Sequence record: PZ452584.1
Length of the DNA stretch: 64,000 bases
Strand: one strand, 5' to 3'
DNA from: a phage
The notes under the pieces were generated by a model. The model made no database searches, was not told the origin of the DNA, and saw nothing but the letters and a program-made list of their open reading frames with translations. Numbering within the stretch: the stretch's first letter is position 1; each line of letters opens with the position of its first letter. Both the position numbers and the translations under genes were made by a program. This document shows, piece by piece, positions 1 to 64,000 of the stretch.

Positions 1-2508
1 TGGATTTCCTTCACGCAATGGAAGAACCATTACTTTATTTCCATCCAAAATTGGAGCTACACCCAGACCACTAACAGCTCGACGATAAGTTAGCACACCA
101 CGAATATGGAACGGGCATTTAAATCCTGGCCAACCTTTATCATCATATTTCGCTATATCGTTCGCAGTTTTTACTTCAGCAATAACTTTATAGTCAAGTT
201 GACGATATTCTTTCTCGAAGTTCTTGTAATATTCTTGGACAGACTCTTCACCTTCCTGAAGAATACGACGAATACTTTCTTCAAGAGCTTCTTGGACCGC
301 TTTAGGCGTTGAACTCTGCTGAGTTTCCATACCCATGATTTTTAGATGCGGTTCAGCAAATCGCTTATCTTCCATATCATAAACGTTCAGAGCATAACGC
401 TTTTTCGCTTTCCAAAATCCACCAACGCCCTTTGAACCAAGTGGAGGGCAAGAAATAGCTTCACGGTCCATATGCATCAGATGCTCGCGGTTATTCATAT
501 AATCACATAACTCACGATATGCAACATCAATCATAGGTTCCATCTTTTTCTTACCGAACTGATTCATGAATTCAACTAAATCGTTCTGCTCTTTGAATCG
601 GTCAAGACCAACTTTTTCAATAACTTTATCTACACAAACATATACCGAATCAGTATCACCTGCTGCGATGAAATCTTCGCCATTAGTTCCGCATACTTTA
701 TTCAGATACTCATTAATTTTACGAGCAATCCACTGAATACCAACTTGACCAAAAATTGTGATAGCAGTAGCATTTCGCAAATCATAGTAACGGAAATGAA
801 TATTACCAAGAGCACCATAAAGACTGTTAATAAGAATTTTACGGTTCAGCTGATTTGTGTTAGCAAGTGTAGCTGCTTTTTCACATTCTTCGATCAGACT
901 ATTAAGAACAGATTCAGTATAATTCGATAGTTCATTTAAGAAATCATCACTGAACTTGACATATCGTTCAACTTCAGGTTTAGTTGAACAAGATCCTGCG
1001 CCTTTCATAATAATCTTTTTAATAGCTTCGGCATTCATTTCTTCAGCGAACATTTTCTTTTTCCAATCTTTACGCTGGAAAAATACTTTAGCGATTTCCT
1101 TTGGAATGATACCTTCTTGATGCTTATCGTACATCCATCCATTCGGAGAACAAGAATATTCATCACTCGGTTTAGGAGCTGTTCCTGCGATATATTCATG
1201 AATTGGATGAACTTTAAACTGACCACGAATAGTCTCAGGACTAATGTTAACCTGACGAATAATGCTCGGATACAGAGACGTCAAGTCAAAACTCATAATA
1301 TATCGACGAGCAATTGGTTTAGGTTCAAACACAAATGCACCCGGAAAACTCTGTTTAACATGCGAACCTTGTTGAGGAATAACTTTATGTTCACCTTTCA
1401 ATGAGTTAAAAATAATAGCATCCCAGGTTTTAATAGGACTCATTACACCAGAAAAAGGCATTTTAGCGTAATAAGACATACTTAAAACTAGATCGATAAA
1501 CCCGCGAATTTTATCAATTGCTTGAACTGATTCTACGTCAATGATGTTATAACTAATGTATCGTTGATGATTAGTCTCACGAAGTTTATTAATAGGACCG
1601 TCGTATGGTAATTTACCTTTTTTGGTTTCGTGTTGAGCAACTGATTCCAATGAGAATGATGGTAAATTAGTAAATGCAAATTTCTTGTACAAATCTAAAT
1701 AATCAAGAATAGATACGCCATCAATAGAATAAATTTCTTTGCTACCGTACATATTTTGGATAAGTTTAGATTTTACTCGACCGATTGGAGAGAAGCGTTT
1801 CATACTACGTTCACCGAGAACCATTTTAACGCGATTCATGATATATGGAACGTCAAATCCCTCAATATTCCAACCAGTAAAAATAGCAGGTCGTTTCTGT
1901 TCCCAAAGATTAATATATTCCATGAGCATATCACGCTCATTATCGAATGGCATATAAATTACTCGGTCAAGAATTTCTTGAGGAACTTCATCACCACCTT
2001 CACAGTCAAGCTTAGCAGCTAACTTTGCATCCCATTTTGATACTGAACCATACATTGAATTCAAAAGGTCGAAAACATAAAAACGATCATCAATTGAATC
2101 GTAATGAGTGATAGCATCAATTTCATATTCAGCTTTCATTGGGTCCGGAAATTTATCACCAGTAACCTCAATGTCACAGTTAGCTACACGAACAAATTTT
2201 CGGTCATAAACAATTTCTGAACCATACGTATCACTGATATAAGCGAGTTTAAAATCGTTCATACCGAGAGCTTCGAGACCGATGTCTTCCATTCGCTTCA
2301 TCCAATCTCGAGCATCTTTCATTGATGGAAATTTTTGAGGAGCGCAATTTTTACCATAGATGTCTTTGTATTTTGACTCTTCCTTACAATGCCTAAACAT
2401 AGTCGGAAGATATTCTACTTCACGAGTACGTTCCTTTCCGTTTTCATCAATATAACGTTCAACAATGTTATTTCCGACTGTTTCAATAGAGATATAAAAT
2501 TCTTTCAT
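1..2508 (-). CDS. 43: DNA polymerase gp43, N-terminal ~836 codons (3' end of gene lies beyond window start)
   Basis: Uninterrupted minus-strand frame 2508->1 (no in-window stop, hence absent from ORF track); starts MKEFYISIETVGNNIV and contains KIMGMETQQSSTPKAVQEALEES, matching T4 DNA polymerase; ATG 2506-2508 preceded by AAGGA SD. Confidence 0.95.
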   Translation of the reverse strand, partial: MKEFYISIETVGNNIVERYIDENGKERTREVEYLPTMFRHCKEESKYKDIYGKNCAPQKFPSMKDARDWMKRMEDIGLEALGMNDFKLAYISDTYGSEIVYDRKFVRVANCDIEVTGDKFPDPMKAEYEIDAITHYDSIDDRFYVFDLLNSMYGSVSKWDAKLAAKLDCEGGDEVPQEILDRVIYMPFDNERDMLMEYINLWEQKRPAIFTGWNIEGFDVPYIMNRVKMVLGERSMKRFSPIGRVKSKLIQNMYGSKEIYSIDGVSILDYLDLYKKFAFTNLPSFSLESVAQHETKKGKLPYDGPINKLRETNHQRYISYNIIDVESVQAIDKIRGFIDLVLSMSYYAKMPFSGVMSPIKTWDAIIFNSLKGEHKVIPQQGSHVKQSFPGAFVFEPKPIARRYIMSFDLTSLYPSIIRQVNISPETIRGQFKVHPIHEYIAGTAPKPSDEYSCSPNGWMYDKHQEGIIPKEIAKVFFQRKDWKKKMFAEEMNAEAIKKIIMKGAGSCSTKPEVERYVKFSDDFLNELSNYTESVLNSLIEECEKAATLANTNQLNRKILINSLYGALGNIHFRYYDLRNATAITIFGQVGIQWIARKINEYLNKVCGTNGEDFIAAGDTDSVYVCVDKVIEKVGLDRFKEQNDLVEFMNQFGKKKMEPMIDVAYRELCDYMNNREHLMHMDREAISCPPLGSKGVGGFWKAKKRYALNVYDMEDKRFAEPHLKIMGMETQQSSTPKAVQEALEESIRRILQEGEESVQEYYKNFEKEYRQLDYKVIAEVKTANDIAKYDDKGWPGFKCPFHIRGVLTYRRAVSGLGVAPILDGNKVMVLPLREGNP

Positions 2509-2511
2509 AGA

Positions 2512-2546
2512 TATTCCTTAGTTTATAGCCCGAGTTATTAGGCTCT
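2512..2546 (-). promoter_or_regulatory. gene 43 translational operator (hairpin with loop AAUAACUC adjacent to SD)
   Basis: Minus-sense RNA AGCCU-AAUAACUC-GGGCU followed by AUAAACUAAGGAAUAUCU-AUG; loop equals the T4 gp43 autoregulatory operator loop as recalled from literature. Confidence 0.6.
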
Positions 2547-2568
2547 TGATATATTATACTCCAAATAA

Positions 2569-2582
2569 GGGGCCGAAGCCCC
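2569..2582 (-). terminator. C(UUCG)G tetraloop hairpin GGGGC-UUCG-GCCCC (terminator / RNA-stability element)
   Basis: Perfect 5-bp GC stem with UUCG loop on minus-sense RNA, directly after stop of ORF 2587-2808. Confidence 0.5.
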
Positions 2583-2586
2583 TTGC

Positions 2587-2808
2587 TTAAATTAGTACTA
2601 TTTGTCGGTGAAAAATTGTCATTCCATCTGCATTAATTGACTTAACGACTGCGGTAAAGTGTTTTTGTTCTGGATGAATTAATTTTTGAAATTCTACCTG
2701 AAATTTTAGTTGGAGGTTTTCTGGTAAATCAAAAAGTGTTTCTGTTGCAGAAAGATTATATTTTTCTTTAAGAGACGCCATGTATTCTTGTGGAGTTATA
2801 GCAGTCAT
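2587..2808 (-). CDS. hypothetical small protein (73 aa) between regA and gene 43
   Basis: ATG 2806-2808 two nt after regA stop (TAAtATG); non-repetitive 73-aa translation MTAITPQEYMASLKEKYNL...; followed by UUCG hairpin; weak SD. Confidence 0.4.
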   Translation of the reverse strand: MTAITPQEYMASLKEKYNLSATETLFDLPENLQLKFQVEFQKLIHPEQKHFTAVVKSINADGMTIFHRQIVLI

Positions 2809-2809
2809 A

Positions 2810-3178
2810 TTAATTACCAATCGTATATTTAGGAACGAGTTTCCATTCATGTTTTTGTTTAAAAGAAATAACTCGGAAGTTATTAGTTAAATCTTTCATA
2901 AAAGTTCTTTGACCGGGAACGATTTCAATCAGTCCCCAATCTTCTAACAGCCATGCAATCGAATCACGACGAACTTCATCTTCTTCTGTCATTTCAACTT
3001 GACGGCCATCCATACGAAGCATTTCTTTAAAATGAACGATATAGTATAGTCCTTTTTTCTGAAGAATATGACAGGACTGATACAGAACTTTATCTTTATT
3101 ATTAGCAATTCCCATACGAGTCAAAGTTTCTTTTACTTTCAGAAAATCTTCAGGTTTTTTAAGAGTAATTTCAATCAT
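2810..3178 (-). CDS. regA: RegA translational repressor
   Basis: 122-aa ORF MIEITLKKPEDFLKVKETLTRMGIANNKDKVLYQSCHILQKKGLYYIVHF... matches T4 RegA as recalled; position upstream of gene 43. Confidence 0.93.
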   Translation of the reverse strand: MIEITLKKPEDFLKVKETLTRMGIANNKDKVLYQSCHILQKKGLYYIVHFKEMLRMDGRQVEMTEEDEVRRDSIAWLLEDWGLIEIVPGQRTFMKDLTNNFRVISFKQKHEWKLVPKYTIGN

Positions 3179-3179
3179 T

Positions 3180-3743
3180 TTACCATTCCAATGCTAGTTT
3201 TTTGAGTTGTTTCTGTTCTTTTACGTTCTTAGTCACTTCTTTCAAAAAATCATCCGTGACTAATCCTTTAAGTTCTTTTAATACTAAAGGTAGTTTTCCA
3301 TTTTTAGTAAGAATTGATTTATAGTTAATTGCATCATTTGTGTTAACTTGATACCGCTTAGCAAGTAACTTAATAATCAATACTTCGGTGGAATCTTCAA
3401 CTAGTTTTGCCCATTTACCATATCTTTTACCACGAGGAACAGCAGCCATCAGATAATTAAAATGGGCTTCATCGCTTAAGCCTGATCCAATTAAATTCAT
3501 AGCATATACAGCTGGCATGCACTCTGGAAATTGTGATAATGCATTTTCAACCATGAATTTTGAATAATCTTTTTGAGCAATAGAGCATTTAGTTTTATTA
3601 TTAATAGCTCCAATTATTTCAAAAAATTCATTTTCAGCTTTTTCTTTAAAAGAATCAGCAGCGGATTGGACAGCTGTCCAATCTTTTGAATACCAAGCAA
3701 CTTGATGCTCGTTTAATTGAATATCATCTTCAAATAAGCTCAT
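3180..3743 (-). CDS. 62: clamp-loader small subunit gp62
   Basis: 187-aa ORF, T4 gp62 length and position between 44 and regA. Confidence 0.88.
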
Positions 3744-3744
3744 A

Positions 3745-4704
3745 TCACTTCCACTGCATTTCGCATGCTAATTGAATGAAAAGATAAGCTAAATGTAATT
3801 CAGTATTAGCTGCAATACCATGATACTGATTATTTTCGCCGACAATTTCGTACATACGAATAATACTCTGTGGAGTTACACGTGAATAGATTTCTTCGGC
3901 AAGTTTACCCACGAACCACGAATAATCGGCTGCATATTTTGGTGCTAAAGCTCTGAGTTGTTTAACATCTTTATTTTTGAGAGACTCAAGAACATCATCA
4001 ATAGCACCACGATCGTTAGTAACCAGTGATAAAATACCAGCATCCAAAACACCTTTAGATGAATAACTATCGAGCTCGCCAATAGTTTTACGAAAATCAG
4101 GAAAATTCTTTTTAACCAAAGCTGCTACAACTTTCATATCAGCTATAGCAATACCTTCATGTTTACAGATTTCAGTCAATCGACGAATCATCTGCTTCAT
4201 CATTTCAATTTTATCTTCATCGGTCGGTTGACCGAACGTAATAACTCGGCAGCGTGACTGAAGTGGTTTAATAATACCATCAATATTGTTAGCAGTAATA
4301 ATAATACTACAGTTTGAACTATAAGCTTCCATAAAGGAACGAAGATGTCGCTGAGATTCTGCTAAACCTGAACGGTCAAATTCATCAATAACGATTACTT
4401 TTTGACGACCATCAAATGAAGCGGCGCTGGCAAAATTAGTCAAAGGACCACGAACGAAATCAATTTTACAGTCTGATCCATTTACAAACATCATATCAGC
4501 ATTTACATCATGACACAATGCTTTTGCTACAGTTGTTTTACCTGTTCCTGGAGAAGGAGAATGAAGAATAATATGTGGAATCTTACCTTTACTTGTAATA
4601 GATTTAAAGGTTTCTTTATCAAAGGCGGGAAGAATACATTCATCGATAGTAGATGGACGATATTTCTGTTCAAGAATGTGTTCTTTTTCATTTACGGTAA
4701 TCAT
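3745..4704 (-). CDS. 44: clamp-loader ATPase gp44
   Basis: Walker [11 protein letters not shown], Walker [12 protein letters not shown] motif; start taken at ATG 4702-4704 (MITVNEK, 319 aa, SD GAGGAA) rather than upstream TTG of ORF track. Confidence 0.92.
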
Positions 4705-4739
4705 AATTTCCTCATTCAAGTTTTAGTGTAAATTATAAA

Positions 4740-4751
4740 GGGCCGAAGCCC
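4740..4751 (-). terminator. C(UUCG)G tetraloop hairpin between genes 45 and 44
   Basis: GGGC-UUCG-GCCC on minus-sense RNA in 45-44 intercistronic gap. Confidence 0.45.
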
Positions 4752-4755
4752 TCTA

Positions 4756-5442
4756 TTAAAAATCGTGGGTAGAATCAGCTTCAAGAGCTACTACATAATT
4801 CGCATGTTCACCTTCAAATTTAGCAGCACCTTGTTTACCTTTTGCCCAGAGCAGAAGTTTATAATTTCCTGGTTGCATTTTCATATTTGCCATATTGATA
4901 ATGAAATTAAATGTATTTTCACCATCATAATCACCAAGAGTCAAAGAATATTTAACACGGGTCAGAGCAGAATCTTCTACTTTATTAAAACCGTTAATTA
5001 CGATTTTACCTTCTTTTACTGTGATAGCAATTGTATCAATTTGCAGACCACGAGATACACGCAACAGTTGTTGAAGGTCTTCAGCTTTAATTTCAGTAAC
5101 AACAGATGCTACCGGGAATGGAATTGGTTTATTAGGAGCAACTACTGTACTCGGATCGGCTGCTGGCCAAAAAATTGTTGAGCGGGCATCAGCAATTTTA
5201 ATATTTCCATCTTCTGACTGGGAAATTTCTGCATCATCATTAACTAGAGACAGAATACCGAGAAAACCGTTCAAATCGTAAATTGCTACATCAAAATCAA
5301 TAACGTCAGAAATATTCGCTTCCGCATAAGTTGTACCATTAACTGCGCGAGTCATAATAAATTGACCGGATTTAAGCATAATACCAGAGTTAATAGTAGC
5401 GAAATTTTTCAGCAGAGCAGTAGTATCTTTAGACAGTTTCAT
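4756..5442 (-). CDS. 45: sliding clamp gp45
   Basis: 228-aa ORF, T4 gp45 size and position; ATG 5440-5442. Confidence 0.92.
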   Translation of the reverse strand: MKLSKDTTALLKNFATINSGIMLKSGQFIMTRAVNGTTYAEANISDVIDFDVAIYDLNGFLGILSLVNDDAEISQSEDGNIKIADARSTIFWPAADPSTVVAPNKPIPFPVASVVTEIKAEDLQQLLRVSRGLQIDTIAITVKEGKIVINGFNKVEDSALTRVKYSLTLGDYDGENTFNFIINMANMKMQPGNYKLLLWAKGKQGAAKFEGEHANYVVALEADSTHDF

Positions 5443-5471
5443 GTAATTTCCTTCAATTCAAATGAGATTTA

Positions 5472-5497
5472 ATTTTATAACTAATTTAATAAAGCAA
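5472..5497 (-). promoter_or_regulatory. MotA-dependent middle promoter upstream of gene 45
   Basis: Minus-sense TTGCTTTA (MotA box) about 12 nt upstream of TAAAAT/TATAAA -10, 30-50 nt upstream of gene 45 ATG. Confidence 0.45.
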
Positions 5498-5887
5498 TTA
5501 ACGATTAAAATCAGCCGCAATTGTTTCCGCAACAATTTGAGCAGCAACAATTAGACGTTCATCTGCATTACCGCAATAATCATCTTCAAGGCGTTCACCA
5601 CATGAAGTCATAATAAATTTAGCACCAGCATTTAAAGATTCTGTCGTATGTTTGCGCATTAGTTCAATCCATTTATCACTCACTTCGCGATCGATAGCTT
5701 CATAATACGCATGACGAGCAGGTGCAGATTTAATTTTGTTCTGAATAACTTCCATTGCGTTATCAGAAAGAGACAAAACCCATGCTCGACGAATTTTATT
5801 TTGGTTTTGTGGATTTGATTCAGAACGCACGTGTTTTGGCTGAATATCTTTTACATCAACAGTATAATTCACAGTAATTTTAGTCAT
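5498..5887 (-). CDS. rpbA: RNA polymerase-binding protein RpbA
   Basis: 129-aa ORF at T4 rpbA position and length. Confidence 0.8.
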
Positions 5888-5896
5888 AATACACCT

Positions 5897-6085
5897 TTAG
5901 TCATAATAATCAGTAACAGTCCAAGCTTCATTTCTATTGGACATTATTTTTGTATATTCTGCTTTAAATGCATTCCTAAGCATAGATTCAGTAACTATAT
6001 GCTCTTCATTAGAAAAATTATTTCTCAGAATATATCGTTTTATTTCAGGAATAGTTAATAGATGCTGTCCAGTTGAATATTCCAT
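5897..6085 (-). CDS. small hypothetical protein (T4 45.2 position)
   Basis: 62-aa ORF between 46 and rpbA. Confidence 0.55.
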   Translation of the reverse strand: MEYSTGQHLLTIPEIKRYILRNNFSNEEHIVTESMLRNAFKAEYTKIMSNRNEAWTVTDYYD

Positions 6086-6140
6086 GTTTTTCCTCCATAG
6101 AGATTATACTCTAATAAATTAAAGCATAATCTCTTATAAA

Positions 6141-7823
6141 TTAAACCATTACAGTAAATCGACCAACTTTCTTCATTTGAAGATGCTGACCATATTCTTG
6201 CGGGTCATGGTCTTTATGCGAAATTATAAAAACATTAGTGTTTTTCATTGAATTTATAATATTAGCTACACCTTTAATACCTTCGGCATCAAATGACCCG
6301 TCAAACACTTCATCAAGAATTAATGTACTAATACTAACACCAGATACGATAGAAGCAATATCACGCCAAGTAAATAAAAGAGCAATATCAATTCGTGCCT
6401 TTTCACCTTCACTAAATGAAGCATAACTAAAATCTTCACGACCACGGGATTTAATTGTCTCATTAAATTCTTCATCTAATGTAAACACATAATCCGCTTC
6501 CATTATTTTAAGATAATGGTTAATCTGCTTATTAAATAATGGAATGTACTTTTTAATAATAGCACCTTTAATACCAGAATCTTTGAGCATATCAGTCAAA
6601 ATTCCTCGGTGGTATTTTTCCATTACTAAATTAGTTTTTGTCTTAACAATTTTATCAAGTTCTTCTTGAAGCAGTGCTATTTCATCAGCATGGTCAATAA
6701 ACTCAGAAGATGCTTTTTCTATAGCTGCTTTAACTTTTTTAGCTTTATCTACCGTCGTGATTAGAGATTGCTTTTTATTGCGAATATCATTTGCCAACGA
6801 CTGCTGGGTTTTAATATTATCTCGGTATTCATCAACAAGAACTTTTAAATTATCACGATGTGTTGAAAGCTGTTCAAACGAATGCGTACATTCAGAAACT
6901 TTATCTTTAATTTTAGAAACAACTTTATCACCGGAACTTAATTGTGACAGACAGGTTGGACATAATCCGCCTTCGTGATACATATTAATGACTTTATTAT
7001 ACGAGTCAATTTTTGATTTAATTAAAACTGCTTCTTGACCGATTTTATTAAATGCATCAGTCGGGTCTTCATCCAAAACAATATTAACTAATCTTTCATT
7101 AGCTTCTTCTATTTCCGATTTTAGCGTTCTAGCTTCTTTTGCCAAATCATCATACATATTTTGCAGACGAGTAAGATTGTCACCCGTTAATTTTTTCTGG
7201 CGTTCAACGTTATCATTATATATTTTAATTTGTTGGATAATACTATCTTTTTTAACATCAAGCACTTGGTTTTGTGAATTTAATTCACGTATTAGTGCTT
7301 TATTAAGCTTATCCATTTCAGCTAATGTTCCTACCTCAAGCAGGTCTTCCACAAGCTTTCTTCGTGCAGGGGTCGACAAACCCATGAAAGGGGTATACCC
7401 TGCTGTACCAAGGACAACAATCTGCTTGAAACTGGCATATGACATTCCGATAAGCTGTTCAAATTCTGCTTGGAAATCTTTACTGCTGGCAGATTCATTA
7501 AGACGTGTACCGTTAACGGTGATTTCGAAAACGTTTGGTTTTTGTCCTCTTTTGATATAGTACTTTTTCTCATCATATTCCATCCACAGTTCAACTAAAA
7601 GTTCTTTCTTATTTGTGCTGTTTATTAATTGACCTTTCTTTACATCACGAAATGGCTTGCCAAAAAGCCCAAATGTGATGGCTTCTAACATAGTAGACTT
7701 ACCACCGCCATTTCGTCCAGTAATAAGAGTTTTTTGAACCTTATCTAATTGAATGTCAACTCCATTTTGACCAACTGACATTATATTTTTATATTTTACT
7801 CTATTAAGTTTAAATGATTTCAT
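6141..7823 (-). CDS. 46: recombination endonuclease subunit gp46 (Rad50/SbcC-like ATPase)
   Basis: 560 aa; Walker A GRNGGGKST near N-terminus, coiled-coil middle, CPTC zinc hook, C-terminal ABC signature/Walker B region (LILDEVFDGSFD). Confidence 0.92.
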   Translation of the reverse strand: MKSFKLNRVKYKNIMSVGQNGVDIQLDKVQKTLITGRNGGGKSTMLEAITFGLFGKPFRDVKKGQLINSTNKKELLVELWMEYDEKKYYIKRGQKPNVFEITVNGTRLNESASSKDFQAEFEQLIGMSYASFKQIVVLGTAGYTPFMGLSTPARRKLVEDLLEVGTLAEMDKLNKALIRELNSQNQVLDVKKDSIIQQIKIYNDNVERQKKLTGDNLTRLQNMYDDLAKEARTLKSEIEEANERLVNIVLDEDPTDAFNKIGQEAVLIKSKIDSYNKVINMYHEGGLCPTCLSQLSSGDKVVSKIKDKVSECTHSFEQLSTHRDNLKVLVDEYRDNIKTQQSLANDIRNKKQSLITTVDKAKKVKAAIEKASSEFIDHADEIALLQEELDKIVKTKTNLVMEKYHRGILTDMLKDSGIKGAIIKKYIPLFNKQINHYLKIMEADYVFTLDEEFNETIKSRGREDFSYASFSEGEKARIDIALLFTWRDIASIVSGVSISTLILDEVFDGSFDAEGIKGVANIINSMKNTNVFIISHKDHDPQEYGQHLQMKKVGRFTVMV

Positions 7824-7838
7824 TTTGTATCCAATTGT

Positions 7839-8693
7839 TCACAATGAAGAAAATTCTTTAACTAAAGCCTGTAATGAAGCCTCTATTGGATATCCATTCT
7901 TAACTAACATTTTCCTAAACATCACATGTTTAGGACGATTATATGATATCCACAATTCATACAATTTATCTTTATTATCCCAATGATAGCCTTTTCGTCG
8001 AGATGCTATATGAGCTTTTCTAATCTCCGGATTTTTCCAACTAGCAGCTACTGAATTTGATATAGCTATTTTATATTCAGGTTTTGATAAAGCAGCACGA
8101 ACAGCCTTTTGGTGTTTAATTTTATTTTCTTCGTTATTAAACCATTCCCTTGAAGCCATTGAAATTTTTTGTTTTGTTTTAAAATTATTTAATCTTTCTT
8201 TGTTATCTTTCCTATTTTTTGCTACTGAAAAATATTTTAATGCCCTTTCTCTAGCAGCATTTCTATTTTGCGGATTTGAATAATATTGTTGAAGCCTTTT
8301 TGATATTGTGTCACTTACATCTTGTTTTATAAAACTATATTCAGCAGCTATTAAATCAACTTCGGCTAAAGATAAATTTTTATATGTTTTTCCTGACATC
8401 ATTCTATTTAAAGCATTTAGCATTTTTCCATTTTTACCTTTTGCTAATAAGAAATGTGCTTTAAAATGATTAAAATGACTTAAATTAACTAAATTCCATG
8501 TAGATTTTAAATATTCAGGAAATATTGATTTAGGAAGCACGTGATGTGCTTCCGTTTTACCTGGAGTTTTAACAGTTGAATTCATAGAAATAAAATTAAT
8601 GTAAGACTTGGCGTCTTCTTCACTCAACGCTAATTTTTCAACTAATTCCTTTATTAAAAATTCATCATTAATGTCAAGTTTAAAATTCTTCAC
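7839..8693 (-). mobile_element. free-standing HNH homing endonuclease gene (Mob-like), GTG start
   Basis: 284-aa ORF with HNH core KTEAHHVLPKSIFPEY...NLVNLSHFNHFKAH; about 47 bp near-identical DNA to the mobC-like gene (8511-8557 vs 17030-17077); inserted between 46 and the 46.1-like ORF. Confidence 0.75.
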
Positions 8694-8905
8694 AAAAGAT
8701 TCCTTTTAATGTATCTTTTAGACCATTCTATCATATCATCATAATCTAAAAAGTATTCATCAAATTCAGCCATGCAAACAACGCCTTGTGCTGCTTTTGA
8801 TGTGATATAAATTATTCCAACATATCTAGAATCTTCTTCGGTATAATCAATGTTTGCTATGAATTCATCATTGATGTCAAATGTCGAAAACTTCACAGTA
8901 TGCAT
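8690..8905 (-). CDS. hypothetical protein (46.1-like position)
   Basis: ATG 8903-8905; N-terminus MHTVKFSTFDINDEF resembles N-terminus of adjacent HNH ORF; stop overlaps HNH GTG start (GTGA). Confidence 0.45.
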   Translation of the reverse strand: MHTVKFSTFDINDEFIANIDYTEEDSRYVGIIYITSKAAQGVVCMAEFDEYFLDYDDMIEWSKRYIKRNLL

Positions 8906-9140
8906 CCTTAATACAAGATACAGCCATATCTCGTAATGATTTAGGTGTGTCATTATCTAAAATGTTGAAGTTAAAAGATACAGCCCAGTCAGTGCAGACC
9001 GTAACCTTTTTAATACAATTATCTTCAACCTCTAGCGGTTCAAACCAATATTCAATAATTTCTTTATGCCCAATATCATCTTTTACTTCGCATTCAAAAT
9101 GCTGACTCATCATAACATTTTTAAATTCATCAAAAGTCAT
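8877..9140 (-). CDS. hypothetical protein (46.2-like position)
   Basis: 87-aa ORF; ATG 9138-9140 overlaps gp47 stop (ATGA). Confidence 0.45.
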   Translation of the reverse strand: MTFDEFKNVMMSQHFECEVKDDIGHKEIIEYWFEPLEVEDNCIKKVTVCTDWAVSFNFNILDNDTPKSLRDMAVSCIKDAYCEVFDI

Positions 9141-10156
9141 TGTGTTGCCTCTACATATAACTGATTTGCATATTGAATAAGTGCTTCACGGTCAGAATCA
9201 GTGATGTCTGGAATTGCATTAATGTATTCTTCCATCAACGTCTGAAGAGATTGAACTTCAACTTCTTCACTGTCATCTGACTCGACAGAGTTATCAATCT
9301 TTGACACAACTCGTAATGAATGCACAACTTTTTCTAGTTCAGATTCGAACTTCGTCAGATTTTTGTCTACTTCAGTTACTATAACACGTACTGATAGATT
9401 TGTAAAATCTTTATAGTCAATTTTTCCTTTAAATGGATAATGAATTCTACGATGCCAGGTAGTATTGTTTGGAATAAATTCCATTCGTTCTGTTTCTGTA
9501 TCAAACATCCAGAACCCGCGAGGGTCATTCTCGTCACCTGCAGTTAGTGTCCATGGTGTCCCAATATATCTGACGTTAGCAGCCTCAGAGATAGTATGGA
9601 AGTGACCAGACCACACCTCTTTATAAGTCTTAAGGAAATCAGGTTCAAGACCATGAGATTTCATTCCTTTATAAAAATAAAATCCATTCAGTTCCCAGTG
9701 ACCAACACAAAAAGAAGCAGAAGAAGTTTTTATGTGCTCGAGAATTTCACCAGTATTTTCTTCACACATCCAAGGAATTAAATCAATTAAACATCCGTCA
9801 AAATCTACTGTAGTAGGCTTATCATATACTTTAACATTAGGATATTTAGCCAAAAGCTCAGTAGAGGCATTTGGATGCATTACATTTTTGTAGTGGAGAT
9901 CGTGATTTCCTACAATAGTATGTAATGTGATTCCAGCGTCATCAAGCATTTGAACTATTTCACGGGCAAACTCCATAGTTTTATGTGTGATTGCTTTTCG
10001 CACATCAAAAATATCACCATATTGAATCCATACAGTAATTCCATTTTTCTTAGAATATTCTATCGCTTGCTTAATTCCATCAATTTGAATACCGCGAATC
10101 CACTCATCATCAGCTTTAACGCCTAAATGCCAATCACCCGAGTTTAGTATTTTCAT
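9137..10156 (-). CDS. 47: recombination endonuclease subunit gp47 (Mre11/SbcD-like phosphoesterase)
   Basis: 339 aa, starts MKILNSGDWHLG, metallophosphatase motifs (GDIFD, GNHD). Confidence 0.92.
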   Translation of the reverse strand: MKILNSGDWHLGVKADDEWIRGIQIDGIKQAIEYSKKNGITVWIQYGDIFDVRKAITHKTMEFAREIVQMLDDAGITLHTIVGNHDLHYKNVMHPNASTELLAKYPNVKVYDKPTTVDFDGCLIDLIPWMCEENTGEILEHIKTSSASFCVGHWELNGFYFYKGMKSHGLEPDFLKTYKEVWSGHFHTISEAANVRYIGTPWTLTAGDENDPRGFWMFDTETERMEFIPNNTTWHRRIHYPFKGKIDYKDFTNLSVRVIVTEVDKNLTKFESELEKVVHSLRVVSKIDNSVESDDSEEVEVQSLQTLMEEYINAIPDITDSDREALIQYANQLYVEATQ

Positions 10157-10766
10157 GGTGTCTTTTCCATCCTAATTTAGCTGCTTTTGAAACTAGTTCT
10201 TTAATTTTTCCTTTTGTCCATTCAGGACCAGGAGGTTCATGACATAACATTTGCTTAACTCCGTTATTATACCATTTTTTACCTTTATTATGTGATGAAG
10301 CTTTAAATTTATTTGACCTTCCTTTTACATAACCTTCTGGAATATAAGGCAAAAAGGCAGATTTTCCTGTTAATGGATCATGTGAATGTATATTTCCTTT
10401 ACAATTATGAGAACCATATAATGGATGATTTTGTCCTTTATTATCTCTTCCAAATGAACCTTTTGGAGCAGCATATGACATATTAAAGAATAATGGATTT
10501 TTAACTGCATCATGCAATCGTTGATAATATAACTCGCATTTAATAGCTTCTTCACGCGTATCAAATTCAGCTAAAATGCATGAATCAAATAAGTGAGGAT
10601 TATCTGAAAGCTCTTTATTATAAATTTTCTTATACTTTTTAGATAAAACTGAACCATGATATCCAGCTAAATGCCTATCTAAAGACGTAGATCCAATATA
10701 AAAAGGAGGAAGTTTATCTCCACTATATATATTGTTAAATAAGTTATATATTTTTTCATATATCAA
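10134..10766 (-). mobile_element. putative GIY-YIG (Seg-like) homing endonuclease-like ORF
   Basis: 210 aa; N-terminus KIYNLFNNIYSGDKLPPFYIGSTSLDRH fits GIY-x10-YIG-R pattern, similar layout to SegB in this window; overlaps gp47 start by 23 nt. Confidence 0.45.
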
Positions 10767-10922
10767 GAACCGTCATTGAAATGCAAAATAAAATTATTGA
10801 AATAAACCCATCTGGTGTGCTAAAGAACCCAATCCAACATGCTTTAGTGAATAGATAAAATGCAAGAAAAAGTATCACATATCCAAGAAATATCATTATA
10901 TCAAACTCCGTATAAAGCTAAA

Positions 10923-10934
10923 GGGCCGAAGCCC
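10923..10934 (-). terminator. C(UUCG)G tetraloop hairpin after a-gt
   Basis: GGGC-UUCG-GCCC immediately 3' of a-gt stop. Confidence 0.45.
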
Positions 10935-10935
10935 T

Positions 10936-12138
10936 TTATTTTGTAATAATGTCAAACTGTTCTTTAAAGCAGAAGCTTGAATCTTGATGCTGATACAAAA
11001 ATTCATAAGCTTTTTCACGTTCACGGTCATAAAGAGCTCGGTCAGATGACAGTTCTTTAATACGTTCAAATGTTGATTCCATGTCATTTTCATCAAACCA
11101 AACGATACCGCTATCATGTGAAATTAACGGAGTATTATCAACACGGAATTTTAAATTTTCGCCAGTAGATTTCCAAAATACCGGAATTGTTCCACATGCA
11201 CCAAGCTCGAGATGAGTATATTCTAAAGAACGTTGTAGATATTTTTTATCCAACTTACTCAACTGATAACCAAAACCGGATTTACTCATACGTTCAAGCA
11301 TTTCGCTATTTACATAACGGTCAAGAATTTGCGTTGGTAAATTAGGAGCAATTTTAATTTGGTCTACTTGATGAAGACGATAATACTCGTATGGAATTCC
11401 TTTTTCTTTAATAGGAATGAACGCTGGAGAACGTTCCAGACCTTCCATAATAGTACTTAGTCCTGCAGGTTTAAGATGTTTTTCGTGAAAATCAAACATC
11501 TGATAAAAACCTTTCCATGTAGTCGTACGACCAATCCAACGGTTGATATTCATGTTAATTTCAGAAACATCTTTCCAGTAGGTTGATCGAACCTTCGCAA
11601 TATCCATAGGAGGCTGAAAGTTGTATACGGTCGGTGCTTCTTCAATGTCATCAAACAGAGAAACTGTTTCAGGATACCATTCTTTCATCAGAACTTTATT
11701 AAAATCGCCATTATCAGAATGACTAAAAATAACATCAGCTCGACGAACAGTTTCTTCTAATCCCAAATTTCGACGCAAAGAAAGAGAAGAATGGTCATGC
11801 TGATAAACTACAACACGAACCGAAGGTTTAATGTTATCAATAATTTTTTTATAGTTATTAATAGTGTCTTCTTCAACTGAAGTAGCAGGAACTGAATTGA
11901 TAATTAGAATATCACAATCATTTACCAGCTTAAGTGTTTTATCGTATTCTTTTGCCAATAAAACCGGAATTGAAAATGATTTATAATCATGTGCACAGTT
12001 ACGAGTAAATGATTTATCTTTAGCATAAACCAAAGTTACTTCATGACCATTTTTAATAAACCAATCACGTTGCTCAAGAGAAAATTTAGTTACACCACAA
12101 CCTTCAAGACCTCGAGCCATAAAAATACATACTTTCAT
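10936..12138 (-). CDS. a-gt: DNA alpha-glucosyltransferase
   Basis: 400 aa, MKVCIFMARGLEGCGVTKFSLEQRDWFIKNGHEVTLVYAKDKSF..., matches T4 AGT as recalled. Confidence 0.95.
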   Translation of the reverse strand: MKVCIFMARGLEGCGVTKFSLEQRDWFIKNGHEVTLVYAKDKSFTRNCAHDYKSFSIPVLLAKEYDKTLKLVNDCDILIINSVPATSVEEDTINNYKKIIDNIKPSVRVVVYQHDHSSLSLRRNLGLEETVRRADVIFSHSDNGDFNKVLMKEWYPETVSLFDDIEEAPTVYNFQPPMDIAKVRSTYWKDVSEINMNINRWIGRTTTWKGFYQMFDFHEKHLKPAGLSTIMEGLERSPAFIPIKEKGIPYEYYRLHQVDQIKIAPNLPTQILDRYVNSEMLERMSKSGFGYQLSKLDKKYLQRSLEYTHLELGACGTIPVFWKSTGENLKFRVDNTPLISHDSGIVWFDENDMESTFERIKELSSDRALYDREREKAYEFLYQHQDSSFCFKEQFDIITK

Positions 12139-12188
12139 TTAATATCCTCTTTGTTTTGGTTTATTTTACCAAAAATTTATAAAGCAAT

Positions 12189-12208
12189 ATAGGAGCCGAA
12201 GCTCCTAT
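12189..12208 (-). terminator. UUCG tetraloop hairpin
   Basis: AUAGGAGC-UUCG-GCUCCUAU on minus-sense RNA. Confidence 0.45.
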
Positions 12209-12396
12209 CCGCATAATACACCATACAAAGGCTCATTAGAGCTTCTAAATTTTATGCGCTTATATGTTATAGTTCCTTCTGCTTTAGCTTTATCATGAGA
12301 CTCTTTAAAGCGTCTCATCATTTCCTCTTTAGAGGAACGAATTTTATTATAATCTATTTCAGAAGTCTGGTGTTCATCTTTCACAGTTGCCACCAT
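12205..12396 (-). CDS. hypothetical protein
   Basis: 63-aa ORF in a-gt/55 intergenic cluster, same strand, tight packing. Confidence 0.35.
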   Translation of the reverse strand: MVATVKDEHQTSEIDYNKIRSSKEEMMRRFKESHDKAKAEGTITYKRIKFRSSNEPLYGVLCG

Positions 12397-12587
12397 TTTT
12401 TGACTTGATAAGAATCAACCCACACTTTCATATTAGGGTCTGCTCTTACAATAGGAGGATTAACTTCTTTAATTGAACTATCATGGTATTCTTTTTCAGA
12501 AATTTTCACACAAAGATGACCATTCAAAGATTCAGTAAATCCTGCATTAATTTTAAGACGCTTGAATTTTACGTGTGTAAGCATCAA
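12381..12587 (-). CDS. hypothetical protein
   Basis: 68-aa ORF, same strand, overlapping neighbours. Confidence 0.35.
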   Translation of the reverse strand: MMLTHVKFKRLKINAGFTESLNGHLCVKISEKEYHDSSIKEVNPPIVRADPNMKVWVDSYQVKKWWQL

Positions 12588-12870
12588 TCATATCCTCAAT
12601 TTGCGATCTAGTAGTCTTCCAAAGAATACTAATGAGTTCATCGTTATATGGCTGTTTTAGAATATCCCGACTTTTCTTGATAGCATATTCGTATTGAGCA
12701 AAATTATTATTTTCAGCTGCGATCTGAGCGTGCTTATAAAGACGATTCAGTTCGCGTTTGTTTTTAGACAATAACTTGTTTGCTTTTCTTTCTGCTTCAA
12801 GACGGTTCTTTTCTTCAATAGAAGAAATAAGCTTTTCCACTTCATCATTAATTTCGGGTTTATCAGTCAT
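12553..12870 (-). CDS. hypothetical protein
   Basis: 105-aa ORF, charged helical protein. Confidence 0.4.
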   Translation of the reverse strand: MTDKPEINDEVEKLISSIEEKNRLEAERKANKLLSKNKRELNRLYKHAQIAAENNNFAQYEYAIKKSRDILKQPYNDELISILWKTTRSQIEDMIDAYTRKIQAS

Positions 12871-12871
12871 A

Positions 12872-13090
12872 TTATTTCTCTAATATAAAATAAAAATCAT
12901 CATCTGTTAAATGATACCGATAGTTTAATTCTACACCATTAGATTTAAAAGCGGTATCATACGGATTTTCTGGATCAATATCAATGTCAAGAGCTAAAAC
13001 TTCCCTGAGATACATTTTAAGTAAATAGGGAATAGCTTCAACTTCAGGTATTTCTTCCAAGAATCCGGAGAGGTTAATCGTTAGCCTCAT
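12872..13090 (-). CDS. hypothetical protein
   Basis: 72-aa ORF immediately downstream of gene 55. Confidence 0.4.
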
Positions 13091-13631
13091 ATAAAAAATC
13101 CAAACTAGGAGAATCGTCTACAACACTTTTCTTTTCAGCCCCCGGTGTTCTATAGGTTGATTCTTCGTAATGCGTCATTTTATCGTAGATGTCTTGAATA
13201 AAAGTTTCATCTACTAACGCAACCATATCGTCGTCACGGCTGTCATAGACATTGTGAACGAAGTAACTATATTTCTTTGCAACTTCCTTACGTTCTTTTT
13301 TAATACGTTGGACGAATGCATTAAAACAAGCTTGAGTTATATACGCATGTGGGTTTTTATATTTCGTTTCATCAAAATTATGAAGCCCCTTAATAGAAGC
13401 TTCTATACCATCTGCAATCATTTCTTGTTTCCAAGACTGGGTGTATCCTGAAAAGTTGAAACGTTTAGATAAGCCTTCTGCAATAAGCATAATGGCTAAT
13501 CCAATAGTATCATTCTGACGAACTACTTTATTTGGGTCTTTATTATTTGCTAATTCTGTTTTCCAATCAATAATAGCTTGTAAAAGCTCTTTATTGTTTA
13601 CGTAATTATATTTAGGCTTAGTTTCTGACAT
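13074..13631 (-). CDS. 55: late-transcription sigma factor gp55
   Basis: [32 protein letters not shown]... matches T4 gp55; start at ATG 13629-13631 (SD GAGGTG), upstream GTG in ORF track not used. Confidence 0.95.
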
Positions 13632-13713
13632 TTTCACCTCTTAGCTCAATTCATAGATCTATTATATCATAATATTTGAAGATCTATCTTAAAGCACAGA
13701 GGATGAATCAATT

Positions 13714-13929
13714 TCAAGCATTCATCAGCTTAGCTGCTCCAAGAGCTGCATCTAGTGAATCAAATTGGTCAACATATTCAATCAATTCGCCGTAATTAGC
13801 ATATAACCACCATTGGCTAAATTCATACTCAAGGATGAATCCGTTTCCTTCAATTTGAGTTAAACCAATGCCATTTGTATTTACTTCATATCCAGCAAGA
13901 CGCAAATCGTTAATAAGAGCTTCGTTCAT
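13714..13929 (-). CDS. hypothetical protein
   Basis: 71-aa ORF upstream of 55. Confidence 0.4.
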   Translation of the reverse strand: MNEALINDLRLAGYEVNTNGIGLTQIEGNGFILEYEFSQWWLYANYGELIEYVDQFDSLDAALGAAKLMNA

Positions 13930-13931
13930 AA

Positions 13932-14258
13932 TTATACCTTAGTAATTTTCAGGTCTGCAAATTTTTTCTTGCGTTGATTTTTCATGCGACGAATAGTTTT
14001 ATCGGAAATTTCATGCTTTTGATAAGCTTTAGATTCTACACCAAAAGCTTTAACATCAAATTCTGACAAGATATATTGAACCAACAATTCACGGACAGTA
14101 TTGCGTCCAATCTTCTGATCATTCTGTTTCATCGTCTGATGAAGCTCTTTTTCCCATTTATCCAAAATTTGAGGAGTTACAATATCGCCTTTTTCTAGCA
14201 AAGAAACTACTTTATCATATGCGTAAGAATTAATGACGTTTTTAATTTGAATAGTCAT
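13932..14258 (-). CDS. hypothetical protein
   Basis: 108-aa ORF. Confidence 0.4.
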   Translation of the reverse strand: MTIQIKNVINSYAYDKVVSLLEKGDIVTPQILDKWEKELHQTMKQNDQKIGRNTVRELLVQYILSEFDVKAFGVESKAYQKHEISDKTIRRMKNQRKKKFADLKITKV

Positions 14259-14297
14259 ACATTATCCTCAATTACGTTAAAATTTTATTATCCAAAA

Positions 14298-14309
14298 GGG
14301 CCGAAGCCC
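14298..14309 (-). terminator. C(UUCG)G tetraloop hairpin
   Basis: GGGC-UUCG-GCCC. Confidence 0.45.
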
Positions 14310-14510
14310 TTAGCTAAACTTTTTGGCACCCTTCCAGCCTTCGTACATCATTGCGACTGACAATGACAAAGCTCCTTCGCATGCTGCATACTTATTATTC
14401 CAGAACCAATTTAGAAAAACTTCATCCTCAATACCATTGTGTTTCATGTTCTGGAAAAATTTGGCGCGTTCTTCAGCAATTCGCTGCGATAATTTAGATT
14501 CAGGATTCAT
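14310..14510 (-). CDS. hypothetical protein
   Basis: 66-aa ORF. Confidence 0.35.
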   Translation of the reverse strand: MNPESKLSQRIAEERAKFFQNMKHNGIEDEVFLNWFWNNKYAACEGALSLSVAMMYEGWKGAKKFS

Positions 14511-14726
14511 TTAAATTTTCCAGTTACCGTTTTCATCAATAAATTTAATCCAGTCATTTACTGACCACTTAGTTGTATCGCCTTTTGGGGCAGAATTTAA
14601 AGTGTAGAACCCTTGCTTAAAAAGCCAGCGTTTGATATTCATATTTTCCTCAGCTGTAACGATAACACTCGTTTGATTTACGTTTAGCAACTCGTTGAGA
14701 AGTATTATAATCAAAATCATCATCAA
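14511..14726 (-). CDS. hypothetical protein
   Basis: 71-aa ORF. Confidence 0.3.
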   Translation of the reverse strand: MMMILIIILLNELLNVNQTSVIVTAEENMNIKRWLFKQGFYTLNSAPKGDTTKWSVNDWIKFIDENGNWKI

Positions 14727-14988
14727 TGTAAACTGATTTTTTCAACTTTCTTACTTCACCGCGTAATTGACGATTTAACTCATCTTTAACTTCTGAATCA
14801 ATACCTTTCATTCTACGCCATTTATCTGAGCGAAAAATGTTTTTAACCATATCTTTATGACTTACACCATCAGGAGCTTTACGCTTTCCGAAATAGTCAT
14901 AATCACGCACTTTTAAGTCTTTACGACGATACGTTTTACCCATGGAGTTTAATTTCCTTAGCAACTGAACTAAATACAGCACGGTCAC
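14650..14988 (-). CDS. hypothetical basic protein
   Basis: 112-aa ORF, Lys/Arg-rich; true start may be internal. Confidence 0.3.
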   Translation of the reverse strand: MTVLYLVQLLRKLNSMGKTYRRKDLKVRDYDYFGKRKAPDGVSHKDMVKNIFRSDKWRRMKGIDSEVKDELNRQLRGEVRKLKKSVYIDDDFDYNTSQRVAKRKSNECYRYS

Positions 14989-15118
14989 AAATCATCTGTT
15001 TATGTAACTTAAGTATAAGATAATAAACTTCAAAACCGTTTACATAAGTAACACGAACAACATTACCATTAATAAAATAATATTGTCCCTTTTTAATTTC
15101 TTTATCAACCACAACCAT
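14936..15118 (-). CDS. hypothetical protein
   Basis: 60-aa ORF downstream of early promoter 15149-15178. Confidence 0.3.
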   Translation of the reverse strand: MVVVDKEIKKGQYYFINGNVVRVTYVNGFEVYYLILKLHKQMICDRAVFSSVAKEIKLHG

Positions 15119-15148
15119 ATCAAATCCTCAAAGGCAATTCATGTGTTA

Positions 15149-15178
15149 ATAATACCACAGTTTGAACTTCTTGTAAAC
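15149..15178 (-). promoter_or_regulatory. sigma70-type early promoter
   Basis: minus-sense GTTTAC-N18-TATTAT with A/T-rich upstream. Confidence 0.5.
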
Positions 15179-15259
15179 AACTTTGTGAAAATTATTTTAG
15201 GGAATGATAAGAAGGGAACGATAGCTTAGAATGGTAATATACAGAATGCGAGAAAGAAA

Positions 15260-15273
15260 GGCCCAGAGGGCCC
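15260..15273 (-). terminator. GC hairpin after nrdH
   Basis: GGCCC-aga-GGGCC inverted repeat 3' of nrdH stop. Confidence 0.4.
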
Positions 15274-15276
15274 GTC

Positions 15277-15585
15277 TTAATCTTCTATGATATCTCTATC
15301 ATATCCAAGTGAAATGAGAGTTTCTTTGAAGTGTTTAATGTTCTTTTGTCTAGAATCATTAATGAAAATGACCGGATAACGAATGTTAAGAGATGTGAAT
15401 CCAGCGCGTTTAGCAAGAGATACAATCAGCGGACGATCATACTCAATCTTACCGTTATTTGTAAGAACTTTATAGAAAGTAAAAGGAGCATTGAGCTCCT
15501 TTAGAAGTTTTGTAACTGATTGACATCCAGGACAACGACCTACTTCATCTGGAATTCCATAGACTTCAATCTTATTTTGTTTCAC
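15277..15585 (-). CDS. nrdH: glutaredoxin-like NrdH redoxin
   Basis: 102 aa, CPGC redox motif near N-terminus, position next to nrdG. Confidence 0.6.
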   Translation of the reverse strand: MKQNKIEVYGIPDEVGRCPGCQSVTKLLKELNAPFTFYKVLTNNGKIEYDRPLIVSLAKRAGFTSLNIRYPVIFINDSRQKNIKHFKETLISLGYDRDIIED

Positions 15586-15587
15586 AA

Positions 15588-15800
15588 CTATTCCTTACTA
15601 AGAGCAGCATTCAGCTTGTTAGTAATTTTATCCAGACGCTCATTGAACTCACTAGAAGATAAGCCCTTTTCTGGAGAAATCAAACTAATTACGAAAAATA
15701 TAACAATAAAAGGAATAAGGAAAATAGCTCCAACTGCCATGAACAAAAAGAATGTTACAGTTGTAAGAAAATCAGCTAAACCTTTACGAAATTTATACAT
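15588..15800 (-). CDS. small membrane protein
   Basis: 70 aa, one strong hydrophobic helix (FFLFMAVGAIFLIPFIVIFFVISL). Confidence 0.4.
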   Translation of the reverse strand: MYKFRKGLADFLTTVTFFLFMAVGAIFLIPFIVIFFVISLISPEKGLSSSEFNERLDKITNKLNAALSKE

Positions 15801-15915
15801 ATTTTACCCTTAATTGATTAACCAAGCATTGATAAGCACTAAACTATATTGCGAATAAAATTCTGGACCAAAATGAAAAATCATATCATTTATAGTATCC
15901 ATAATGTAATTCAAT

Positions 15916-16386
15916 TTAATCATGTTTCCACACCCCATCGGTATTTGACCAAAGTCGCTGATTATCTGATCCTCGCCACAGCTTTTTGGTCGGAAGATTT
16001 TTCTCATACTTCCCATCAATAATAACATCAACATATTTAAGCATTTCTAGTTGTTTAATATCTTCAAACTTATATCCTGTCCACAACCAAATGCTTTTAT
16101 TGGGATAAAGATTTTTTACTGTTTGAACAATGCAATGAATAACATCTCGATTGTCAGGATAAAGAGGGTCACCTCCGGTTATAGTTAATCCTTCTATATA
16201 ATCATTATTCAAACATTCAATTAATTGTTCTAGTGTTTCACCAGTGAATGGAATACCATTTCTAGCATTCCATGTTGATTTATTATAACACCCTTCGCAT
16301 TTATGCAAACAACCTGTAACGAAAAGAACTGTCCTGCATCCAGGACCATTAACAAAGCAGCACGGGTATATTCTGTCATAATTCAT
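15916..16386 (-). CDS. nrdG: anaerobic ribonucleotide reductase activase NrdG (radical SAM)
   Basis: 156 aa; CLHKCEGC radical-SAM cysteine motif; follows nrdD. Confidence 0.9.
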   Translation of the reverse strand: MNYDRIYPCCFVNGPGCRTVLFVTGCLHKCEGCYNKSTWNARNGIPFTGETLEQLIECLNNDYIEGLTITGGDPLYPDNRDVIHCIVQTVKNLYPNKSIWLWTGYKFEDIKQLEMLKYVDVIIDGKYEKNLPTKKLWRGSDNQRLWSNTDGVWKHD

Positions 16387-17215
16387 TTATATATTTCCAA
16401 TTATAGCCTTCAACACTTTTACGTTCGCCATTTAAACATTTTAAAATATTTCCTTTGCTAGAAATATTAAAATATTTTGCTGCGTCTGGTATATAATTAA
16501 ATGTTTTTAAAAGAACACCATCTTTATATGCGCCAAATAAATTAAGAGTATATTTTTCTCGAAGACGCTGATGTTTCCTTTTCATAACCTCAGGATTTGC
16601 ATACGCCAACTTCAATGAATTTCTGTGTTTTTCTTTTACTTCAGGTTTTTGCATTGCTAACTTAGTTAGCCTGGAAATTTTATTTCTAACTTCGTCAGTT
16701 TTCATTGCATTTGACAAATTTAATAAAGTTTTATTTCTAACTTCAGGTTTTTGCATTGCTAACTTAGTTAGTTCTCTATGTCTTTTTCTAAAATCGTCAT
16801 CCTTCCATATATTTTTCGATAATTTTGACATAGAGCGGTGAAATAATTCCTTTTCACTGGAATACAATTTAAAAATTTCATCCAATTCATCCGCATTAAA
16901 TCTATCGGTATTCGAGTTTATCATTCTATGAAAGGCATAACACATTTTACTATTGCTTGTTTTAGCTAAATAGTAATGAGCTAACGCATGGTCATAATAT
17001 GACAAATTAACAATATTCCATTTATCTGTTTTATATTCAGGAAATATAGATTTGGGAAGCACGTGATGTGCTTCCGTTTTTCCTTTTATTTTAGGATTAT
17101 TATAATTTTTTGTTATCAAATCAACATATGACAATAGTAAATCATTATTTTCTTCAAATATTAAAGCTAATTTATCATTCACAAAATCGCAAGGATAAAA
17201 TCTATCATAATTCAT
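16376..17215 (-). mobile_element. mobC: HNH homing endonuclease (MobC-like) inserted between nrdD and nrdG
   Basis: 279 aa with KTEAHHVLPKSIFPEY...NLSYYDHALAH HNH core; first 14 codons MNYDRFYPCDFVND copy the nrdG N-terminus; start overlaps nrdD stop (ATGA), stop overlaps nrdG start. Confidence 0.8.
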
Positions 17216-19029
17216 TGGTGTTTAACCCTATGCATGATTTCTTTATTTTTACCGAGATTAAATCCGCGTTCGTTCGGGTTTCCAAGATATCCGCATGTTC
17301 TTCTTATTGTATTCATCTTTTTAGGATCAGTTTCTCCACAAATAGAACAAACAAATCCGTTTTCAGTAGGAGTCATTTCATGGGTACTTCCACATGTAAA
17401 ACATTTATCTACTGGCATATTAACACCAAAATAATCTAAATGTTGTGCAGCATAATCCCATACGGCCTCAAGGCCTTTTAGGTTATTTTTCATATCAGGA
17501 AGTTCAACATAAGAAATGTGACCACCTGTCGCAATGAAATGATATGGTGCTTCACGAGAAATTTTTTCAAACGGAGTAATATTTTCTTCTACTGAAACGT
17601 GGAAACTGTTAGTGTACCATCCTTTATCAGTAACATCCTTTACACTTCCATATTTTTCGGTATCGAGTTTACAGAAGCGATAACAAAGGTTTTCAGCAGG
17701 AGTAGAATACAAACTAAAAGCAAATCCGGTTCTTTCAGTCCACTGTTTAAGATGGGCATTCATTTTAGTTAAAATTTCTTGTCCAATATCACGACCGGCA
17801 AGAATATTCAATTCGTGAATACCAATGTATCCTAGAGACACTGAACTTCTACCGTTTTTAAATAACTCAATTATGTCGTCATCAGGTTTAAGACGAACCC
17901 CGAATGCACCTTCTTGGTAAAGAATAGGAGCAACAGTAGCTTTAACTCCTTTTAAGGAACTAATTCTACACATCAAGGCTTCAAAACATAAATCCATTCG
18001 TTCATTGAACAATTCGATAAATTTCTGTTCATTGAACTGTGTTCCAATATAAGAATCTAACGCAATACGAGGAAGATTCAGTGTTACAACACCGAGATTA
18101 TTACGTCCATCAAGAATTTCATTGCCAGTCGAATCTTTCCATACGCTCAAGAAACTACGACAACCCATTGGAGAAACAGGAATAGATGAGCCGGTGATAG
18201 CTTTATTGTTCTTAGCTGAAATAATATCAGGATACATTCTTTTGCTTGCGCACTCTAGAGCAAGCTGTTTAATATCATAGTTCGGATCGTCTTTATAAAG
18301 ATTAACACCTTCTTCAACGAACATAACAAGCTTAGGGAAAATAGGAGTTATCCCATCACGACCGAGACCTTTAATACGATTTTTCAGAATTGCTTTCTGA
18401 ATCATTCGTTCAGTCCAGTCAGTTCCTGTACCAAATGTAATTGTTACAAAAGGTGTTTGTCCGTTTGAACTAAAGAGAGTATTTACTTCATATTCATAAG
18501 CTTGGAATGCATCGTATACGTCTTTTTCTGTTTTAGATTGGGCATAATTCAGTGCATCGGCGATTTGCCATTTTTCTGCGTCCTCGATATGTTTTGCATA
18601 GGTGCGTTTAACATAAGGAGAAAGTACTTTATCTACATTCGCAAAAGTCGTTCCGCCGTATTGGTGAGAAGCAACCTGTGCGGTAATTTGTGCCATAATT
18701 GCAGTAGCAACGCCAATTGATTTAGGAGTTTCAATCTGCGCATTACCAAGCTTAAATCCGTTCTCAAGCATTCCTTTTAAATCTACTAAACAGCAATTAG
18801 TAAATGGAAGAGCAGGGGAATAATCAATATCATGAAAATGAATAATTCCGCTTTCATGCGCTTTCATAATAAAAGACGGGACCATATTTTTGGCAATGTG
18901 TTTAGACACAATACCAGCCATAAGGTCCCGTTGAGTTGGAAAAACACGAGAATCTTTGTTAGCATTCTCGTTTAAAAGGTCTTTATTAGTTTTATGAATC
19001 AATCCTTCAATTTCTTTTTCAATTGTCAT
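17212..19029 (-). CDS. nrdD: anaerobic ribonucleotide reductase NrdD (glycyl radical enzyme), uninterrupted
   Basis: 605-aa continuous ORF ending with glycyl-radical motif RRTCGYLG and C-terminal Cys cluster; no intron in this phage. Confidence 0.95.
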   Translation of the reverse strand: MTIEKEIEGLIHKTNKDLLNENANKDSRVFPTQRDLMAGIVSKHIAKNMVPSFIMKAHESGIIHFHDIDYSPALPFTNCCLVDLKGMLENGFKLGNAQIETPKSIGVATAIMAQITAQVASHQYGGTTFANVDKVLSPYVKRTYAKHIEDAEKWQIADALNYAQSKTEKDVYDAFQAYEYEVNTLFSSNGQTPFVTITFGTGTDWTERMIQKAILKNRIKGLGRDGITPIFPKLVMFVEEGVNLYKDDPNYDIKQLALECASKRMYPDIISAKNNKAITGSSIPVSPMGCRSFLSVWKDSTGNEILDGRNNLGVVTLNLPRIALDSYIGTQFNEQKFIELFNERMDLCFEALMCRISSLKGVKATVAPILYQEGAFGVRLKPDDDIIELFKNGRSSVSLGYIGIHELNILAGRDIGQEILTKMNAHLKQWTERTGFAFSLYSTPAENLCYRFCKLDTEKYGSVKDVTDKGWYTNSFHVSVEENITPFEKISREAPYHFIATGGHISYVELPDMKNNLKGLEAVWDYAAQHLDYFGVNMPVDKCFTCGSTHEMTPTENGFVCSICGETDPKKMNTIRRTCGYLGNPNERGFNLGKNKEIMHRVKHQ

Positions 19030-19499
19030 TTTAAACTCTTTCTAAGCTGCTTCTTAAATGAAGCTATTAATTGTGTTTTGGTGTCAGATTCATTATATTC
19101 AAATCCTCTTTGAAGCATCTCGGCCATCATTTCCTCTTTTCCTAAACGAGAAAATTCCTTTGATTTATCTCCAACAAAGTTAGGGTGAATATTATTTTGG
19201 GTGTAATCGGATTTTAAATAAGTAAGTAAATTTTCTAACCATTCAAGATAATCAACACCTTGTCCCTTTAAGCCAGAACGATTAAATTTATGCTTCATTT
19301 GACCTTCTGCGGCATTGCAGAGATTACAAAGCAATCCACGCACCTTTCCTGCTTTTGGTCCATTTAATTCATGGTCATGGTCGAGGTGATTAGCTTGAAC
19401 GTCAGGATTTAGTTCTCGTTGGCAAATTAAGCATTTACCGTTTTGTGCATCATAAAATTTCTGTTTTTCTTCTTTATATAATTTGCCAGTCAATAACAT
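19026..19499 (-). CDS. 49: endonuclease VII (Holliday junction resolvase) gp49
   Basis: 157 aa, CxxC...H-N-H-like zinc site (CLICQRELNPDVQANHLDHDHELNG), matches T4 endo VII. Confidence 0.9.
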   Translation of the reverse strand: MLLTGKLYKEEKQKFYDAQNGKCLICQRELNPDVQANHLDHDHELNGPKAGKVRGLLCNLCNAAEGQMKHKFNRSGLKGQGVDYLEWLENLLTYLKSDYTQNNIHPNFVGDKSKEFSRLGKEEMMAEMLQRGFEYNESDTKTQLIASFKKQLRKSLK

Positions 19500-19540
19500 A
19501 ATAAACCCTTACCTTAAATAGATAAGGGTATTTATTATTT

Positions 19541-20026
19541 TCAAGTATTGTAAAACATTTGATTCAATCGCTTATATTGCCGAATCTTTTGGTCAGAAAA
19601 AGAAATTTGAGTTTCAAGCCATTCAATATATTCTGCCGCAGCTTGCATCAAATTTCCTTCATAACCATCGTTATTTTCTTGTGCAGCTAATTTAGCTAAT
19701 GCATATGAAATACGTTCACCTTGAAAATCGGCTTTAGGCTTCTGAACAACTTGATTAGTTCGCTCTACAACTTCTTCAATTTCGCCATTTTCGACTGATT
19801 CAGTATTCCACAAGCACCAATACGTAATTGGCTTATCGTAGATGTTAATAATCTTTCCATCAGAAAGTTCAATTTCAATAATTCCAGTATCAGGCTCTAT
19901 ATCATCTTCACATTCTTTTGCAAGTTCACGAACTTTAAAGACAGTACCTGCACTAAGTTCCGGCCAGTAATTACATAGCCCTGTATCAGCACGATTAATT
20001 CTAAACCACTTATCTACTGTAATCAT
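19541..20026 (-). CDS. hypothetical protein at T4 pin position (161 aa from ATG 20024-20026)
   Basis: ORF with SD GGAG before internal ATG; upstream TTG of ORF track not used; assignment to Pin is by position/length only. Confidence 0.45.
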   Translation of the reverse strand: MITVDKWFRINRADTGLCNYWPELSAGTVFKVRELAKECEDDIEPDTGIIEIELSDGKIINIYDKPITYWCLWNTESVENGEIEEVVERTNQVVQKPKADFQGERISYALAKLAAQENNDGYEGNLMQAAAEYIEWLETQISFSDQKIRQYKRLNQMFYNT

Positions 20027-20148
20027 GTCCCATCTCCATATCAATTAAGTCATTTATCGTTGGTTCATTATATACTGTTTCTTCATCAGTGTAAACCGGT
20101 TCTTCCGGCTCTGGCTCTACAGTTTCCCATCTAACCGCCCACCAGGGT

Positions 20149-20343
20149 TTAACCCCGAAGCTTATTAAGTTCTTCATAATCAATCCAGGATTCTAATCCT
20201 GATGGCAAATCAGATTCAATTTCCCAAAGAAGTTCTTCAATTTTCTGAAGACGATCTAATTCTTCAGCTGGAATAGTAACCATTGATGGAGTTCTTGATA
20301 CACTAATATCGTAAATCATATTTACCCCAGCTTGACCATGCAA
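20149..20343 (-). CDS. hypothetical protein
   Basis: 64-aa ORF. Confidence 0.35.
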   Translation of the reverse strand: MHGQAGVNMIYDISVSRTPSMVTIPAEELDRLQKIEELLWEIESDLPSGLESWIDYEELNKLRG

Positions 20344-20537
20344 TCACCGTATTTCCACTTAGAAATAGACTTTTCGCCATTAGAATAATAAACTTCAAGT
20401 TTAGCACGGTTATTTTTAATTTGAATAACCTTGGCTGTCATCAAAGTTCCATACCCATAGTAAACTGCAACTTCATCACCTACATATACCGCGCTTCCGC
20501 GGTAATCGTGAATATAGTCAGTTCCTTCGAGCATCAT
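20322..20537 (-). CDS. hypothetical protein
   Basis: 71-aa ORF upstream-adjacent to nrdC. Confidence 0.35.
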   Translation of the reverse strand: MMLEGTDYIHDYRGSAVYVGDEVAVYYGYGTLMTAKVIQIKNNRAKLEVYYSNGEKSISKWKYGDCMVKLG

Positions 20538-20797
20538 TTAAAATATTCCCGCAATTGGTCAAAGCCGCCAATATGACTTCCATCAGGAGCAAATACCTGA
20601 GGCATTGTCAAGCCGATTTGAGTATCACGACCTAGTTTAGTCAGAAGCTCAGCGATTTTCTCATCATCAAAAACACCTTTTTCCGGCATAATGTTGATAA
20701 ATTCAAACGGCTGTTTCTTCACGGTCAAAAGACGTTTTGCATTATCGCAATACACACATTTATGGATGTTGCTATCATAACCATATACTTTAAACAT
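20534..20797 (-). CDS. nrdC: thioredoxin/glutaredoxin NrdC
   Basis: 87 aa MFKVYGYDSNIHKCVYCDNAKRLL... with CVYC redox motif, matches T4 NrdC. Confidence 0.92.
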   Translation of the reverse strand: MFKVYGYDSNIHKCVYCDNAKRLLTVKKQPFEFINIMPEKGVFDDEKIAELLTKLGRDTQIGLTMPQVFAPDGSHIGGFDQLREYFK

Positions 20798-20798
20798 A

Positions 20799-21056
20799 TT
20801 ATTCCTTAATTCCTAGTACTTGTTTAAAAGTCTCGTCGTAATCAAGACTTTGGCCCGTTTGTTCTTTATGTTTGTATATAATATCACTTACTTCTGATAG
20901 CATATTTTTATATGAACGAGTTAAAGCAGATTTAAGCACGCTGTATCTATCAGGAAATTTACCGTGTTCATTATAATAAGCTATTGCTAATTCACGGACT
21001 GCCTTTTCGGCAGTCTCCATATATTCTTTACGCTTTGTCATTTTCTTCTCGGTCAA
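20799..21056 (-). CDS. hypothetical protein
   Basis: 85-aa ORF. Confidence 0.4.
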
Positions 21057-21345
21057 ATCGGTGTTTACAATGGCGACATTTATAACGAAGATTATTAGTC
21101 TGCCAATGGACTAATTGCACCTGTTCAGTTCCACATTCAGGGCAATTAGGAACGTTTTTAGAAGCTCTTTCACGTCGCTCAACCATAACCATAATAGCGT
21201 CCCAGGCTGGCGGTTTAAAATCTAAATCGTCACAACCATGAATCTTTCCACGCATTTCCAAATCGTCTTCTTCACCAGCCATAATAATTTTAATTAGACT
21301 AGAATTACTTGAAGCTGCAATATCTTCTAATAAACGCTTTTTCAT
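21028..21345 (-). CDS. hypothetical zinc-ribbon protein
   Basis: 105 aa with CPECG...CRHC cysteine pairs. Confidence 0.4.
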
Positions 21346-22268
21346 TTCAATACCTCAATAGCATTACGTAAACCATTTGCTTTGGCGGTTAAAGTCTTAA
21401 GAACTTTAGTATGCTCTTCAATCTGTTTTTCAACTTCAATCAAACGGGCACTGAGATATTCGCGTTCTTCTTTCATATTATCATTCCCATGATTGGGCTT
21501 TGGCGTAGGTTTAAATTTATTAGGGTCCTTTAACTTAATAACAACTTTAGTTTCAAACAGTGAAAGACCATAATTCGTATTATCATCAAAGGATTCAACT
21601 ACGTCCATTTTAGACAATAACGTATGAAGATTATAAGTCAAAGAACGAATCGTTTTATTATGTTTATTAGCTTCACATGGTTTCATATATGGAAGATTTT
21701 TATATATTTCATGCGGAGCACAAACAATAATTGACAATTCAAATGGTCCATTCTGTGATGATGGAATGAATTTAGCCGTAACCCAATCTTTTACATTTAC
21801 ATTAATAGTACGATCATCGCCATGACAAAACAGTCTACGAGAATGCTTAAAAAGCATATTCACATTATTATTAAATTCGTGTGAAAACTCACTGGCAAAT
21901 TTTTCTTTACTATTTTTAGAAAACCATTCTTCTAAATAAGTTCTTTTCACGTCATTAATAATATTAAATGTAACAACATTATCATTTGATACATTAGTCT
22001 CAATGTAGCTTGGATACATAAATTTTTTAACATTATTAACAGCTATCACAGAAGATAGTAATCGGGAACGTTTGAACCACTCGAGCAAAGAACCAAGAGA
22101 ATGTGAATACGCATTTTGTGTATCTTTACAAATATGGTTTTCCCATCCAATATAGTCTAAAAAATCACGAAGAATATTATTGATTACTGCTCTGTGTCCT
22201 ATCTGATAATTACGATGTTTAGTAATAAGACTGTCAAAATAATCAATATAATGTTTACGAGTTTTCAT
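21342..22268 (-). CDS. hypothetical protein, member A of coiled-coil-tailed paralog set
   Basis: 308 aa; globular N-part, Pro/Lys linker (KPTPKPN), C-terminal ~40-aa heptad helix. Confidence 0.5.
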   Translation of the reverse strand: MKTRKHYIDYFDSLITKHRNYQIGHRAVINNILRDFLDYIGWENHICKDTQNAYSHSLGSLLEWFKRSRLLSSVIAVNNVKKFMYPSYIETNVSNDNVVTFNIINDVKRTYLEEWFSKNSKEKFASEFSHEFNNNVNMLFKHSRRLFCHGDDRTINVNVKDWVTAKFIPSSQNGPFELSIIVCAPHEIYKNLPYMKPCEANKHNKTIRSLTYNLHTLLSKMDVVESFDDNTNYGLSLFETKVVIKLKDPNKFKPTPKPNHGNDNMKEEREYLSARLIEVEKQIEEHTKVLKTLTAKANGLRNAIEVLK

Positions 22269-22320
22269 GTTCTTCTCACTTGGTTAATGATTTATACTCC
22301 GAGCCATCCTTGGCTTTAAA

Positions 22321-23322
22321 TTACTTAATTAACTGTAAAGCTTGTTCCAAACTATCAAGACGATTAACAGATTCTTCCCAAATCCTTTTAGCCTGCTCAT
22401 ATTCTTTCTGCGCTTTATTAGAAATTTCTAGAGCTTCTTTATAAGCTTTTTCTAATGCAATAACTTCTGGACGAATTTCTACCGGTTCAGGTGAATCATC
22501 AAGATTATCCATTAGTTCCTCAAGGGTAGTTTCTTCTTTAGGAGTATTCACAATTTCATCACATTTTTGTTGGTAAATTTCTTTATCAGTAGGTGAGTAC
22601 GCGCACTTTACTTCACGAAGACTAATTACAATTTTATATCCTTCCCAGCCGCATATATTCTTAAAAGGATATGTATGAATATTTTCTACTGTTTCCATAC
22701 AAAGTAATGCGGTCTCTAATTGACGAGTTATAGTGCTAGCAATTGAGAAAAATTTATTAATGTTCTTTTGGTTAGTTTCTGGTGTAAAAAATCCATAATT
22801 CACAAAAATAGATACTTTATTTTTATCAAGTTCATATTCTTTTATGATAATCATATCAGAAGCCAAAGGATGAATTTGACGATAATCGCCATAACATAAT
22901 TTAGAAGCTGATTTTAGAATCTGTCCTTTGAAAAGTCTGAAATTACTAATCCAACGACGAGTAAAAATATTCTCAGGGTCTTCTTTATTATTAAGATGAT
23001 AAGAATTAACATCACCGAACCAATTATATCCTACTACATCTTTGGTTCGTTTAATTTCTTTCCCAAAATTACCAAGAATATCCCGATTAACCAAATATGA
23101 AAGAAGACGAGACTCTTTAAAGGTTTTCTTGATAACATCTTTATCTACACGGCTAGAAATTTTACGAATTTCATGAATAAATTTAGTAGAAGAAACAATA
23201 CTTGCATCAACACTATTGAGCCATTGATTGATAATAGAAAGAACGATATTTTGACCAAACATCGGTATAGCTTTATCATCAATAACGCTATTGAATGATT
23301 TGATATATTCGTTACGAGTCAT
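22321..23322 (-). CDS. hypothetical protein, member B of coiled-coil-tailed paralog set
   Basis: 333 aa from ATG 23320-23322 (SD GAGGAG); Pro-rich linker then C-terminal amphipathic helix; shares RLLS motif patch with member A. Confidence 0.5.
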   Translation of the reverse strand: MTRNEYIKSFNSVIDDKAIPMFGQNIVLSIINQWLNSVDASIVSSTKFIHEIRKISSRVDKDVIKKTFKESRLLSYLVNRDILGNFGKEIKRTKDVVGYNWFGDVNSYHLNNKEDPENIFTRRWISNFRLFKGQILKSASKLCYGDYRQIHPLASDMIIIKEYELDKNKVSIFVNYGFFTPETNQKNINKFFSIASTITRQLETALLCMETVENIHTYPFKNICGWEGYKIVISLREVKCAYSPTDKEIYQQKCDEIVNTPKEETTLEELMDNLDDSPEPVEIRPEVIALEKAYKEALEISNKAQKEYEQAKRIWEESVNRLDSLEQALQLIK

Positions 23323-23350
23323 ATTAATCTCCTCAGTAGAAAGTAAGAAC

Positions 23351-23380
23351 ATTATACCACATCCTTGTGGCAAAGTAAAC
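23351..23380 (-). promoter_or_regulatory. sigma70-type early promoter
   Basis: minus-sense GTTTAC-N18-TATAAT upstream of 22321-23322. Confidence 0.5.
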
Positions 23381-24399
23381 TAGTTCAGTGCATTTAGTGC
23401 ATTGTTCAGTTTAGAACGTTGCTTTGTCAGATTTTGAACCCTTGACTGAGCTTGTTCTAACACCTTTTCAGCTTCTAGCACTTCATTGGTCGCTTTAACG
23501 AGTTCATCATCTACTGCCTTAAGAGACTTCTCAATCGCGTCAGCGTGCCATTTTTCTACAGGTTTAAAATTTGAATTTTCAGTAGGAAGAAAACTCACTT
23601 TATTAAGTTTACATGCATCTATATTGCTTGAGCTATACATCCAAAATTTAGGATCGTTTGATAAGTAATTGGATAAATTTAAGTTATCTTGCACTTCCTG
23701 CTTTTTCTCTTGCGGGACTTCGTCCTTTCTCAAAAAATCGTATTTAAATGAAACGATCATATCAAGTTCATATGATGTTGTATCTAACTTAAATCGTTCA
23801 AAACGAGGTAAAATCTTAGATTGAACAGCAGCAACAACATCCATATACTTAAATGCTTCTGTCAATTGTGATTTAAGGCATTCACAAATTGAAAGAGAAT
23901 TTTTTGTATTAGGTTTAAAGCTAATTCGTGCAGTTCTATTATTTTCTTTTAACGGTCTTACTTCCATCTGAAGAGTATAACCATCAAATTTCAGGTTCTT
24001 TAAGTTAATATCAGAGCCTTTTAATCGACTAGCAGTAGACAAAATTTGCTTTAATTGTCTACGGAACAGAGCAATAAATCTCCATTCAATACGATAATGA
24101 TTTGGATTGAAAAATCCAGATGATAAATCGACCTTACTTTGACCAACGCCTTGAACAAATAGAGGATTTTTATAATCAATAGTTTTACAGAAATCGGTGA
24201 GCTGCTCACGAGCAGTTATTTGTGTAATATACCCCGCTTTACTAAAATGACGTAACCATTCACTGTTGTTCATATATTTAAAGTGAATATCACGATTAAC
24301 TTTATCAGGGTCTAAATTATTTTGGCACAAAAATGTCATAACATCACGAGTATAGCTGGCATTACGAACCATATCTTCAATTTGAGAACGAGTTTTCAT
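23380..24399 (-). CDS. hypothetical protein, member C of coiled-coil-tailed paralog set
   Basis: 339 aa; starts MKTR like member A; linker then C-terminal helix LEAEKVLEQAQSRVQNLTKQRSKLNNALNALN. Confidence 0.5.
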   Translation of the reverse strand: MKTRSQIEDMVRNASYTRDVMTFLCQNNLDPDKVNRDIHFKYMNNSEWLRHFSKAGYITQITAREQLTDFCKTIDYKNPLFVQGVGQSKVDLSSGFFNPNHYRIEWRFIALFRRQLKQILSTASRLKGSDINLKNLKFDGYTLQMEVRPLKENNRTARISFKPNTKNSLSICECLKSQLTEAFKYMDVVAAVQSKILPRFERFKLDTTSYELDMIVSFKYDFLRKDEVPQEKKQEVQDNLNLSNYLSNDPKFWMYSSSNIDACKLNKVSFLPTENSNFKPVEKWHADAIEKSLKAVDDELVKATNEVLEAEKVLEQAQSRVQNLTKQRSKLNNALNALN

Positions 24400-24407
24400 G
24401 GTGTTCC

Positions 24408-25322
24408 TTAAGATTTAAGTAAATCAACAATTTTAATTAACTTTTCACGCTCAGATTTAGCTTTACTACTCAATCCAGATAGTCTGAAAATTTCATCATC
24501 ATATTGTTGAATAGAAATATTCAGCTCTTCAATTTGCTTATTAAAATAATCAATTTGTTCAGAATGTTTTTCGTTACTACGAACTGGTACAGGTTTTGTA
24601 GGCAATTTAGTTGAACTGAATTCATCCGGGTGATAAATTAAAATACAACTTGAACCAATAGGGCATTTTGCACCAGATGAATATTCTAATGTTCCGGCTT
24701 CTTTTAAAACTTCAAAAGCTAAACAGAGATGATGCCCCATATTAACATAATCTGTAGAGTGAGCTCTGACGTAATAATCATCTCCACGAGTGCTAAATTT
24801 AAAGCATTTAAGGTCTTCTGTATTATTAGTTTTAAAAATCATTTGTTTATCTAGACCTTTAGCCAATCGAGCACCTAATGCTAATAATCGTCGTTGATTT
24901 TCCCACAAATCCGCAATCATTTGATCGAATGATAATTTTGGCATTAGTCGACCATAAAGGTCATATCCTTTATTATAATTACGAAGGATTTCACTCGCGT
25001 TAATACGAGACAATGCTCCAATTTTATTAAGGGCTTTCATAATGCGATTAGATAAACTCATTCCAGATCCGTTTGTTCGCTGTAAATGTTTTTCTAATCC
25101 AAATCCAATATCAACTTTAAACTTATCTAAAATTTCGGCGTGAACATCTCTGTCAATAACATTCAAATCCAAAGTTGTGTTAAATCTATGAAAAAATTTA
25201 TCTGGCTCTCCACGACGAAATACAGTCCATTCATTCATCATTTTTTTATTAACTAAAGATTTAATTACTGCATTGACATTATTAATTACTACTGACATAT
25301 TTTCCTCACTCAATTTTACCAA
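24408..25322 (-). CDS. hypothetical protein, member D of coiled-coil-tailed paralog set
   Basis: 304 aa; PTKPVPV linker then C-terminal helix. Confidence 0.5.
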   Translation of the reverse strand: MVKLSEENMSVVINNVNAVIKSLVNKKMMNEWTVFRRGEPDKFFHRFNTTLDLNVIDRDVHAEILDKFKVDIGFGLEKHLQRTNGSGMSLSNRIMKALNKIGALSRINASEILRNYNKGYDLYGRLMPKLSFDQMIADLWENQRRLLALGARLAKGLDKQMIFKTNNTEDLKCFKFSTRGDDYYVRAHSTDYVNMGHHLCLAFEVLKEAGTLEYSSGAKCPIGSSCILIYHPDEFSSTKLPTKPVPVRSNEKHSEQIDYFNKQIEELNISIQQYDDEIFRLSGLSSKAKSEREKLIKIVDLLKS

Positions 25323-25707
25323 TTACGCGGAATAAGATTGAACAGACTATATAAGTACCACATATAGATTGAACTAATGCCATTCCAAAGAACCAAACAA
25401 TATTATCAAACCATGTCTGTTTTACGTCGAAAGGACGTAAACTTACAGTAATATTATCACCTTTTTCTATTGAAGAATACATCTCTGGGGAAATATATTC
25501 ACTAAATCTATAACCGTCTTTGAGTTCATATACAGCAATAAACGATAAACTAGACCCCTTTCCTTGAGTTCCTGTAAGGGTATTAACTACAGTAACATCA
25601 TAATCTTTATAATGCATATAATCATTAATTGCGTAATAACCATATGCAATTACTATACATAAACAACATATCAATAAATTCAATCTTTTAATTATCAACT
25701 GTTTCAT
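25306..25707 (-). CDS. membrane protein (two TM helices)
   Basis: 133 aa, hydrophobic N- and C-terminal segments. Confidence 0.45.
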   Translation of the reverse strand: MKQLIIKRLNLLICCLCIVIAYGYYAINDYMHYKDYDVTVVNTLTGTQGKGSSLSFIAVYELKDGYRFSEYISPEMYSSIEKGDNITVSLRPFDVKQTWFDNIVWFFGMALVQSICGTYIVCSILFRVIGKIE

Positions 25708-25762
25708 AATAATCTCAATTAAAAGGGCTTAGAACCATTATACCATCCTTGGTATAAAGCGG

Positions 25763-26290
25763 TTATGCGAGTACCGTCTTTAACCGTTCTTCAAACTTCC
25801 GAAGAGTGTTCTGGCGTTCAGCTCTTTGCTTTTTGTAAGTTTCAATACGCTCTGAAATGAGAGTGTATCGTTCATTTACTGATTCTTTCATAAAATCAGG
25901 AATTTCACGAGAAGCTTTAATCTCGTCAAATTTATCAATAACAGCTTGCTCTTCAGCAATTAAGTTATCATACATCAAAATATCTTTCTTGATGAACTCA
26001 ATATCTTCTTGAGTTACACGAGATAATTTAGATGCTTTATCCTTTTTGTACTGTTCGTTAGTATCACGAGACCAGTGTAATGTACGATTTTTATTCGTAT
26101 TTTTGTAAATTTCTACAATACCAATCTCATCGATAATAACGATCCAATTCCAACGGGATTTATAAATTTGTCCTCCATCAACCGTGATTTCACCTCCGAT
26201 TGAGATGTCATTAAAGAACTTGCTTTGTGCTTCAGATTTAAATTTACCATCGTTGTAATTTACCAGGTTGAAAATATCTTTAGCATTCAT
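25763..26290 (-). CDS. hypothetical protein with C-terminal coiled coil
   Basis: start at ATG 26288-26290 (MNAKDIF, SD GGAGG); upstream extension in ORF track is read-through of promoter block. Confidence 0.45.
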   Translation of the reverse strand: MNAKDIFNLVNYNDGKFKSEAQSKFFNDISIGGEITVDGGQIYKSRWNWIVIIDEIGIVEIYKNTNKNRTLHWSRDTNEQYKKDKASKLSRVTQEDIEFIKKDILMYDNLIAEEQAVIDKFDEIKASREIPDFMKESVNERYTLISERIETYKKQRAERQNTLRKFEERLKTVLA

Positions 26291-26318
26291 TTTCTGTTCC
26301 TCCGTAGTTGATAGTTGT

Positions 26319-26348
26319 ATAGTACCACAGAGGAACGGTCTTGTAAAC
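26319..26348 (-). promoter_or_regulatory. sigma70-type early promoter with conserved leader block
   Basis: GTTTAC-N18-TACTAT followed by ACAACTATCAAC; same block recurs at 27759, 32395, 43834. Confidence 0.5.
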
Positions 26349-26350
26349 AA

Positions 26351-26665
26351 CTAAAAGAAACTTCTTTCACAATTTTTTCCACTGAACCAAGCGCTCACTG
26401 CTTTCTTAGTCTCAGGAGCAGTATTATCCATAAACCATTCAAAGGCAGCCTTTTTATGATTCTGGAGGGCTTCTCGGGCTTTAATCTGCTCACGGTCTAT
26501 TAACACTAACATATGAGCCTTTCTTGTCACCAGGGGCTTCTTATGATTTTTTGAATATTCCCAATCATTTGTCCATCGCATCGTTGTTGCGAATTGAAGT
26601 ACAGCTTCTTTAATCTTAGTTTCGTAAATTTCACGAGCCTTTGAGTATAACATCATTACCTCCAT
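26351..26665 (-). CDS. hypothetical protein
   Basis: 104-aa ORF. Confidence 0.4.
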   Translation of the reverse strand: MEVMMLYSKAREIYETKIKEAVLQFATTMRWTNDWEYSKNHKKPLVTRKAHMLVLIDREQIKAREALQNHKKAAFEWFMDNTAPETKKAVSAWFSGKNCERSFF

Positions 26666-26755
26666 TTACCAGTTTAATTCTAGTCATCTTTTTAATGGCA
26701 GTCCATATAATCTATTTCTGAACTGCCTTTTTGTCTTAGAAGTCCTCTTATGAAT

Positions 26756-27724
26756 TTATTTCAGAAGAGTAACCTCAGCGATTTCTTCCCAGCCGTTTTT
26801 GTCGGTCATAATAAAGTCAGCAAGATAAAGAGCAGTACGCAGTGAAACATTGCGTAAACGATTAACATTGACTTTCATCCATGATAATGCTTTATAAGTT
26901 TCTTCATCAGAAAGACCACGCTTTTGCATCATGTCGGTTGAAAGAATAACATCTTCAACCCTGACCATAATTTCTTCATTAGTGTGAACACCCAAATCCA
27001 AATAAACTGAGCGGGACACTAATGCTTGTAAATGTGGAGCAAGTTTAGTACCACGGTCTAATTCGCGGTCAATGTCAACGTTTGTGATAAAAACAATCGT
27101 TCCTTTAAATTCAAACTCACGCTCAATGCCTTTTTCTTCTAAGTAAGAAGATGCAGTGCTCCAGCAGACTTTACGGGTCTCTCCAGTGTCCAGAGCGGCT
27201 TTTAGAAGATTAAGAATATCCATATCAGAGAAAACATCCACATCATCAATCAAAAGGACAGAATTCTCTTCACGATTATTCCAAAGCTGCTCATAAAGAC
27301 CGATACCGGAGATTTTACCGTTAATGCTTTTATATTCAATGTATCCATTATCATTTGCTTTATTTAAAGCTTTATCTAAAGAATACGTTTTACCAATACC
27401 CGCCGCACCAGAGATAATTAATGAACGAATGTTTCCGTTAATAATACCATTCGTCATCATTCCCATAACATTAAATCTTTTATTAATGCGGGTTTTCATA
27501 TCTTCATATGATTCTTTAACTTCTTCAACTTTTACACCATCATATGAAATGTCTGATTTGTAAACCCAAACACCGCGACGTTTACCGTCAATTTCAACAA
27601 AAACTTTACCATCTCCTTGTGCATCTACCGGAGCATTATCTGGGAACCATTCACCTAAGAGCTCAAAAGTTCCAGAGATTTCTTTACCAAAGTAGATACC
27701 CTTATTGATAGTTACAGTTTTCAT
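26756..27724 (-). CDS. AAA+/P-loop ATPase of unknown function
   Basis: Walker A GAAGIGKT, Walker B LLIDDVD, sensor-like LRNVSLRTALYLAD; start at ATG 27722-27724 (SD GGAG). Confidence 0.55.
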   Translation of the reverse strand: MKTVTINKGIYFGKEISGTFELLGEWFPDNAPVDAQGDGKVFVEIDGKRRGVWVYKSDISYDGVKVEEVKESYEDMKTRINKRFNVMGMMTNGIINGNIRSLIISGAAGIGKTYSLDKALNKANDNGYIEYKSINGKISGIGLYEQLWNNREENSVLLIDDVDVFSDMDILNLLKAALDTGETRKVCWSTASSYLEEKGIEREFEFKGTIVFITNVDIDRELDRGTKLAPHLQALVSRSVYLDLGVHTNEEIMVRVEDVILSTDMMQKRGLSDEETYKALSWMKVNVNRLRNVSLRTALYLADFIMTDKNGWEEIAEVTLLK

Positions 27725-27758
27725 TTTATTCTCCAAATCCGTATCAGTTGATAGTTGT

Positions 27759-27788
27759 ATAGTACCATAAAGCTTTATGCTTGTAAAC
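27759..27788 (-). promoter_or_regulatory. sigma70-type early promoter with conserved leader block
   Basis: GTTTAC-N18-TACTAT-ACAACTATCAAC. Confidence 0.5.
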
Positions 27789-27818
27789 AGTTTTGTGAAA
27801 AAATTTTTGAAATAAAAA

Positions 27819-27838
27819 GGGGGACCTCTAGGGCCCCC
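27819..27838 (-). terminator. GC-rich hairpin
   Basis: GGGGGCCC-uaga-GGUCCCCC with flanking A/U runs. Confidence 0.45.
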
Positions 27839-27847
27839 TTTATGCTT

Positions 27848-28333
27848 TTATTCCATTTCTATTATATGCATGTTCTTTTTGCTATCAAAATATATGTTTT
27901 TAACTGTTAACTCCGAATTAATTGGCAATAAAAACTCTCTTTCATAATCTACCATACAAAGGTTATCATAAAGCTTGTTAAGCTTATCATCGTCAGTTTG
28001 GCCAGATTCTTCAATTGCGATTAAATTTTCTAAAATGTCAATCATAGCAGTCGAATAGTCAAAAACGTTTGCATTTTTTAACACTACTAAAACATTAGTC
28101 ATATAGCGTTCTGCAGCAAACGTTTCAGCTATATGAGACTCACTGCTAAAGGAAGTTATTCTTTTAAATTTGATTCTCCTATTAACTTCAAACTTATAAG
28201 ATAGTACTTCCTCTATTGTAAGTCCTCTAAAAAGCACGTCTTTAATCTCAAGTTTGTCTTTAATGTAATCATTAACACGCTTATGATTAAAATCATTAAT
28301 TTTGTTGCCAAGGCATTTCATTAAAATATGCAT
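27848..28333 (-). CDS. hypothetical protein
   Basis: ORF; start taken at ATG 28331-28333. Confidence 0.4.
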   Translation of the reverse strand: MHILMKCLGNKINDFNHKRVNDYIKDKLEIKDVLFRGLTIEEVLSYKFEVNRRIKFKRITSFSSESHIAETFAAERYMTNVLVVLKNANVFDYSTAMIDILENLIAIEESGQTDDDKLNKLYDNLCMVDYEREFLLPINSELTVKNIYFDSKKNMHIIEME

Positions 28334-28381
28334 TGTGTTTCTCTTCAATTTTTTAAAGAACAATTAATTAACTACAAATAT

Positions 28382-28411
28382 ATTATAATATGCTTTATGA
28401 TAGAAGTAAAC
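28382..28411 (-). promoter_or_regulatory. sigma70-type early promoter
   Basis: GTTTAC-N18-TATAAT. Confidence 0.5.
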
Positions 28412-28440
28412 AACTTTGTGAAAAATTTTTGAAATAAAAA

Positions 28441-28458
28441 GGGAGCCCGAAGGCTCCC
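28441..28458 (-). terminator. C(UUCG)G tetraloop hairpin after nucleotidyltransferase gene
   Basis: GGGAGCC-UUCG-GGCUCCC. Confidence 0.5.
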
Positions 28459-28460
28459 TA

Positions 28461-29474
28461 TCATTTATAATAACTTCGGTGGTTTTCAAGATACACCTTC
28501 TCAAGGAAGTCATCCCAGAAACCCATGTCTACTTTTTGCTGCATACCGTTCTTAGAAGCTTCAGTAGATGCTGCTTCTACTTGATCGACCACATCTTCCA
28601 AAAACTCTTGAACTGTTTTAAATGGATGCTTACCCAACTTCACGTCGAGAATAAATGGAGCATCTTGGAGTGGATAAACCAAGTCACCAGTTTTGTAAAT
28701 TTCCAATAGTTGGAGTCCACCACGACAAGCATGACTCAGAGCTTTCCAGTCAATACCTTCATTGGCTTCGGCCTTACGAGCACGTTCACCGTATTCAGCA
28801 TCAAGTTTATTCAAAGACTGCTTAAGCTCAATAAGAGAAAGCGTTGTCTGATATTTACGACCCAACACAGTGTAGAACGTTTGTGGGCCTGTTTTCTCAT
28901 GATTATGGAACACCCATTCACAGAATTCGTTTTCTGGAAGACGATGCTTAATATCTTCAACTTTAGTACGACGCTGCTTAATGGAACCGTCTTCTTGGTA
29001 ATCAACCCATTGCTCAGGGATTTGATTAACTACTTTCAATACATCGCGTAATGCAGCCAAACGAGAACCCTTGACACCGTATTTAGAAGCTTGCTTGCGA
29101 ACATATCCTAAATAAGATTTCATGTTAGTCGTATAAAAACGAGAACGGTTGTCTTGAATAAACTTCCACACATCAGGCAAATCAGATTTAACCACTAATT
29201 CAGGTGGAGTGTGAAGCATATCCAATGCTACAGTTTCACCATCTGCTGCTAATTTAAAGAAATACTTAAGACTATACAATTCGTGGTCAATATCATCTTT
29301 AGTGTTTTTAGATGATGTGTTGTTGGTGTTTTTACTCATGTGCTCTTTGACATTTCCGATAAGAATATCGCGAGCAGGAGGAACAAAAATTTCTTTAAAA
29401 TCTACATCAGATTCTGGGGTAGAAGTTCCATAAAGATGACTACCAAAATAGCTTTTCATTACTGTTTTCATCAT
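28461..29474 (-). CDS. Pol-beta-fold nucleotidyltransferase-domain protein
   Basis: N-terminal motif YFGSHLYGTSTPESDVDFKEIFVPP (hG[GS]...SDxD) typical of NTP_transf_2-type nucleotidyltransferases; 337 aa with about 250-aa C-terminal extension. Confidence 0.6.
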   Translation of the reverse strand: MMKTVMKSYFGSHLYGTSTPESDVDFKEIFVPPARDILIGNVKEHMSKNTNNTSSKNTKDDIDHELYSLKYFFKLAADGETVALDMLHTPPELVVKSDLPDVWKFIQDNRSRFYTTNMKSYLGYVRKQASKYGVKGSRLAALRDVLKVVNQIPEQWVDYQEDGSIKQRRTKVEDIKHRLPENEFCEWVFHNHEKTGPQTFYTVLGRKYQTTLSLIELKQSLNKLDAEYGERARKAEANEGIDWKALSHACRGGLQLLEIYKTGDLVYPLQDAPFILDVKLGKHPFKTVQEFLEDVVDQVEAASTEASKNGMQQKVDMGFWDDFLEKVYLENHRSYYK

Positions 29475-29620
29475 TCAGCCTTATATTCAATAACAGGACA
29501 TACTTTAGCTTTACGGGCTTTTAAAAATTCGACGATAATAGATTTCTTGGGTTGAATAGGAGGTAAACCTTTATACGCCCTATCAATATTTTCTACATGT
29601 AAAGCATAATCCTTTTCCAT
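29471..29620 (-). CDS. small protein (49 aa) translationally coupled to nucleotidyltransferase
   Basis: ATG 29618-29620; stop TGA overlaps NTase ATG (GAATGATG); not in ORF track (<60 aa). Confidence 0.35.
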   Translation of the reverse strand: MEKDYALHVENIDRAYKGLPPIQPKKSIIVEFLKARKAKVCPVIEYKAE

Positions 29621-29931
29621 TTATAATCTTTATATTTTTCATGCAGTTGTGCAGGAATAACAAATGAACCGATAATAAGTAAAACAAGCAAAATGGCAAG
29701 TATAAATGCTGATGGAATAAGAGTCCATAAACTACCAAAAATAAGCCATTTCTGTATGATTTCTGCACAGATGATAGTTAGCCCTACGAGTATAGCACAT
29801 CCGAAAAAAGAAACGAAAAATGTAGGAATAACAATAGACCAAAAATATGCACATAGTGTCTTAGGTCGTTGCCATTCATCGTTAAACAATTTGAATAATT
29901 TATAGTGCCAAGAGTTTTCATTAATAATCAT
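29593..29931 (-). CDS. membrane protein (multi-TM)
   Basis: 112 aa with 3 hydrophobic helices. Confidence 0.45.
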   Translation of the reverse strand: MIINENSWHYKLFKLFNDEWQRPKTLCAYFWSIVIPTFFVSFFGCAILVGLTIICAEIIQKWLIFGSLWTLIPSAFILAILLVLLIIGSFVIPAQLHEKYKDYKWKRIMLYM

Positions 29932-29933
29932 AA

Positions 29934-30455
29934 TTATCCTTTCATTGAAGGCGTAACGGTTGTTAAATATTTAATCATAGCTTCAGCTTCTGATTTTGAT
30001 AATGAAATTTCTCCATTGTTTTGACGAATAGAAATAAAATCCGGATGACGGTCACCACCAGCTTTTAAAACACACATATAAGTATCAACTTCGCCTTCAA
30101 TATTTGAAATGATTGAAGCAGTTCCACATGAATGCGGTTTTTGATAAATCAACACAGCTTTTCTTCCGCCATTTGACTGCTCATAGGCTTTTAATACATC
30201 AAGCAAATCAGTTCTTTTATCAATAGCTAAAATGTTATTTTCATCTTCAATGTTAAATCCTTCGGATACTTCATAAAGCGTTACCCATAAATCACCAATG
30301 TCAATAACAGCATTTACTTTTCCACGGCTTTCAAGAGTATGACAAATTTTCTTGATTTCGTCATAACTCATTTTAATAATATCATCTCCTTGACTAAGAA
30401 AGATGTCATTTTTAAATTCAACACGAATTAAACCGCTTCCACTTGAAATAAACAT
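29934..30455 (-). CDS. hypothetical protein, tandem paralog 1
   Basis: 173 aa; C-terminus SKSEAEAMIKYLTTVTPSM and internal GFNIEDEN resemble downstream-adjacent ORF. Confidence 0.45.
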   Translation of the reverse strand: MFISSGSGLIRVEFKNDIFLSQGDDIIKMSYDEIKKICHTLESRGKVNAVIDIGDLWVTLYEVSEGFNIEDENNILAIDKRTDLLDVLKAYEQSNGGRKAVLIYQKPHSCGTASIISNIEGEVDTYMCVLKAGGDRHPDFISIRQNNGEISLSKSEAEAMIKYLTTVTPSMKG

Positions 30456-30461
30456 ATTTCC

Positions 30462-31016
30462 TCACTTTGAAATCATAGTTGGAATAACAGAATCAAGATA
30501 AGTCTTTAGTGCAATAGCTTCGTCTTTGGTAAATGTGACAATATGTGCTCGAAAATCATCAATTTGACGAATAGTTAAGACATCTCCATCTTCATAACAT
30601 TTTGATACGTTTAAAACAGTTTCATCATTCTGATTGCAAGCGTTAGTAATAATAGCATTGCAATTTTTAAACCATTTTAAACTATGTTTTCTTTCATTAG
30701 AATAATAAAAATATTTAATCTTATCTATAAAACTGTCCCAATGGATAACTGATAAGCATATTGACTCGCTTTCAATATTAAATCCTGGGCATGAAGAATA
30801 AAAATGAATTTTATGCTCATCATTAATGCTTACAATTTTATCAGTATAAGGATATTCAATTTGGGTTAAATGAATAATTTCACTAGGTGTAAAATACAGC
30901 ATATCGTCTTCTTGCGTCAAACGATACATATTATTTACTTTTTCTATAGCCAATTCGCCAAAAAGCGGACTAACTTCTAATACTAATCGTTTCATATTAA
31001 TCCTTTTTAATGGCAT
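30462..31016 (-). CDS. hypothetical protein, tandem paralog 2
   Basis: 184 aa; C-terminus TKDEAIALKTYLDSVIPTM and GFNIESES match paralog 1. Confidence 0.45.
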   Translation of the reverse strand: MPLKRINMKRLVLEVSPLFGELAIEKVNNMYRLTQEDDMLYFTPSEIIHLTQIEYPYTDKIVSINDEHKIHFYSSCPGFNIESESICLSVIHWDSFIDKIKYFYYSNERKHSLKWFKNCNAIITNACNQNDETVLNVSKCYEDGDVLTIRQIDDFRAHIVTFTKDEAIALKTYLDSVIPTMISK

Positions 31017-31275
31017 GAATTTGTTCTAAAATTTTAGAGTATTCCTTTATATCAGATTTACGTACAATCGATACACTATAAGGCATACTATCGGTGTCTT
31101 TTATAAAGCGTTCCAAATGACACTCTAACAAAATTTCTGGATTATAAATCGTGTACATCAAATTACCTGTTGCTCCACGATATTGACAGATTTCTACTGA
31201 TTGAGCATCATTCCACAATTTTGTTAAGACTAAATCACCTACTTCTAATTTAGGAAAGCCCATGTTATTCACCAA
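30997..31275 (-). CDS. hypothetical protein
   Basis: 92-aa ORF. Confidence 0.4.
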   Translation of the reverse strand: MVNNMGFPKLEVGDLVLTKLWNDAQSVEICQYRGATGNLMYTIYNPEILLECHLERFIKDTDSMPYSVSIVRKSDIKEYSKILEQIHAIKKD

Positions 31276-31450
31276 TTAAAGTTTCAATATAAGAATCAAG
31301 ATTTACTTTAGCTTCTTCCATAAGAGTTTTGTATTTAATCTTGTTAGCATGTCCGGAGAAAGCTGATTCATCAATAACTGTTGCTGTATGAACAGCTTTG
31401 CTATATGTTTCAATTAATTCTCTTAATTTAAAAGCCTGCTCACTTGTCAT
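31265..31450 (-). CDS. hypothetical protein
   Basis: 61-aa ORF with SD GAGGAG. Confidence 0.4.
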   Translation of the reverse strand: MTSEQAFKLRELIETYSKAVHTATVIDESAFSGHANKIKYKTLMEEAKVNLDSYIETLIGE

Positions 31451-31554
31451 TACATACTCCTCTGAATCATATCAATAATATTGTTCACCAGATTATAAGT
31501 AAACATTGGGTAATTATATTGAATCATCACATACACAACAAACAAAACTTTCAT
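31450..31554 (-). CDS. small hydrophobic peptide (34 aa)
   Basis: ATG 31552-31554 with SD AAGGAG at 8 nt; MKVLFVVYVMIQ...; stop overlaps next ATG. Confidence 0.3.
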   Translation of the reverse strand: MKVLFVVYVMIQYNYPMFTYNLVNNIIDMIQRSM

Positions 31555-31582
31555 TCTCTTCTCCTTGGCAGTTGACAAGATT

Positions 31583-31612
31583 ACTATACCATAACCTTGC
31601 CAACTTGTAAAC
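31583..31612 (-). promoter_or_regulatory. sigma70-type early promoter
   Basis: GTTTAC-N18-TATAGT. Confidence 0.45.
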
Positions 31613-31614
31613 CA

Positions 31615-31788
31615 TTAAATGACGTTTTCAATAAAATTCTGGAGTTTTGTGTGAGCATCAACCATGATTTTCATTTCTTCCTTTGCGAAAGCTATGCCTC
31701 TTTCCCGAGAAGAACACTCATAGTCAGAAACTGCATTAGCATATTCTTCAATTAGCTTCATTAAAAACATCTGCTTTTCAGTTTTCAT
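31615..31788 (-). CDS. small protein (57 aa)
   Basis: ATG 31786-31788 overlapping upstream stop (ATGAAAACTGA); not in ORF track. Confidence 0.3.
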   Translation of the reverse strand: MKTEKQMFLMKLIEEYANAVSDYECSSRERGIAFAKEEMKIMVDAHTKLQNFIENVI

Positions 31789-31972
31789 TATTCCACCTAA
31801 TCATTTCAAGATATTGAACTAACTTAGCTTTGGATTTATCCAAATCCTTTTTAGCTGCTTCTATACCGTCGTATGAATATCCTTCACAATGCTCAACTGC
31901 TAATTGATATGAATCTATTTCAATATCACGTGCTAATTTAATGATTTTTTCAAACTGTTCGCGTGTTAGCAT
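31778..31972 (-). CDS. hypothetical protein
   Basis: 64-aa ORF. Confidence 0.4.
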   Translation of the reverse strand: MLTREQFEKIIKLARDIEIDSYQLAVEHCEGYSYDGIEAAKKDLDKSKAKLVQYLEMIRWNNEN

Positions 31973-31974
31973 AC

Positions 31975-32214
31975 TTAAACTCTCGTATTATGATCGATAA
32001 TTTCATCAAGAAACATATCTAACGCTTCTAAAGCATTATCAACTTTAGCTTCAAATTCATCAATGCCTTTATTTGCAATGCCTGACGAAAACCAAGCAAA
32101 GTCACTAAGTTCCTCGTCTGCTTTACGAATTAAAGCTACTAATTCCTTAATTTTATCCGCTTGTTCGATACTAATCATTATTCCACCACATATGAAAGAG
32201 AGAATATTGCACAC
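31975..32214 (-). CDS. hypothetical protein
   Basis: 79-aa ORF. Confidence 0.4.
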
Positions 32215-32366
32215 GCCATGTGAGTTGCAGCTTCATCACACATATTATAACGTTTCTTAAGAAGTTCTACAAGTTCTTCACTAGTAACTTCATCCATGTC
32301 GACGAAAAAATCACCATTAATGATGACGTAGATATTTCCTTCTTGATTGAGTGCTTCAATTTTCAT
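32178..32366 (-). CDS. hypothetical protein
   Basis: start at ATG 32364-32366 ([16 protein letters not shown]); upstream part of track ORF is promoter read-through. Confidence 0.4.
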
Positions 32367-32394
32367 GATGTTCTCCTCTTTATCCGATAGTTGT

Positions 32395-32424
32395 ATAGTA
32401 CCACAGCTCAAACGGAAAGTAAAC
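32395..32424 (-). promoter_or_regulatory. sigma70-type early promoter with conserved leader block
   Basis: GTTTAC-N18-TACTAT-ACAACTATC. Confidence 0.5.
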
Positions 32425-32440
32425 CGGTAAAATGAAAAAA

Positions 32441-32456
32441 GTCTCCCGAAGGAGAC
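32441..32456 (-). terminator. C(UUCG)G tetraloop hairpin
   Basis: GUCUCC-UUCG-GGAGAC after rI.-1-like ORF. Confidence 0.45.
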
Positions 32457-32461
32457 TAATG

Positions 32462-32848
32462 TTATTCGAGGGAAAGAAGATACTTACTCTGGTAAAACAT
32501 TCCAGTAATATCATCTATCGTGCTTTGAATGGCTGGAGGCATTTCTTTATAAATGCTGTTAGATTGGTCTAGTATGCGATCAATCATTTTAATTGTGTCG
32601 GTAGGAAGTTTACTGGCATCTGGAATTGAAGGTGTGTATTTTCTACCAGAATACCCCAAATATTGCTCACCAAATTTATCAATCAAATCTGGCAACTCGG
32701 AGAAAATAAAATCGTATGCTTTGTGTCTAGCATAACTTTTAGTTTCAAAATGCGCAGAATGAAAATAAGCTTGTGCAGCCATTAATAAACCTAAGTATTC
32801 ATCTGCCTTTGAAGGTTTTCCACTTTGTGAAAAGTCGCTGAATTTCAT
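32462..32848 (-). CDS. hypothetical protein (T4 rI.-1 position)
   Basis: 128-aa ORF downstream of rI. Confidence 0.5.
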
Positions 32849-33138
32849 TCAGTCTCCAATTTAATGTTCATAATTCTAGCGTATGATTGTGCCATCTCCG
32901 CGCCTCGTTCTATACATTCAAAATCAGAAGAGCACGGGTCATTTTTATAGGTCGTTCTCATAAAACTATAGAATTGTTCAGACGATTCTACGCTTTTATT
33001 TTCAAAAAGTGTATAAACGTGCCTAATACCAGATTCCATAAATTTATCAAAATGAGGATCGACATTCGCTTCAATCGATGGAGATAAAACAAATGACAAT
33101 CCTAGCATGGCAAAAAGTGCCGTTGCTTTTAAGGCCAT
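32845..33138 (-). CDS. rI: lysis-inhibition regulator RI (membrane/periplasmic)
   Basis: 97 aa MALKATALFAMLGLSFVLSPSIEANVDPHF... matches T4 RI as recalled; N-terminal signal-anchor. Confidence 0.85.
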   Translation of the reverse strand: MALKATALFAMLGLSFVLSPSIEANVDPHFDKFMESGIRHVYTLFENKSVESSEQFYSFMRTTYKNDPCSSDFECIERGAEMAQSYARIMNIKLETE

Positions 33139-33150
33139 AAAGGCCTCCTA

Positions 33151-33363
33151 TCATTTTTGTCCTGTATTTACTTTATGCCGGTGCACGGCCTTAACTTTAT
33201 CAAGGTATTTTTCAAAATTTCGCAATCTAGTATAGTCTGCCGGAGATTGGTTGAGCGATACTTCTCGACGCAAAGCTGAAATGATATTTCCAACTTCCCT
33301 ACGAATTTCATCTAATTGAAGCACAGTAAGATTGCGAAGTTGCTTTTCAGTTAATTGTAGCAT
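33151..33363 (-). CDS. hypothetical protein (T4 rI.1 position)
   Basis: 70-aa ORF between tk and rI. Confidence 0.5.
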
Positions 33364-33405
33364 ATATACCCCTTTAGTTAGATAAACCTATTTATAACTT
33401 TTGCA

Positions 33406-33987
33406 CTAACCGAGTTTTTTAGTTAATTCATTCCAATGTTTTCTACACAAAGAAACATAAATTTCATCACCAATACAGATTTGATTACCTTCTTTAACTG
33501 GTGTTCCATCTTCCATTAATCGAGCTGTCATAATCGCTTTTTTACCGCAATGACAAACTGCCTTTAGTTCAATAAGTTTATCTGCAATCGCCAAAAGTTC
33601 TTTAGAACCTTCAAACAATTTTCCAGCGAAATCAGTCCTTAATCCATAAGCCATAACAGGAACATTATATGTATCAACAATTCGGCTCAATTGATGCACT
33701 TGTTCAGTTTTTAAAAACTGAGCTTCATCTACAAATACGCAATGAATATCTTTTTGTGCTTCAGCCCATTTATAGAACTCGAAAATATCCATATCATCTG
33801 TAATAATATTCGCTTCCTGTTTAATTCCAATGCGAGAAACAACTTCACAGACAGAATCGCGAGTATCAATAGCAGGCTTAAGAACTAATACACTCATTCC
33901 ACGTTCTTTATAATTATGTGCAGCAGTCAAAAGAGAAGCAGATTTTCCAGCATTCATTGCTGCATAAGTAAAAATTAAACTCGCCAT
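33406..33987 (-). CDS. tk: thymidine kinase
   Basis: 193 aa; P-loop AAMNAGKS, VDEAQF, C-terminal zinc ribbon CHCGKKA...CRKHW. Confidence 0.95.
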   Translation of the reverse strand: MASLIFTYAAMNAGKSASLLTAAHNYKERGMSVLVLKPAIDTRDSVCEVVSRIGIKQEANIITDDMDIFEFYKWAEAQKDIHCVFVDEAQFLKTEQVHQLSRIVDTYNVPVMAYGLRTDFAGKLFEGSKELLAIADKLIELKAVCHCGKKAIMTARLMEDGTPVKEGNQICIGDEIYVSLCRKHWNELTKKLG

Positions 33988-33996
33988 ATCACCTTC

Positions 33997-34203
33997 TTAA
34001 AGCGTATTCACATAAGCTATTAATTCATTTTCTTTCTTATCAAACCGATCAGCAAATTCTTCCTGCTGTTCGGGAGATAGCGGGCCGTATTCATCATAAA
34101 AGGTGTTTGCTTCTGTATGCTCATCTAGAAGTTCATGGATAAGCTCAAACAATTTATCTTTTTGTTCTTTACTCAGACTCATAACCATGTCACCTTTAAG
34201 CAA
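33997..34203 (-). CDS. hypothetical protein
   Basis: 68-aa acidic ORF. Confidence 0.4.
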   Translation of the reverse strand: MLKGDMVMSLSKEQKDKLFELIHELLDEHTEANTFYDEYGPLSPEQQEEFADRFDKKENELIAYVNTL

Positions 34204-34391
34204 TATTCTTCTACATGTTGTTTACGACCTTTCTTATCAATAAAGGTATATTCAACGAATGTTCCAATGTAGTCTTTATCTACATCATGTGGACTATTAA
34301 TTGGACATTTAGTACGGCAAATGCGTTCCCATTGACGAATAATTACTGCTTTGTTTTTAGGATCAAACGGATGTGGGTAATGTACTTTCAT
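34179..34391 (-). CDS. hypothetical protein
   Basis: 70-aa ORF. Confidence 0.4.
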   Translation of the reverse strand: MKVHYPHPFDPKNKAVIIRQWERICRTKCPINSPHDVDKDYIGTFVEYTFIDKKGRKQHVEEYCLKVTWL

Positions 34392-34842
34392 AATCCACCA
34401 CTATTAAATCAATATCAGGAGTAAACATGTCGATTAATTTAGAAACCTTATCCCAATCACCGCCAGCAATACCACAACCTATGCGTGGAATGTAAATTAC
34501 CGGTTTAAACAAAAGGGTTTCTGCCTGTAGATTTAATTCTATCATGCAGTTTACTAAAGCACCATAATCAAGATTAGGACCTGGTTCGTATTGCGTATAC
34601 AGGTTATAGCATATACCAAATCCCGTAGGACTATGTTTAAAAACAATAGACATATCACCTAATTTATCACGAGAACCGTACTCGGTAGTGGTTTTATCTA
34701 TTTCTAAAATTTTGGGATAGGCTCTTGCTAATTGACCCGCTACACCTGAACCCATAGTATGAAAACAATTGCACCCATGCGCAATAATATTACCTTGAAG
34801 AAATAGGGCGACAATATCGCCCTTGATATATTTTACAATCAT
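34363..34842 (-). CDS. macro-domain (ADP-ribose-binding/processing) protein
   Basis: 159 aa; GDIVALF...IAHGCNCFHTMGSGVAGQL and IGCGIAGGDW fit macro-domain signature motifs. Confidence 0.55.
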   Translation of the reverse strand: MIVKYIKGDIVALFLQGNIIAHGCNCFHTMGSGVAGQLARAYPKILEIDKTTTEYGSRDKLGDMSIVFKHSPTGFGICYNLYTQYEPGPNLDYGALVNCMIELNLQAETLLFKPVIYIPRIGCGIAGGDWDKVSKLIDMFTPDIDLIVVDYESTLPTSV

Positions 34843-35186
34843 CTAGTACTCAATCCTCGATTATAAGAATCTACCAAACGGTCAACCATTGAATGACAAG
34901 CGGCTTTATCTTTCTCCTCCGCAACTGAACATTCTAAGGTATTCCACTTTTTAGCATATCGTTTTAACAATGTATCGTTTTTGTATCTGCTTGATTTATC
35001 TCTTTCTCCGTCTTTATATGCATATATTAATTTCTGTGCAAATTCAGCTTGGCATGCTTTATTTTTCCCGCAATAATCTGCCGCAGTGCGGTTTACATAT
35101 TCTCTAATTTCAGTATATGATGTATCTGCTGACGCAGAAGCAGAAAATGAAATTAATCCTATACATAAAACCAAAATTTTAGTCAT
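34839..35186 (-). CDS. secreted/periplasmic small protein (115 aa)
   Basis: N-terminal signal peptide MTKILVLCIGLISFSASASA; 4 Cys; position/length of T4 vs, not verified. Confidence 0.45.
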   Translation of the reverse strand: MTKILVLCIGLISFSASASADTSYTEIREYVNRTAADYCGKNKACQAEFAQKLIYAYKDGERDKSSRYKNDTLLKRYAKKWNTLECSVAEEKDKAACHSMVDRLVDSYNRGLSTR

Positions 35187-35724
35187 TTACTATTTCCAAA
35201 AGTTTATTATTTTTAAGGTAATTAGCCTTTTCTAGGACTTCAGAAGCATATTTAGAACCAGCTTTAACATTCCATCCCGAATTATAAGAGGATATTGCTT
35301 TTCTTATATCGCCCTTATGTATATTTAACCAATAAGAAAGTTCAATGTACGCCCAGGAAGCTGAATTGGACCGTTTATTCAACATTCTTTTTATTTCAGC
35401 ATCGGTCATATTATAACCAAGTTCCTTAACTCTTGCTCGCATAGTAGGCAAATAATTTTGGAACATTCCATAAGCGTGATGCTTTGGTTTAGATTTTAAA
35501 TTAACTCCGCCAGAGCTTTCTTGCCATAAAATAGCAGCCATTATATGACCTAATCCGCTCTTGTGGATATTTTTGTGTGTTTTATATTTTCCATCCTTAG
35601 AAAACTGTTCCCCGAATTGATACGCGTAACGCATGTTATCGAGTTGGACATTACTGAAAGTATGCTCGGAGCTATGTGCCATCATTGAAATGGCCAATAG
35701 ACCAGCGAGTAGTGCTTTTCTCAT
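35179..35724 (-). CDS. secreted lytic transglycosylase (SLT-domain) protein
   Basis: signal peptide MRKALLAGLLAISMMAHS; SLT motifs ILWQESSGG (E-S), AYGMFQN, SSYNSGWN. Confidence 0.6.
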   Translation of the reverse strand: MRKALLAGLLAISMMAHSSEHTFSNVQLDNMRYAYQFGEQFSKDGKYKTHKNIHKSGLGHIMAAILWQESSGGVNLKSKPKHHAYGMFQNYLPTMRARVKELGYNMTDAEIKRMLNKRSNSASWAYIELSYWLNIHKGDIRKAISSYNSGWNVKAGSKYASEVLEKANYLKNNKLLEIVND

Positions 35725-35731
35725 GCTTACC

Positions 35732-36193
35732 TCATTGAGTTTTAATTACTGCTTTAGAAGCCTTTCCTGGTAAACGACGACTATTGATAATTGCCATCCT
35801 GCACTGAAGTGACGGGTTTTTGAACTTCGCATTAGGTTTACAAACTGTAAATCCAAGCCAAAGATTTCCATCTGTGATTTCTAAACGTCCAGGACGATAT
35901 TCAACCCCATCAATAAAATCCTCGTCAATGTCAGGACGCGGAGGCATACTCAGGAATTCATTAACTTCTAAAACATGGTCTTTTATTTTATGGAATAATT
36001 CAAAAACATATGTCTCGTCAATCTCCCGTTGAATTGCACGATCAAGAAGATGCTGAGAATATTTTAGATGAAACGATGAGACCCCTGCTGCTTTTGATGC
36101 CTCACGAATCTCATTGTTAATTTGACGAAACTCCGACTCAAAGTGACGACGGAGCTTATTTCGACGGATAAAAACTTCTGTGTTGATAGTCAT
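35732..36193 (-). CDS. regB: RegB endoribonuclease
   Basis: 153 aa MTINTEVFIRRNKLRRHFESEFRQINNEIREASKAAG..., T4 RegB size and position. Confidence 0.88.
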   Translation of the reverse strand: MTINTEVFIRRNKLRRHFESEFRQINNEIREASKAAGVSSFHLKYSQHLLDRAIQREIDETYVFELFHKIKDHVLEVNEFLSMPPRPDIDEDFIDGVEYRPGRLEITDGNLWLGFTVCKPNAKFKNPSLQCRMAIINSRRLPGKASKAVIKTQ

Positions 36194-36220
36194 GTTATTC
36201 TCCTCTTAACTGATAGAAAA

Positions 36221-36250
36221 ATTATACCACAGTCAAGAGGAAAAGTAAAC
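36221..36250 (-). promoter_or_regulatory. sigma70-type early promoter (regB)
   Basis: GTTTAC-N18-TATAAT 28 nt upstream of regB ATG. Confidence 0.55.
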
Positions 36251-36252
36251 AG

Positions 36253-36531
36253 TTATTCTTTAAATCTGATCAATTTATTCATAGACTTTGAAACTTCTGC
36301 ACGAACCTCATGTAGATTTTTGAGCTGTTCAAGACGCTGCGCATAGTAAGCAATTTCATCTTCTTCGAGACAGTCCTGCGAATCTTCTTTAAGATAGCGT
36401 GCATAATCCTGGAAAGCATTACGAATTACTTCTTGGAAGTCATCAAGACTTTGAATTTTCTTAGGAGCGGCAGATACACGACGAGGTGCAGTATAATACT
36501 CATAACCAAACCCTGCGCTTAATTGAGCCAT
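36253..36531 (-). CDS. hypothetical protein
   Basis: 92 aa from ATG 36529-36531; TAATG overlap with upstream gene. Confidence 0.4.
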
Positions 36532-36797
36532 TAGTATTTTTCCTCTGGTTGGAACACAGCACGGCAAGCCCACATACTTGCTTCTTTGAGTTTCGTTTTA
36601 GCAATAGTTAACTGATCGAGGCTTTCGGCGTAATTCTTCGCGAGTTCATCATCTTCACAGCTATCAAATGCTTCCCAAAATTCATTGTATAAAGCATCAA
36701 AGATAAGTCCTAAACGAACTTCAGCGTCTTTAATAGCATTTACTTTACCGATTTTTTCGTCGGTATGTGGCTTATAACCTTTAATATCTTCAATCAT
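36531..36797 (-). CDS. hypothetical protein
   Basis: 88 aa from ATG 36795-36797 (SD GAGGAA). Confidence 0.4.
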
Positions 36798-37011
36798 ATT
36801 TGACTTCCTCACCAGTACATAAATCGTATTCAACTAAACGAATAGGTTCATGAATGCCATATCCCTGAACAGAAATTTCTGTAGTAGGATAAATTCCATT
36901 AATATCACCCATGTTCCATGCTTCGTTAAATTGCTGTTCGCCTGAATTACTAAACCATTCGGCAAAAGCATTTAGCACATCTTCAGAACCTTCAATAATT
37001 ATCTTTGCCAT
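36790..37011 (-). CDS. hypothetical protein
   Basis: 73 aa; ATG overlaps stop of GrcA-like C-terminal frame (TAATG). Confidence 0.4.
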   Translation of the reverse strand: MAKIIIEGSEDVLNAFAEWFSNSGEQQFNEAWNMGDINGIYPTTEISVQGYGIHEPIRLVEYDLCTGEEVKYD

Positions 37012-37372
37012 TACAAACTTTCAGTAAAGGTACGAGCGATAACGTCGCGCTGCTGTTCCGGAGTCAGAGAGTTAAAGCGAACTGCATAACCGGATACACG
37101 GATGGTCAGCTGCGGATATTTTTCCGGATGCTTAACTGCATCTTCCAGAGTTTCACGACGCAGAACGTTAACGTTCAGGTGTTGACCACCTTCAATTTTA
37201 ACTGTAGGCTGTGGCTCAATTTCAATTTCACGGGCATGCAAACCATAGAAAATTTCCGGGTCTACAAAAGAGTCCTCTTTAAAGGTTTAGAAACGATAAT
37301 TCGTGCTTGAATACCATCTTCAAAATAAATAGTACCTTTATGTGTGCCTTCAAGAATTTGATATGCTTTCAT
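37011..37372 (-). pseudogene. GrcA/YfiD-like glycyl-radical cofactor gene interrupted by an apparent 1-nt frameshift
   Basis: C-terminal frame (37286-37011) encodes ...[72 protein letters not shown], near-identical to E. coli GrcA C-terminus; N-terminal frame (ATG 37370-37372, [30 protein letters not shown]...) stops at TAG 37262-37264; frames join if one base is added in TTTAAA run at 37278-37283. Confidence 0.7.
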
Positions 37373-37379
37373 ATAAACC

Positions 37380-37760
37380 TCAATTAGAAAATAAATTTAT
37401 CCAAGATTGTTCTTTAATTAAAAATGGCTCAGAATCATATGCCATTAAACTTTGCGTAATTAATCCTTTAAAAGGTCCATCAATAAATTCCATGGTAAAA
37501 TATGGAATTTTATTCATTAGCCGTGCATTAGGAGCAGTGCACAAAACTCTGCATCCTTTGAATACGCCTTTTTGTAATTTGTATTGCTTGGGATAAAATT
37601 CGCTTAAAATGTTGTTATTTGCCAAAATTTCAAAATGATTCACCAATTTATTTTTAATAGTTTTTGGCGAAAAATAAAGATATTCGAAAAGCTGAGTGTC
37701 TGTCATCATTGCATTCCGATTACGAAAAACTGTGGACGAGTAATACCACCAATGCAACAT
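37380..37760 (-). CDS. hypothetical protein
   Basis: 126-aa ORF; overlaps upstream ORF by 55 nt in different frame. Confidence 0.35.
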
Positions 37761-38182
37761 TTAATATTACAGCAGCAGTGTACTGTGTCAATATGGACAC
37801 TATAAATCTTATCCATATCAGGAGATTTGACAGGCTCATCAATTATATATAAAATTCGCGAAAGCGATAAACCTCTGAACTTGCTTCCTTTATTACCGAT
37901 AAAACTGCGCACAGAATCAGTAAATAAACGAAAACGTATATCATCATTAGAATAACGCGAAAATTCCTTTTTGATGCTATTTGCAGAAATTTTAGCGTAA
38001 GCTGAAGTATTAGAAAGAACAATAACTGTTCCACCATCTATACGAAGTGTGCAATACTGCTTAAGTAAGTCTTCAAATGGTGGGATATAATCGTTTTTAC
38101 AAATTTCTTCTACTCTAGCATCAGAATGGTGTGTAAAAGCATTCATCAGGGATAGATAAGGACCAGTTAAAAATGTTCTCAT
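37706..38182 (-). CDS. hypothetical Cys-rich protein
   Basis: 158-aa ORF, C-terminal HCCCNIKCC. Confidence 0.35.
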   Translation of the reverse strand: MRTFLTGPYLSLMNAFTHHSDARVEEICKNDYIPPFEDLLKQYCTLRIDGGTVIVLSNTSAYAKISANSIKKEFSRYSNDDIRFRLFTDSVRSFIGNKGSKFRGLSLSRILYIIDEPVKSPDMDKIYSVHIDTVHCCCNIKCCIGGITRPQFFVIGMQ

Positions 38183-38326
38183 TTCTTCTCTCTAAATTTG
38201 GGCCATTCCGTGGCGCATGAATTGTCCATTTCTGTATTTACCCATTACCGCGCTTGGGCTCGACCTTATTACAGGTTGGCGGGAATCCCTCATATAATCA
38301 TGAGGTCCAGGTTGTTCCCATGTTAT

Positions 38327-38743
38327 TTAAATGTAAATATTTTTGCCGTAATACTTATACCAGTGCGGCTTCATTAAAATTTTTTCATCGAGTCGTTGTT
38401 GACTCAACCTAATAGCTGATTTGCATGGATTATAATCATTTTTCCATTCTACTGGAATATCACTGATGTCAGGAACTTCAGTATCTTTTATACTAAACCT
38501 GCGTTTTAAGCATTCCGTTATAATGTCTGATTGACGCTTTCGCAAAAATTCTAACTTATCGTAAAAGAACGTAACATGACCAGAACCTAAAATAAACTCG
38601 GAAGATATTTTAAAATCTTTAACCCGTTTACCATTTTCCACGTGTTTACGAATTATACCAAAAACACGTGGCAATTCACGGTATTCCGCGATTAAATGTT
38701 GATCAGCAAGTTCAGATACTAAAGTCAAATTAATACGAGTCAT
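38327..38743 (-). CDS. denV: endonuclease V (pyrimidine-dimer DNA glycosylase) DenV
   Basis: 138 aa [28 protein letters not shown]...; clearly homologous to but divergent from T4 DenV as recalled. Confidence 0.88.
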
Positions 38744-38768
38744 TTTACCCCTCCAAGTAATTATGAAT

Positions 38769-38798
38769 ATACTATCACAATTCTAGGAGAAAGTAAAC
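38769..38798 (-). promoter_or_regulatory. sigma70-type early promoter (denV)
   Basis: GTTTAC-N18-TAGTAT. Confidence 0.5.
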
Positions 38799-38800
38799 TG

Positions 38801-39103
38801 TTATTTACCTTTAATTACTTTAGCTGCTTCGATAGCCGCTTGCTGAAGGTCATCCATAGACATACCGAATTTAGAAGCAAAGTTATCAATTTTCTTTTCG
38901 ACAGCATTCAAAGGCTTGGCCTGTTTACCTTCATTAGCGCCAGGAAGAGCGAGAATACGCTCTTTGTCAATATAAAGGCTTACAAGTTTCTTACGGTCTT
39001 TATCGGACAAATCATGAAATGAATGGGCCTTTTTATTTATAGCGGCTTCTAATTTACCTGCACTCACTCGCGCTTCAGTAATAAATTCTTGATATGTTTT
39101 CAT
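38801..39103 (-). CDS. ipII: internal protein IPII-like (capsid-targeted)
   Basis: 100 aa, N-terminal capsid-targeting sequence MKTYQEFITEA. Confidence 0.75.
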   Translation of the reverse strand: MKTYQEFITEARVSAGKLEAAINKKAHSFHDLSDKDRKKLVSLYIDKERILALPGANEGKQAKPLNAVEKKIDNFASKFGMSMDDLQQAAIEAAKVIKGK

Positions 39104-39144
39104 ATGTTTCCTTTAAATGTAAATAGGTCTGAGTATTAGCTTTA

Positions 39145-39741
39145 TTAGGAATTACGGGCTGCATTAGCAACGGCGTAAGCGTACTGAACATTAGCGTCTT
39201 TAAACTTACCTTTAGAGGTATCTATTTCTGCCTTAAAGCCACCTTTAGTCATAACATCGGCAAATTCTTTACGGAAAGCCATTGCATCAAGACCTTTCCA
39301 TGATGATTTATGCTTGGCAAATTCAAGACCTGCGAAGTTGACAGCTTTAGCCAATTTATTATCAATGACCCATTTACCGGCTTTAGGCACAAACTTCGGG
39401 CCTTTCTGTTTAGAGAACAGTTTTAAATTCCAGCGGCGAAGGTCACTGTCGGCTTTAACAAAAGCTGCGTCTAAGTTACTAGCAACAACATCTTCAATAT
39501 GAGCAAATTTAAGTCCGTCAACTTCAATATTTAAATCGGTACGCCAGCGAAGTCCTTCCCAAGCGAAGGCTTTAAAGTCGGAAGCCTTTGTAGCTAAGTA
39601 CCGTTCAATAGGAGCTGTTTTAGGGTCAAAGCCGTTTCCTGGGCGGTCAACACCATTTCCTCGGTAGGTCCACTCATCTTTGTTAATGCCTTTGGCCTTT
39701 ACTACAGAAGCTTCGGCAATAAATTCTTGATATGTTTTCAT
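39145..39741 (-). CDS. ipIII: internal protein IPIII-like (capsid-targeted)
   Basis: 198 aa, N-terminal MKTYQEFIAEA capsid-targeting sequence. Confidence 0.75.
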   Translation of the reverse strand: MKTYQEFIAEASVVKAKGINKDEWTYRGNGVDRPGNGFDPKTAPIERYLATKASDFKAFAWEGLRWRTDLNIEVDGLKFAHIEDVVASNLDAAFVKADSDLRRWNLKLFSKQKGPKFVPKAGKWVIDNKLAKAVNFAGLEFAKHKSSWKGLDAMAFRKEFADVMTKGGFKAEIDTSKGKFKDANVQYAYAVANAARNS

Positions 39742-39800
39742 ATGTTTCCTTTAAATGTAAATATTTTAATTAGTAATTGTCTATTCAAGTAATTGTGAAT

Positions 39801-39830
39801 ATACTATCACAGTTCCAAGAGAAAGTAAAC
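39801..39830 (-). promoter_or_regulatory. sigma70-type early promoter
   Basis: GTTTAC-N18-TAGTAT upstream of ipIII. Confidence 0.45.
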
Positions 39831-39834
39831 AACT

Positions 39835-40803
<969 letters not shown>

Positions 40804-40822
<19 letters not shown>

Positions 40823-41292
40823 TCAGTGATAAAGTTATTTAAATTTTGAGCATATTTCTTTTCATCAAAAATCTTTTGCTGTCTGCGTAAACGCCATGGC
40901 ATTTCAATGAACATACGCCATATTCCTGATAATACTGCTGCTGTAAAAATATTAACAAGTATAGTTAAAAGAATCCAATCGCCTATTCTGTCCATTGGAT
41001 TTTTTATAAAAAAGTAAAATACGAATGATGATATAGGAAGACTAATGATATACCACAGAAGAACCTTCTTATCTGTGAACCAATCAGCATTTGTTAACTT
41101 AGCGCGACCATTTTGAATACACACGAATTTATCATCTGTTACAGTAAATGGCTTAGCTGCTTGATATCCCATTCTAAACTCCCTAATTAATCGTTTCTTT
41201 GTATCTTCGGAACAACCATTCCAGTCAACTCTATCAACTGAAATGCCATCATCCCCATCATCTAAATCATACCAGCGAGTTTTTAAAATCAT
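40804..41292 (-). CDS. small membrane protein, tandem-array member 4
   Basis: 162 aa, 2 TM helices, C-terminal FITECRKLK; ATGA start/stop overlaps. Confidence 0.5.
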
Positions 41293-41651
41293 TTAATTTT
41301 CCTACAATCACTCACAAACTCTTTCATTGCTTCATTTTCAATATAAGACATGTAGCTATTATATTCTTTTAATTGTATTTTGTAATCTTTTTTTCTTTGC
41401 CAATTTATTTTAAAATTATCATAATGAAAATATAAAATGATACCAAAGAATGAAAATAATGAAATAATTTTAGTATAGTGAAGTTCACTCCAAACTTCTA
41501 TTATATCTACTGTACCACTGATTTTTAAAATAAAACAGTCAATTAATAGTCCAATAAGACTACCCGTAAGAGCTGCAGCCAACGCCACAGCAAAAATCAA
41601 AAATGACTCAGGAAGCGAATATTTGACTTTATTTAGTTTTGGCTTTTGCAT
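41289..41651 (-). CDS. small membrane protein, tandem-array member 3
   Basis: 120 aa, 2 TM helices, C-terminal FVSDCRKIK. Confidence 0.5.
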   Translation of the reverse strand: MQKPKLNKVKYSLPESFLIFAVALAAALTGSLIGLLIDCFILKISGTVDIIEVWSELHYTKIISLFSFFGIILYFHYDNFKINWQRKKDYKIQLKEYNSYMSYIENEAMKEFVSDCRKIK

Positions 41652-42025
41652 CGTGATTCCTTAACAAATTTCATAATTTCATCAAATTCATATGCAGCAA
41701 GTTTAAGCTGGTGTTCCTTTTTAATCTTTTTACACTGTGCTTTCCAATCACGTACGCGTTTACGATAATGCCTTCCTTGATACCAGTATCCTACCCAATT
41801 TACAGGTACTAATAAAAATGGAACTATTAATGGAAGAATTAGCATTAATACAAGTATTTCGCCAGAATCAATATCAGTCATAACATCTAAAACACCTCCA
41901 ATAATCAATAGAATTACAAATGATATGAGTATAACAGGACCTATTAATACATCAGTAGAAATTATCTGACGCTTTAATTCATACTTTAAGGGTTTACTTG
42001 GAAGATACATTGATGGCTTTGACAT
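41633..42025 (-). CDS. small membrane protein, tandem-array member 2
   Basis: 130 aa, 2 TM helices, C-terminal FVKESRCKSQN. Confidence 0.5.
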   Translation of the reverse strand: MSKPSMYLPSKPLKYELKRQIISTDVLIGPVILISFVILLIIGGVLDVMTDIDSGEILVLMLILPLIVPFLLVPVNWVGYWYQGRHYRKRVRDWKAQCKKIKKEHQLKLAAYEFDEIMKFVKESRCKSQN

Positions 42026-42602
42026 ATTCTCTGCATTCCTTCACAAATTTTTCTAGTAATAAATCGCTTTCAAAATTGGGATTTTCCACGAATTTATCAA
42101 AAAGATCATCAACAATAGTTAAGATATTCTTTTTACTAAGAATACGTTTATTTTCATGCTTCGTTTCAGAATCAACTATAAGAGTAAAGAAATATTTCTT
42201 TCCCTGAAATTTTACCGTAGTATCAATATAAAATAAATTTGACTTTTGTAAATTACGTTTAAACCATGCGTCACTTAAACTATAAACGCCAAGATAATCA
42301 TAATCGTCGTTTAAATAACAAACTGTCCATTCAGGAGAAATGAAATCAGTAAATTCAACATCAAAATCACATGTCAATGAATAAATTGATTCAATACTGT
42401 TAATAAGTATTCCAGGACGTATTAAAGACTTTTTACCTCTGGAAAATCTTCCAGAAAGGCTTTCATCAGTTTCATATGAAGAACCCCAATAATAATTACG
42501 TCCTTCTGCCATACGTTTAAGAGCATTTAGTAATTGGTCTGGAACATCAACCTGTCTTTGGAACTCTTCAAACATTGAATTGAAATCACTTTGCATTTTC
42601 AC
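41994..42602 (-). CDS. hypothetical protein, tandem-array member 1
   Basis: 202 aa, C-terminal FVKECREYV motif shared with downstream genes. Confidence 0.5.
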   Translation of the reverse strand: MKMQSDFNSMFEEFQRQVDVPDQLLNALKRMAEGRNYYWGSSYETDESLSGRFSRGKKSLIRPGILINSIESIYSLTCDFDVEFTDFISPEWTVCYLNDDYDYLGVYSLSDAWFKRNLQKSNLFYIDTTVKFQGKKYFFTLIVDSETKHENKRILSKKNILTIVDDLFDKFVENPNFESDLLLEKFVKECREYVKAINVSSK

Positions 42603-42623
42603 TCCTATTTACTCCAAGTAATA

Positions 42624-42637
42624 GGGGCCGAAGCCCC
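42624..42637 (-). terminator. C(UUCG)G tetraloop hairpin
   Basis: GGGGC-UUCG-GCCCC. Confidence 0.45.
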
Positions 42638-42643
42638 TTATCA

Positions 42644-43237
42644 TTATTTCAGAGAATTAATATATTCCTGAACATCGGCAGAGGTAGTTTCAACCCCAGA
42701 AATATTACCATTAAAGGTTTCAACTCGAGCAAGGGTATCTTCAATATCAACCTTAGTCAGTGCTGCAATTTCAACTACATCATCAGCAGTACTAATTCCA
42801 AGGGCATTTGCTGCACGAGTTTCACGGATATATTCCAATTTAACTGCAAGTTCTTGGCGAGCATCATCTAACTCAACTACTTTCTTGGCGATTTCAATTC
42901 GCATTTCAGCATAACCATCAGCTTTAGTAGTCAGCTGTTCAGCTGTTCGACGATATAGCAAACCGAGTTTAGCATGCATTGTTACATCTTGACCTTCGGA
43001 AAGAAGTTTACGAATTTCACGCTCTTTTGATTCGGCCTGTCGATTCTTTTCGGCAATAAGTTCACGAATACGTTTTTCTTCATTAATAGATTTAACAGAA
43101 GCAGTTTTTAGGTCTTTAATTTTATCAAGTAGTTTTGCTGCTGCGGCAGTATACTGTTCTTCAACAGATAGATTTTTGGCCATAGCAGAACCAAGTTTAG
43201 TGCGAATAAACTCAACAATTTTCTTCAGTGTGTTCAT
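42644..43237 (-). CDS. coiled-coil protein (PspA/IM30-like composition)
   Basis: 197 aa, long heptad-rich helices; ATG with SD AAGGAA. Confidence 0.4.
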
Positions 43238-43280
43238 AGTATTTCCTTAGGTTAATTAAGATTTAAAATCCATGAGAGTA

Positions 43281-43457
43281 TTATACTCCGGATAGTTTGT
43301 AAACTATTTCAACATCGTCTTTTGCTGCTTTATAACCTTCAGCCCAAGATACAACCGAGTTTTTATCTGAAGATTCAAATTCTGGCATTGGGCTTTCGCC
43401 AATGTTCACGCAGTGTGTTTCTTCATTTTCGTCAAACCAAATAATTAAAGTAGTCAT
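43281..43457 (-). CDS. small acidic protein (58 aa)
   Basis: ATG 43455-43457 with SD GGAGAAATAA; not in ORF track. Confidence 0.35.
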   Translation of the reverse strand: MTTLIIWFDENEETHCVNIGESPMPEFESSDKNSVVSWAEGYKAAKDDVEIVYKLSGV

Positions 43458-43526
43458 TTATTTCTCCGTTTTCTGTATTTGTTTTGATAAGTCTATAATA
43501 ACACCGTCCTTGGTGTTTGTACACAA

Positions 43527-43790
43527 TTATTTCATATTATTGAAATATTCTTCTGCGATTTCATCGTTATCATGGTAAACTTTAGAAGACAGTTTAACAT
43601 AACCTTCAGCAGTGAACATGTTAATCACAACCTTTACAGTATACCACTGACCGTCTTCATTACCCATTACTGCGTAAGTTTCAAACATCGGATGATCAGG
43701 ACCGATAACTTTAATATCATTCACTGTACGACCAAAATCTTCTGAAACACATTTCATAAAGAAGTTGAACAGTTCGCCGTAATTATCCAT
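43527..43790 (-). CDS. hypothetical protein
   Basis: 87 aa from ATG 43788-43790 (SD GGAG). Confidence 0.4.
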   Translation of the reverse strand: MDNYGELFNFFMKCVSEDFGRTVNDIKVIGPDHPMFETYAVMGNEDGQWYTVKVVINMFTAEGYVKLSSKVYHDNDEIAEEYFNNMK

Positions 43791-43833
43791 TTCATTCTCC
43801 AAGTTGTTTTCTGTATCAGTAGTTGATAGTTGT

Positions 43834-43863
43834 ATAGTACCATGGAAGAACAGGGATGTAAAC
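43834..43863 (-). promoter_or_regulatory. sigma70-type early promoter with conserved leader block
   Basis: GTTTAC-N18-TACTAT-ACAACTATCAAC with 11-nt A-tract upstream. Confidence 0.5.
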
Positions 43864-43897
43864 AGTTTTGTGAAAAAAAAAAATTTTTAAAGGTTTT

Positions 43898-43921
43898 GGG
43901 GAATTCTAGGGCAGGGAGGGG
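43898..43921 (+). other. G-quadruplex-type motif G4-N7-G3-N2-G3-N1-G4
   Basis: ggggaattctagggcagggagggg on plus strand in an otherwise AT-rich genome. Confidence 0.4.
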
Positions 43922-44000
43922 AAATCAAAGGATAGGATAATATATTATAAAGGATAGAAACTAAATGATGCCTAGAGAGGCCTGGAAAGGCCTAGATACC

Positions 44001-44029
44001 AAAAAATCCCTATCATTTAGATAGGGATT
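44001..44029 (-). terminator. intrinsic terminator after IP-like gene
   Basis: hairpin AAUCCCUAUC/GAUAGGGAUU followed by U6 on minus-sense RNA. Confidence 0.55.
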
Positions 44030-44034
44030 TAAAA

Positions 44035-44598
44035 TTATTTACCCAGTTTAGTTATTATAGCTTCGGCAGCAGCTTTTAGCTTAGATGCAGTGTTAATACG
44101 ATTTTTAATTTCAGTATACGCATCGCCAAGAACATCAAGGCTGTCAGAATAAACACTTACACTATTGCGTTCGCTATTTGAAATAGAACCTTTAGTTTTA
44201 CGATCAAAATCGGTGTACACGTCTTGAAGATCGCGGGCTGCCTTCTTTGCATCATCCAATGCATCAAGAGCTTTATTCAAAGCATTGACATATTTTTTAG
44301 TGTCAAACATATTCTTAGAAATTTTAACAGGTGCACGTTCAGGAGTAGCTAAGGCAGATTTAGGAACCTGAGCGCCTGATGCTAATTTCTTAGAAATTTT
44401 GAAAAATGCTTTATTGAATTTATTTTCTTGACTCATCGTAAAAGAACTATTATCAATGTTATACATTTCAATAGCTTTAGCTTTCCACTTAAGAAAATCG
44501 CCCCGGTCTTTTGGGTCCAAGTGGAAGAATACTTTAGTAAGATCTGTTTCAGATGGTAATTTTGCTGCTTCGGTTAAAAATTCGGCATAGGTTTTCAT
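44035..44598 (-). CDS. internal-protein-like capsid-targeted protein (187 aa)
   Basis: N-terminal MKTYAEFLTEA resembles IP capsid-targeting sequence; lies upstream of a terminator. Confidence 0.6.
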   Translation of the reverse strand: MKTYAEFLTEAAKLPSETDLTKVFFHLDPKDRGDFLKWKAKAIEMYNIDNSSFTMSQENKFNKAFFKISKKLASGAQVPKSALATPERAPVKISKNMFDTKKYVNALNKALDALDDAKKAARDLQDVYTDFDRKTKGSISNSERNSVSVYSDSLDVLGDAYTEIKNRINTASKLKAAAEAIITKLGK

Positions 44599-44685
44599 TT
44601 AAAATCCTTGAAATAATCTATCGGTTGGTTATTAATTATTTATTACTTTGTTATTATCCGTAACAGCATTCTCTGAGTGATTCAA

Positions 44686-44715
44686 ACTAAAAAGCCCCAA
44701 CCTTTCGGTCGGGGC
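44686..44715 (-). terminator. intrinsic terminator downstream of tRNA/stable-RNA cluster
   Basis: GCCCCGACC-GAAA-GGUUGGGGC followed by UUUUU. Confidence 0.65.
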
Positions 44716-45032
44716 TAAGCCTTGCGGCAACCTTGTCGGGGTTCCACCTGCTAAGGCAAGTGTTTGTACGAAACGCCGGGATTTGAACCCGGTTATTAAG
44801 TAGTTGACGCTACTCAATATTTTTAAAAGGCCATATCTCAACCATATCCGAACGTTCCGTCAAAAACGCTACTCGGCTTACGGCAAAGATATTTCCTCGA
44901 ATCGATAATTCGGTGCGCCGTTTCTGCTGTGATATAAGGGGGCATTAATAAAACATAAAGATTTATTAATGCCAGTCCTTAAACAGGGAGCATCAGTCCG
45001 ACGACTTACCGGTAGCGACCCGGTTTCTTGTT
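44716..45032 (-). ncRNA. putative small stable RNA region (tRNA-like element, no complete tRNA)
   Basis: contains T-arm-like CCGGGTTCAAATCCCGG and several stem-loops between tRNA-Arg and terminator; acceptor stem cannot be completed. Confidence 0.3.
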
Positions 45033-45109
<77 letters not shown>

Positions 45110-45112
45110 TAA

Positions 45113-45778
45113 TTAAAATTTCATTTTTCGACCTTTAAACCATCCTTCTGGAATTGGGTCAGTTTTCTTAATACGTTTAGAAACTTTTTCATCTAATGAA
45201 TGAATCCACATCATACCAAATTGGGAATTCTTTTCACCTTGTTGGTGTTTATTTCTGGCGTGAGATTCTTTCATTTTATTAATAGTTTCAGGAGTATGGG
45301 TCTTACCCAAGAAAGATTTAGTATTTAAAAATTTCTCTCTATACTTAGGATTATCCCAAAGCTGTTTAAACCTTTCTGAACCCATTTTACGATATTTTTC
45401 TTTAAGGTCTAGGTCGTTCTCAAATCTGGTTTTAAAAGCAGCAGCCCCTTTTAAGGAAGCTTCTTTCTTTTTATCCAAATATTCTTTAGTGTTTAAATGG
45501 TCCCAACCACCTTCACCACCTAATTTCAAATTATAAACATCAGGGCGCTTTAAAAACTCTTCAGTCACAATATTCTTTTCTGACTCAAACATAGAGGTTT
45601 TATCGTCAAAGAACTCTAATATTTCTTTAGAGAAATTTTCTATACCATACTTGTCTTGGGCTCTTTTTAATAATTTACCAGAACCCATATATCCATCATC
45701 TAAATTTTCGGTAGAATGAGCGCCTATATAGATTTTATTATTAATTTTATTTGTTATTTTATAAGTGTAATGGAACAT
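45113..45778 (-). mobile_element. segB: GIY-YIG homing endonuclease SegB
   Basis: 221 aa, N-terminal YTYKITNKINNKIYIGAHS GIY-YIG motif; embedded in tRNA cluster as in T4. Confidence 0.85.
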
Positions 45779-45819
45779 AAATATCTCCTATTTCTAAGAG
45801 TATTTATGTTCCCAAAATA

Positions 45820-45891
45820 TGGCCCTGGGTGGAATTGAACCACCATCTGGCGATTATGAGTCGCTTGCTTGAACCTTCCAGCTACAGGGCC
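45820..45891 (-). tRNA. tRNA-Ile (anticodon CAU; Met by anticodon alone)
   Basis: manual fold: acceptor GGCCCUG/CAGGGCC, anticodon loop CUCAUAA, T arm GGUGG-UUCAAUU-CCACC. Confidence 0.75.
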
Positions 45892-45897
45892 TTGATA

Positions 45898-45970
45898 TGC
45901 TGATTGACGGAATCGAACCGCCGACATCCTCATTACAAGTGAGGTGCTCTACCTACTGAGCTAAATCAGC
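45898..45970 (-). tRNA. tRNA-Thr (anticodon UGU)
   Basis: acceptor GCUGAUU/AAUCAGC, anticodon loop CUUGUAA, T loop GGUUCGAUUCC. Confidence 0.8.
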
Positions 45971-45977
45971 GAAATTA

Positions 45978-46064
45978 CGGAGGCGATAGGATTTGAACCT
46001 ATGAGTCGCCGGAGCGACTGCCGGTTTTCAAGACCGGTGCATTAAACCACTCTGCCACGCCTCC
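45978..46064 (-). tRNA. tRNA-Ser (anticodon UGA), long variable arm
   Basis: acceptor GGAGGCG/CGCCUCC, anticodon loop CUUGAAA, T loop GGUUCAAAUCC. Confidence 0.8.
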
Positions 46065-46066
46065 AG

Positions 46067-46140
46067 TCTCCGCGGCAGGATTTGAACCTGCGACATTCTG
46101 CTCCCAAAGCAGACGCTCTACCAAACTGAGCTACACGGAG
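46067..46140 (-). tRNA. tRNA-Pro (anticodon UGG)
   Basis: acceptor CUCCGUG/CGCGGAG, anticodon loop UUUGGGA, T arm GCAGG-UUCAAAU-CCUGC. Confidence 0.8.
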
Positions 46141-46152
46141 TAAATTAAATTT

Positions 46153-46224
<72 letters not shown>

Positions 46225-46230
46225 AAACTT

Positions 46231-46317
46231 TGGTACGAGAAGTGGGACTCGAACCCACAAGGAAATCATTCCGCAGCATTTTAAGTGCTGTGCCTTTACC
46301 AATTTGACCATTCTCGC
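46231..46317 (-). tRNA. tRNA-Leu (anticodon UAA), CCA encoded
   Basis: acceptor GCGAGAA/UUCUCGU, anticodon loop CUUAAAA, long variable arm, T loop GGGUUCGAGUCCC, 3' ACCA. Confidence 0.8.
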
Positions 46318-46318
46318 G

Positions 46319-46391
46319 CTGGGAATAAAGGACTCGAACCTTTGCATCTAGCAGTCAAAGTGCTATGCCTTACCAACTTGGCTAATTCCCA
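46319..46391 (-). tRNA. tRNA-Gln (anticodon UUG)
   Basis: acceptor UGGGAAU/AUUCCCA, anticodon loop CUUUGAC, T loop GGUUCGAGUCC; abuts tRNA-Leu. Confidence 0.8.
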
Positions 46392-46477
46392 ATTATTAAC
46401 AAAGGCTCTCTAACAAGAACCCTTGATGATAGAGGGTATTAATCAGTGCGGTATGAGTTAATAATAACAAATAATTC

Positions 46478-46993
46478 TTAAAGCAAATTAAACATTTTAA
46501 CTGCAGGTATTACAATTTCTTTTTCTATATAAGAGCATTTAACACTCTCAACTACACGCAAAAAATCATAATCATAATACTCAGAAGCATTACCTAAAAT
46601 ATTAATAAGTCCTTCAAGCACTTTATTACCATTCACAAAGAATAAGTCAAATACACGTTCTTCGTCTTCTTCGGATTCATTACCAAAGTCAACTTCTATA
46701 TCAAAGACCTTTTTAATGAATTCTGGATAAAGCTGGTCTGAGAACAGTCCTTCAACCAAGTATTCATAAATAAAAAGCGATTGCTCACTGAACAAGCCAT
46801 TACCACAATAACGTTCAACTTTAGTATTAGAATGTCGGCTTTTAAACTTCTTTAAAAGATATTGGAACTGTAAGATTTCATGTTCTTTAATTCCAAATAT
46901 TGATTTAGTTTTATAATTATCACCATCATTTTCCCATGTAGTGACATCAATTACATAACCCTTAGGAATTGTACAGCCTAAACGAATATTCAT
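46478..46993 (-). CDS. hypothetical protein
   Basis: 171-aa ORF upstream of tRNA cluster. Confidence 0.45.
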   Translation of the reverse strand: MNIRLGCTIPKGYVIDVTTWENDGDNYKTKSIFGIKEHEILQFQYLLKKFKSRHSNTKVERYCGNGLFSEQSLFIYEYLVEGLFSDQLYPEFIKKVFDIEVDFGNESEEDEERVFDLFFVNGNKVLEGLINILGNASEYYDYDFLRVVESVKCSYIEKEIVIPAVKMFNLL

Positions 46994-47283
46994 TTGCTCA
47001 CCATATTAATGTAAGTATATTTAATACATTCAAGACCCAAAGGATTCTTGAAAATATCATATTCAAGAGGACCTTTTTCTGTTTCAATAAAGAAATCAAA
47101 ATTTACTGTATTAAATTTACGGTCTTCCTTCAATAATTTAACCTGAGAAGATGAACGGTCAACATAAACCTTTTCAACTTCAAAACATGTTAAAACGCCA
47201 TAATCATCAATCAAGGCTTTAGCCGCGTCTTGATCATATTTATATCCATTTTCAATGGACGATACTTTAGCATAAAGAATCAT
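46990..47283 (-). CDS. hypothetical protein
   Basis: 97-aa ORF. Confidence 0.45.
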   Translation of the reverse strand: MILYAKVSSIENGYKYDQDAAKALIDDYGVLTCFEVEKVYVDRSSSQVKLLKEDRKFNTVNFDFFIETEKGPLEYDIFKNPLGLECIKYTYINMVSK

Positions 47284-47286
47284 TAT

Positions 47287-47667
47287 TTACCCTTCATCAA
47301 CAATAGTATGAGTGTGGGCATTTACAATTTGCCACCAATCAAAGCGATTAGAACCATACATTGGTTTGTTCTCATTTTCTTTGATAATGTTACGGAGTTC
47401 ATCTTCGGTAGCGGCTTTCGCGATTAAATCAGCATATCCACCGCGAGGATAATAATTATCACCTGCAAAAAGTAAAAAGTTCGGTTTAATATTATTGAAC
47501 TCTTCAAGAGTAATAACTTTTCCTGTCGGTTGAACAATCTCTACATATTTATATCCTAATTTTTGAGCAGCATCTACTGCTTCAAGCAAAGTATCATGAG
47601 CCCATCCAATTTGACAACCTGGCTTTTCAGATGGATTAGCCTGATAATCCGCGTACACTTTATACAT
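47287..47667 (-). CDS. hypothetical protein
   Basis: 126 aa from ATG 47665-47667 (SD AGGTGA). Confidence 0.45.
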   Translation of the reverse strand: MYKVYADYQANPSEKPGCQIGWAHDTLLEAVDAAQKLGYKYVEIVQPTGKVITLEEFNNIKPNFLLFAGDNYYPRGGYADLIAKAATEDELRNIIKENENKPMYGSNRFDWWQIVNAHTHTIVDEG

Positions 47668-47668
47668 T

Positions 47669-47854
47669 CTATTCACCTTTAGAAATTTTATCCATAACGA
47701 TAGCAATTAAACCAATTAAAAATGCTACTACAAGTGAAAACACATTTTCTGCTGTAGTCAATAATCCGCATATAAATCCAACAAACATTGAAAAACTAAA
47801 AGCAGAAGCAGAAATTGCAATAGCAACATTTCGAATTAATTCACAACGTTTCAT
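47669..47854 (-). CDS. small membrane protein
   Basis: 61 aa, two hydrophobic helices; ATG with SD GAGGAG. Confidence 0.45.
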   Translation of the reverse strand: MKRCELIRNVAIAISASAFSFSMFVGFICGLLTTAENVFSLVVAFLIGLIAIVMDKISKGE

Positions 47855-47882
47855 TTTATTCTCCTCAGTAGTTGATAGGGTA

Positions 47883-47912
47883 ATAGTATCACTACTAAAA
47901 CCCTATGTAAAC
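47883..47912 (-). promoter_or_regulatory. sigma70-type early promoter with -10 inside inverted repeat
   Basis: GTTTAC-N18-TACTAT; ATAGGG/CCCTAT arms flank the -10. Confidence 0.5.
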
Positions 47913-47924
47913 AACTTTGTGAAA

Positions 47925-48182
47925 TTATTTTAAATCTTCTAATCGTTTCTTCATCTTAGAACCATTTTTAGCGATTTCTCCTGCATCGGAGCATAATGCT
48001 AAAAGAGCTTTAACTTTAGTTTGGTCTCCTTTAAAAGATGAAGGATCGACTGCAGCAGCAAGTTCTTTAATACGAGAAAAAAGACGCTCAGCTTCAGCTA
48101 AAGCCATTCCAAGTTTTACTTCCATACCGTGGGAAGATTCAGTGATAGTAGTTTTTGTAGCAAACTCTTTGAAAGTTTTCAT
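47925..48182 (-). CDS. internal-protein-like capsid-targeted protein at ipI locus (85 aa)
   Basis: N-terminal MKTFKEFATK resembles IP capsid-targeting sequence; immediately upstream of 57B. Confidence 0.55.
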   Translation of the reverse strand: MKTFKEFATKTTITESSHGMEVKLGMALAEAERLFSRIKELAAAVDPSSFKGDQTKVKALLALCSDAGEIAKNGSKMKKRLEDLK

Positions 48183-48212
48183 TTTATTTTCCTAATTAAT
48201 TTTGATGAGGTA

Positions 48213-48242
48213 ATAGTATCACTACCTCATCAGCATGTAAAC
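48213..48242 (-). promoter_or_regulatory. sigma70-type early promoter with -10 inside 10-bp inverted repeat
   Basis: GTTTAC-N18-TACTAT; arms TGATGAGGTA (48203-48212) / TACCTCATCA (48223-48232). Confidence 0.5.
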
Positions 48243-48254
48243 AACTTTGTGAAA

Positions 48255-48951
<697 letters not shown>

Positions 48952-48952
<1 letters not shown>

Positions 48953-49677
48953 TATAGTACCTTTAGTGTATTTTTAATTTTAGAAAAAAGTTCTTCAAGA
49001 GAACCATCGTTTGTAATTACTAAATCGCCATCACGAATTGGCAATCCAGCTTCTGTAATATGTATATCATTGGATTTTTGACCAGGACGAACTACATGAA
49101 TTACTGTAGCACCCATCGCCCTAGCCGCATCCATTTCATGATCTTGACGGGTATCAGGAACGATATAATAATCATAACCTGAGTTAAATTTATCAAGATA
49201 ATCTAAAGCAAATAATTTTACCCAGTACATGCGGTCGAAGTTATTAACAATCAAATCCGTACCTAGGGCTTGCATCAGACGACGGACTGACCATTGATCT
49301 TCAATATTATTTATAACGTCAGTAATCTTATTAAATGCTACGAAATTAACTGATTCTTTTCCTTCGTCATCAAAAACAAACACACCTTTGATTGGGCTTT
49401 TACCATTAAGATAGCAAAATGCTTGTTCCATAATCGTGATTACTTCTAATTTAGTCAGATTTAAATTAGTCTCACGATCATAGTCAATTCCTTCAAACTC
49501 TTTACGAGTTAAGCAAGGATAGTCAGTGTTTGCTGCAAATACTCCCCATGCATAAGCTAATGCATCCTTAATAGGACCAGCAAGTTGGTATTTAACTGCA
49601 GAATAATTGCTCATGATAAAATCAGCAGTAGTATCTTTTCCACTACGCTTTACACCGCTTAAAAAGATTAGTTTCAT
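48952..49677 (-). CDS. 1: dNMP kinase gp1
   Basis: 241 aa from ATG 49675-49677 (SD GAGGAG); P-loop GVKRSGKD. Confidence 0.9.
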
Positions 49678-49726
49678 GTGTTTCTCCTCAAATTTAATTA
49701 AGATTATAACACACAAAACTGAAGCA

Positions 49727-50257
49727 TTAAACTTCTGCTATAATTTTTCCATCTTTTTCTACTTGAAAATAGGTGTAAGGAATCGTTGCTGTACATACTA
49801 AAGCCGGGTCTGAATCTTCCGTGTAGCTAAATTCTACTTCAGATAGGTCAGAAACCCAAGGCTTATAAAAATTTATTGACATCACGATTTCAGTTTTGCT
49901 ATTATCTAAAATGTAAAGCGTAATGTACTCAGGACCTGTTTTTTGGGCAGTATTTTCACCTGTAAGATAGTTGCTAGTTCCTAGCATCCATTCATACATT
50001 CCTATCCATGACTTAAGTTCTTCATCAACTATAAATCTCACAATGAGTGGGTCATACTCGAATGTAACACCAGGTCGTTGTGCTCGGCCCAGTCCAAACG
50101 GCCCAGTCACGGTATCAGTAACAGGTATTCTAATTCCTGGAATAGGAACTGACTGAGCATTTAAAGTAAAAGCAGATGTAGTATTACTATGTGGTATTGA
50201 TACTACAAAGTTAGTTGTATTTGCTTGGTTAAAAATTTGTTGCAGAGCTTGCGACAT
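49727..50257 (-). CDS. 3: tail sheath stabiliser / tail completion gp3
   Basis: 176 aa from ATG 50255-50257 (MSQALQQIFNQANTTNFVVSIPHSN; SD GAGGAA). Confidence 0.85.
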   Translation of the reverse strand: MSQALQQIFNQANTTNFVVSIPHSNTTSAFTLNAQSVPIPGIRIPVTDTVTGPFGLGRAQRPGVTFEYDPLIVRFIVDEELKSWIGMYEWMLGTSNYLTGENTAQKTGPEYITLYILDNSKTEIVMSINFYKPWVSDLSEVEFSYTEDSDPALVCTATIPYTYFQVEKDGKIIAEV

Positions 50258-50363
50258 ATATTCCTCATAATGCTTTATAACTGTTGGTGGTATAATGGGT
50301 CTAAGTCCCTTCCATTCAATTCCATTTAGAACAAACAACAGAAAAGAATGGAAGATAATAGAA

Positions 50364-51188
50364 TTAGATATTTGACCAGACTTTGTTTGCAGAGAAACGT
50401 TTTCCTTTTGAAACGAACTGCTGAAGTGGCATCAACACAACGTTCGCCCAGTCTTTCGGGGCGATTTCAACAAGGCTACCCATAATATTACCAGGTATAT
50501 ATGCCTTAATCATTTGGTCTGCACCCCTAAATCCTTTCACTTGACTCCAATCAATTTTTAATTTCGTTTTATTAGTAATAGTAGGTGTATTTGCATATTG
50601 CTTTAAAAGCTCTTCTAGGAATTGCTGACGAGCTTTAGGTGGAATATAGTGCAAGTTTAATCCGTACATTAAATTATGCTTACCTAAACCAAGGTAAATT
50701 ATCAAAGGAAATTTATCCCAGTAAGGAAGAGTTTCCTTGTGTTTAGCATCATAAGCAAAAGCATATATTCGTCCCGGCTGCGGGCGAACAACTTTATGTC
50801 CTTTTACTTGCTTAATAGTTTCAGCAAACCACTTTCTGGTTTTATTATTAATTGCTGCGCCTTCATTGCGAATTTTATCACGCAATGTTTGTCTGAATGA
50901 ATTTATCATAAGCAGTTGTCTTTCTTGCTTATTGAGTTTATTCATTGGTTTTGATTCAAGCTTTTGAATCTTTTCGGCTGTTTTAATTCCTGAAGCATAT
51001 TTTGACATTGCCGAAGTAAACGTAGAGTATTTGATTCCTCTTTCTTCAGCAAATTGCTTTCCTGTCATTCCTTTTGCTTTGGCCTTTTTGTATTCAAGAC
51101 CTATTTGAATCCATTTCTTTTCGTTTAATGATTGCTTAACCTTTGGAACTTGGGGAGTGCTTTCATTAATTATTTGAAAAATAGCCAT
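50364..51188 (-). CDS. 2: DNA end-protector protein gp2
   Basis: 274 aa, T4 gp2 size and position. Confidence 0.85.
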
Positions 51189-51640
51189 TATGCCCCCTTA
51201 AAGCCAAGAGCTCGTAATCCATCTTCTGTTAAAATTCTAAATTTTATTCCACGCTTTTCAGCTAAAGATTGTGCTGCTTTCCATTTGTCAGTGTTCACAG
51301 ACCAGGTATAAATTTCATTCATAAATCTTTTCTTCGCTGCGGTCGTTAGATGTGCTGGTTTAACTGGTGGTTGTGTTTCTTTTTTAGGTTTTATTTCAAT
51401 AAAAAATTCTTGTCCAGAAGAATCTTTCATCCAAATATCCATGAAGTATCTACGTTTTTTCCCTTCTGCATTACAAAAATAAGGAATTACTGCTGTTTCA
51501 CTACCCCATGCAATAATTTCTGGATTTTTATCTAACCATTCAAAAAAGAATTTTTCCCAATTTGATCTATACGTAATTTTTTTAGGGTCACCTCTATACT
51601 TTGATATATTTTTAGGAACCCATTTTCCAGAATATGCCAT
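51188..51640 (-). CDS. 4: head completion protein gp4
   Basis: 150 aa, T4 gp4 size and position. Confidence 0.85.
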
Positions 51641-51651
51641 TGGATTCTCCT

Positions 51652-51659
51652 TATAAATA
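51652..51659 (+). promoter_or_regulatory. late promoter TATAAATA for gene 53
   Basis: exact TATAAATA 29 nt upstream of gene 53 ATG. Confidence 0.65.
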
Positions 51660-51666
51660 GATAATA

Positions 51667-51674
51667 TATTTATA
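51667..51674 (-). promoter_or_regulatory. late promoter TATAAATA for gene 4 (divergent)
   Basis: plus TATTTATA = minus TATAAATA, 27 nt upstream of gene 4 ATG. Confidence 0.6.
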
Positions 51675-51687
51675 AACAGGAGGGCCC

Positions 51688-52278
51688 ATGCTCTTTACAT
51701 TTTTTGATCCGATTGAATATGCGGCCAAAACGGTGAATAAAAACGCGCCGACTATTCCTATGACAGATATTTTTAGAAACTATAAAGACTATTTTAAACG
51801 CGCTCTTGCGGGATACCGCTTACGTACTTATTATATTAAAGGTTCACCACGCCCGGAAGAATTAGCAAATGCTATATATGGAAATCCACAGTTGTATTGG
51901 GTTTTATTGATGTGTAATGATAATTACGATCCGTATTATGGATGGATTACTTCGCAGGAAGCTGCTTATCAAGCATCTATACAAAAATACAAAAACGTAG
52001 GTGGAGACCAAATAGTATATCATGTGAATGAGAATGGTGAAAAATTTTATAATTTAATATCATACGATGATAATCCATATGTTTGGTATGATAAAGGTGA
52101 TAAAGCTAGAAAATATCCTCAATATGAAGGAGCACTTGCTGCGGTCGATACGTATGAAGCTGCTGTTCTTGAAAATGAAAAACTTCGTCAAATAAAAATA
52201 ATAGCAAAATCAGACATCAATTCATTTATGAACGACCTTATACGTATAATGGAGAAATCTTATGGAAATGATAAGTAA
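51688..52278 (+). CDS. 53: baseplate wedge protein gp53
   Basis: 196 aa, T4 gp53 size/position. Confidence 0.9.
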   Translation: MLFTFFDPIEYAAKTVNKNAPTIPMTDIFRNYKDYFKRALAGYRLRTYYIKGSPRPEELANAIYGNPQLYWVLLMCNDNYDPYYGWITSQEAAYQASIQKYKNVGGDQIVYHVNENGEKFYNLISYDDNPYVWYDKGDKARKYPQYEGALAAVDTYEAAVLENEKLRQIKIIAKSDINSFMNDLIRIMEKSYGNDK

Positions 52279-53989
52279 TAGCCTTAATTGGTTTGTTGGT
52301 GTTGTTGAAGATAGAATGGACCCATTAAAATTAGGTCGTGTTCGTGTTCGTGTGGTTGGTCTGCATCCACCCCAAAGAGCACAAGGCGATGTAATGGGTA
52401 TTCCAACTGATAAATTGCCATGGATGTCAGTTATTCAACCGATAACTTCTGCAGCAATGTCTGGAATTGGAGGTTCTGTTACAGGGCCAGTAGAAGGAAC
52501 TAGAGTATATGGTCATTTTTTAGACAAATGGAAAACTAACGGAATTGTCCTTGGCACTTATGGCGGAATAGTTCGCGAAAAACCTAATAGACTTGAAGGA
52601 TTTTCTGACCCAACTGGACAGTATCCTAGACGTCTAGGAAATGATACTAACGTATTAAACCAAGGCGGAGAAGTAGGATATGATTCGTCTTCTAATATTA
52701 TCCAAGATAGCAATCTAGACACTGCGATAAATCCCGATGATAGACCGCTATCAGAGATTCCAACTGATGATAATCCAAATATGTCAATGGCTGAAATGCT
52801 TCGCCGTGATGAAGGATTAAGACTAAAAGTTTATTGGGATACCGAAGGATATCCGACAATTGGTATTGGTCATCTTATCATGAAGCAGCCAGTTCGTGAT
52901 ATGACCCAAATTAATAAAGTTTTATCAAAACAAGTTGGTCGTGAAATTACTGGAAACCCAGGTTCTATTACAATGGAAGAGGCGACAGCTTTATTTGAGC
53001 GTGATTTGGCTGATATGCAACGGGACATTAAATCACATTCTAAAGTAGGACCAGTCTGGCAAGCTGTCAACCGTTCTCGTCAAATGGCATTAGAAAATAT
53101 GGCATTTCAGATGGGTGTTGGTGGTGTTGCTAAATTTAACACAATGTTAACTGCTATGTTAGCCGGAGATTGGGAAAAAGCATATAAAGCCGGTCGTGAT
53201 TCATTGTGGTATCAACAAACAAAAGGCCGTGCATCCCGTGTTACCATGATTATTCTTACGGGAAATTTAGAATCATATGGTGTTGAAGTGAAAACCCCAG
53301 CTAGGTCTCTATCAGCAATGGCTGCTACTGTAGCTAAATCTTCTGACCCTGCTGACCCTCCTATTCCAAATGACTCGAGAATTTTATTCAAAGAACCAGT
53401 TTCTTCATATAAAGGTGAATATCCTTATGTGCATACAATGGAAACTGAAAGCGGACATATTCAGGAATTTGATGATACCCCTGGGCAAGAACGATACAGA
53501 TTAGTTCATCCAACTGGAACTTATGAAGAAGTATCACCGTCAGGAAGAAGAACAAGAAAAACTGTTGATAATTTGTATGATATAACCAACGCTGATGGTA
53601 ATTTTTTGGTAGCCGGTGATAAAAAGACTAACGTCGGTGGATCAGAAATTTATTACAACATGGATAATCGTCTTCACCAGATAGATGGAAGCAATACAAT
53701 ATTTGTACGTGGCGACGAAACGAAAACTGTTGAAGGTAATGGAACTATCCTAGTCAAAGGTAATGTTACTATTGTAGTTGAAGGTAATGCTGATATTACA
53801 GTTAAAGGAGATGCTACCACTTTAGTTGAAGGAAATCAAACTAATACAGTAAATGGAAATCTTTCTTGGAAAGTTGCTGGGACAGTTGATTGGGACGTTG
53901 GTGGTGATTGGACAGAAAAAATGGCATCTATGAGTTCTATTTCATCTGGTCAATACACAATTGATGGATCGAGGATTGACATTGGCTAA
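52262..53989 (+). CDS. 5: baseplate hub / tail-associated lysozyme gp5
   Basis: 575 aa; central T4-lysozyme-like domain (MAEMLRRDEGLRLKVYWDTEGYPTIGIGHL) and C-terminal VxGxxxxx beta-helix repeats. Confidence 0.95.
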   Translation: MEMISNSLNWFVGVVEDRMDPLKLGRVRVRVVGLHPPQRAQGDVMGIPTDKLPWMSVIQPITSAAMSGIGGSVTGPVEGTRVYGHFLDKWKTNGIVLGTYGGIVREKPNRLEGFSDPTGQYPRRLGNDTNVLNQGGEVGYDSSSNIIQDSNLDTAINPDDRPLSEIPTDDNPNMSMAEMLRRDEGLRLKVYWDTEGYPTIGIGHLIMKQPVRDMTQINKVLSKQVGREITGNPGSITMEEATALFERDLADMQRDIKSHSKVGPVWQAVNRSRQMALENMAFQMGVGGVAKFNTMLTAMLAGDWEKAYKAGRDSLWYQQTKGRASRVTMIILTGNLESYGVEVKTPARSLSAMAATVAKSSDPADPPIPNDSRILFKEPVSSYKGEYPYVHTMETESGHIQEFDDTPGQERYRLVHPTGTYEEVSPSGRRTRKTVDNLYDITNADGNFLVAGDKKTNVGGSEIYYNMDNRLHQIDGSNTIFVRGDETKTVEGNGTILVKGNVTIVVEGNADITVKGDATTLVEGNQTNTVNGNLSWKVAGTVDWDVGGDWTEKMASMSSISSGQYTIDGSRIDIG

Positions 53990-54518
53990 TATACTTCCAA
54001 TGAGCGCTGATTTAGGAGAATCCATGGAAGGTTCTTCTATCGACGTCACCTTTACCGCTCAATTAGAAACGGGTGAAACGTTAGTATCTATAAATATAAC
54101 TAGTTACGAAGAAACTCCTGGGGTTTTAGTAGAAGAAAATCGCTTATATGGAACATATGAATCTGTGTTTGGATTTGGAGATGACGCGTTGAAATATCGT
54201 TTAGGCAATGAATTTAAAACTGCTGCTTCATGGGAAGAACTTCCAACTGATTCTAATACTCAGTTGTATTTGTGGAAAGCTCCTCAAAACCTCCAGAAGA
54301 CATTCACTTACGAAGTAACATTAATATATGACTACCAAGAACAAAGTGAATCTGGAGGTTCTGGCAGTAATTCTAGGTCATCTTCTGATACTACTGAACC
54401 GACAGTTCCCCCTGCTCCAGTAAGAAAAACTCTCGTTAAAAATTATACTAAAACTATAGTTGGAAATTGGAGTCGTTGGGCTAATAAACTGAGAAGCTAT
54501 GTATATGAGAGGCCATAA
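53961..54518 (+). CDS. hypothetical protein 5.1
   Basis: 185-aa ORF between 5 and 5.4. Confidence 0.6.
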
Positions 54519-54812
54519 ATGTCAGGATTAAGTTATGATAAGTGTGTTACTGCTGGCCATGAAGCGTGGCCTCCAACAGTTGTGAATGCTACACAAAGCA
54601 AAGTATTCACTGGAGGAATTGCTGTTCTCGTAGCAGGCGATCCAATTACAGAACATACAGAAATTAAAAAGCCGTATGAAACACATGGCGGAGTGACACA
54701 ACCTAGAACTTCTAAGGTATATGTCACTGGAAAGAAAGCTGTTCAAATGGCTGATCCAATATCATGCGGTGATACCGTGGCTCAGGCATCATCTAAAGTA
54801 TTCATTAAATAG
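54519..54812 (+). CDS. 5.4: PAAR-repeat spike tip protein gp5.4
   Basis: 97 aa, Gly/Cys-containing PAAR-like repeats ([13 protein letters not shown]...GDTVAQ). Confidence 0.8.
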
Positions 54813-54820
54813 GATTTAAA

Positions 54821-56803
54821 ATGGCAAATACCCCTGTAAATTATCAATTAACAAGAACAGCAAATGCTATTCCCGAGATATTCGTCGGGGGTACGTTTGC
54901 TGAAATAAAACAAAACCTCATTGAATGGCTTAATGGCCAAAATGAATTTTTGGATTATGATTTTGAAGGCTCAAGATTAAACGTTCTGTGTGACCTTTTG
55001 GCTTATAATACGCTGTACATTCAGCAGTTTGGTAATGCTGCCGTGTATGAAAGCTTTATGCGTACTGCTAACTTACGAAGTTCAGTAGTTCAAGCGGCAC
55101 AAGATAATGGATATTTACCTACTTCAAAATCAGCTGCTCAAACTGAAATTATGCTAACTTGTACAGACGCATTGAATAGAAATTACATTACTATTCCTCG
55201 TGGTACTCGCTTTTTAGCATATGCAAAGGATACTTCTGTTAATCCTTATAACTTTGTCTCTACCGAAGATGTTATTGCTATTCGTGATAAAAATAACCAG
55301 TATTTTCCACGTTTAAAATTGGCCCAAGGACGTATAGTAAGAACTGAAATCATTTATGATAAATTAACACCTATTATCATTTATGACAAAAATATAGATA
55401 GAAACCAAGTTAAACTGTACGTTGATGGAGCAGAATGGATTAACTGGACAAGAAAGTCAATGGTTCATGCTGGTTCTACATCAACAATTTACTACATGCG
55501 TGAAACTATTGATGGAAATACTGAATTTTATTTTGGTGAAGGTGAGATTTCTGTTAACGCGGCAGAAGGAGCATTGACCGCTAATTATATTGGAGGTCTT
55601 AAACCTACCCAGAACTCTACGATTGTTATTGAGTACATCAGTACTAATGGTGCAGATGCGAATGGTGCAGTCGGATTTTCATACGCTGATACATTAACAA
55701 ATATAACTGTCATCAATATTAATGAAAACCCAAACGATGACCCAGATTTTGTTGGTGCTGATGGTGGTGGTGATCCAGAAGATATTGAACGTATTCGTGA
55801 ATTGGGTACTATTAAACGTGAAACCCAACAACGCTGCGTAACTGCGACAGATTATGATACATTTGTCTCAGAAAGATTTGGTTCTATTATTCAAGCCGTT
55901 CAGACTTTCACTGATTCTACTAAACCTGGTTATGCATTTATTGCTGCTAAACCTAAATCAGGATTGTATTTAACTACTGTGCAGCGTGAAGATATTAAAA
56001 ATTATCTCAAAGATTATAATTTAGCACCTATTACACCATCAATTATTTCTCCTAATTATCTTTTCATTAAGACTAATTTAAAAGTCACATATGCTTTAAA
56101 TAAGCTGCAAGAATCTGAACAGTGGCTTGAAGGTCAAATAATTGATAAAATTGACCGCTATTATACTGAAGATGTAGAAATTTTTAACTCATCTTTCGCT
56201 AAGTCTAAGATGTTAACTTATGTAGATGATGCAGATCATTCTATCATTGGTTCATCAGCGACTATTCAAATGGTTCGTGAAGTACAAAACTTCTATAAAA
56301 CGCCTGAAGCTGGTATTAAATACAATAATCAAATAAAAGACCGTTCTATGGAATCTAATACGTTTTCATTTAATTCTGGACGAAAAGTTGTAAATCCTGA
56401 TACTGGTTTAGAAGAAGATGTATTATATGACGTTCGTATAGTATCAACAGACCGAGATTCTAAAGGAATTGGTAAAGTTATTATCGGTCCATTTGCTTCT
56501 GGCGATGTTACAGAAAATGAAAATATTCAGCCATACACAGGAAATGATTTTAACAAATTAGCAAATTCTGATGGACGCGACAAATACTATGTTATCGGTG
56601 AAATAAATTATCCAGCTGATGTGATTTATTGGAATATCGCTAAAATTAATTTAACATCTGAAAAATTTGAAGTTCAAACTATTGAATTATATTCTGACCC
56701 AACCGATGATGTTATCTTTACTCGCGATGGTTCACTGATTGTATTTGAAAATGACTTACGTCCACAATACTTAACTATCGATTTGGAGCCTATATCACAA
56801 TGA
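54821..56803 (+). CDS. 6: baseplate wedge protein gp6
   Basis: 660 aa, T4 gp6 size/position. Confidence 0.9.
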   Translation: MANTPVNYQLTRTANAIPEIFVGGTFAEIKQNLIEWLNGQNEFLDYDFEGSRLNVLCDLLAYNTLYIQQFGNAAVYESFMRTANLRSSVVQAAQDNGYLPTSKSAAQTEIMLTCTDALNRNYITIPRGTRFLAYAKDTSVNPYNFVSTEDVIAIRDKNNQYFPRLKLAQGRIVRTEIIYDKLTPIIIYDKNIDRNQVKLYVDGAEWINWTRKSMVHAGSTSTIYYMRETIDGNTEFYFGEGEISVNAAEGALTANYIGGLKPTQNSTIVIEYISTNGADANGAVGFSYADTLTNITVININENPNDDPDFVGADGGGDPEDIERIRELGTIKRETQQRCVTATDYDTFVSERFGSIIQAVQTFTDSTKPGYAFIAAKPKSGLYLTTVQREDIKNYLKDYNLAPITPSIISPNYLFIKTNLKVTYALNKLQESEQWLEGQIIDKIDRYYTEDVEIFNSSFAKSKMLTYVDDADHSIIGSSATIQMVREVQNFYKTPEAGIKYNNQIKDRSMESNTFSFNSGRKVVNPDTGLEEDVLYDVRIVSTDRDSKGIGKVIIGPFASGDVTENENIQPYTGNDFNKLANSDGRDKYYVIGEINYPADVIYWNIAKINLTSEKFEVQTIELYSDPTDDVIFTRDGSLIVFENDLRPQYLTIDLEPISQ

Positions 56804-59800
56804 CAGTAAAAGCACCTTCAGTCACTAGTCTCAGAATTTCCAAGTTATCCGCAAATCAGGTGCAAGTACGCTGGGATGACGTTGGTGCTAATTTCTACTA
56901 TTTTGTAGAAATCGCTGAGACAAAAACAGACTCGGGGGAAAATCTCCCGAGTGATCAATATCGTTGGATTAATTTAGGGTATACAGCAAATAATAGTTTC
57001 TTTTTTGATGATGCTGATCCACTGACATCATATGTTATTAGAGTAGCTACGGCGGCTCAAGATTTTGAGCAGTCTGACTGGATTTATACCGAAGAGTTTG
57101 AAACTTTTGCTACGAATGCTTACACATTTCAAAATATGATTGAAATGCAATTAGCTAATAAATTCATTCAGGAAAAGTTCACTCTTAATAATTCTGATTA
57201 TGTTAATTTTAATAATGACACCATAATGGCTGCATTGATGAATGAATCATTTCAATTCAGCCCATCGTATGTTGATGTTTCATCAATAAGTAATTTTATT
57301 ATTGGTGAAAATGAGTATCATGAAATACAAGGTTCTATTCAACAAGTATGTAAGGATATTAACCGAGTTTATTTGATGGAATCAGAAGGGATTCTATATC
57401 TTTTTGAGCGTTATCAACCTGTAGTTAAAGTATCCAATGATAAAGGACAAACTTGGAAAGCTGTAAAGCTCTTCAATGACCGCGTAGGATATCCTTTATC
57501 TAAGACTGTATATTACCAATCTGCAAACACAACATACGTTCTAGGATACGACAAGATTTTCTATGGCCGTAAATCGACTGACGTTAGATGGTCAGCTGAT
57601 GATGTCAGATTTAGTTCACAGGATATAACATTCGCTAAACTTGGTGACCAATTGCATCTAGGATTTGATGTAGAAATTTTTGCCACTTATGCGACTTTAC
57701 CAGCGAATGTATACCGCATTGCAGAAGCTATTACTTGCACCGATGATTACATTTACGTTGTCGCCAGAGACAAAGTTAGATACATAAAAACTAGTAATGC
57801 ACCTATAGATTCTGATCCATTATCTCCAACATATTCGGAAAGACTTTTTGAACCTGATACAATGACTATAACTGGAAATCCTAAAGCAGTATGCTATAAA
57901 ATGGATTCTATCGGTGATAAAGTTTTTGCTCTTATTATTGGTGAAGTTGAAACATTAAATGCTAATCCTAGAACATCAAAAATAATTGATTCCGCTGATA
58001 AAGGAATATATGTTTTAAATCATGACGAAAAAACATGGAAAAGAGTTTTTGGTAATACCGAAGAAGAAAGAAGACGTATTCAACCCGGATATGCGAATAT
58101 GTCAACTGATGGTAAATTAGTTTCTCTGTCTTCGAGTAATTTTAAATTTTTAAGTGATAACGTTGTTAATGACCCTGAAACTGCTGTAAAATACCAGTTA
58201 ATCGGTGCTGTTAAATATGAATTTCCTCGTGAATGGTTAGCTGATAAACATTATCATATGATGGCGTTTATAGCGGATGAAAAATCTGATTGGGAAACTT
58301 TTACACCTCAGCCAATGAAATACTACGCAGAACCGTTCTTTAACTGGTCTAAAAAATCTAACACACGTTGTTGGATAAACAACTCTGACAGAGCTGTAGT
58401 AGTTTATGCTGATTTAAAATACACTAAAGTTATAGAAAATATTCCGGAAACATCACCAGATAGATTAGTTCATGAATACTGGGATGATGGTGATTGCACT
58501 ATAGTAATGCCAAATGTCAAATTCACTGGATTTAAAAAATACGCATCAGGAATGCTTTTTTATAAGTCTTCTGGTGAAATAATTTCTTACTATGATTTTA
58601 ACTATCGAGTGAGAGACACGGTTGAAATAATTTGGAAGCCAACTGGAATATTTTTAAAAGCATTTTTACAAAACCAAGAGCGTGAAACTCCTTGGTCCCC
58701 GGAAGAAGAGCATGGATTAGCTGATCCTGATTTAAGACCATTGATTGGCACAATGATGCCTGATTCTTATTTGCTACAGGATTCTAATTTTGAGGCATTC
58801 TGCGAAGCATATATTCAGTATCTTTCCGATGGATATGGAACTCAGTATAACAATTTACGAAATTTAATTCGTAACCAATATCCGCGAGAAGAGCACGCGT
58901 GGGAATATTTGTGGTCAGAGATATATAAAAGAAACATTTATTTAAATGCTGATAAACGTGATGCTGTTGCAAGATTTTTTGAATCACGTAGCTATGATTT
59001 TTATTCTACTAAAGGAATTGAAGCATCATACAAATTTCTTTTTAAAGTTCTTTATAATGAAGAAGTTGAAATTGAAATTGAATCTGGGGCTGGTACTGAA
59101 TATGATATAATCGTTCAATCTGATTCTTTGACCGAAGACTTAGTAGGACAAACGATTTATACAGCTACAGGAAGATGTAATGTTACTTATATAGAAAGAA
59201 GCTATTCTAATGGTAAATTGCAATGGACCGTAACTATTCATAATCTTTTGGGAAGATTAATTGCTGGTCAAGAAGTTAAAGCAGAAAGACTCCCTAGTTT
59301 CGAAGGCGAAATTATTCGCGGGGTTAAAGGAAAGGATTTGCTTCAAAATAATATAGACTATATTAATAGAAGTAGATCATATTATGTAATGAAAATTAAA
59401 TCCAATTTACCTTCTTCCCGCTGGAAATCTGACGTTATTCGTTTTGTTCATCCAGTAGGATTTGGATTTATAGCAATTACCCTTTTAACAATGTTTATTA
59501 ATGTTGGTTTAACTCTTAAACATACAGAGACTATAATTAATAAATACAAAAACTATAAATGGGATTCTGGATTACCTACTGAATATGCTGATAGAGTAGC
59601 TAAATTAACTCCAACCGGTGAAATTGAGCATGATTTAGTAACAGGCGAAGCAATTTATGAACCTGGCCCAATGGCTGGTGTAAAATATCCTCTTCCTGAT
59701 GACTATAATGCTGAAAATAATAATTCAATATTTCAAGGTCAATTGCCATCTGAACGACGTAAATTAATGAGTCCTCTATTTGATGCATCTGGAACAACAT

Positions 59801-59898
59801 TTGCACAATTTAGGGATTTAGTTAATAAACGTCTAAAAGATAATATAGGAAATCCAAGAGACCCTGAAAATCCAACACAGGTTAAAATAGATGAATGA
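56800..59898 (+). CDS. 7: baseplate wedge protein gp7
   Basis: 1032 aa, T4 gp7 size/position. Confidence 0.9.
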   Translation: MTVKAPSVTSLRISKLSANQVQVRWDDVGANFYYFVEIAETKTDSGENLPSDQYRWINLGYTANNSFFFDDADPLTSYVIRVATAAQDFEQSDWIYTEEFETFATNAYTFQNMIEMQLANKFIQEKFTLNNSDYVNFNNDTIMAALMNESFQFSPSYVDVSSISNFIIGENEYHEIQGSIQQVCKDINRVYLMESEGILYLFERYQPVVKVSNDKGQTWKAVKLFNDRVGYPLSKTVYYQSANTTYVLGYDKIFYGRKSTDVRWSADDVRFSSQDITFAKLGDQLHLGFDVEIFATYATLPANVYRIAEAITCTDDYIYVVARDKVRYIKTSNAPIDSDPLSPTYSERLFEPDTMTITGNPKAVCYKMDSIGDKVFALIIGEVETLNANPRTSKIIDSADKGIYVLNHDEKTWKRVFGNTEEERRRIQPGYANMSTDGKLVSLSSSNFKFLSDNVVNDPETAVKYQLIGAVKYEFPREWLADKHYHMMAFIADEKSDWETFTPQPMKYYAEPFFNWSKKSNTRCWINNSDRAVVVYADLKYTKVIENIPETSPDRLVHEYWDDGDCTIVMPNVKFTGFKKYASGMLFYKSSGEIISYYDFNYRVRDTVEIIWKPTGIFLKAFLQNQERETPWSPEEEHGLADPDLRPLIGTMMPDSYLLQDSNFEAFCEAYIQYLSDGYGTQYNNLRNLIRNQYPREEHAWEYLWSEIYKRNIYLNADKRDAVARFFESRSYDFYSTKGIEASYKFLFKVLYNEEVEIEIESGAGTEYDIIVQSDSLTEDLVGQTIYTATGRCNVTYIERSYSNGKLQWTVTIHNLLGRLIAGQEVKAERLPSFEGEIIRGVKGKDLLQNNIDYINRSRSYYVMKIKSNLPSSRWKSDVIRFVHPVGFGFIAITLLTMFINVGLTLKHTETIINKYKNYKWDSGLPTEYADRVAKLTPTGEIEHDLVTGEAIYEPGPMAGVKYPLPDDYNAENNNSIFQGQLPSERRKLMSPLFDASGTTFAQFRDLVNKRLKDNIGNPRDPENPTQVKIDE

Positions 59899-60895
59899 TT
59901 CAAGTGTTATCTATCGTGCGATAGTTACTTCAAAATTTAGAACAGAAAAAATGTTGAATTTTTATAATTCAATTGGAAGTGGTCCGGATAAAAACACTAT
60001 CTTTATCACATTTGGAAGATCAGAACCGTGGTCATCAAATGAAAATGAGGTGGGCTTTGCCCCACCTTATCCAACCGATTCCGTATTAGGCGTAACTGAC
60101 ATGTGGACGCATATGATGGGAACAGTAAAAGTTCTTCCATCAATGCTTGATGCTGTTATTCCTCGCAGAGATTGGGGAGATACTAGATATCCGGATCCAT
60201 ACACATTTAGAATTAATGATATTGTAGTGTGTAACTCAGCTCCTTACAACGCTACTGAATCAGGCGCAGGCTGGTTAGTATATCGTTGTTTAGATGTTCC
60301 TGATACCGGAATGTGCTCAATAGCATCTTTAACTGATAAGGATGAATGTCTTAAATTAGGCGGAAAATGGACACCTTCTGTTAGGTCAATGACTCCTCCT
60401 GAAGGTCGAGGAGATGCTGAAGGAACAATTGAACCTGGGGATGGGTATGTATGGGAATATCTTTTTGAGATTCCGCCTGATGTATCTATAAATAGATGCA
60501 CGAATGAATATATCGTGGTTCCTTGGCCTGAGGAATTAAAAGAAGACCCGACTAGATGGGGATATGAAGATAATCTCACTTGGCAACAAGATGATTTTGG
60601 ATTAATTTACCGTGTTAAGGCAAATACTATCCGTTTTAAAGCATATTTAGATTCAGTTTATTTTCCTGAAGCTGCATTGCCAGGAAATAAAGGATTTAGA
60701 CAAATATCAATAATCACGAATCCTCTTGAAGCTAAAGTTCATCCAAATGACCCAAACGTTAAAGCTGAAAAGGATTATTATGACCCAGAAGATTTAATGA
60801 GGCATTCGGGCGAAATGATTTATATGGAAAATAGGCCACCTATTATTATGGCAATGGATCAAACAGAAGAAATCAATATTCTGTTTACATTTTAA
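59891..60895 (+). CDS. 8: baseplate wedge protein gp8
   Basis: 334 aa, T4 gp8 size/position. Confidence 0.9.
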   Translation: MNDSSVIYRAIVTSKFRTEKMLNFYNSIGSGPDKNTIFITFGRSEPWSSNENEVGFAPPYPTDSVLGVTDMWTHMMGTVKVLPSMLDAVIPRRDWGDTRYPDPYTFRINDIVVCNSAPYNATESGAGWLVYRCLDVPDTGMCSIASLTDKDECLKLGGKWTPSVRSMTPPEGRGDAEGTIEPGDGYVWEYLFEIPPDVSINRCTNEYIVVPWPEELKEDPTRWGYEDNLTWQQDDFGLIYRVKANTIRFKAYLDSVYFPEAALPGNKGFRQISIITNPLEAKVHPNDPNVKAEKDYYDPEDLMRHSGEMIYMENRPPIIMAMDQTEEINILFTF

Positions 60896-60900
60896 ATTAA

Positions 60901-60924
60901 GGGAGCCCATGGGCTCCCTTTTTT
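60901..60924 (+). terminator. intrinsic terminator after gene 8
   Basis: GGGAGCCC-aug-GGGCUCCC followed by UUUUUU. Confidence 0.7.
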
Positions 60925-60927
60925 CTT

Positions 60928-60935
60928 TATAAATA
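60928..60935 (+). promoter_or_regulatory. late promoter TATAAATA for gene 9
   Basis: exact TATAAATA 25 nt upstream of gene 9 ATG. Confidence 0.65.
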
Positions 60936-60959
60936 TTATAAACTCATAAGGAAACCGCT

Positions 60960-61826
60960 ATGTTCATTCAAGAACCAAAGAAATTGATTGATACCGGCGA
61001 AATTGGTAACGCTTCTACTGGTGATATCTTATTCGACGGTGGTAATAAAATTAATAGTGATTTTAACGCAATTTATAATGCGTTTGGCGATCAGCGTAAA
61101 ATGGCAGTAGCAAATGGCACCGGAGCTGATGGTCAAATTATCCATGCTACTGGATATTATCAAAAACACTCTATTGCTGAGTATGCAACTCCAGTAAAAG
61201 TTGGCACTAGACATGATATTGATACCTCTACTGTAGGTGTTAAAGTTATCATTGAAAGAGGAGAACTTGGCGATTGTGTTGAATTCATTAACTCTAATGG
61301 ATCAATATCAGTTACTAATCCTTTAACGATTCAGGCTATTGATTCAATTAAAGGTGTTTCGGGTAATTTGGTAGTAACTAGCCCATATAGTAAAGTAACT
61401 TTGCGCTGTATTTCATCTGATAATTCTACGTCAGTTTGGAATTATTCTATTGAAAGTATGTTTGGCCAAAAGGAATCACCGGCCGAAGGTACATGGAATA
61501 TTTCTACATCTGGATCAGTTGATATTCCACTATTTCATCGTACTGAATACAATATGGCTAAATTGCTAGTTACTTGTCAATCGGTAGATGGAAGAAAAAT
61601 TAAAACAGCAGAAATAAATATTCTTGTAGATACTGTTAATTCAACGGTCATTTCTTCTGAATATGCTGTCATGCGGGTTGGGAATGAAACTGAAGAAGAC
61701 GAAATCGCTAATATTGCATTTAGTATTAAAGAAAATTATGTAACGGCGACTATAAGTTCTTCAACTGTCGGTATGAGAGCAGCAGTTAAAGTTATCGCTA
61801 CGCAGAAAATCGGGGTGGCTCAATAA
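60960..61826 (+). CDS. 9: baseplate protein gp9 (long tail fibre socket)
   Basis: 288 aa, T4 gp9 size/position. Confidence 0.9.
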   Translation: MFIQEPKKLIDTGEIGNASTGDILFDGGNKINSDFNAIYNAFGDQRKMAVANGTGADGQIIHATGYYQKHSIAEYATPVKVGTRHDIDTSTVGVKVIIERGELGDCVEFINSNGSISVTNPLTIQAIDSIKGVSGNLVVTSPYSKVTLRCISSDNSTSVWNYSIESMFGQKESPAEGTWNISTSGSVDIPLFHRTEYNMAKLLVTCQSVDGRKIKTAEINILVDTVNSTVISSEYAVMRVGNETEEDEIANIAFSIKENYVTATISSSTVGMRAAVKVIATQKIGVAQ

Positions 61827-63631
61827 TGAAACAAAATATTAATATCGGTAATGTTGTTGATGATGGTACCGGTGACTACCTGCGTAAAGGTGGTATAAAA
61901 ATAAATGAAAACTTTGATGAGCTTTATTACGAGCTTGGTGACGGTGATGTTCCATATTCAGCTGGTGCCTGGAAAACTTATAATGCTTCATCAGGACAAA
62001 CATTAACAGCAGAATGGGGAAAATCATATGCCATTAACACTTCATCTGGAAGAGTAACTCTACAACTTCCTAAAGGAACCGTTAATGATTATAATAAAGT
62101 AATTAAAGCTAGGGATGTATTTGCAACATGGAATGTTAATCCAGTTACTCTAGTAGCCGCTTCTGGTGATACTATTAAAGGATCATCGTCATCAGTTGAA
62201 ATTAATGTTCAATTTAGCGATTTAGAATTAGTTTATTGTGCTCCAGGACGTTGGGAATATGTCAAAAACAAACAAATTGACAAAATTATTAGTTCAGATA
62301 TTAGTAATGTAGCACGTAAAGAATTTTTAGTCGAAGTTCAAGGACAAACAGACTTTTTAGATGTTTTCCGTGGAACTAGCTATAATGTTAATAACATCCG
62401 AGTAAAACACCGCGGTAATGAATTATATTATGGCGATGTATTTAGTGAAAACAGTGACTTTGGCTCTCCTGGGGAAAATGAAGGAGAATTGATTCCTCTT
62501 GATGGATTTAATATTAGGTTAAGACAGCCTTGTAATATTGGTGACACTGTTCAAATTGAAACATTTATGGATGGTGTATCACAATGGAGAAGTTCATATA
62601 CAAGACGCCAAATAAAGGTATTAGATTCAAAATTAACGTCAAAAACTTCTTTAGAAGGAAGTATTTACGTTACTGATTTATCAACAATGAAATCAATTCC
62701 ATTCTCTGCATTTGGATTAATTCCTGGAGAACCTATTAATCCTAATTCTCTTGAAGTTCGTTTTAATGGAATTTTACAACAACAAGCTGGAACAGCCGGA
62801 TATCCTCTGTTTTTGTGTGAAGGTGCTAATTCAGATACGCAAGCAGGATGTATATCTCTTGGTGGTGAATGGAAAGAATCGAATACAGATTATTCTATAG
62901 AATATGAAGATGGAAAACCTGTCAGTCTTTTATTTGATAGAAAATTTGAATCCGGCGATATAATCGTTATAACATGGTTCAATAATGATTTAGGAACTCT
63001 TTTAGAAAAAGATGACATTATTGAATTAACTGATGACCGTTATGTTAGTAAAGGATCATCTACTGAAGTTACTGGTGATGTAGCCTTAACAGATTTTGAT
63101 AAAATCGGTTGGCCAAATGTTGAAAAAGTTGATTCTTATACTAGAACGTATAATTCAATATCATCTATTTTCGACAGCATTTATCCTGTTGGTTCAATTT
63201 ATGAAAATGCTATAAACCCAAATAATCCGGTGACTTATATGGGATTTGGTTCATGGAAATTATTTGGTAAAGGACAAGTTTTAGTAGGATGGAATGATGA
63301 TGTTACAGATCCAAACTTTGCATTAAACAATAATGATTTAGATTCTAGCGGAAATCCTTCACATACCGCCGGTGGAACAGTTGGTACAACATCAGTAACG
63401 CTTGAAAACGCAAATCTTCCTGCGACTAAAACTGATGAAAGAGTTTTAATTGAAGATGAAAATGGATCGGTTATTATTGGAGGTTGCCAATATGACCCAG
63501 ATGAAACTGGTCCTATATATACAAAATATCGTGAAGACTACGCAACAACAAACTCTTCACATACTCCTCCTGCTAATATTAGTAATATTCAACCGTCTAT
63601 TACTGTATACCGTTGGATAAGGATTGCATAA
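61826..63631 (+). CDS. 10: baseplate protein gp10
   Basis: 601 aa, T4 gp10 size/position. Confidence 0.9.
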
Positions 63632-64000
63632 TGAGTTTACTTAATAATAAAGCGGGAGTTATTTCCCGCTTAGCAGATTTTCTTGGTTTTAGAACTAAGA
63701 AAAATGATATTTCGGTTATGAATAATCAGCCAGTAGGTGCTGTAACAATTTCACAAATAGCAAAAGGTTTTTATGACCCAAATGTAGAATCTGCTATTAA
63801 TGATGTTAGAAATATGGCAGAGCAACAGGTTGGAGCTGTATTAGTTAATATAAGCGGCGTATCTCCTACTGGAGTGCAACAAACAGACTACTGGTCATTT
63901 GAAGGAACTGTCAATGATACTTCAGCCAAACCAGGTGACACAGTTATTGTTAACATGTTTGGTATTCCAGTTAAAGCTACTAATGGAATGACTTCAATCG
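63631..64000 (+). CDS. 11: baseplate protein gp11, N-terminal part (continues beyond window)
   Basis: ATG overlaps gene 10 stop (TAATG); starts [20 protein letters not shown] as T4 gp11. Confidence 0.85.

Follow-up and report, generated by a model that had tools for sequence, protein, structure and literature searches.

A one-base deletion splits vs.6, the GrcA-type glycyl-radical spare-part gene of a T4-type phage

Y06I of phage T4 and YfiD (GrcA) of Escherichia coli are cited as the two spare-part proteins that have been validated experimentally (Wagner et al. 2001, as cited in PMC8683613). According to the same account, the pyruvate formate-lyase (PFL)-activating enzyme radicalises Y06I and YfiD, and oxygen-cleaved PFL regains activity; G734 of PFL is named there as the radical site (PMC8683613). 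Nolan et al. 2006 (PMC1524935) compared six T4-like genomes and found the T4 gene for Y06I, vs.6, conserved in each of them, a retention that argues for its usefulness in nature. Sequence homologous to vs.6 is found in about 1500 phage records, including those of T5-like and Klebsiella phages, and many GenBank records name the gene 'autonomous glycyl radical cofactor GrcA'.

The locus considered here lies in a 64,000-nt stretch of phage DNA (PZ452584.1; hereafter the window). The phage is T4-type (Tequatrovirus) and its DNA is colinear with that of T4T, with 95-98% identity in most conserved blocks and less in a few divergent ones. At the vs.6 locus the nucleotide identity to T4 is 98%, synteny is kept from vs.8 through regB, and the gene order around the split gene is denV, vs.8, vs.7, vs.6, vs.5, vs.4, vs.3 and regB. 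The features of the locus, all on the minus strand, are as follows.

37380-37709, minus strand: vs.7, the upstream neighbour, 109 aa from its MMTDTQ start.
37378-37381, minus strand: Shine-Dalgarno-like GAGG, 5′ of the vs.6 ATG, overlapping the vs.7 stop TGA (37382-37380).
37262-37372, minus strand: 5′ fragment of vs.6; residues 1-29 are those of T4 Vs.6 and the last seven codons are out of frame (PLKRTLL).
37286-37288, minus strand: the lesion, a run of three A (A3; A4 in relatives) in TCTAAA(A)CC, a single alignment gap.
37277-37283, minus strand: T_TTA_AAG heptamer, in the X_XXY_YYZ phase of the ATG frame in the mutant, six bases after the deletion.
37011-37286, minus strand: 3′ part of vs.6 in the -1 frame, 91 codons plus TAA (37013-37011), with the entire glycyl-radical domain.
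37011-37241, minus strand: longest ORF with a start codon in the GrcA frame, TTG start, 76 aa.
37018-37195, minus strand: 178-nt tract with 100% DNA identity to the 3′ end of E. coli grcA and sharp borders.
37089-37091, minus strand: codon of the radical glycine, G95 of Vs.6, in the motif RVSGYA, placed by alignment to GrcA and PFL.
36790-37011, minus strand: vs.5, the downstream neighbour, 73 aa, whose ATG overlaps the vs.6 stop (ATGA... TAATG arrangement).

A preliminary description, made from the letters of the window, had proposed a GrcA/YfiD-type gene split by a single-base frameshift, and on this central point it holds: the homology and the two frames are both verified. Read on the minus strand and in the ORF list, a 36-codon ORF runs from ATG 37372-37370 to TAG 37264-37262, which is where the N-terminal part had been placed, and phage 132 has a ribosome_binding_site annotated at the position equivalent to its GAGG. 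The 3′ frame, to which the glycyl-radical domain had been assigned, is open from 37286 to 37014, and its product begins TFKEDSF. This frame aligns to GrcA and matches PF01228 (Gly_radical) at 67.8 bits (cut-off 22.2); it carries the RVSGYA glycine motif, and its final 60 residues are identical to those of E. coli GrcA (PDB 6OWR), so the host-like C-terminus that had been described is exact. In the alignment, G95 of Vs.6 falls on PFL G734, and residues 1-57 of Vs.6 have no PFL counterpart.

With the frames rejoined, the repaired protein is identical to T4 Vs.6 at 120 of 120 residues, and is thus in sequence T4 Y06I, the protein with the reported PFL rescue; for the intact protein, the PFL rescue experiment that had been suggested was thereby answered already. 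It matches phrog_1209 end to end (207 bits, residues 1-120), and the gene takes the phrog_1209 place between vs.7 and vs.5. The top NCBIfam match of the repaired 120-aa protein is TIGR04365 (GrcA; IPR011140), at 150.5 bits; the equivalog cut-off of 170 is not reached, because the N-terminal half is phage-specific, and the 3′ part (37011-37286) by itself scores 148 bits. A GrcA gene is expected to be a single uninterrupted ORF of ~120-127 aa, and the relatives' vs.6 ORFs are intact at 363 nt; the window has a 36-codon ORF and a 91-codon frame instead. The 91-aa frame also scores below the cut-offs of the short families GrcA2 (NF008341; 93.7 bits, cut-off 145) and GrcA3 (NF038360; 107.1 bits, cut-off 158). 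On these sequence grounds, the split gene is an ortholog of T4 vs.6 (Y06I), a GrcA/YfiD-type spare-part gene.

Alignment to the intact vs.6 of T4T, a51 and phage 132 shows that one A is missing, where the window reads TCTAAACC and the relatives read TCTAAAACC; the k-mer pair TCTAAACCTTTAAAGAGG against TCTAAAACCTTTAAAGAGG distinguishes the alleles. The deletion creates a TAA (37289-37287) in the GrcA frame. With the A put back, the ORF has 363 nt and encodes T4 Vs.6, in agreement with the fused protein of ~120 aa that had been anticipated. The base had been sought in the TTTAAA run at 37278-37283, where an extra letter would indeed fuse the frames; that run, however, is identical in T4T, a51, phage 132 and the window, so that the proposed insertion would not restore the ancestral state, and the missing base belongs to the A run at 37286-37288. 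An alignment against the equivalent locus of T4-like relatives had been suggested as the check, and the relatives do carry the extra base, as A4.

A change in homopolymer length is the commonest class of consensus error, and the phage could truly have A4 and an intact vs.6, one A having been lost in base-calling or consensus building. Consistent with such an artefact, the allele is shared by no top-ranked GenBank relative, the remainder of vs.6 is flawless, and there are about ten further homopolymer-length differences between the window and T4T, six of them shorter in the window. Against it, the run is merely 3 or 4 bases long, and the other homopolymer differences lie almost entirely outside protein-coding sequence. 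In particular, most non-triplet indels in the blastn comparison with T4T are compensated pairs in divergent stretches, and of the isolated 1-nt indels in the aligned part of the 64 kb, none but that in vs.6 breaks a window gene. The remaining isolated homopolymer differences are intergenic or in the small-RNA/tRNA region, except one at 41004, where the window copy is intact. The window is ~90% coding DNA and contains 1258 A/T runs of at least 4 bases; the near-absence of homopolymer differences from so much coding sequence argues for natural polymorphism under selection rather than random error. The blastn indel list is the primary evidence on assembly quality, since the tblastn screen for split genes is too insensitive for a vs.6 fragment of 29 aa. 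Moreover, short-read-style assemblies of two other phages, made independently (contigs from ERR7569065 and SRR28171614), show exactly this deletion, which makes a private assembly error unlikely. The homopolymer indel in the assembly that the preliminary description listed among its explanations is therefore disfavoured, and we consider it unlikely that the phage has an intact gene.

Length differences of 1-4 bases from T4T are located at 12175, 14294, 22321, 27804, 28440, 32439, 43873, 48186 and 60919. All nine are intergenic, nearly all are in A/T runs, and several stand beside GGGAG/CCCG-type motifs at gene ends.

The A3 allele is rare. Of some 470-490 T4-type GenBank records, the top-ranked matches all have A4, and no phage record equals the window at every base of the site; in IMG/VR, where the exact 33-mer of the window is absent, four contigs match the intact 35-mer and none the deleted 34-mer; and all five JGI metagenome contigs that match the site carry the extra A. 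Its rarity follows from the A4 of the top-ranked GenBank matches and of all nine IMG/VR and JGI contigs. Further, the contigs read because they encode the same Vs.7 protein have a 120-aa vs.6 in 10 of 10 cases. The DenV protein of the window is itself without a recorded copy.

The exact 36-aa frameshift peptide occurs on two Logan contigs from independent runs, L008 (ERR7569065) and L009 (SRR28171614), which both carry TCTAAACC; the look-up was for the exact peptide, and only the identical lesion could be found in this way. Local identities to the window are 97.0% for L008 and 92.8% for L009, and those to the nearest GenBank record are 98.7% and 94.2%; the upstream genes of both contigs differ from those of the window, so they come from other phages. 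When the haplotypes of 25 sequences are tabulated, the three carriers of A3 (the window, L008 and L009) have no private SNP in common and differ among themselves at sites 3 and 6 nt from the run. Apart from the gap, L008 and L009 each match their own set of intact alleles perfectly. Between the window and the intact alleles closest to it there are two differences, the gap and a synonymous SNP (CCG for CCA) that is present in other intact alleles. The presence of the deletion on three haplotypes indicates that it arose more than once, or that it moved by very short recombination patches. Ten control peptides, predicted for frameshifts at the remaining five homopolymer runs of the gene and for a +1 insertion at the A run itself, mostly tested on one haplotype only, had no occurrence in a collection of 15 billion proteins. 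The recurrence at one site means that the allele may be other than a plain null. Another contig, L007, came up in a look-up of the 76-aa ORF and was rejected as a carrier: it has the intact A4, and its short gene call results from a Nextera adapter at the contig start.

Both L008 and L009 stop ~30 nt, or one k-mer, into the host-identical tract. Such ends fit a branch of the de Bruijn graph with the grcA of a co-sequenced host, and because the contigs end inside the tract, the 3′ half of vs.6 in those phages is unseen.

Other defective vs.6 alleles exist, which supports dispensability of the gene. A homologue search with the N-terminal 63 aa gave six clusters and served to find defective variants, not as a census. 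One protein, P0002, derives from a vs.6 with a C3-to-C2 frameshift. Three more, P0032, P0033 and P0035 (the last on a 169-kb ENA contig, L015), have in-frame deletions of 15-20 codons inside the radical domain, and P0035 lacks the RVSGYA glycine; these are either real defective alleles or assembly short-cuts through the host-identical tract. In OM632671.1 (L014, 193 kb; 468-2776), a T4-like phage, vs.7, vs.8 and codons 1-29 of vs.6 have given way to an ORF of 685 aa that matches no family, and what is left of vs.6 is a 91-aa glycyl-radical domain gene with a GTG start; its breakpoint, at TTAAAGAGGAC, is immediately beside the frameshift site of the window.

Under standard decoding, the window allele gives a peptide of 36 aa in which no domain is recognised, and it gives no radical domain. 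Past the deletion, the gene has no further lesion and each substitution leaves the GrcA-frame residue unchanged, which indicates a young allele and rules out a long-standing pseudogene. Of the three explanations first offered (assembly indel, decaying pseudogene and programmed frameshifting), the assembly indel is disfavoured and programmed frameshifting is unsupported; a recent inactivating or leaky mutation fits best. Overall, we infer a biological mutation rather than an error, and with it a loss or strong reduction of function. Our main reading, to which we assign a probability of roughly 0.6, is a genuine young A4-to-A3 deletion, recurrent or recombined, that has abolished or strongly reduced the function of a dispensable vs.6.

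The mechanism would be as follows. The intact gene is expected to make a 120-aa autonomous glycyl-radical cofactor, which would be radicalised by the host PFL-activating enzyme and would then substitute for the C-terminal radical domain of oxygen-cleaved host pyruvate formate-lyase. The change from A4 to A3 at 37286-37288 would shift the frame past codon 29, so that normal translation would stop after 36 codons and the radical domain would not be produced at normal levels. As vs.6 can be dispensed with, in aerated culture at least, the phage would tolerate the allele, and if small amounts of the full-length or 76-aa protein were made, they would be incidental.

The preliminary description also raised programmed frameshifting, and the sequence after the deletion does hold a slippery heptamer. 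It begins at offset 89 from the ATG (phase 2), and lies in the zero frame within the overlap of the two frames, an 8-codon window between the GrcA-frame TAA and the zero-frame TAG. A simulated -1 slip on the heptamer gives the 120-aa Vs.6 with two substitutions only, T30P and F31L. The class X_XXA_AAG is the most shift-prone heptamer class in E. coli (Sharma et al. 2014, PMC4066793), and in-phase copies are rare in the ORFs of the window (5 per 19,717 codon positions). Programmed -1 frameshifting is recognised by a stem-loop or pseudoknot 5-8 nt downstream or by an upstream SD-like sequence. Here the sole hairpin starts 10 nt downstream and has a minimum free energy of -12.5 kcal/mol against a shuffle mean of -13.8 kcal/mol (z = 0.44), there is no SD-like element in the sequence upstream of the heptamer, and Rfam has no match at the site. 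The two-frame arrangement is not conserved among relatives: neither the top-ranked matches among ~490 GenBank relatives nor any of the nine IMG/VR and JGI contigs matching the site show it, and the three carriers form no lineage. Moreover, the 36-aa zero-frame product is domainless. An evolved programmed frameshift, by which the gene would make two products under regulation, like dnaX or the tail-chaperone genes of phages, has the in-phase heptamer as the sole point in its favour; with neither conservation nor a stimulator found, we judge it extremely improbable. The heptamer encodes Phe-Lys in the intact vs.6, so it is not selected for slippage, and 59 of the 253 distinct 1-nt deletions in vs.6 would put it in the rescuing phase. 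Its occurrence at this place is an accident, not a signal. Transcriptional slippage is ruled out by the run of only 3 A.

A leaky allele that keeps function needs no evolved signal. A -1 slip on U_UUA_AAG would restore a nearly wild-type product, given that the phase and the rescue window are right, and reinitiation at UUG 37241 would yield the 76-aa radical domain. The latter start is 20 nt past the TAG of the 5′ fragment, and the predicted 76-aa ORF is a possible reinitiation product of a size close to GrcA2 and GrcA3. Several observations accord with residual function: A3 is found on three haplotypes as against none of the ten alternative frameshift peptides, short GrcA2/GrcA3 families of 78-80 aa exist, OM632671.1 has nothing but its 91-aa GTG-start domain, and residues 1-57 of Vs.6 are without a PFL counterpart. 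However, heptamers without stimulators are weak, reaching only 2-10 times a background of about 0.05% (PMC4066793); the hairpin is no better than shuffled sequence, and SD-like element and Rfam match are lacking, as above; the Phe-Lys codons, with the frequency of deletions that would phase them, account for the heptamer; and the ribosome-binding site of UUG 37241 is weak, with no usable Shine-Dalgarno sequence. Further, the comparison with the control peptides is between a carrier look-up blind to other lesions and peptides placed on one haplotype each. We therefore hold leaky retention of function to be improbable. The more specific proposal, that A3 is a recurring down-tuned form of GrcA, rescued by unprogrammed slippage or reinitiation and selected as a rescuable lesion, is quite doubtful; if true, residual function would account for the persistence or recurrence of one frameshift allele in wild phages. 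The recurrence of one deletion in independent wild phages, beside an in-phase shift-prone heptamer, provides a cheap natural test of the extent to which 'savior' frameshifting buffers indels.

Over 185 nt, the host-like tract has 98.9% identity to the best-matching E. coli genomes, and it is matched at 95-99% in 5426 of 5426 complete genomes, with identity dropping abruptly at both borders. Its GC content is 48%, that of the 5′ part of vs.6 is 35%, and that of the window is 34.5%. The preliminary description allowed for either recent capture from the host or strong constraint. Among the bacterial grcA matches listed, which do not include Klebsiella or Escherichia genes, those with proteins 92-97% identical over the stretch have only 77-89% nucleotide identity and 45-73% identity at third positions, and protein constraint cannot explain the identity of the tract for that reason. 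The comparison favours recent DNA exchange with an Escherichia host, and sets constraint aside. Over the last 192 nt, the identities to E. coli grcA are 183-186/192 for T4-type phages, 180/192 for Mosigvirus, 161/192 for a Klebsiella T4-like phage and 136/192 for T5, and the 5′ border of the tract is common to all T4-like alleles. The tract thus shows DNA passing, to this day, between T4-type phages and the chromosome of E. coli within an auxiliary metabolic gene, and is an example of ongoing phage-host gene conversion. It also breaks or mis-joins assemblies of samples that contain phage plus host.

In one bacterial contig (L106; JAODFN010000001.1, 489 kb), at 2516-2700, T4-like e, vs.8, vs.7 and vs.6 run into E. 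coli grcA-eamB-LysR, and the switch from phage to host falls exactly within the common tract. Either the assembly is chimeric or phage and host DNA have truly recombined here.

Elsewhere in the window, nrdD (17212-19029) and nrdG (15916-16386) are both present, as the preliminary description had stated. Rescue of NrdD by Vs.6 is unsupported: its domain is of the PFL/GrcA type, and PFL is the target on record. The window nrdD is a single 605-aa ORF, in which the ~1-kb group I intron of T4T with I-TevII is absent, and the gap between nrdG and nrdD (16376-17215) holds a 279-aa homing-endonuclease-like ORF (phrog_655), with a weak I-HmuI NUMOD-like match, in place of T4T mobC. Two intergenic stretches of ~100 nt, 27718-27821 and 43788-43878, are both 83-88% identical to one T4T intergenic segment downstream of gene 43 (L004, 1993-2101), and judging from these alignments they look like a short dispersed intergenic repeat. 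Within the vs cluster, the second gene after vs.6, the vs.4 ortholog (36531-36797, minus strand), scores 70.9 bits against the Acb2/Tad1 hairpin domain of Pfam; by this match, the cluster combines an anti-CBASS-type sponge with a metabolic spare part.

The finding itself is of little weight: non-essential accessory genes of T4-type phages have strain-specific lesions, and this is one more of them. A suitable annotation label is 'vs.6/grcA, frameshifted'. The gene and its system are already known; the window allele is a frameshifted variant and no new system. With T4 Vs.6/Y06I it shares the locus, the neighbours, the nucleotide identity of 98% and an identical repaired protein, whereas T4 and the other deposited relatives examined are intact and the window gene is split into 36 and 91 codons. 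With E. coli GrcA (YfiD) it shares the C-terminal 60 residues, the 178 nt of DNA and the RVSGYA motif, but GrcA has 127 aa and the phage protein 120 aa, and the N-terminal 57 residues of the latter are phage-specific and AT-rich. The minimal layout of the 76-aa ORF and the 91-aa frame, a short leader followed by EGGQHLNVN...RVSGYA, is that of GrcA2 and GrcA3 (78-80 aa); in contrast to these, the window frame scores below both family cut-offs, and the short ORF here is a predicted one. Like the X_XXA_AAG sites of dnaX, IS911/IS3 and lambda G-T (PMC4066793), the locus has U_UUA_AAG in the correct phase and then a short overlap window, but unlike them its heptamer comes with neither an SD-like or structural stimulator nor conservation. 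A parallel for the lesion is e.2, which is intact in the window as a 162-aa ORF (41292-40807, minus strand; phrog_2203) and annotated as e.2a/e.2b in T4T, which has one T fewer in a T run at 41004. The reference-type T4 strain thus has its own homopolymer frameshift in an accessory gene. As at vs.6, the gene is small and non-essential, and a homopolymer difference of one base has split it in one strain but not in the relatives; the roles, however, are reversed, with the window intact and T4T split.

Follow-up and report, generated by a model that had tools for sequence, protein, structure and literature searches.

A short C-terminal tail common to the e.2–e.5 early proteins of T4-type phages: a candidate docking or assembly tag

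Bacteriophage T4 is the best-studied lytic phage, and one of its early loci raises a simple question: why do four consecutive genes, coding for proteins of different size and topology, end in nearly the same few amino acids? The DNA considered here is a 64,000-nt stretch of record PZ452584.1 (hereafter the window) from a Tequatrovirus, and the region is 92–97 per cent identical to Tequatrovirus genomes. The first-pass annotation had described four overlapping genes, each ending in a variant of F(V/I)xECRK. The four open reading frames were confirmed, all on the minus strand and overlapping by 32 nt (e.5/e.4), 19 nt (e.4/e.3), and 4 nt (e.3/e.2), and their tails read as it had quoted them.

The locus and its tail-bearing proteins

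The four genes are the T4 genes e.5, e.4, e.3, and e.2, as judged from a gene order that agrees with the T4 annotation (between e.6 and nudE) and from matches to phrog_2607, 2604, 2330, and 2203 (E=5e-109 to 1e-58). They are placed between two internal-protein loci, near the endolysin gene e. A GC-rich hairpin with a UUCG loop (42621–42641, minus strand; GGGGCUUCGGCCCC) separates e.6 from e.5 and marks the beginning of the coupled run; in the annotation of ATK48, a putative terminator is recorded at the equivalent position. The coupled run closes with nudE (40367–40822, minus strand), a Nudix hydrolase gene by T4 annotation and Pfam (NUDIX, E=2e-13); its overlap with e.2 is 19 nt, shrinking to 4 nt (ATGA) should the second nudE ATG be the start. 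Early RNA for all five genes of the locus has been reported in T4, where the proteins were also detected; for e.5 both the RNA and the protein are early (PMC9697503 supplement). The genes e.5, e.4, e.3, and e.2 are accessory early genes of T4, and with nudE they make up one translationally coupled run beginning at the e.6 hairpin.

The gene e.5 (41994–42602, minus strand; phrog_2607, E=5e-109), the first after e.6, encodes a protein of 200–202 amino acids whose start is more probably the ATG at 42596, with GGAG 5 nt upstream, than the GTG at 42602. It has no transmembrane (TM) segment, and its C-terminus reads EKFVKECREYVKAINVSSK before the stop codon, the ending being given as LLEKFVKECREYVKAINVSSK. 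An exhaustive HMMER search of 1.84 billion proteins returned just six representative relatives and no distant relative of known function. A single-sequence AF2 model reached a pLDDT of only 39.7, which is unusable. The e.5 product is a soluble ORFan whose likeness to the membrane proteins of the array is limited to the tail.

The remaining three are predicted membrane proteins, oriented N-in/C-in with basic C-terminal tails (10–15 Lys plus Arg). The e.4 product (41633–42025, minus strand; 130 amino acids; phrog_2604, precomputed Pfam PF26873) is a predicted inner-membrane hairpin, with TM segments at residues 31–49 and 57–75 and a basic cytoplasmic C-tail; its C-terminus (MKFVKESRCKSQN, ending FVKESRCKSQN) is a degenerate tail in which the Cys is displaced by +2. 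The e.3 product (41289–41651, minus strand; 120 amino acids; phrog_2330) ends in KEFVSDCRKIK and has one strong TM segment at 19–37 and a second, less strongly hydrophobic one around 62–77, while that of e.2 (40804–41292, minus strand; 162 amino acids; phrog_2203, precomputed Pfam PF26896) has TM segments at 78–96 and 106–124 and a basic tail, preceded by an extra N-terminal soluble domain of about 77 amino acids. The earlier description of three small two-TM proteins is thus apt for e.4 and e.2 and less so for e.3. The e.2 gene is intact in the window, and the T4 reference copy is disrupted by two compensating frameshifts.

Existing annotation says little about what these proteins do. The PHROG labels of the four families are ‘unknown function’ or ‘membrane protein’; family scans of e.2–e.5 against Pfam, NCBIfam, and PADLOC returned no match, and literature searches by gene name (e.3/e.4/e.5, nudE) found nothing relevant. 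The name ‘sulfurtransferase’ that NCBI attaches to some e.3/e.4 relatives is unsupported by any NCBIfam model and was treated as an unreliable propagated name.

The element common to the four genes is an F-[IVL]-x-x-C-R tail (Phe-Ile/Val-x-x-Cys-Arg), a short cytoplasmic C-terminal helix; positions −3 and −2, ahead of the core, are often hydrophobic and Glu, respectively. On the minus strand, the cores lie at 42030–42047 (e.5, F-V-K-E-C-R), 41651–41668 (e.4, F-V-K-E-S-R), 41301–41318 (e.3, F-V-S-D-C-R), and 40816–40833 (e.2, F-I-T-E-C-R). Each is entangled with the gene that follows. The e.3 start codon falls within the Arg-Cys codons next to the e.4 core (cgATGc); the Arg-Lys codons of the e.3 tail (AGGAAA) are the Shine–Dalgarno (SD) sequence of e.2, with stop and start overlapping as ATGA; and in e.2 the same AGGAAA is the SD of the second nudE ATG, the annotated nudE ATG (40822) falling within the Glu-Cys codons of the tail.

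The tail is confined to this place. A six-frame translation of the window contains six matches to F[VIL]x[ED][CS]R, where shuffles give 0.66, and four of the six are the array C-termini. The stricter F[VIL]xxCR occurs three times among 210 open reading frames (null 0.14), only at the ends of e.2, e.3, and e.5, and the core was absent from all 489 six-frame open reading frames in the rest of the T4 genome. In T4, then, the tail is exclusive to the e.2–e.5 locus.

Selection on the tail and descent of the genes

It might be supposed that what is conserved is a nucleotide element, with the amino acid motif a by-product: a recombination linker, or a signal that initiates or couples translation of the next cistron. 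In the window the tails do lie 17–26 nt 5′ of the next start and provide its SD, as AAGGA (Lys-Glu codons) or AGGAAA (Arg-Lys codons), and natural deletions cross over within the junctions. The junction consensus proposed at first pass, TTTGTnAAGGAATGCAGGAAA, is loose, fitting just two of the four junctions within three mismatches. The wider set of 23 tails tells against a nucleotide element, because the codons vary freely under a nearly constant peptide: Phe is present in 23 of 23 (TTT 13, TTC 10), Cys in 19 (TGC 10, TGT 9), and Arg in 21, encoded by AGA, AGG, CGA, CGT, or CGG, so that synonymous turnover extends even from AGR to CGN. Nor is the register kept, since the distance from the Phe codon to the next ATG ranges from 17 to 40 nt in coupled cases, and the SD is provided by different codons or by a separate downstream AAGGGG. 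In Karamvirus AS6 and Aeromonas phage L9-6 the next gene begins further downstream or past an intergenic gap of 30–68 nt, and among AS6, L9-6, and RB43 the tail may stand 25 codons from the stop. Junction RNA folded no better than shuffled sequence (z −0.06 to +0.89), which rules out a regulatory hairpin or RNA structure there, and promoter or terminator signals within the array did not rise above chance (29 promoter-like sites against 23.2 ± 4.6 in shuffles). The register and codon data rule out the SD as the origin of the motif; they leave the nucleotide reading as a whole largely refuted, and we regard it as extremely improbable.

Conservation thus exceeds the SD bases, as had been proposed at first pass, and the tail is kept where it has no role in the ribosome-binding site of the next gene. 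On this codon evidence the tail is under selection at the amino acid level. It is also the best-conserved stretch of each family: across four genera, only 6 per cent of e.5 columns are invariant, yet those of the tail F, C, R, and E all are. The e.4 family departs from the rest in having S, I, V, or M in place of the tail Cys.

The similarity had been read as serial duplication of a gene module, in which case one ancestral module would have diverged until the tail, its most constrained part, was the remnant still recognizable. The C-terminal half of e.2, e.3, and e.4 do have a common architecture, N-in with two hydrophobic segments, and after the second of these a Trp, a basic cluster, a helix, and the tail; the junction DNAs of e.5/e.4 and e.4/e.3 are also similar into the first codons of the next gene. 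However, profile–profile comparison (hhalign) places the similarity in the tail only (14 columns for e.3–e.2, 15 for e.5–e.3), the exception being e.3 and e.4, which align over 34 C-terminal columns (probability 66 per cent) and share an N-terminal M(Q/S)KP(K/S)L. When the tail columns were left out, no comparison exceeded the reversed-sequence controls, save for six N-terminal residues of e.3/e.4 (probability 21 per cent); e.5 against any of the others, and e.2 against e.3 or e.4, were null. The e.3 protein also gives a weak full-length match to the e.4 PHROG (E=0.007), and the two are paired by blastp at E=3e-4 with no composition correction. Further points against a single family are that e.5 is soluble, 200 amino acids long, and has 12–15 columns in common with the others, that the four are separate families in PHROGs (four) and Pfam (PF26873, PF26896), and that in other genera the tail is found on soluble or membrane proteins of 94 to 306 amino acids that resemble no T4 family when it is removed. 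Descent of all four from one module is thus unlikely in our view. What survives of the duplication claim concerns e.3 and e.4, which alone look like true tandem duplicates by alignment, and not the soluble ORFan e.5 or e.2, which are alike in tail columns only.

Spread across genera and clean loss of genes

The tail was found in nine genera (Tequatro-, Mosig-, Gapriver-, Dhaka-, Kanagawa-, Karam-, Marfa-, Biquarta-, and Pseudotevenvirus), carried by at least 10 protein bodies that have no detectable similarity beyond it (hhalign matches of 11–34 tail columns). An IMG/VR scan with the e.4-family profile found only nine loci, all of genera already sampled. In each of the eight genera with e.6 in view, the first tail-bearing gene lies directly downstream of e.6. 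VR7, QL01, and PEi20 have tail-bearing genes and no e.6 in the examined 2.5-kb flanks; the Dhakavirus dhabil does have e.6, about 6 kb from its e.2 homologue. By tblastn e.6 is present in 1107 records, against about 625–676 for e.5, e.4, and e.3. In relatives, the neighbouring genes include a second array, whose proteins end in W-x-S-S-x-x-C.

Genes of the array are also lost. About 10 per cent of Tequatrovirus genomes are missing e.2, and the loss is clean and in-frame. In IME340, CE1, and L012, which lack e.2, the crossover occurred within the Cys-Arg-Lys codons, joining the e.3 tail core on the left to the e.2 tail core on the right, and in dhabil, which lacks e.4, it fell within the common segment from SD to ATG. 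The repeated junctions have thus served as crossovers for clean in-frame loss of modules, both e.2 and e.4. An e.4::e.2 fusion in UFV10 breaks in TM1, so other microhomologies also yield deletions; the junction is therefore a usable, and not a dedicated, recombination site.

A proposed common partner for the tail, and the alternatives

That the tail is unique in the genome and recurs at one locus, in nine genera, on unrelated small proteins points to a docking or assembly tag and not to a by-product of the SD. Such a tag would bring interchangeable early proteins, one soluble and several of them inner-membrane hairpins, to one common partner, presumably on the cytoplasmic side of the inner membrane. 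Reuse of the tail DNA as the SD or start region of the next cistron would be a secondary effect, as would the microhomology by which the repeats allow whole genes to drop out cleanly and in frame, as happened with e.2 and e.4. For the account as a whole (accessory early genes sharing a selected tail, the tail as candidate docking or assembly tag, reuse of the junctions, and duplication of e.3/e.4) there seems to us about as much to be said as against it. The points against the tag are the almost invariant single Cys, which would be uncommon in a simple helical docking motif, its replacement in the e.4 family, the flanks without e.6, and the distribution of e.6, wider than that of e.5, e.4, and e.3.

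In the PspA–PspB/PspC and LiaH–LiaI systems, a long-hairpin protein of PspA/IM30 type adjoins small inner-membrane proteins that bind it by cytoplasmic segments, and the tail may work in the same mode. The prime candidate for its partner would be the product of e.6 (42644–43237, minus strand), a conserved, all-helical protein of 197 amino acids encoded immediately upstream of the array. The e.6 model is a long helical-hairpin coiled coil compatible with the PspA/Vipp1 fold, a match that is not specific, and as in the Psp and Lia systems the gene is followed by those of small, predicted N-in/C-in membrane proteins, here with a common cytoplasmic tail. Unlike those systems, the candidate adaptors are phage-encoded, multiple, and interchangeable, and one of them is soluble; in sequence, nothing here resembles PspA, PspB, PspC, or LiaI. 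Identity of e.6 with PspA by sequence is ruled out, as a Pfam scan (E<=1, PspA_IM30 included) and a search of PDB sequences gave no match and hhalign assigned a probability of 0.2 per cent to the pairing with Escherichia coli PspA. A literature search for phage-encoded PspA or ESCRT-III proteins found nothing relevant. The bolder proposal that e.6 is a phage PspA/Vipp1-like (ESCRT-III-type) protein of membrane maintenance or remodelling, with the tail its docking code for e.5 and a set of rapidly exchanged inner-membrane hairpin adaptors, is one that we hold doubtful. Were it true, e.5 would be the conserved soluble partner, and the membrane adaptors (e.4, e.3, e.2, and the unrelated proteins that stand in for them in other genera) could be swapped without altering the effector; such swaps might, for instance, shield or rewire the inner membrane of the host when competitors inject or when membrane-targeting abortive-infection systems act.

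The near-invariant Cys may indicate chemistry instead of docking: the tails, together or with a partner, could build a centre for redox or metal chemistry, or covalent modification could fall on Cys or Arg. Cys stands in 19 of 23 tails as the sole Cys-containing conserved element, and Arg follows it in 21; the T4 genome has three tails (e.5, e.3, e.2), or four with e.4 and its Cys at +2, and the second array of relatives ends in W-x-S-S-x-x-C. With one Cys per chain, no second ligand motif, tolerance of S, I, V, or M in the e.4 family, and some phages with just one or two tail genes in the regions examined, chemistry of this kind seems improbable. Still less probable, in our estimate, is a degradation or processing tag: a protease, be it gp21 of the T4 prohead or an AAA+ enzyme of the host, would recognize the tail and so time or limit the activity of the early proteins. 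Cleavage by gp21 follows (L/I)-x-E, a site seen in the capsid-targeting sequence (CTS) MKTYQEFIAE of the neighbouring internal proteins; [IVL]-x-E is found in 13 of 23 tails, the Gaprivervirus e.5 tail FIAE equals the end of the CTS at the ipIII N-terminus in the window, and the genes sit between two internal-protein loci. A terminal peptide common to unrelated bodies is also the CTS pattern (for the diversity of the internal-protein loci, see PMC2839356). Yet in many tails the hydrophobic pair is followed by Y, H, G, I, D, or S instead of E, so that conservation extends to Cys-Arg but not to a gp21 site; moreover the motif is at the C-terminus and not the N-terminus, and three of the proteins are membrane proteins, for which packaging is unlikely. 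F[IV]xE is too short for a significant resemblance, and the likeness to a CTS or gp21 site was set aside as evidence for being too short and too poorly conserved.

As an analogy, the CTS of T4 internal proteins (ipI, ipII, ipIII) remains instructive, being the one clear T4 precedent for a terminal tag carried by interchangeable bodies. Like the tail, it is a terminal peptide of about 10 residues on many otherwise unrelated small proteins, encoded in hypervariable T-even loci that directly flank the array, and its conserved coding sequence is a site of gene exchange; more than 30 internal-protein variants have been cited (PMC2839356). Unlike the tail, the CTS stands at the N-terminus, where gp21 removes it, and sends soluble proteins into the prohead, whereas the tail is C-terminal, is carried by both soluble proteins and inner-membrane hairpins, and has an invariant Cys-Arg core and a putative targeting role; with Glu at the cleavage position in just 13 of 23 tails, it does not belong to the CTS type. 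The junction repeats in turn resemble PeSL cassettes, short conserved sequences bordering accessory genes in hyperplastic regions that mediate insertion, deletion, or replacement of open reading frames (PMC2839356; PMC4122927), in that they too lie at accessory-gene borders and are the site of gene loss. PeSL cassettes are intergenic and consist of a sigma70-like promoter, a G/C stem-loop, and an SD; the array repeat lies in coding overlaps, has neither promoter-like sites nor structure in excess of shuffles, and is conserved as protein, so it is not a PeSL. The membrane proteins of the array are like T4 Imm and Sp and class II holins in being small, in crossing the membrane once or twice, and in the charge of their cytoplasmic ends. 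Scans of Pfam, PHROGs, NCBIfam, and PADLOC detected no similarity of e.2–e.5 to Imm/Sp, holin, or defence or anti-defence families, which gives no ground for placing them with Imm/Sp-like superinfection exclusion, and T4 imm, sp, and holin t are encoded elsewhere. The topology and charged tail would fit a class II holin or antiholin, but the RNA of all four genes is early, which argues against a holin-type late role in lysis.

What the tail offers is a concrete and mutable handle on e.2–e.6, namely six C-terminal residues that recur at a single locus, in nine genera, on unrelated proteins. The repeated junction sequences let whole cistrons go in frame with translational coupling unbroken. A second terminal tag, C-terminal and membrane-associated, would show another way in which T4-type phages organize and exchange their accessory genes.

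The e.2-e.5 locus and its shared C-terminal tail

The window belongs to Tequatrovirus; a 3-kb query around the finding returned 646 phage records, mostly at 90-99% identity, and the minus-strand order is ipIII, e (lysozyme), nudE, the four array genes and e.6. The array genes are the orthologues of T4 e.2 (40804-41292), e.3 (41289-41651), e.4 (41633-42025) and e.5 (41994-42602), all on the minus strand, which overlap by 4 nt (e.2/e.3), 19 nt (e.3/e.4) and 32 nt (e.4/e.5), with e.2 also overlapping nudE. A GC-rich UUCG hairpin lies between e.6 and e.5, and no promoter- or terminator-like signal within the coupled run exceeded chance. The array genes themselves are long-annotated T4 ORFs, and e.2-e.6 are real gene products; in T4 the RNA of all five is classed as early and all of the proteins were detected, accumulation being early for e.4 and e.5, in the middle period for e.2 and e.6, and late for e.3 (PMC9697503 supplement).

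Scans of the four array genes against Pfam, NCBIfam and PADLOC gave no match, and the genes fall in four distinct PHROGs, all of unknown function. NCBI names on relatives of e.3 and e.4 (proteins P0011, P0015, P0054, P0074, P0077 and others) include several instances of 'sulfurtransferase' and one of 'DNA primase'; because no NCBIfam model backs them, these names look like propagated mis-annotations. The e.6 product is often named 'host specificity protein', on a basis that is not visible. The start of nudE is ambiguous (40804-40822, minus strand): the annotated ATG (MQEIKMKT...) falls in the e.2 tail, within its Glu-Cys codons, and lacks a Shine-Dalgarno (SD) sequence; another ATG (MKTLSAG...) shares an ATGA with the stop of e.2 and has AGGAAA 7 nt upstream, the shorter 146-aa form being the one annotated in e.2-less phages.

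The four C-termini read as the first-pass annotation gave them. Six-frame translation of the 64 kb window yields six matches to the pattern F[VIL]x[ED][CS]R where 0.66 would be expected, and four of them are the C-termini of array genes. Its strict core, F[VIL]xxCR, occurs three times in 210 ORFs (null 0.14), always at the ends of e.2, e.3 and e.5, and e.4 carries the variant FVKESRC. Across the rest of the T4 genome (489 six-frame ORFs) the core was found nowhere and the relaxed version near no C-terminus; the tail thus belongs to this locus alone. Topology was called from hydropathy and charge, which predict an N-in/C-in arrangement with strongly basic C-terminal tails. Two TM helices had been claimed for three of the products, and two clear segments are indeed present in e.4 and e.2, the latter with an extra soluble N-terminal domain of ~77 residues; in e.3 one segment is strong and the other weaker. 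Given this predicted arrangement of the membrane members, and since e.5 has no TM segment, all four tails would be cytoplasmic.

Constraint on the tail and kinship of its bearers

The same locus was gathered from other phages, and 23 tails from nine genera were compared; sampled loci included those of ATK48 (Mosigvirus), TH55, VR7 and VR20-like (Gaprivervirus), QL01 and dhabil (Dhakavirus), PEi20 (Kanagawavirus), VAC36 (Marfavirus), AS6 (Karamvirus), Aeromonas phage L9-6 (Biquartavirus) and RB43 (Pseudotevenvirus). Phe is invariant (TTT in 13, TTC in 10) and has I, V or L next to it; 19 of the 23 tails carry Cys (TGC in 10, TGT in 9) and 21 carry Arg, encoded by AGA, AGG, CGA, CGT or CGG, with Lys in the remaining two. 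The start codon of the next gene lies 17, 19, 20, 22, 25, 26, 28 or 40 nt from the Phe codon, and the SD bases are supplied variously by Lys-Glu, Arg-Lys or Arg-Glu codons or by a separate AAGGGG downstream. In AS6, L9-6 and RB43 up to 25 codons follow the tail, or the next gene lies further off or past an intergenic gap. Junction RNA showed no more folding than its shuffled controls. Within each family conservation peaks at the tail, and in e.5 over four genera 6% of columns are invariant, yet the F, C and R of the tail and the next E are all among them. Conservation past the SD bases, as had been proposed, is thus borne out, with residues kept while codons and spacing vary. Codon turnover, variable spacing and SD source, the lack of excess RNA structure and tail conservation together show that the motif is maintained as protein, and its service as the ribosome-binding site of the next cistron is opportunistic. 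The consensus at the level of junction DNA is looser than originally described, only two of the four junctions matching within three mismatches.

Family alignments of database homologues and other-genus sequences were compared by hhalign, with reversed sequences and tail-deleted alignments as controls. The match of e.3 to e.4 spans 34 C-terminal columns (probability 66%), with a further match of six N-terminal residues (MQKPKL / MSKPSL), that of e.3 to e.2 spans 14 columns and that of e.5 to e.3 15 columns; e.4 and e.2 gave no match, and with the tail columns deleted no comparison among the four families scored above controls. Serial duplication, suggested for the whole array, is accordingly plausible for e.3/e.4, possible for the membrane half of e.2 because its architecture is the same, and unsupported for e.5. 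In other genera the proteins that bear the tail are 94 to 306 aa long and soluble or two-TM, and they match the T4 families only over 11-23 tail columns, with the exception of a true e.2 orthologue in QL01; e.5 has just six representative relatives among 1.84 billion proteins. The same tail is found on at least ten bodies that lack other detectable similarity.

Gene loss and recombination at the junctions

Among Tequatrovirus records, about 10% carry e.3 without e.2 (499 records for e.3 vs 448 for e.2 in the relevant identity bands), and in IME340, CE1 and an IMG/VR contig e.3 adjoins nudE. This junction is e.3-type through GAGTGATTG and e.2/nudE-type starting at CAGGAAATTAAAATGA, which places the crossover inside the Cys-Arg-Lys codons and leaves e.3 with the tail FVSDCRKLK. 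Dhakavirus dhabil lacks e.4, and its e.5 tail is a hybrid (FIAECREYAKEVQNGTA), the join lying in the SD-ATG segment common to the e.5/e.4 and e.4/e.3 junctions. UFV10 carries a natural in-frame e.4::e.2 fusion (locus L025 3810-4130; protein P0143) of ~31 e.4 N-terminal residues to e.2 from TM1 to the C-terminus, which removes what is left of e.4, the whole of e.3 and the N-terminal domain of e.2, with its breakpoint at a short microhomology in the TM1-coding regions. A Mosigvirus contig (L014 3375-3500) holds an internally deleted, out-of-frame e.3 remnant (MQKPELNLCCLRFSND*) in which the 3' end coding for the tail survives together with the next-gene junction; ~2 kb downstream (5644-5949) is a 101-aa two-TM ORF ending NLENFIKECRGK*. 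The T4 reference e.2 (L001 1950-2500; NC_000866 67449-67999) has an annotated length of 102 aa and is followed by a 160-nt 'gap' up to nudE, and relative to the intact 162-aa window gene it has a -1 in an A-run and a compensating +1 ~100 nt on, the C-terminal tail still being readable in frame 0; this reflects either a sequencing error or a pseudogene of the lab strain.

These losses, the fusion, the remnant and the T4 e.2 frameshifts show that the membrane members are dispensable and fluid, with the e.6-e.5 pair retained. The junction repeats are usable crossover sites that keep frame and coupling; because T4 deletes at other short repeats too, no claim is made that they are dedicated to recombination. 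PeSLs, the shuffling cassettes described for T4-type phages, differ structurally in being intergenic promoter and stem-loop units (PMC2839356, PMC4122927).

In Mosig-, Gapriver-, Dhaka-, Marfa- and Karamvirus, another tandem array lies downstream of e.3 and consists of 2-5 small soluble ORFs of 51-101 aa (fetched loci L002 3231-4025; L003 2984-4243; L004 3191-4453; L007 3278-4329; L020 4799-5325; L026 4022-4603). These all share the ending W-(V/F/Y)-(S/N/P)-S-S-x-x-C*, in which Cys is the final residue (e.g. GGWVSSSSEC*, AWVSSSAMC*, WYPSSC*), and they form a distinct family marked by a conserved Cys motif of its own at the C-terminus, which does not occur in the window. The same hyperplastic region encodes a well-conserved protein of ~305-319 aa (MMLVIGSRALHH...) in Dhaka-, Kanagawa- and Karamvirus and a 228-aa protein (…GWYPAIPGYHHDDVPRPD…) in Dhaka- and Kanagawavirus (L008 457-1416 and 1722-2408; L009 143-1072 and 1743-2429; L020 5762-6679); both are absent at this locus in the window.

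Linkage to e.6 and a candidate role for the tail

In all eight genera with e.6 in the fetched region, the gene directly downstream of it bears the tail: FVKECREY in Tequatrovirus, FIMECREY in Mosigvirus, FIAECREY in both Gaprivervirus and Dhakavirus, FIKHCRE in Marfavirus, FINYCRG in Karamvirus, FVDYCRR in Biquartavirus and FIHSCKK in Pseudotevenvirus. With 1107 records and 98-99% identity within Tequatrovirus, e.6 is far more conserved and widespread than the array. Its single-sequence AF2 model (pLDDT 74) is a long helical hairpin (2-80 and 86-145), and the top ten PDB matches in Foldseek are all Vipp1 (IM30/PspA family) with full-length alignment, a fold match that we regard as not specific.

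The tail is thus a locus-exclusive, predicted cytoplasmic C-terminal element that is selected at the protein level, is borne by early accessory proteins mostly unrelated to one another, and is syntenic with e.6 across distant genera. There is reason to think that it could be a docking or assembly tag for a single common partner, for which e.6 would be the first candidate. The analogy is with PspB/PspC-PspA and LiaI-LiaH, systems whose small membrane proteins use cytoplasmic segments to hold a PspA-family protein. The near-invariance of the Cys would also fit a chemical role, and this residue may serve in metal binding, redox or modification. Function as a degron or in gp21-type processing is less probable, because conservation covers Cys-Arg but not the Glu of the (L/I)-x-E site. 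For a docking or assembly tag the nearest precedent in concept is the capsid-targeting sequence, N-terminal there whereas the tail is C-terminal here, which is common to >30 unrelated internal proteins coded in two hypervariable loci flanking the array region (PMC2839356). A non-exhaustive literature search returned no account of the shared tail, its exclusivity to the locus, its occurrence on unrelated bodies across nine genera or its linkage to e.6. Docking to a common partner is a specific hypothesis, testable at low cost, for five genes that are orphans in a model phage.

Follow-up and report, generated by a model that had tools for sequence, protein, structure and literature searches.

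The 187-aa open reading frame at 44035..44598 on the minus strand (ORF187; N-terminus MKTYAEFLTEAAKLPSE, MKTYAEFLTEA) is, in our assessment, likely to encode an unannotated internal protein of a T4-like phage: one that is made late, packaged into the head, trimmed by gp21, injected with the DNA, and inhibitory to a bacterial defense. The window denotes the whole 64,000-nucleotide stretch of phage DNA that was analyzed. Its source phage shares 96-97% identity with ECML-134 and ESh28 and belongs to Tequatrovirus; from this membership, the genes for gp21 and gp22 would be expected in the genome, at a position that T4 synteny places outside the window.

ORF187 is a real gene. Comparison with three other phages gave pN/pS values of 0.07-0.13, and the gene evolves under purifying selection (pN/pS about 0.1). 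It occurs in 165 phage records at 95-99% identity, each annotated as "hypothetical," and it is intact in at least 160 genomes. Its carriers include ECML-134, Shfl2, and Bas/Paracelsus (MZ501096). All records and libraries examined label ORF187 and its family "hypothetical" or "unknown."

The cassette between rnaC and e.8

Along the minus strand, the gene order is tRNA cluster (46391..45820), segB-like gene (45778..45113), tRNA-Arg (45109..45033), rnaD (45031..44912), rnaC (44905..44767), a terminator, ORF187, and e.8 (43802..43527), with rnaD and rnaC assigned by alignment with T4. The terminator (44693..44716, minus strand; -20.3 kcal/mol, z = -4.03) closes the tRNA/rnaD/rnaC unit and is predicted to isolate ORF187 from read-through. 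A second hairpin directly follows the gene (44004..44030, minus strand) and comprises an 11-bp stem, a 5-nt loop, and a T-run; its folding energy is -15.2 kcal/mol (z = -4.85), and none of 200 shuffled sequences folded as well. The sequence-only reading had given the gene its own intrinsic terminator and placed it between the tRNA cluster and the e.x-like genes, away from ipII/ipIII. This hairpin, the gene order, and the 4.3 kb separating ORF187 from ipIII/ipII bear out both statements.

Upstream of the gene, a Shine-Dalgarno sequence (AAGGA, 44605..44609, minus strand) lies 6 nt before the ATG and is invariant in a four-phage alignment. A late-promoter box, AATAAATA (44637..44644, minus strand), starts 46 nt before the ATG and is followed by AT-rich sequence. 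This box is the A(-13) variant, which accounts for 9 of 50 listed T4 late promoters and is the commonest variant among them. On the minus strand, AATAAATA occurs only twice in the 64 kb, one occurrence being the box of ORF187. Across the four aligned phages the ATAAATA core does not vary, in contrast to position -13, and an (n)ATAAATA late box precedes family members in each lineage examined: TATAAATA, CATAAATA, or GATAAATA stands at the equivalent place in PG7, ESh15, Marfa, the metagenomic contig L005, CT01, and the ECML-134 paralogue described below. At the motif level, the variant box is thus compatible with synthesis during prohead assembly. A promoter scan of the minus strand from the upstream terminator to the ATG (44599-44700) returned no sigma-70-type match, and no MotA-type promoter was found upstream of ORF187. 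Early-type promoters are present in the window for ipIII and for the ipI-locus gene; because ORF187 has none, its expression would differ from that of the classical internal proteins. Taken together, late box, Shine-Dalgarno sequence, and terminator point to a self-contained cassette.

This cassette is variably present among related phages. About half of the related records carry ORF187 (165/315), while the gene is absent from T4, as established by alignment, and from T2, T6, and fD1, as established by gene order and ORF listing. The segment missing from these four phages, about 687 bp (44001..44687), holds the ORF187 cassette. Its two ends fall within the terminator T-runs, GGGGCTTTTT and AGGG(A/C)TTTTT, so the breakpoints are ambiguous by a few bases; in other phages, the distal end reads AGGGCTTTTT. 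ORF187 also lies within a mosaic block sharing 94.6% identity with RB69, versus 69-85% in the flanks. In RB69 itself, a 1-bp frameshift divides the gene into ORF148c and ORF149c, and in CT01 an in-frame deletion removes 25 aa, 20 from the linker and 5 from the end of the N-terminal domain. Variable presence and mosaicism suggest that ORF187 behaves as an accessory, arms-race-like gene. It has the traits of internal proteins in being small, basic, dispensable, and variably present.

Leader, family, and predicted fold

To survey capsid-targeting sequences (CTSs), we applied a regular expression to the N-termini of all ORFs in the window that were 40 aa or longer. Three CTS-like N-termini were recovered, those of ORF187, ipIII, and ipII, with zero false positives. 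The putative ORF187 leader (residues 1-10, MKTYAEFLTE; 44569..44598, minus strand) shares 9 of 11 positions with that of the local ipII when the following residue is included, the differences being Q5A and I8L. Experiments on T4 summarized in a review indicate that CTS positions 4 and 7 matter for targeting and positions 8 and 10 for gp21 processing, and that the 10-residue CTS by itself is enough to package foreign proteins. ORF187 keeps every one of these critical residues: Y4 and F7 for targeting, L8 and E10 for cleavage. The protein contains a single [LIV]-x-E site, at residues 8-10 (L8-T9-E10), followed by A11. The predicted gp21 cut therefore falls after Glu10, between 44569 and 44568 on the minus strand, and would leave a basic protein of 177 aa (19.7 kDa, pI 9.5) whose N-terminal peptide, from Ala11, is predicted to be AAKLPSETDLTK.

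A profile search, proposed at the outset for the mature part, placed ORF187 in phrog_2280 ("unknown function"; E = 1.2e-53), with residues 1-181 aligned to positions 1-178 of the 178-position profile; Pfam and NCBIfam yielded no informative function. NCBIfam gave no match to ORF187, and Pfam produced helical noise below threshold (cytochrome b562, 17.7 bits; cut-off 30). The distant members P0013 and P0021, as well as a 157-aa paralogue, also match phrog_2280. An exhaustive phmmer search connected ORF187 through a single bridge protein, at 31% identity, to 351 phage records; a word-indexed homologue search went no further than fragments and relatives sharing 89% identity or more. In Karamvirus PG7, Marfavirus Marfa, and Mosigvirus ESh15, the family members all lie between the last tRNA and e.8, and PHROG 2280 proteins occupy this same slot in at least five genera. 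The suggestion that the gene may be lineage-specific is not borne out by this distribution. At this locus in Jiaodavirus ValerieMcCarty03, the PHROG 2280 family was not found.

In a 30-sequence family alignment, members other than the Tequatrovirus type are 17-26% identical to ORF187, whereas leader residues L8 and E10 show conservation of 90% or more. On the metagenomic contig L005, a family member beginning MITFNEFLNES adjoins an ART-domain protein beginning MITFKQFLNES, the same leader variant. An FLNES-type leader is also found on an internal virion protein of ValerieMcCarty03, for which 66 spectrum matches were reported from CsCl-purified virions. In the sequences compared, the leader variant co-varies with lineage. 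Since the critical positions persist at about 20% identity and co-vary in this way, the leader is under selection at the protein level and does not mark a DNA joint.

The paralogue (fD1 g140 / ECML134_132; 157 aa, leader MKSYTQFLNEA) occupies the same rnaC-e.8 locus and provides the link to virions. It matches phrog_2280 at 5.5e-60, and hhalign against the ORF187 family alignment gave a probability of 95% (E = 3.6e-8). In pairwise BLASTP, the leader is the only part of the two proteins that aligns, so their kinship rests on profile methods. Like the ORF187 cassette, that of the paralogue consists of a terminator, a late box, a CTS-bearing ORF, and a terminator, and the protein has the same domain order, with a PAK-type linker. 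Unlike ORF187, it is 30 aa shorter and has a perfect TATAAATA box. In ECML-134, two near-identical copies of the post-rnaC terminator flank the paralogue cassette, whereas the distal terminator of ORF187 is a different hairpin. The paralogue is found in 405 records, compared with 165 for ORF187, and is absent from this window; fD1, conversely, carries the paralogue and lacks ORF187.

In purified fD1 virions (public dataset PXD026812), g140 was particle-associated at the strict LC-MS/MS threshold, whereas the downstream g139 (e.8) was not. Because 113-137 phage proteins, about half of the fD1 proteome, were particle-associated in that preparation, this support is not stringent. The predicted processed N-terminus of g140 (L-N-E|A) is AVLNEASSTEIQAVAK or ASSTEIQAVAK. 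We found no virion proteomics for an ORF187 carrier: the fPS-65/fPS-90 paper has no virion mass spectrometry, and the Isf-Pm2 paper reports SDS-PAGE only. Collectively, these results agree with the sequence-only reading on two points. The ORF does carry a CTS like those of IPII and IPIII, as the 9/11 leader identities and the specific scan attest. Its description as an internal-protein-like gene with a CTS-packaged product is supported by the retained critical residues, the single cleavage site, and the basic mature protein, and further by the family-wide conservation of the leader, the late-promoter boxes, and the particle-associated fD1 paralogue.

AlphaFold2 (AF2) modeling with the family alignment reached a pLDDT of 79.6; the single-sequence model (pLDDT 64) was too poor to use. 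The model suggests a pair of small helical domains with a basic linker between them and a disordered leader (pLDDT 43). A small N-terminal helical domain (residues 17-73; 44380..44550, minus strand; pLDDT about 77-87) is the most conserved part in the family. It is followed by a flexible K/P/A-rich linker (residues 74-100; 44299..44379, minus strand), with pLDDT below 50 at residues 78-89, and by a C-terminal three-helix bundle (residues 101-186; 44041..44298, minus strand). Linker length varies within the family; in other genera the linker is much longer and histone-H1-like, with a KPAxPK-type tract. Structure comparison gave no informative match and no recognizable inhibitor or enzyme fold, and a search of PDB sequences with the family profile gave weak coiled-coil matches only (occludin, E = 0.007).

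Proposed route and alternative readings

We propose that gp55-directed RNA polymerase starts late in infection at AATAAATA (44644..44637) and yields a monocistronic transcript, about 0.63 kb long, with the post-rnaC terminator and the gene's own as its limits; the motifs involved are conserved in every lineage examined. The CTS would then direct the precursor to the prohead's gp22 scaffolding core, as its critical residues and the presence of the paralogue in virions suggest. There, gp21 would cut at the L-T-E|A motif, leaving the mature protein in the head. By analogy with IPI-III, this basic two-domain protein may stay with the packaged DNA and be ejected with it into the cell. Inside the host, it would act as a stoichiometric binder and not as an enzyme, the likeliest target, again by analogy, being a variant type IV restriction nuclease or a similar first-response defense. 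The sequence and predicted fold of ORF187 give no pointer to any target.

A rather unlikely alternative accepts packaging and processing but assigns ORF187 a laboratory-dispensable role as an auxiliary core or DNA-associated head protein, serving charge neutralization, DNA organization, or escort and protection at ejection. The basic character of the mature protein, its K/P/A-rich linker with the H1-tail-like tract of other genera, the single syntenic slot kept across at least five genera, and a fold recognizable as neither inhibitor nor enzyme would all suit such a role. Against this, T4, T2, T6, and fD1 build normal heads without the gene, which is present in roughly 50% even of close relatives. 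The mature part also diverges fast (17-26% identity), the copy number at the locus is 0, 1, or 2, and CT01 has lost 20 of the 27 linker residues in frame. Confinement of the family to one locus across genera, more conservative than the ipI hot-spot, nonetheless counts against an arms-race effector and may speak for a function tied to the head or the DNA.

That ORF187 is instead an unpackaged late protein of the cytoplasm, its CTS-like N-terminus being a shared 5' module (a translation-initiation region or a recombination joint), seems improbable. In its favor, the evidence for packaging of ORF187 is indirect, coming through the paralogue and motifs; short modules are shuffled between accessory genes in T4-type phages; and the mature part is unrelated to IPI-III. 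However, the retained positions coincide exactly with those on which targeting and cleavage depend, and the leader persists in relatives of about 20% identity, where it co-varies with lineage-specific leaders. A family member is found in virions, and a CTS alone suffices to package foreign proteins. A chance ORF or decaying remnant, as the RB69 frameshift and the uniform "hypothetical" annotation might suggest, has next to no probability and is refuted as far as sequence evidence reaches, given the low pN/pS, the intact gene in at least 160 genomes, the good Shine-Dalgarno sequence, promoter box, and terminator, the confident AF2 model, and the full-length PHROG match.

An injected internal protein thus remains our preferred reading of ORF187, and the distribution of its family suggests a broader view of the locus. 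The literature examined describes only two Ip loci; the rnaC-e.8 gap may constitute a third, holding 0, 1, or 2 PHROG 2280 cassettes. We propose that the terminator hairpins between cassettes supply short homologies for their gain and loss. More tentatively, it is possible that this gap is a dedicated internal-protein locus across Tevenvirinae and close relatives, built as a late-promoter cassette array delimited by terminators. PHROG 2280 proteins (leader, N-domain, histone-like linker, and helical bundle) would then represent a new class of capsid-delivered, DNA-bound effectors against first-response defenses other than the GmrSD variants countered by Ip1-3, with specificity set by alternative C-domains and by 0-2 paralogues.

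The family has been overlooked, probably because it lies outside the two recognized Ip loci and is missing from T2, T4, and T6. Work by Repoila et al. in 1994 and Bair et al. in 2007 reportedly targeted the ipI region, with roughly 10 historical ip genes. Searching the literature for RB69ORF149c, RB69ORF148c, Shfl2p135, and phrog_2280 gave no hits, and no MKTY-type sequences occur in the supplements of Silas et al. 2025.

As work from 2025 established, every T4 internal protein counters one particular type IV restriction enzyme, so a new CTS-bearing protein is a candidate key to a specific host defense. This analogy makes ORF187 a promising candidate for a previously unrecognized inhibitor of bacterial defense, and CTS-bearing proteins are candidate host-range determinants in therapeutic T4-like phages. 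The absence of the gene from T2, T4, and T6 makes gain-of-function tests simple. The layout of terminator, late box, CTS-bearing ORF, and terminator also offers a rule for finding more injected proteins in T4-like genomes.

Comparison with known phage systems

Capsid delivery and gp21 processing, as predicted for ORF187, are shared with Alt and other head-delivered enzymes, from which ORF187 differs in having no enzymatic domain. In its organization, the cassette resembles the PeSL cassettes of T4-type phages (Arbiol et al. 2010), each being a single accessory ORF with its own promoter and terminator, set between stem-loop terminators in a hyperplastic region. The hairpins 44716..44693 and 44030..44004 stand at both ends of the T4 indel, as PeSL-like boundaries do, and recombination at flanking hairpins, the explanation for PeSL presence and absence between close relatives, would equally account for the ORF187 cassette. 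Membership in the PeSL class was nevertheless rejected: that class is defined by a strong sigma-70 early promoter, whereas the ORF187 promoter is of the late TATAAATA type and the minus strand at 44599-44700 has no sigma-70 match.

The closest likeness is to IPII and IPIII, whose homologues in the window are encoded on the minus strand at 38801..39103 (ipII; leader MKTYQEFITEA; phrog_7857 at 4.5e-55) and 39145..39741 (ipIII; leader MKTYQEFIAEA; phrog_5341, "internal virion protein," at 1.3e-115). They share with ORF187 a nearly identical leader, an L/I-x-E|A site at residues 8-10, a small and basic mature product (188 aa and pI 9.7 for IPIII, 177 aa and pI 9.5 for ORF187), and a non-essential, variably present gene. 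The two loci are distinct, as ipII and ipIII lie next to gene e and ORF187 in the rnaC-e.8 gap; ORF187 is served by a late-type promoter of its own and ipIII in this window by an early-type one; and the architecture of two helical domains and a linker is unlike that of IPII/IPIII. Orthology of ORF187 to IPI, IPII, or IPIII was rejected, as hhalign against the ipIII and ipII of the window aligned the leader only, with probabilities of 20-22%, and the proteins fall into different PHROGs.

The functional paradigm comes from IPI and the other ipI-locus proteins, injected inhibitors of type IV restriction that, like ORF187, bear a CTS and are encoded at a variable accessory locus near the tRNA cluster. 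In the window, this locus encodes an 85-aa internal head protein (47925..48182, minus strand; match at 1.2e-49 to phrog_3499, "internal head protein") whose leader, MKTFKEFATKTTITE|S, is a variant with its first [LIV]-x-E at residues 13-15. The ipI locus sits between 57B and tRNA.4, on the opposite side of the tRNA cluster from ORF187, and its proteins are much smaller (77-102 aa) and unrelated to ORF187 in sequence. Ip1, Ip2, and Ip3 each inhibit a distinct GmrSD, with Ip1 acting against the GmrSD of CT596, and Bas37_0260, a further CTS protein, inhibits McrBC. By analogy with these proteins, ORF187 probably inhibits a type IV restriction enzyme as well.

ORF187 and its capsid-targeting leader

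The window is a segment of a Tequatrovirus (T4-like) genome in which ORF187, the 187-aa reading frame at 44035..44598 (N-terminus MKTYAEFLTEAAKLPSE), and the genes around it lie on the − strand. Gene order, set by comparison with the annotated T4 record, runs along this strand from seven tRNAs through a segB-like GIY-YIG gene (45778..45113), tRNA-Arg (45109..45033), rnaD (45031..44912) and rnaC (44905..44767) to a strong terminator hairpin (44716..44693, −20.3 kcal/mol), ORF187 with its own terminator (44030..44004, −15.2 kcal/mol) and e.8 (43802..43527), followed by e.6 and other e.x genes, gene e (40329..39835), ipIII (39741..39145) and ipII (39103..38801). Both hairpins lie far beyond shuffled controls (0/200 shuffles as good). 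The sequence-only reading, which had given the gene an intrinsic terminator and placed it between the tRNA cluster and the e.x-like genes, apart from ipIII and ipII, is borne out on both points.

ORF187 is almost certainly a real gene. The 801 bases around it find matches in 315 phage records (90-99% identity; top, Shigella phage ESh28, 97.4%), and an intact copy occurs in 165 phage records at 95-99% identity, annotated as "hypothetical protein" in all. Comparison with ECML-134, RB69 and CT01 yielded 7-14 synonymous and 2-7 non-synonymous differences (pN/pS 0.07-0.13), and a Shine-Dalgarno sequence, AAGGA, lies 6 nt 5′ of the ATG.

When every ORF of 40 aa or more in the window was scanned for an N-terminus resembling the capsid-targeting sequence (CTS), only ORF187, ipII and ipIII were recovered, and the leaders of ORF187 and the local ipII are identical in 9 of their 11 residues, as the similarity first seen by eye had implied. 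Kuhn and Thomas, summarising mutational work, assign targeting mainly to residues 4 and 7 and processing to residues 8 and 10; ORF187 retains Y4, F7, L8 and E10, and its single [LIV]-x-E site occupies residues 8-10. Cleavage there would leave a predicted mature protein of 177 aa (19.7 kDa, pI 9.5), close to IPIII of the window (188 aa, pI 9.7) and, in pI, to IPII (90 aa, pI 9.7). The ipI-locus gene (47925..48182, −) is not T4 ipI: it encodes an 85-aa protein assigned to phrog_3499 ('internal head protein'). The leader of this protein (MKTFKEFATKTTITE|S) is divergent: residues 8-10 do not form L/I-x-E, and a cleavage-type motif first occurs at residues 13-15, as ITE.

Related proteins extend this picture. 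The leader co-varies with lineage: in the metagenomic contig L005, a distant relative carries the leader MITFNEFLNES and the next protein the same variant type, MITFKQFLNES. An FLNES-type leader is also found on an internal virion protein of ValerieMcCarty03, represented by 66 spectrum matches in CsCl-purified virions. The most direct evidence comes from Yersinia phage fD1: g140, a 157-aa paralogue of ORF187 without T4 counterpart, is particle-associated at a strict LC-MS/MS threshold, and its downstream neighbour g139 (e.8) is not among the particle-associated proteins; about half of the fD1 proteome was scored particle-associated in that preparation, and the detection of g140 is therefore supportive rather than stringent. 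Taken together, ORF187 is probably a packaged and processed internal protein. The second L005 protein (144 aa; 2092..2526, +; Logan contig SRR28624380_555336), directly downstream of the distant family member, matches ART-PolyVal/DUF3990 and has an ADP-ribosyltransferase-like domain; it is a candidate capsid-delivered enzyme, of a size unlike Alt.

Predicted late promoters and proposed cassette turnover in the rnaC-e.8 gap

A promoter scan between the upstream terminator and the ORF187 ATG found no sigma-70-type promoter. The sole promoter-like element is AATAAATA (44644..44637), which starts 46 nt before the ATG, is followed by AT-rich sequence and occurs twice on this strand in 64 kb, this copy included. 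Among the 50 T4 late promoters listed by Geiduschek and Kassavetis, 32 have a perfect TATAAATA and nine have A(-13), and the ORF187 box is therefore the commonest natural variant. The ATAAATA core is identical in all four phages of an alignment in which position -13 varies. The same arrangement, a late box directly after a terminator and 5′ of the family member, recurs in PG7, ESh15 and the ECML-134 paralogue (TATAAATA in each), in Marfa (CATAAATA) and in L005 (GATAAATA). To judge from these elements, ORF187 transcription is probably late and monocistronic, which fits a prohead component.

Unlike ORF187, the classical-type internal-protein genes ipIII and the ipI-locus gene, and also e.8, are each preceded in the window by T4 early-type promoter elements (GTTTAC, a 17-18-nt spacer and a -10 element, TAnnAT-like in the two internal-protein genes). 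No TATAAATA occurs on the − strand within 200 nt upstream of ipIII (39742..39900) or the ipI-locus gene (48183..48300). Gene e, the neighbour of ipIII on its upstream side, carries two such boxes, and late supply of IPIII and IPII would depend on read-through from these promoters.

Alignment with T4 revealed a clean indel of ~687 bp containing the ORF187 cassette. In T4, the post-rnaC terminator (...GGTTGGGGCTTTTT) is directly joined to GGTATCTAAGCC, which precedes e.8; the window has the entire cassette between these two sequences, and the cassette closes distally with the ORF187 terminator (...ATAGGGATTTTTT, replaced by AGGGCTTTTT in other phages). Scanning the comparison loci for CTS-like N-termini uncovered a second gene in this slot, the 157-aa paralogue (start MKSYTQFLNEAVLNEASS), which in ECML-134 (L001 7824..8297, −) immediately precedes the ORF187 homologue and in fD1 (L009 7943..8416, −) is the sole occupant of the locus. 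It belongs to PHROG 2280 (5.5e-60), the profile family of ORF187, and hhalign (95%, E = 3.6e-8) aligns all of it with the family profile built on ORF187; BLASTP of the two proteins aligned the leader alone. The paralogue is found in 405 phage records.

In ECML-134 the post-rnaC terminator is followed by a perfect TATAAATA, a Shine-Dalgarno sequence and the 157-aa ORF, then by a near-identical second copy of this terminator, AATAAATA, a Shine-Dalgarno sequence and ORF187, with a third terminator at the end. Such a locus amounts to a short array of cassettes, each with a late promoter and set apart by hairpins. The slot is empty in T4, T2 and T6, holds only the paralogue in fD1, only ORF187 in the window, and both in ECML-134. 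These layouts suggest that the repeated hairpins supply homology for cassette gain and loss, and that the rnaC-e.8 gap is a third, putative Ip locus of 0-2 cassettes. ORF187 is missing from all three classical T-evens, which probably explains its absence from the classical literature on internal proteins.

The RB69 (Mosigvirus) copy, 96% identical in nucleotide sequence, is broken into ORF148c and ORF149c by a 1-bp deletion, so that it is a pseudogene unless the 2003 sequence is wrong at this point. A 1.5-kb block (45033..43518; rnaD, rnaC, cassette and e.8) shares 94.6% identity with RB69 (L003 2566..4075) between flanks of 69-85%, a contrast that indicates a recent mosaic exchange across genera.

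Other variation was seen nearby. The segB-like homing endonuclease gene (45113..45778, −, 221 aa) lies within the tRNA cluster as in T4, but in ECML-134 the match, at 87% identity, covers no more than a part of the gene, which shows that the endonuclease region varies as well. T2 has an additional 116-aa ORF between rnaD and tRNA-Arg (L011 7003..7353, −), absent from T4 and the window, a further small insertion within this hyperplastic stretch; product names around it in the T2 record are clearly mis-transferred. Four metagenome-derived proteins (P0010, P0011, P0012, P0014) are chimeric or truncated, joining ORF187 fragments to unrelated sequence; one couples an e.8-like N-terminus (MENEMDNYGELF) to the last 28 residues of ORF187, and in another, residues 97-122 are followed by a NudE-like C-terminus. 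They may be true recombinants at this hot-spot or assembly artefacts.

The PHROG 2280 family

A word-indexed search of 5.8 billion proteins returned near-identical relatives only, and phmmer, run exhaustively against 1.84 billion representatives, added one distant relative, P0013 (31% identity, E = 5.6e-6), which led to 351 phage records from Escherichia, Klebsiella, Enterobacter, Cronobacter, Serratia, Erwinia and other hosts. ORF187 and its homologues match PHROG 2280, labelled "unknown function". PG7 (Karamvirus), Marfa (Marfavirus) and ESh15 (Mosigvirus) each carry a homologue in the corresponding slot, with the last tRNA on one side and e.8 on the other. The earlier suggestion of a lineage-specific gene is thereby contradicted, and ORF187 belongs instead to a family held at a fixed slot.

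The 30-sequence family alignment shows the leader pattern M-x-x-[F/Y]-x-[E/D]-[F/I]-L-x-E, often with a second (L/I/V)-x-E after it. Beyond the leader come a small N-terminal domain, a K/P/A-rich linker that varies in length and a C-terminal helical domain, of which at least two versions exist. Identity to ORF187 is 17-26% among members that are not of the Tequatrovirus type, and leader residues L8 and E10 are kept in at least 90% of sequences.

Candidate function and comparison with known internal proteins

AlphaFold2 with the family alignment modelled ORF187 (mean pLDDT 79.6) as a disordered leader (residues 1-11), a helical N-domain (17-73), a disordered linker (78-89) and a very confident C-terminal three-helix bundle (101-186). 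Shigella phage CT01 (L004 2501..2989) has lost 25 residues (KISKKLASGAQVPKSALATPERAPV) through an in-frame 75-bp deletion that takes 5 from the end of the N-domain and 20 from the linker; the linker therefore seems dispensable or tunable.

Each of Ip1, Ip2 and Ip3 has a different GmrSD target (Silas et al. 2025), Bas37_0260 targets McrBC, and IPIII without its CTS is active from the cytoplasm. By analogy, ORF187 would most likely be injected and inhibit a modification-dependent nuclease or a comparable first-response defence; action specifically against a type IV restriction enzyme is a tentative proposal, credible at somewhat under even chances. A DNA-associated or structural head protein is a serious rival, favoured by the basic, histone-like linker and by the fixed locus across the family. 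The combined account, a packaged, processed and injected effector, is favoured by a fair margin over its negation.

In every record and library examined, PHROG 2280 is of "unknown function" or "hypothetical", and the sources searched describe neither this family as internal proteins nor the rnaC-e.8 gap as an Ip locus. Many alternative ip genes reportedly exist (a point attributed to Repoila et al., 1994). The class of CTS-bearing internal proteins processed by the prohead protease gp21 and injected is already well known, and two Ip loci were named by Silas et al. (2025). The finding is unsurprising in principle, timely and directly testable, with T2, T4 and T6 as natural null backgrounds. The rnaC-e.8 slot follows the same hairpin-recombination logic as shuffling mediated by PeSLs, the terminator-bracketed mobile cassettes of T4-type phages (Arbiol et al. 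2010); PeSL promoters are early, whereas those of the rnaC-e.8 cassettes are late.

Follow-up and report, generated by a model that had tools for sequence, protein, structure and literature searches.

The catalogued internal-protein allele Ip5 in the ipI slot of a T4-like phage: flanking PeSL cassettes, predicted leader cleavage and a proposed anti-defence role

Among the internal proteins of phage T4, Ip1, Ip2 and Ip3 are each active against a single variant of the type IV restriction enzyme GmrSD, and none protects against the target of another (PMC12373910). IPI* blocks the GmrSD of E. coli CT596, and work published in 2025 found that Ip2 blocks that of ECOR21 and Ip3 that of ECOR17 (PMC12373910). 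The leaders of such proteins are removed by the prohead protease gp21, which cuts after L/I-X-E; leader residues 4 and 7 matter in capsid targeting, and residues 8 and 10 matter in the processing of the 10-residue IPIII leader (PMC9026906). An IPIII that lacks its leader is still functional in the cytoplasm (PMC9391042), and the mature form of IPI is 76 residues long (PMC3012670). Further, the promoter-early stem-loops (PeSLs) of phages PST and T4 share the consensus TTTACW-N17-TAYWAT and have been tied to observations made in 1994 on the IP loci (PMC4122927). According to a GenBank record and to later citations, a survey of T-even polymorphism by Repoila et al. named the Ip5 allele in the same year.

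The window, which is the whole stretch of 64,000 nucleotides that was analysed, is a segment of a mosaic Tequatrovirus (T4-like) genome, and its 85-codon gene is, on sequence comparison, almost certainly Ip5, the catalogued alternative allele at the ipI locus of such a phage. An earlier note on this DNA had described an 85-aa ORF beginning with MKTFKEFATK; the ORF is present on the minus strand, with an ATG start and the stated opening residues (Table 1). Its product matches PHROG 3499, 'internal head protein', over positions 1-85 of 85 (E 1.2e-49) and has 100% amino-acid identity to the Ip5 of RB15, deposited in 1994 (CAA84462). The T2 protein is 98.8% identical, with one alanine fewer, and the Ip5 of RB51 is 96.5% identical. 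GenBank labels the counterparts in ime09, RB51, VR26 and ECML-363 as Ip5, with internal head protein also in use elsewhere, and a large protein database has the protein under the name "Ip5", from RB70 and T2. The note had also suggested a comparison with known IP alleles; it returned this named allele, and it returned no function, as no phage paper that characterises Ip5 by name or records its function was found in the searchable literature.

The genes of the window run, on the minus strand, in the order 4, 2, 3, 1, 57A, 57B, ip5, a 61-codon hydrophobic ORF, a 125/139-codon ORF, two small ORFs and the tRNA cluster. The T4 reference has the same order, 57B-ipI-trna.4-trna.3, and ip5 therefore occupies the exact ipI slot, bordered on its right-hand side by trna.4, the conserved edge of the locus. 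The placement of the gene upstream of 57B is correct in plus-strand coordinates only; in the direction of transcription, it lies downstream of 57B and upstream of trna.4. The proposal that it encodes an alternative internal protein at the polymorphic ipI locus stands, based on the shared T4 slot, the promoter cassette, ribosome site and leader of ipI and the Ip5 annotations. Moreover, a 24-kb query around ip5 matches hundreds of T4-like phages of Escherichia, Shigella and Yersinia at about 95% identity; among the matches listed, none is near-identical over the whole query, and the best reach about 95-96%.

Table 1. Positions of ip5, its parts, its flanking cassettes and other features of the window.
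Feature	Position	Strand	Description and basis
ip5 coding sequence	47925..48182	minus	85 codons + stop; ORF list, PHROG 3499, RB15 identity, dN/dS
Ip5 leader/propeptide (predicted), residues 1-15	48138..48182	minus	MKTFKEFATKTTITE; aligns with T4 ipI leader; ends I-T-E; low pLDDT over residues 1-14
Mature Ip5* (predicted), residues 16-85	47928..48137	minus	70 aa, 7.5 kDa, pI 9.2
Upstream PeSL cassette (57B-ip5 spacer)	48183..48254	minus	72 nt; promoter scan, RNA fold, T4 alignment
Early-type promoter, upstream cassette	-35 48241..48236; -10 48218..48213	minus	TTTACA, N17, TACTAT; TG-extended
Hairpin, upstream cassette	48203..48232		13-bp stem; -20.5 kcal/mol, z -4.8
Ribosome site ahead of ip5	48190..48193		AGGA
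Downstream PeSL cassette (ip5-trna.4)	47855..47924	minus	promoter-like site 47911..47883; hairpin 47875..47906, z -3.8
Direct repeat, copy 1	47849..47940	.	trna.4 codons 1-2 through final four ip5 codons (EDLK, stop; 47928..47940)
Direct repeat, copy 2	48177..48270	.	ip5 codons 1-2 through final four 57B codons (DDLK, stop; 48258..48270)
57B (context)	48255..48713	minus	Pfam PF23474 Acb1, E 2.7e-60; directly upstream of ip5 in transcription
trna.4 homologue (context)	47669..47854	minus	61 aa, hydrophobic; PHROG 1692; position as in T4, VR26
171-aa ORF	46478..46993	minus	PHROG 2290, unknown function
tRNA cluster	45036..46391		eight tRNA genes
segB-like gene	45113..45778	minus	GIY-YIG homing endonuclease
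187-aa ORF	44035..44598	minus	10-residue leader and gp21 site; pI 9.5; PHROG 2280
IpII-like ORF	38801..39103		homologue of T4 Ip2
IpIII-like ORF	39145..39741		homologue of T4 Ip3

Several neighbouring genes merit separate mention. The adjacent 57B is the anti-CBASS nuclease Acb1, and most phage records still label it 'RNA ligase' or 'hypothetical'; an anti-CBASS gene therefore adjoins a presumed injected anti-restriction gene, with one PeSL between them. The 171-aa ORF lies between a trna.2-like ORF and the tRNA cluster and, since neither T4 nor ime09 has an equivalent there, it resembles another small insertion in a plastic region. As in T4, the segB-like homing endonuclease gene is located inside the tRNA cluster.

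Both spacers that flank ip5 contain a consensus promoter and a stem-loop repeated around a variable gene, and the palindrome-embedded promoters beside ip5 are the published PeSL cassettes. In the upstream cassette, the early-type promoter is overlapped at its -10 by a hairpin with a 13-bp stem, in agreement with the palindrome-embedded -10 that had been reported from the letters, and an AGGA ribosome site precedes ip5. The downstream hairpin has a stem sequence unlike that of the upstream copy, with its pairing kept, and alignment shows that the downstream cassette is nearly identical to the T4 sequence 3' of ipI. Together with short coding ends, these cassettes form a direct repeat of about 92 nt (D2 + D1) that brackets ip5 as a cassette, where D1 has 69 nt at 86% identity, D2 has 25 nt at 84% identity and the spacing is 328-330 nt. 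Read on the minus strand, each repeat copy contains a TG with TTTACA-N17-TACTAT, a hairpin over the -10, a ribosome site and the codons ATG AAA. As the repeat takes in the last four codons of both 57B and ip5, the recombination joint seems to lie inside the coding ends. The Mosigvirus relatives of Ip5 diverge exactly after ...RLE, and these sequences suggest that the recombination joint set the C-terminal tail of Ip5. The idea that ip5 has a late promoter of its own was considered and rejected: the TATAAATA late promoter is absent from the 72-nt 57B-ip5 spacer, its nearest minus-strand match is inside gene 1 (49308..49315), and its 12 matches in the window compare with 11.3 expected by chance.

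Alignment of the window to T4 shows where the two alleles part. From the end of 57B to the ATG (about 110 columns), there are 2 mismatches and one single-base indel; from the leader to the I-T-E codons, the sequences are similar apart from one 12-nt gap; across the mature part, there is no meaningful similarity; and near-identity is back at the stop codon and in the downstream PeSL. The content of the locus varies among other phages. For example, IME537 has the arrangement 57B-PeSL-ip5-PeSL-second ip gene-PeSL-trna.4, where the second ip gene encodes MKTFKEFINE followed, after the cut, by AADVK..., RB15 carries ip5-ip9-ip7-ip8 before trna.4, VR26 carries ip9-ip5-ip6, and ime09 has ip5 alone at the locus, like the window. 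Overall, the ipI locus is hypervariable through cassette exchange, and the Ip5 protein itself is tightly conserved.

Across 50,697 phage records, a tblastn search found an Ip5 homologue in 497, with 178 at 99% identity or more, 72 at 95-99%, 19 at 80-95% and 228 below 60%. The 178 records with at least 99% identity rule out that ip5 is a fresh or rare variant. Ip5 alleles that are at least 80% identical occur in 269 records, compared with 292 records for IPI*, and the Mosigvirus-type Ip5 occurs in a further 228; Ip5 is therefore a major catalogued alternative and about as common as IPI. An exhaustive HMMER search of 1.84 billion representatives returned three clusters, all of them T-even phage Ip5 types, and a plasmid collection searched with Ip5 gave no match. 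Ip5 is thus confined, within the collections searched, to T-even-type phages.

The Ip5 protein is under strong purifying selection. In particular, ip5 has 6-8 nucleotide differences from the genes of ime09, IME537 and RB15, all of them synonymous (dN/dS 0); for the allele of VR26, a Gaprivervirus (81% amino-acid identity), dN/dS comes to 0.07, and for a homologue from Mosigvirus (47% identity) to 0.24. The full-length match to PHROG 3499, the presence of homologues in hundreds of phage records, the synonymous-only differences and the low dN/dS against VR26 establish that ip5 is a real gene and not a chance ORF. Moreover, the 47%-identical Mosigvirus relative sits at the other of the two classical IP loci, between the lysozyme gene e and denV, and the Ip5 family has therefore moved between two IP loci. 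In the Mosigvirus O157 typing phage 6 (2016..2782), the Ip5-like start at 2501 overlaps the end of e at 2504 by 4 nt, and the gene has no upstream PeSL of its own. In HX01 (1501..1769), the Ip5-like gene is annotated as two fragments of 123 and 99 nt, and this split may reflect a frameshift, pseudogenisation or an error in sequencing.

In the window, an MKT[YF]xEF-type leader motif opens only four ORFs. The IP-type leader that the earlier note had assigned to the gene is present, and it is the longer ipI type, with 15 residues ending in ITE, rather than the canonical 10-residue type of IpII and IpIII. The T4 IPI leader is MKTFKEFTSTTTPVSTITE, followed by ATLT..., and the Ip5 leader is the same with four codons fewer; their first 7 residues (MKTFKEF) are shared. 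The aromatic residues that characterise internal-protein leaders are retained as F4 and F7. Positions 8-10 read A-T-K in Ip5 and T-S-T in T4 IPI, neither of which is an L/I-X-E site; a loss of packaging caused by these deviant positions was considered and rejected, as T4 IPI shares the feature.

The first L/I-X-E in Ip5 is I13-T14-E15, which aligns with ITE17-19 of T4 IPI. Cleavage of T4 IPI after ITE19 is experimentally anchored, since the NMR structure of mature IPI* (PDB 2JUB) spans residues 20-95, starting right after ITE, which agrees with the 76-residue mature form. Further, in alleles of the VR26 type a leader of 10 residues (MKTYQTFMTE in VR26 and MQTYQTFITE in a related database sequence) is joined directly to SSHGMEV. 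From the IPI cut and from this junction, cleavage of Ip5 is predicted between E15 and S16. Packaging of Ip5 and its cleavage at E15 are likely on these alignments; the searchable literature yielded no report that detects Ip5 in virions or shows its processing directly, and no virion proteomics for it.

Another of the four leader-bearing ORFs, 187 aa long, has a canonical 10-residue leader and a gp21 site (MKTYAEFLTE followed by AAKLP...). It adjoins tRNA-Arg and segB, outside both classical IP loci, and belongs to a PHROG of 'unknown function'; 165 phage records carry it, and it is a 'hypothetical protein' in all records listed. This ORF is a candidate for an unannotated injected protein.

The mature part of Ip5 does not resemble the other internal proteins of the window, as had been noticed from the sequence: comparisons with the IpII-like, IpIII-like and 187-aa ORFs, and with Ip7, Ip8 and Ip9 of RB15, gave no significant similarity. 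Comparison with IPI* (2JUB) revealed no homology in sequence or in fold, and Foldseek against the PDB did not return 2JUB. The AlphaFold2 model places helices at residues 15-44, 54-63 and 67-84, with a mean pLDDT of 84 (>90 over residues 21-80) and a pTM of 0.64, from an input alignment of only 7 sequences. According to this model, Ip5 would be a three-helix, all-helical protein unlike IPI*. Foldseek searches with the model gave nothing better than E 6.9 in the PDB, and among viral models the only match was the Ip5 of VR26 itself. A PDB profile search returned designed helical bundles only (E 0.004 or worse), which were rejected as relatives because the matches reflect helical composition and not homology. 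Pfam gave only sub-threshold noise (DUF7890, Paxillin), and PADLOC gave zero matches. The mature protein has 13 Lys + Arg in 70 residues and a net charge of only about +3, and E30, E40, E69, L24, L34 and L61, among others, are invariant in homologues that are only about 40% identical. The invariant residues on the surface are K23, E30, R37, E40, K56, E69, K78 and R80.

The proposed mechanism would proceed as follows. The leader (MKTFKEF...) would carry the Ip5 precursor into the prohead core, where gp21 would cut after I13-T14-E15 and release a basic three-helix protein of 70 residues that would stay in the head and be injected with the DNA. The mature protein would then act stoichiometrically to inhibit a single, specific first-response defence directed at modified T-even DNA. 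Its target would differ from that of IPI and may be a GmrSD variant beyond the published panel or another kind of sensor of modified DNA. Overall, an ip5 allele whose product is packaged, cleaved and injected and inhibits a host defence against modified T-even DNA is the best explanation and is considered probable on this analysis. The anti-defence role itself also appears rather likely; it is argued from analogy and locus only, since searches with the mature domain gave no relative of known function, either in sequence or in fold. That Ip5 targets a defence other than IPI's is plausible and fits the published work on Ip1-3 (PMC12373910). The assignment of that target to a type IV restriction enzyme is tentative, being possible but somewhat less probable than its converse.

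Published observations narrow the candidates. In one study, ip4-10, a range taken here to include ip5, gave no reproducible inhibition across a panel of common enterobacterial GmrSDs, and T2 was restricted by the GmrSD of ECOR21 and ECOR17 (PMC12373910). The deposited genome of T2 carries ip5, yet T2 is restricted; therefore, Ip5 does not neutralise these two GmrSDs. Together with the negative panel, the restriction of T2 points to an unsampled GmrSD variant or to another system as the target.

One version of the anti-defence reading places the target outside the GmrSD type altogether, in another system that senses or attacks early infection or T-even DNA, for example a Brig-type DNA glycosylase, a McrBC-like or other hmC-directed nuclease, or an abortive-infection sensor. 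Ip5 would then be an injected inhibitor of a sensor or nuclease for hmC-type DNA, so far not recognised as a target of internal proteins, that is common to the hosts of Tequatrovirus (glucosyl-hmC) and Mosigvirus (arabinosyl-hmC), acting via a three-helix fold unrelated to that of IPI*. The negative GmrSD panel and the predicted all-helical fold are consistent with such a target, and other defences directed at hmC or glucosyl-hmC exist, such as Brig1 and Brig3-BapA (PMC13160076). Moreover, Ip5 homologues are also found in Mosigvirus, whose type phage RB69 is described as having arabinosyl-hmC and not glucosyl-hmC (PMC6024577), which argues against a target tied to glucose recognition. However, the three internal proteins with known targets (3/3) all act on the GmrSD family, and this family is very diverse; a negative result from a panel of only 15 groups, 8 of them active, is weak evidence (PMC12373910). 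Positive evidence for any alternative target is absent, and a non-GmrSD target, while conceivable, is doubtful.

Two further explanations dispense with a host target for an injected protein. Ip5 could be mainly structural, a small basic polypeptide that neutralises or organises packaged DNA or fills the scaffold core. Its pI and its content of lysine and arginine would suit this role, internal-protein lysines contact DNA phosphates in T4 heads according to solid-state NMR (PMC3012670), and the published GmrSD screen gave no target (PMC12373910). Against it, the net charge is small, acidic and hydrophobic positions are invariant in distant homologues, and the whole fold is under purifying selection, which a generic counter-ion would not need; at the locus, presence or absence and the swapping of cassettes between close relatives follow the pattern of an accessory host-range gene. 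Further, Ip1-3 were long considered structural and all have specific targets (PMC12373910). A purely structural Ip5 is therefore improbable. It is even harder to credit that Ip5 is not packaged at all and remains a cytoplasmic early protein: this would agree with the early-type promoter and the spacer free of a TATAAATA late promoter, and with A8 and K10 at two positions that govern leader processing in IPIII (PMC9026906), but T4 IPI, with T8-S9-T10 after the same first seven residues, is packaged and cut after ITE19, and Ip5 keeps both the targeting residues F4 and F7 and the ITE site. An unpackaged Ip5 is accordingly given very little weight, and packaging, cleavage and injection followed by inhibition of a host defence is the explanation retained here.

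As a sequence feature, ip5 adds nothing new: the gene, the polymorphism of the ipI locus and the flanking PeSL cassettes have all been described already (1994-2014) and are annotated in GenBank. The present analysis adds a leader assigned by sequence to the ipI type instead of the canonical 10-mer, a predicted mature N-terminus at S16, an all-helical model, the boundaries of the cassette and the purifying selection. Ip5 is about as widespread as IPI and strongly constrained, and its three characterised siblings are specific anti-restriction proteins that determine host range. Once found, its target would aid host-range prediction for T4-like phages used in therapy and might bring a further defence variant to light; if it lies outside the GmrSD type, it would expose either a new defence or a new means of inhibiting one.

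Compared with T4 IPI/IPI*, Ip5 shares the slot, near-identical flanking cassettes and ribosome site, a homologous leader ending in ITE, and small size and basic character. In contrast, the mature parts are unrelated; BLASTP aligns residues 1-22 only, the Ip5 leader is 4 residues shorter, and the IPI* fold combines two beta sheets with flanking helices (PMC3012670), as against three predicted helices in Ip5. T4 Ip2 and Ip3 (IPII and IPIII) are likewise internal proteins with a leader, come from the same group of phages and each act on one defence variant (PMC12373910), but they differ from Ip5 in their locus beside the lysozyme gene e, in their 10-residue MKTYQEFI(T/A)E leader and in their unrelated mature sequences. 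The ip5 repeats agree with the described PeSL cassettes in their consensus, their overlapping hairpin and a gene that varies between close relatives (Arbiol et al. 2010; Comeau et al. 2014, PMC4122927). Nothing substantive separates the two, and here the repeat also enters the 3' ends of 57B and ip5 by four codons. The Dar (defence against restriction) proteins of phage P1 act on type I restriction systems. They are described as proteins that are packaged in the head, injected and shield incoming DNA from restriction (PMC12810830), and are analogous to Ip5 in concept, whereas the phage, the proteins and the packaging route are unrelated. The closest counterparts are the Ip5 of RB15, T2 and RB51, which are the same protein at the same locus beside 57B; only the neighbours differ, with four ip genes in RB15 and ip5 alone in the window.
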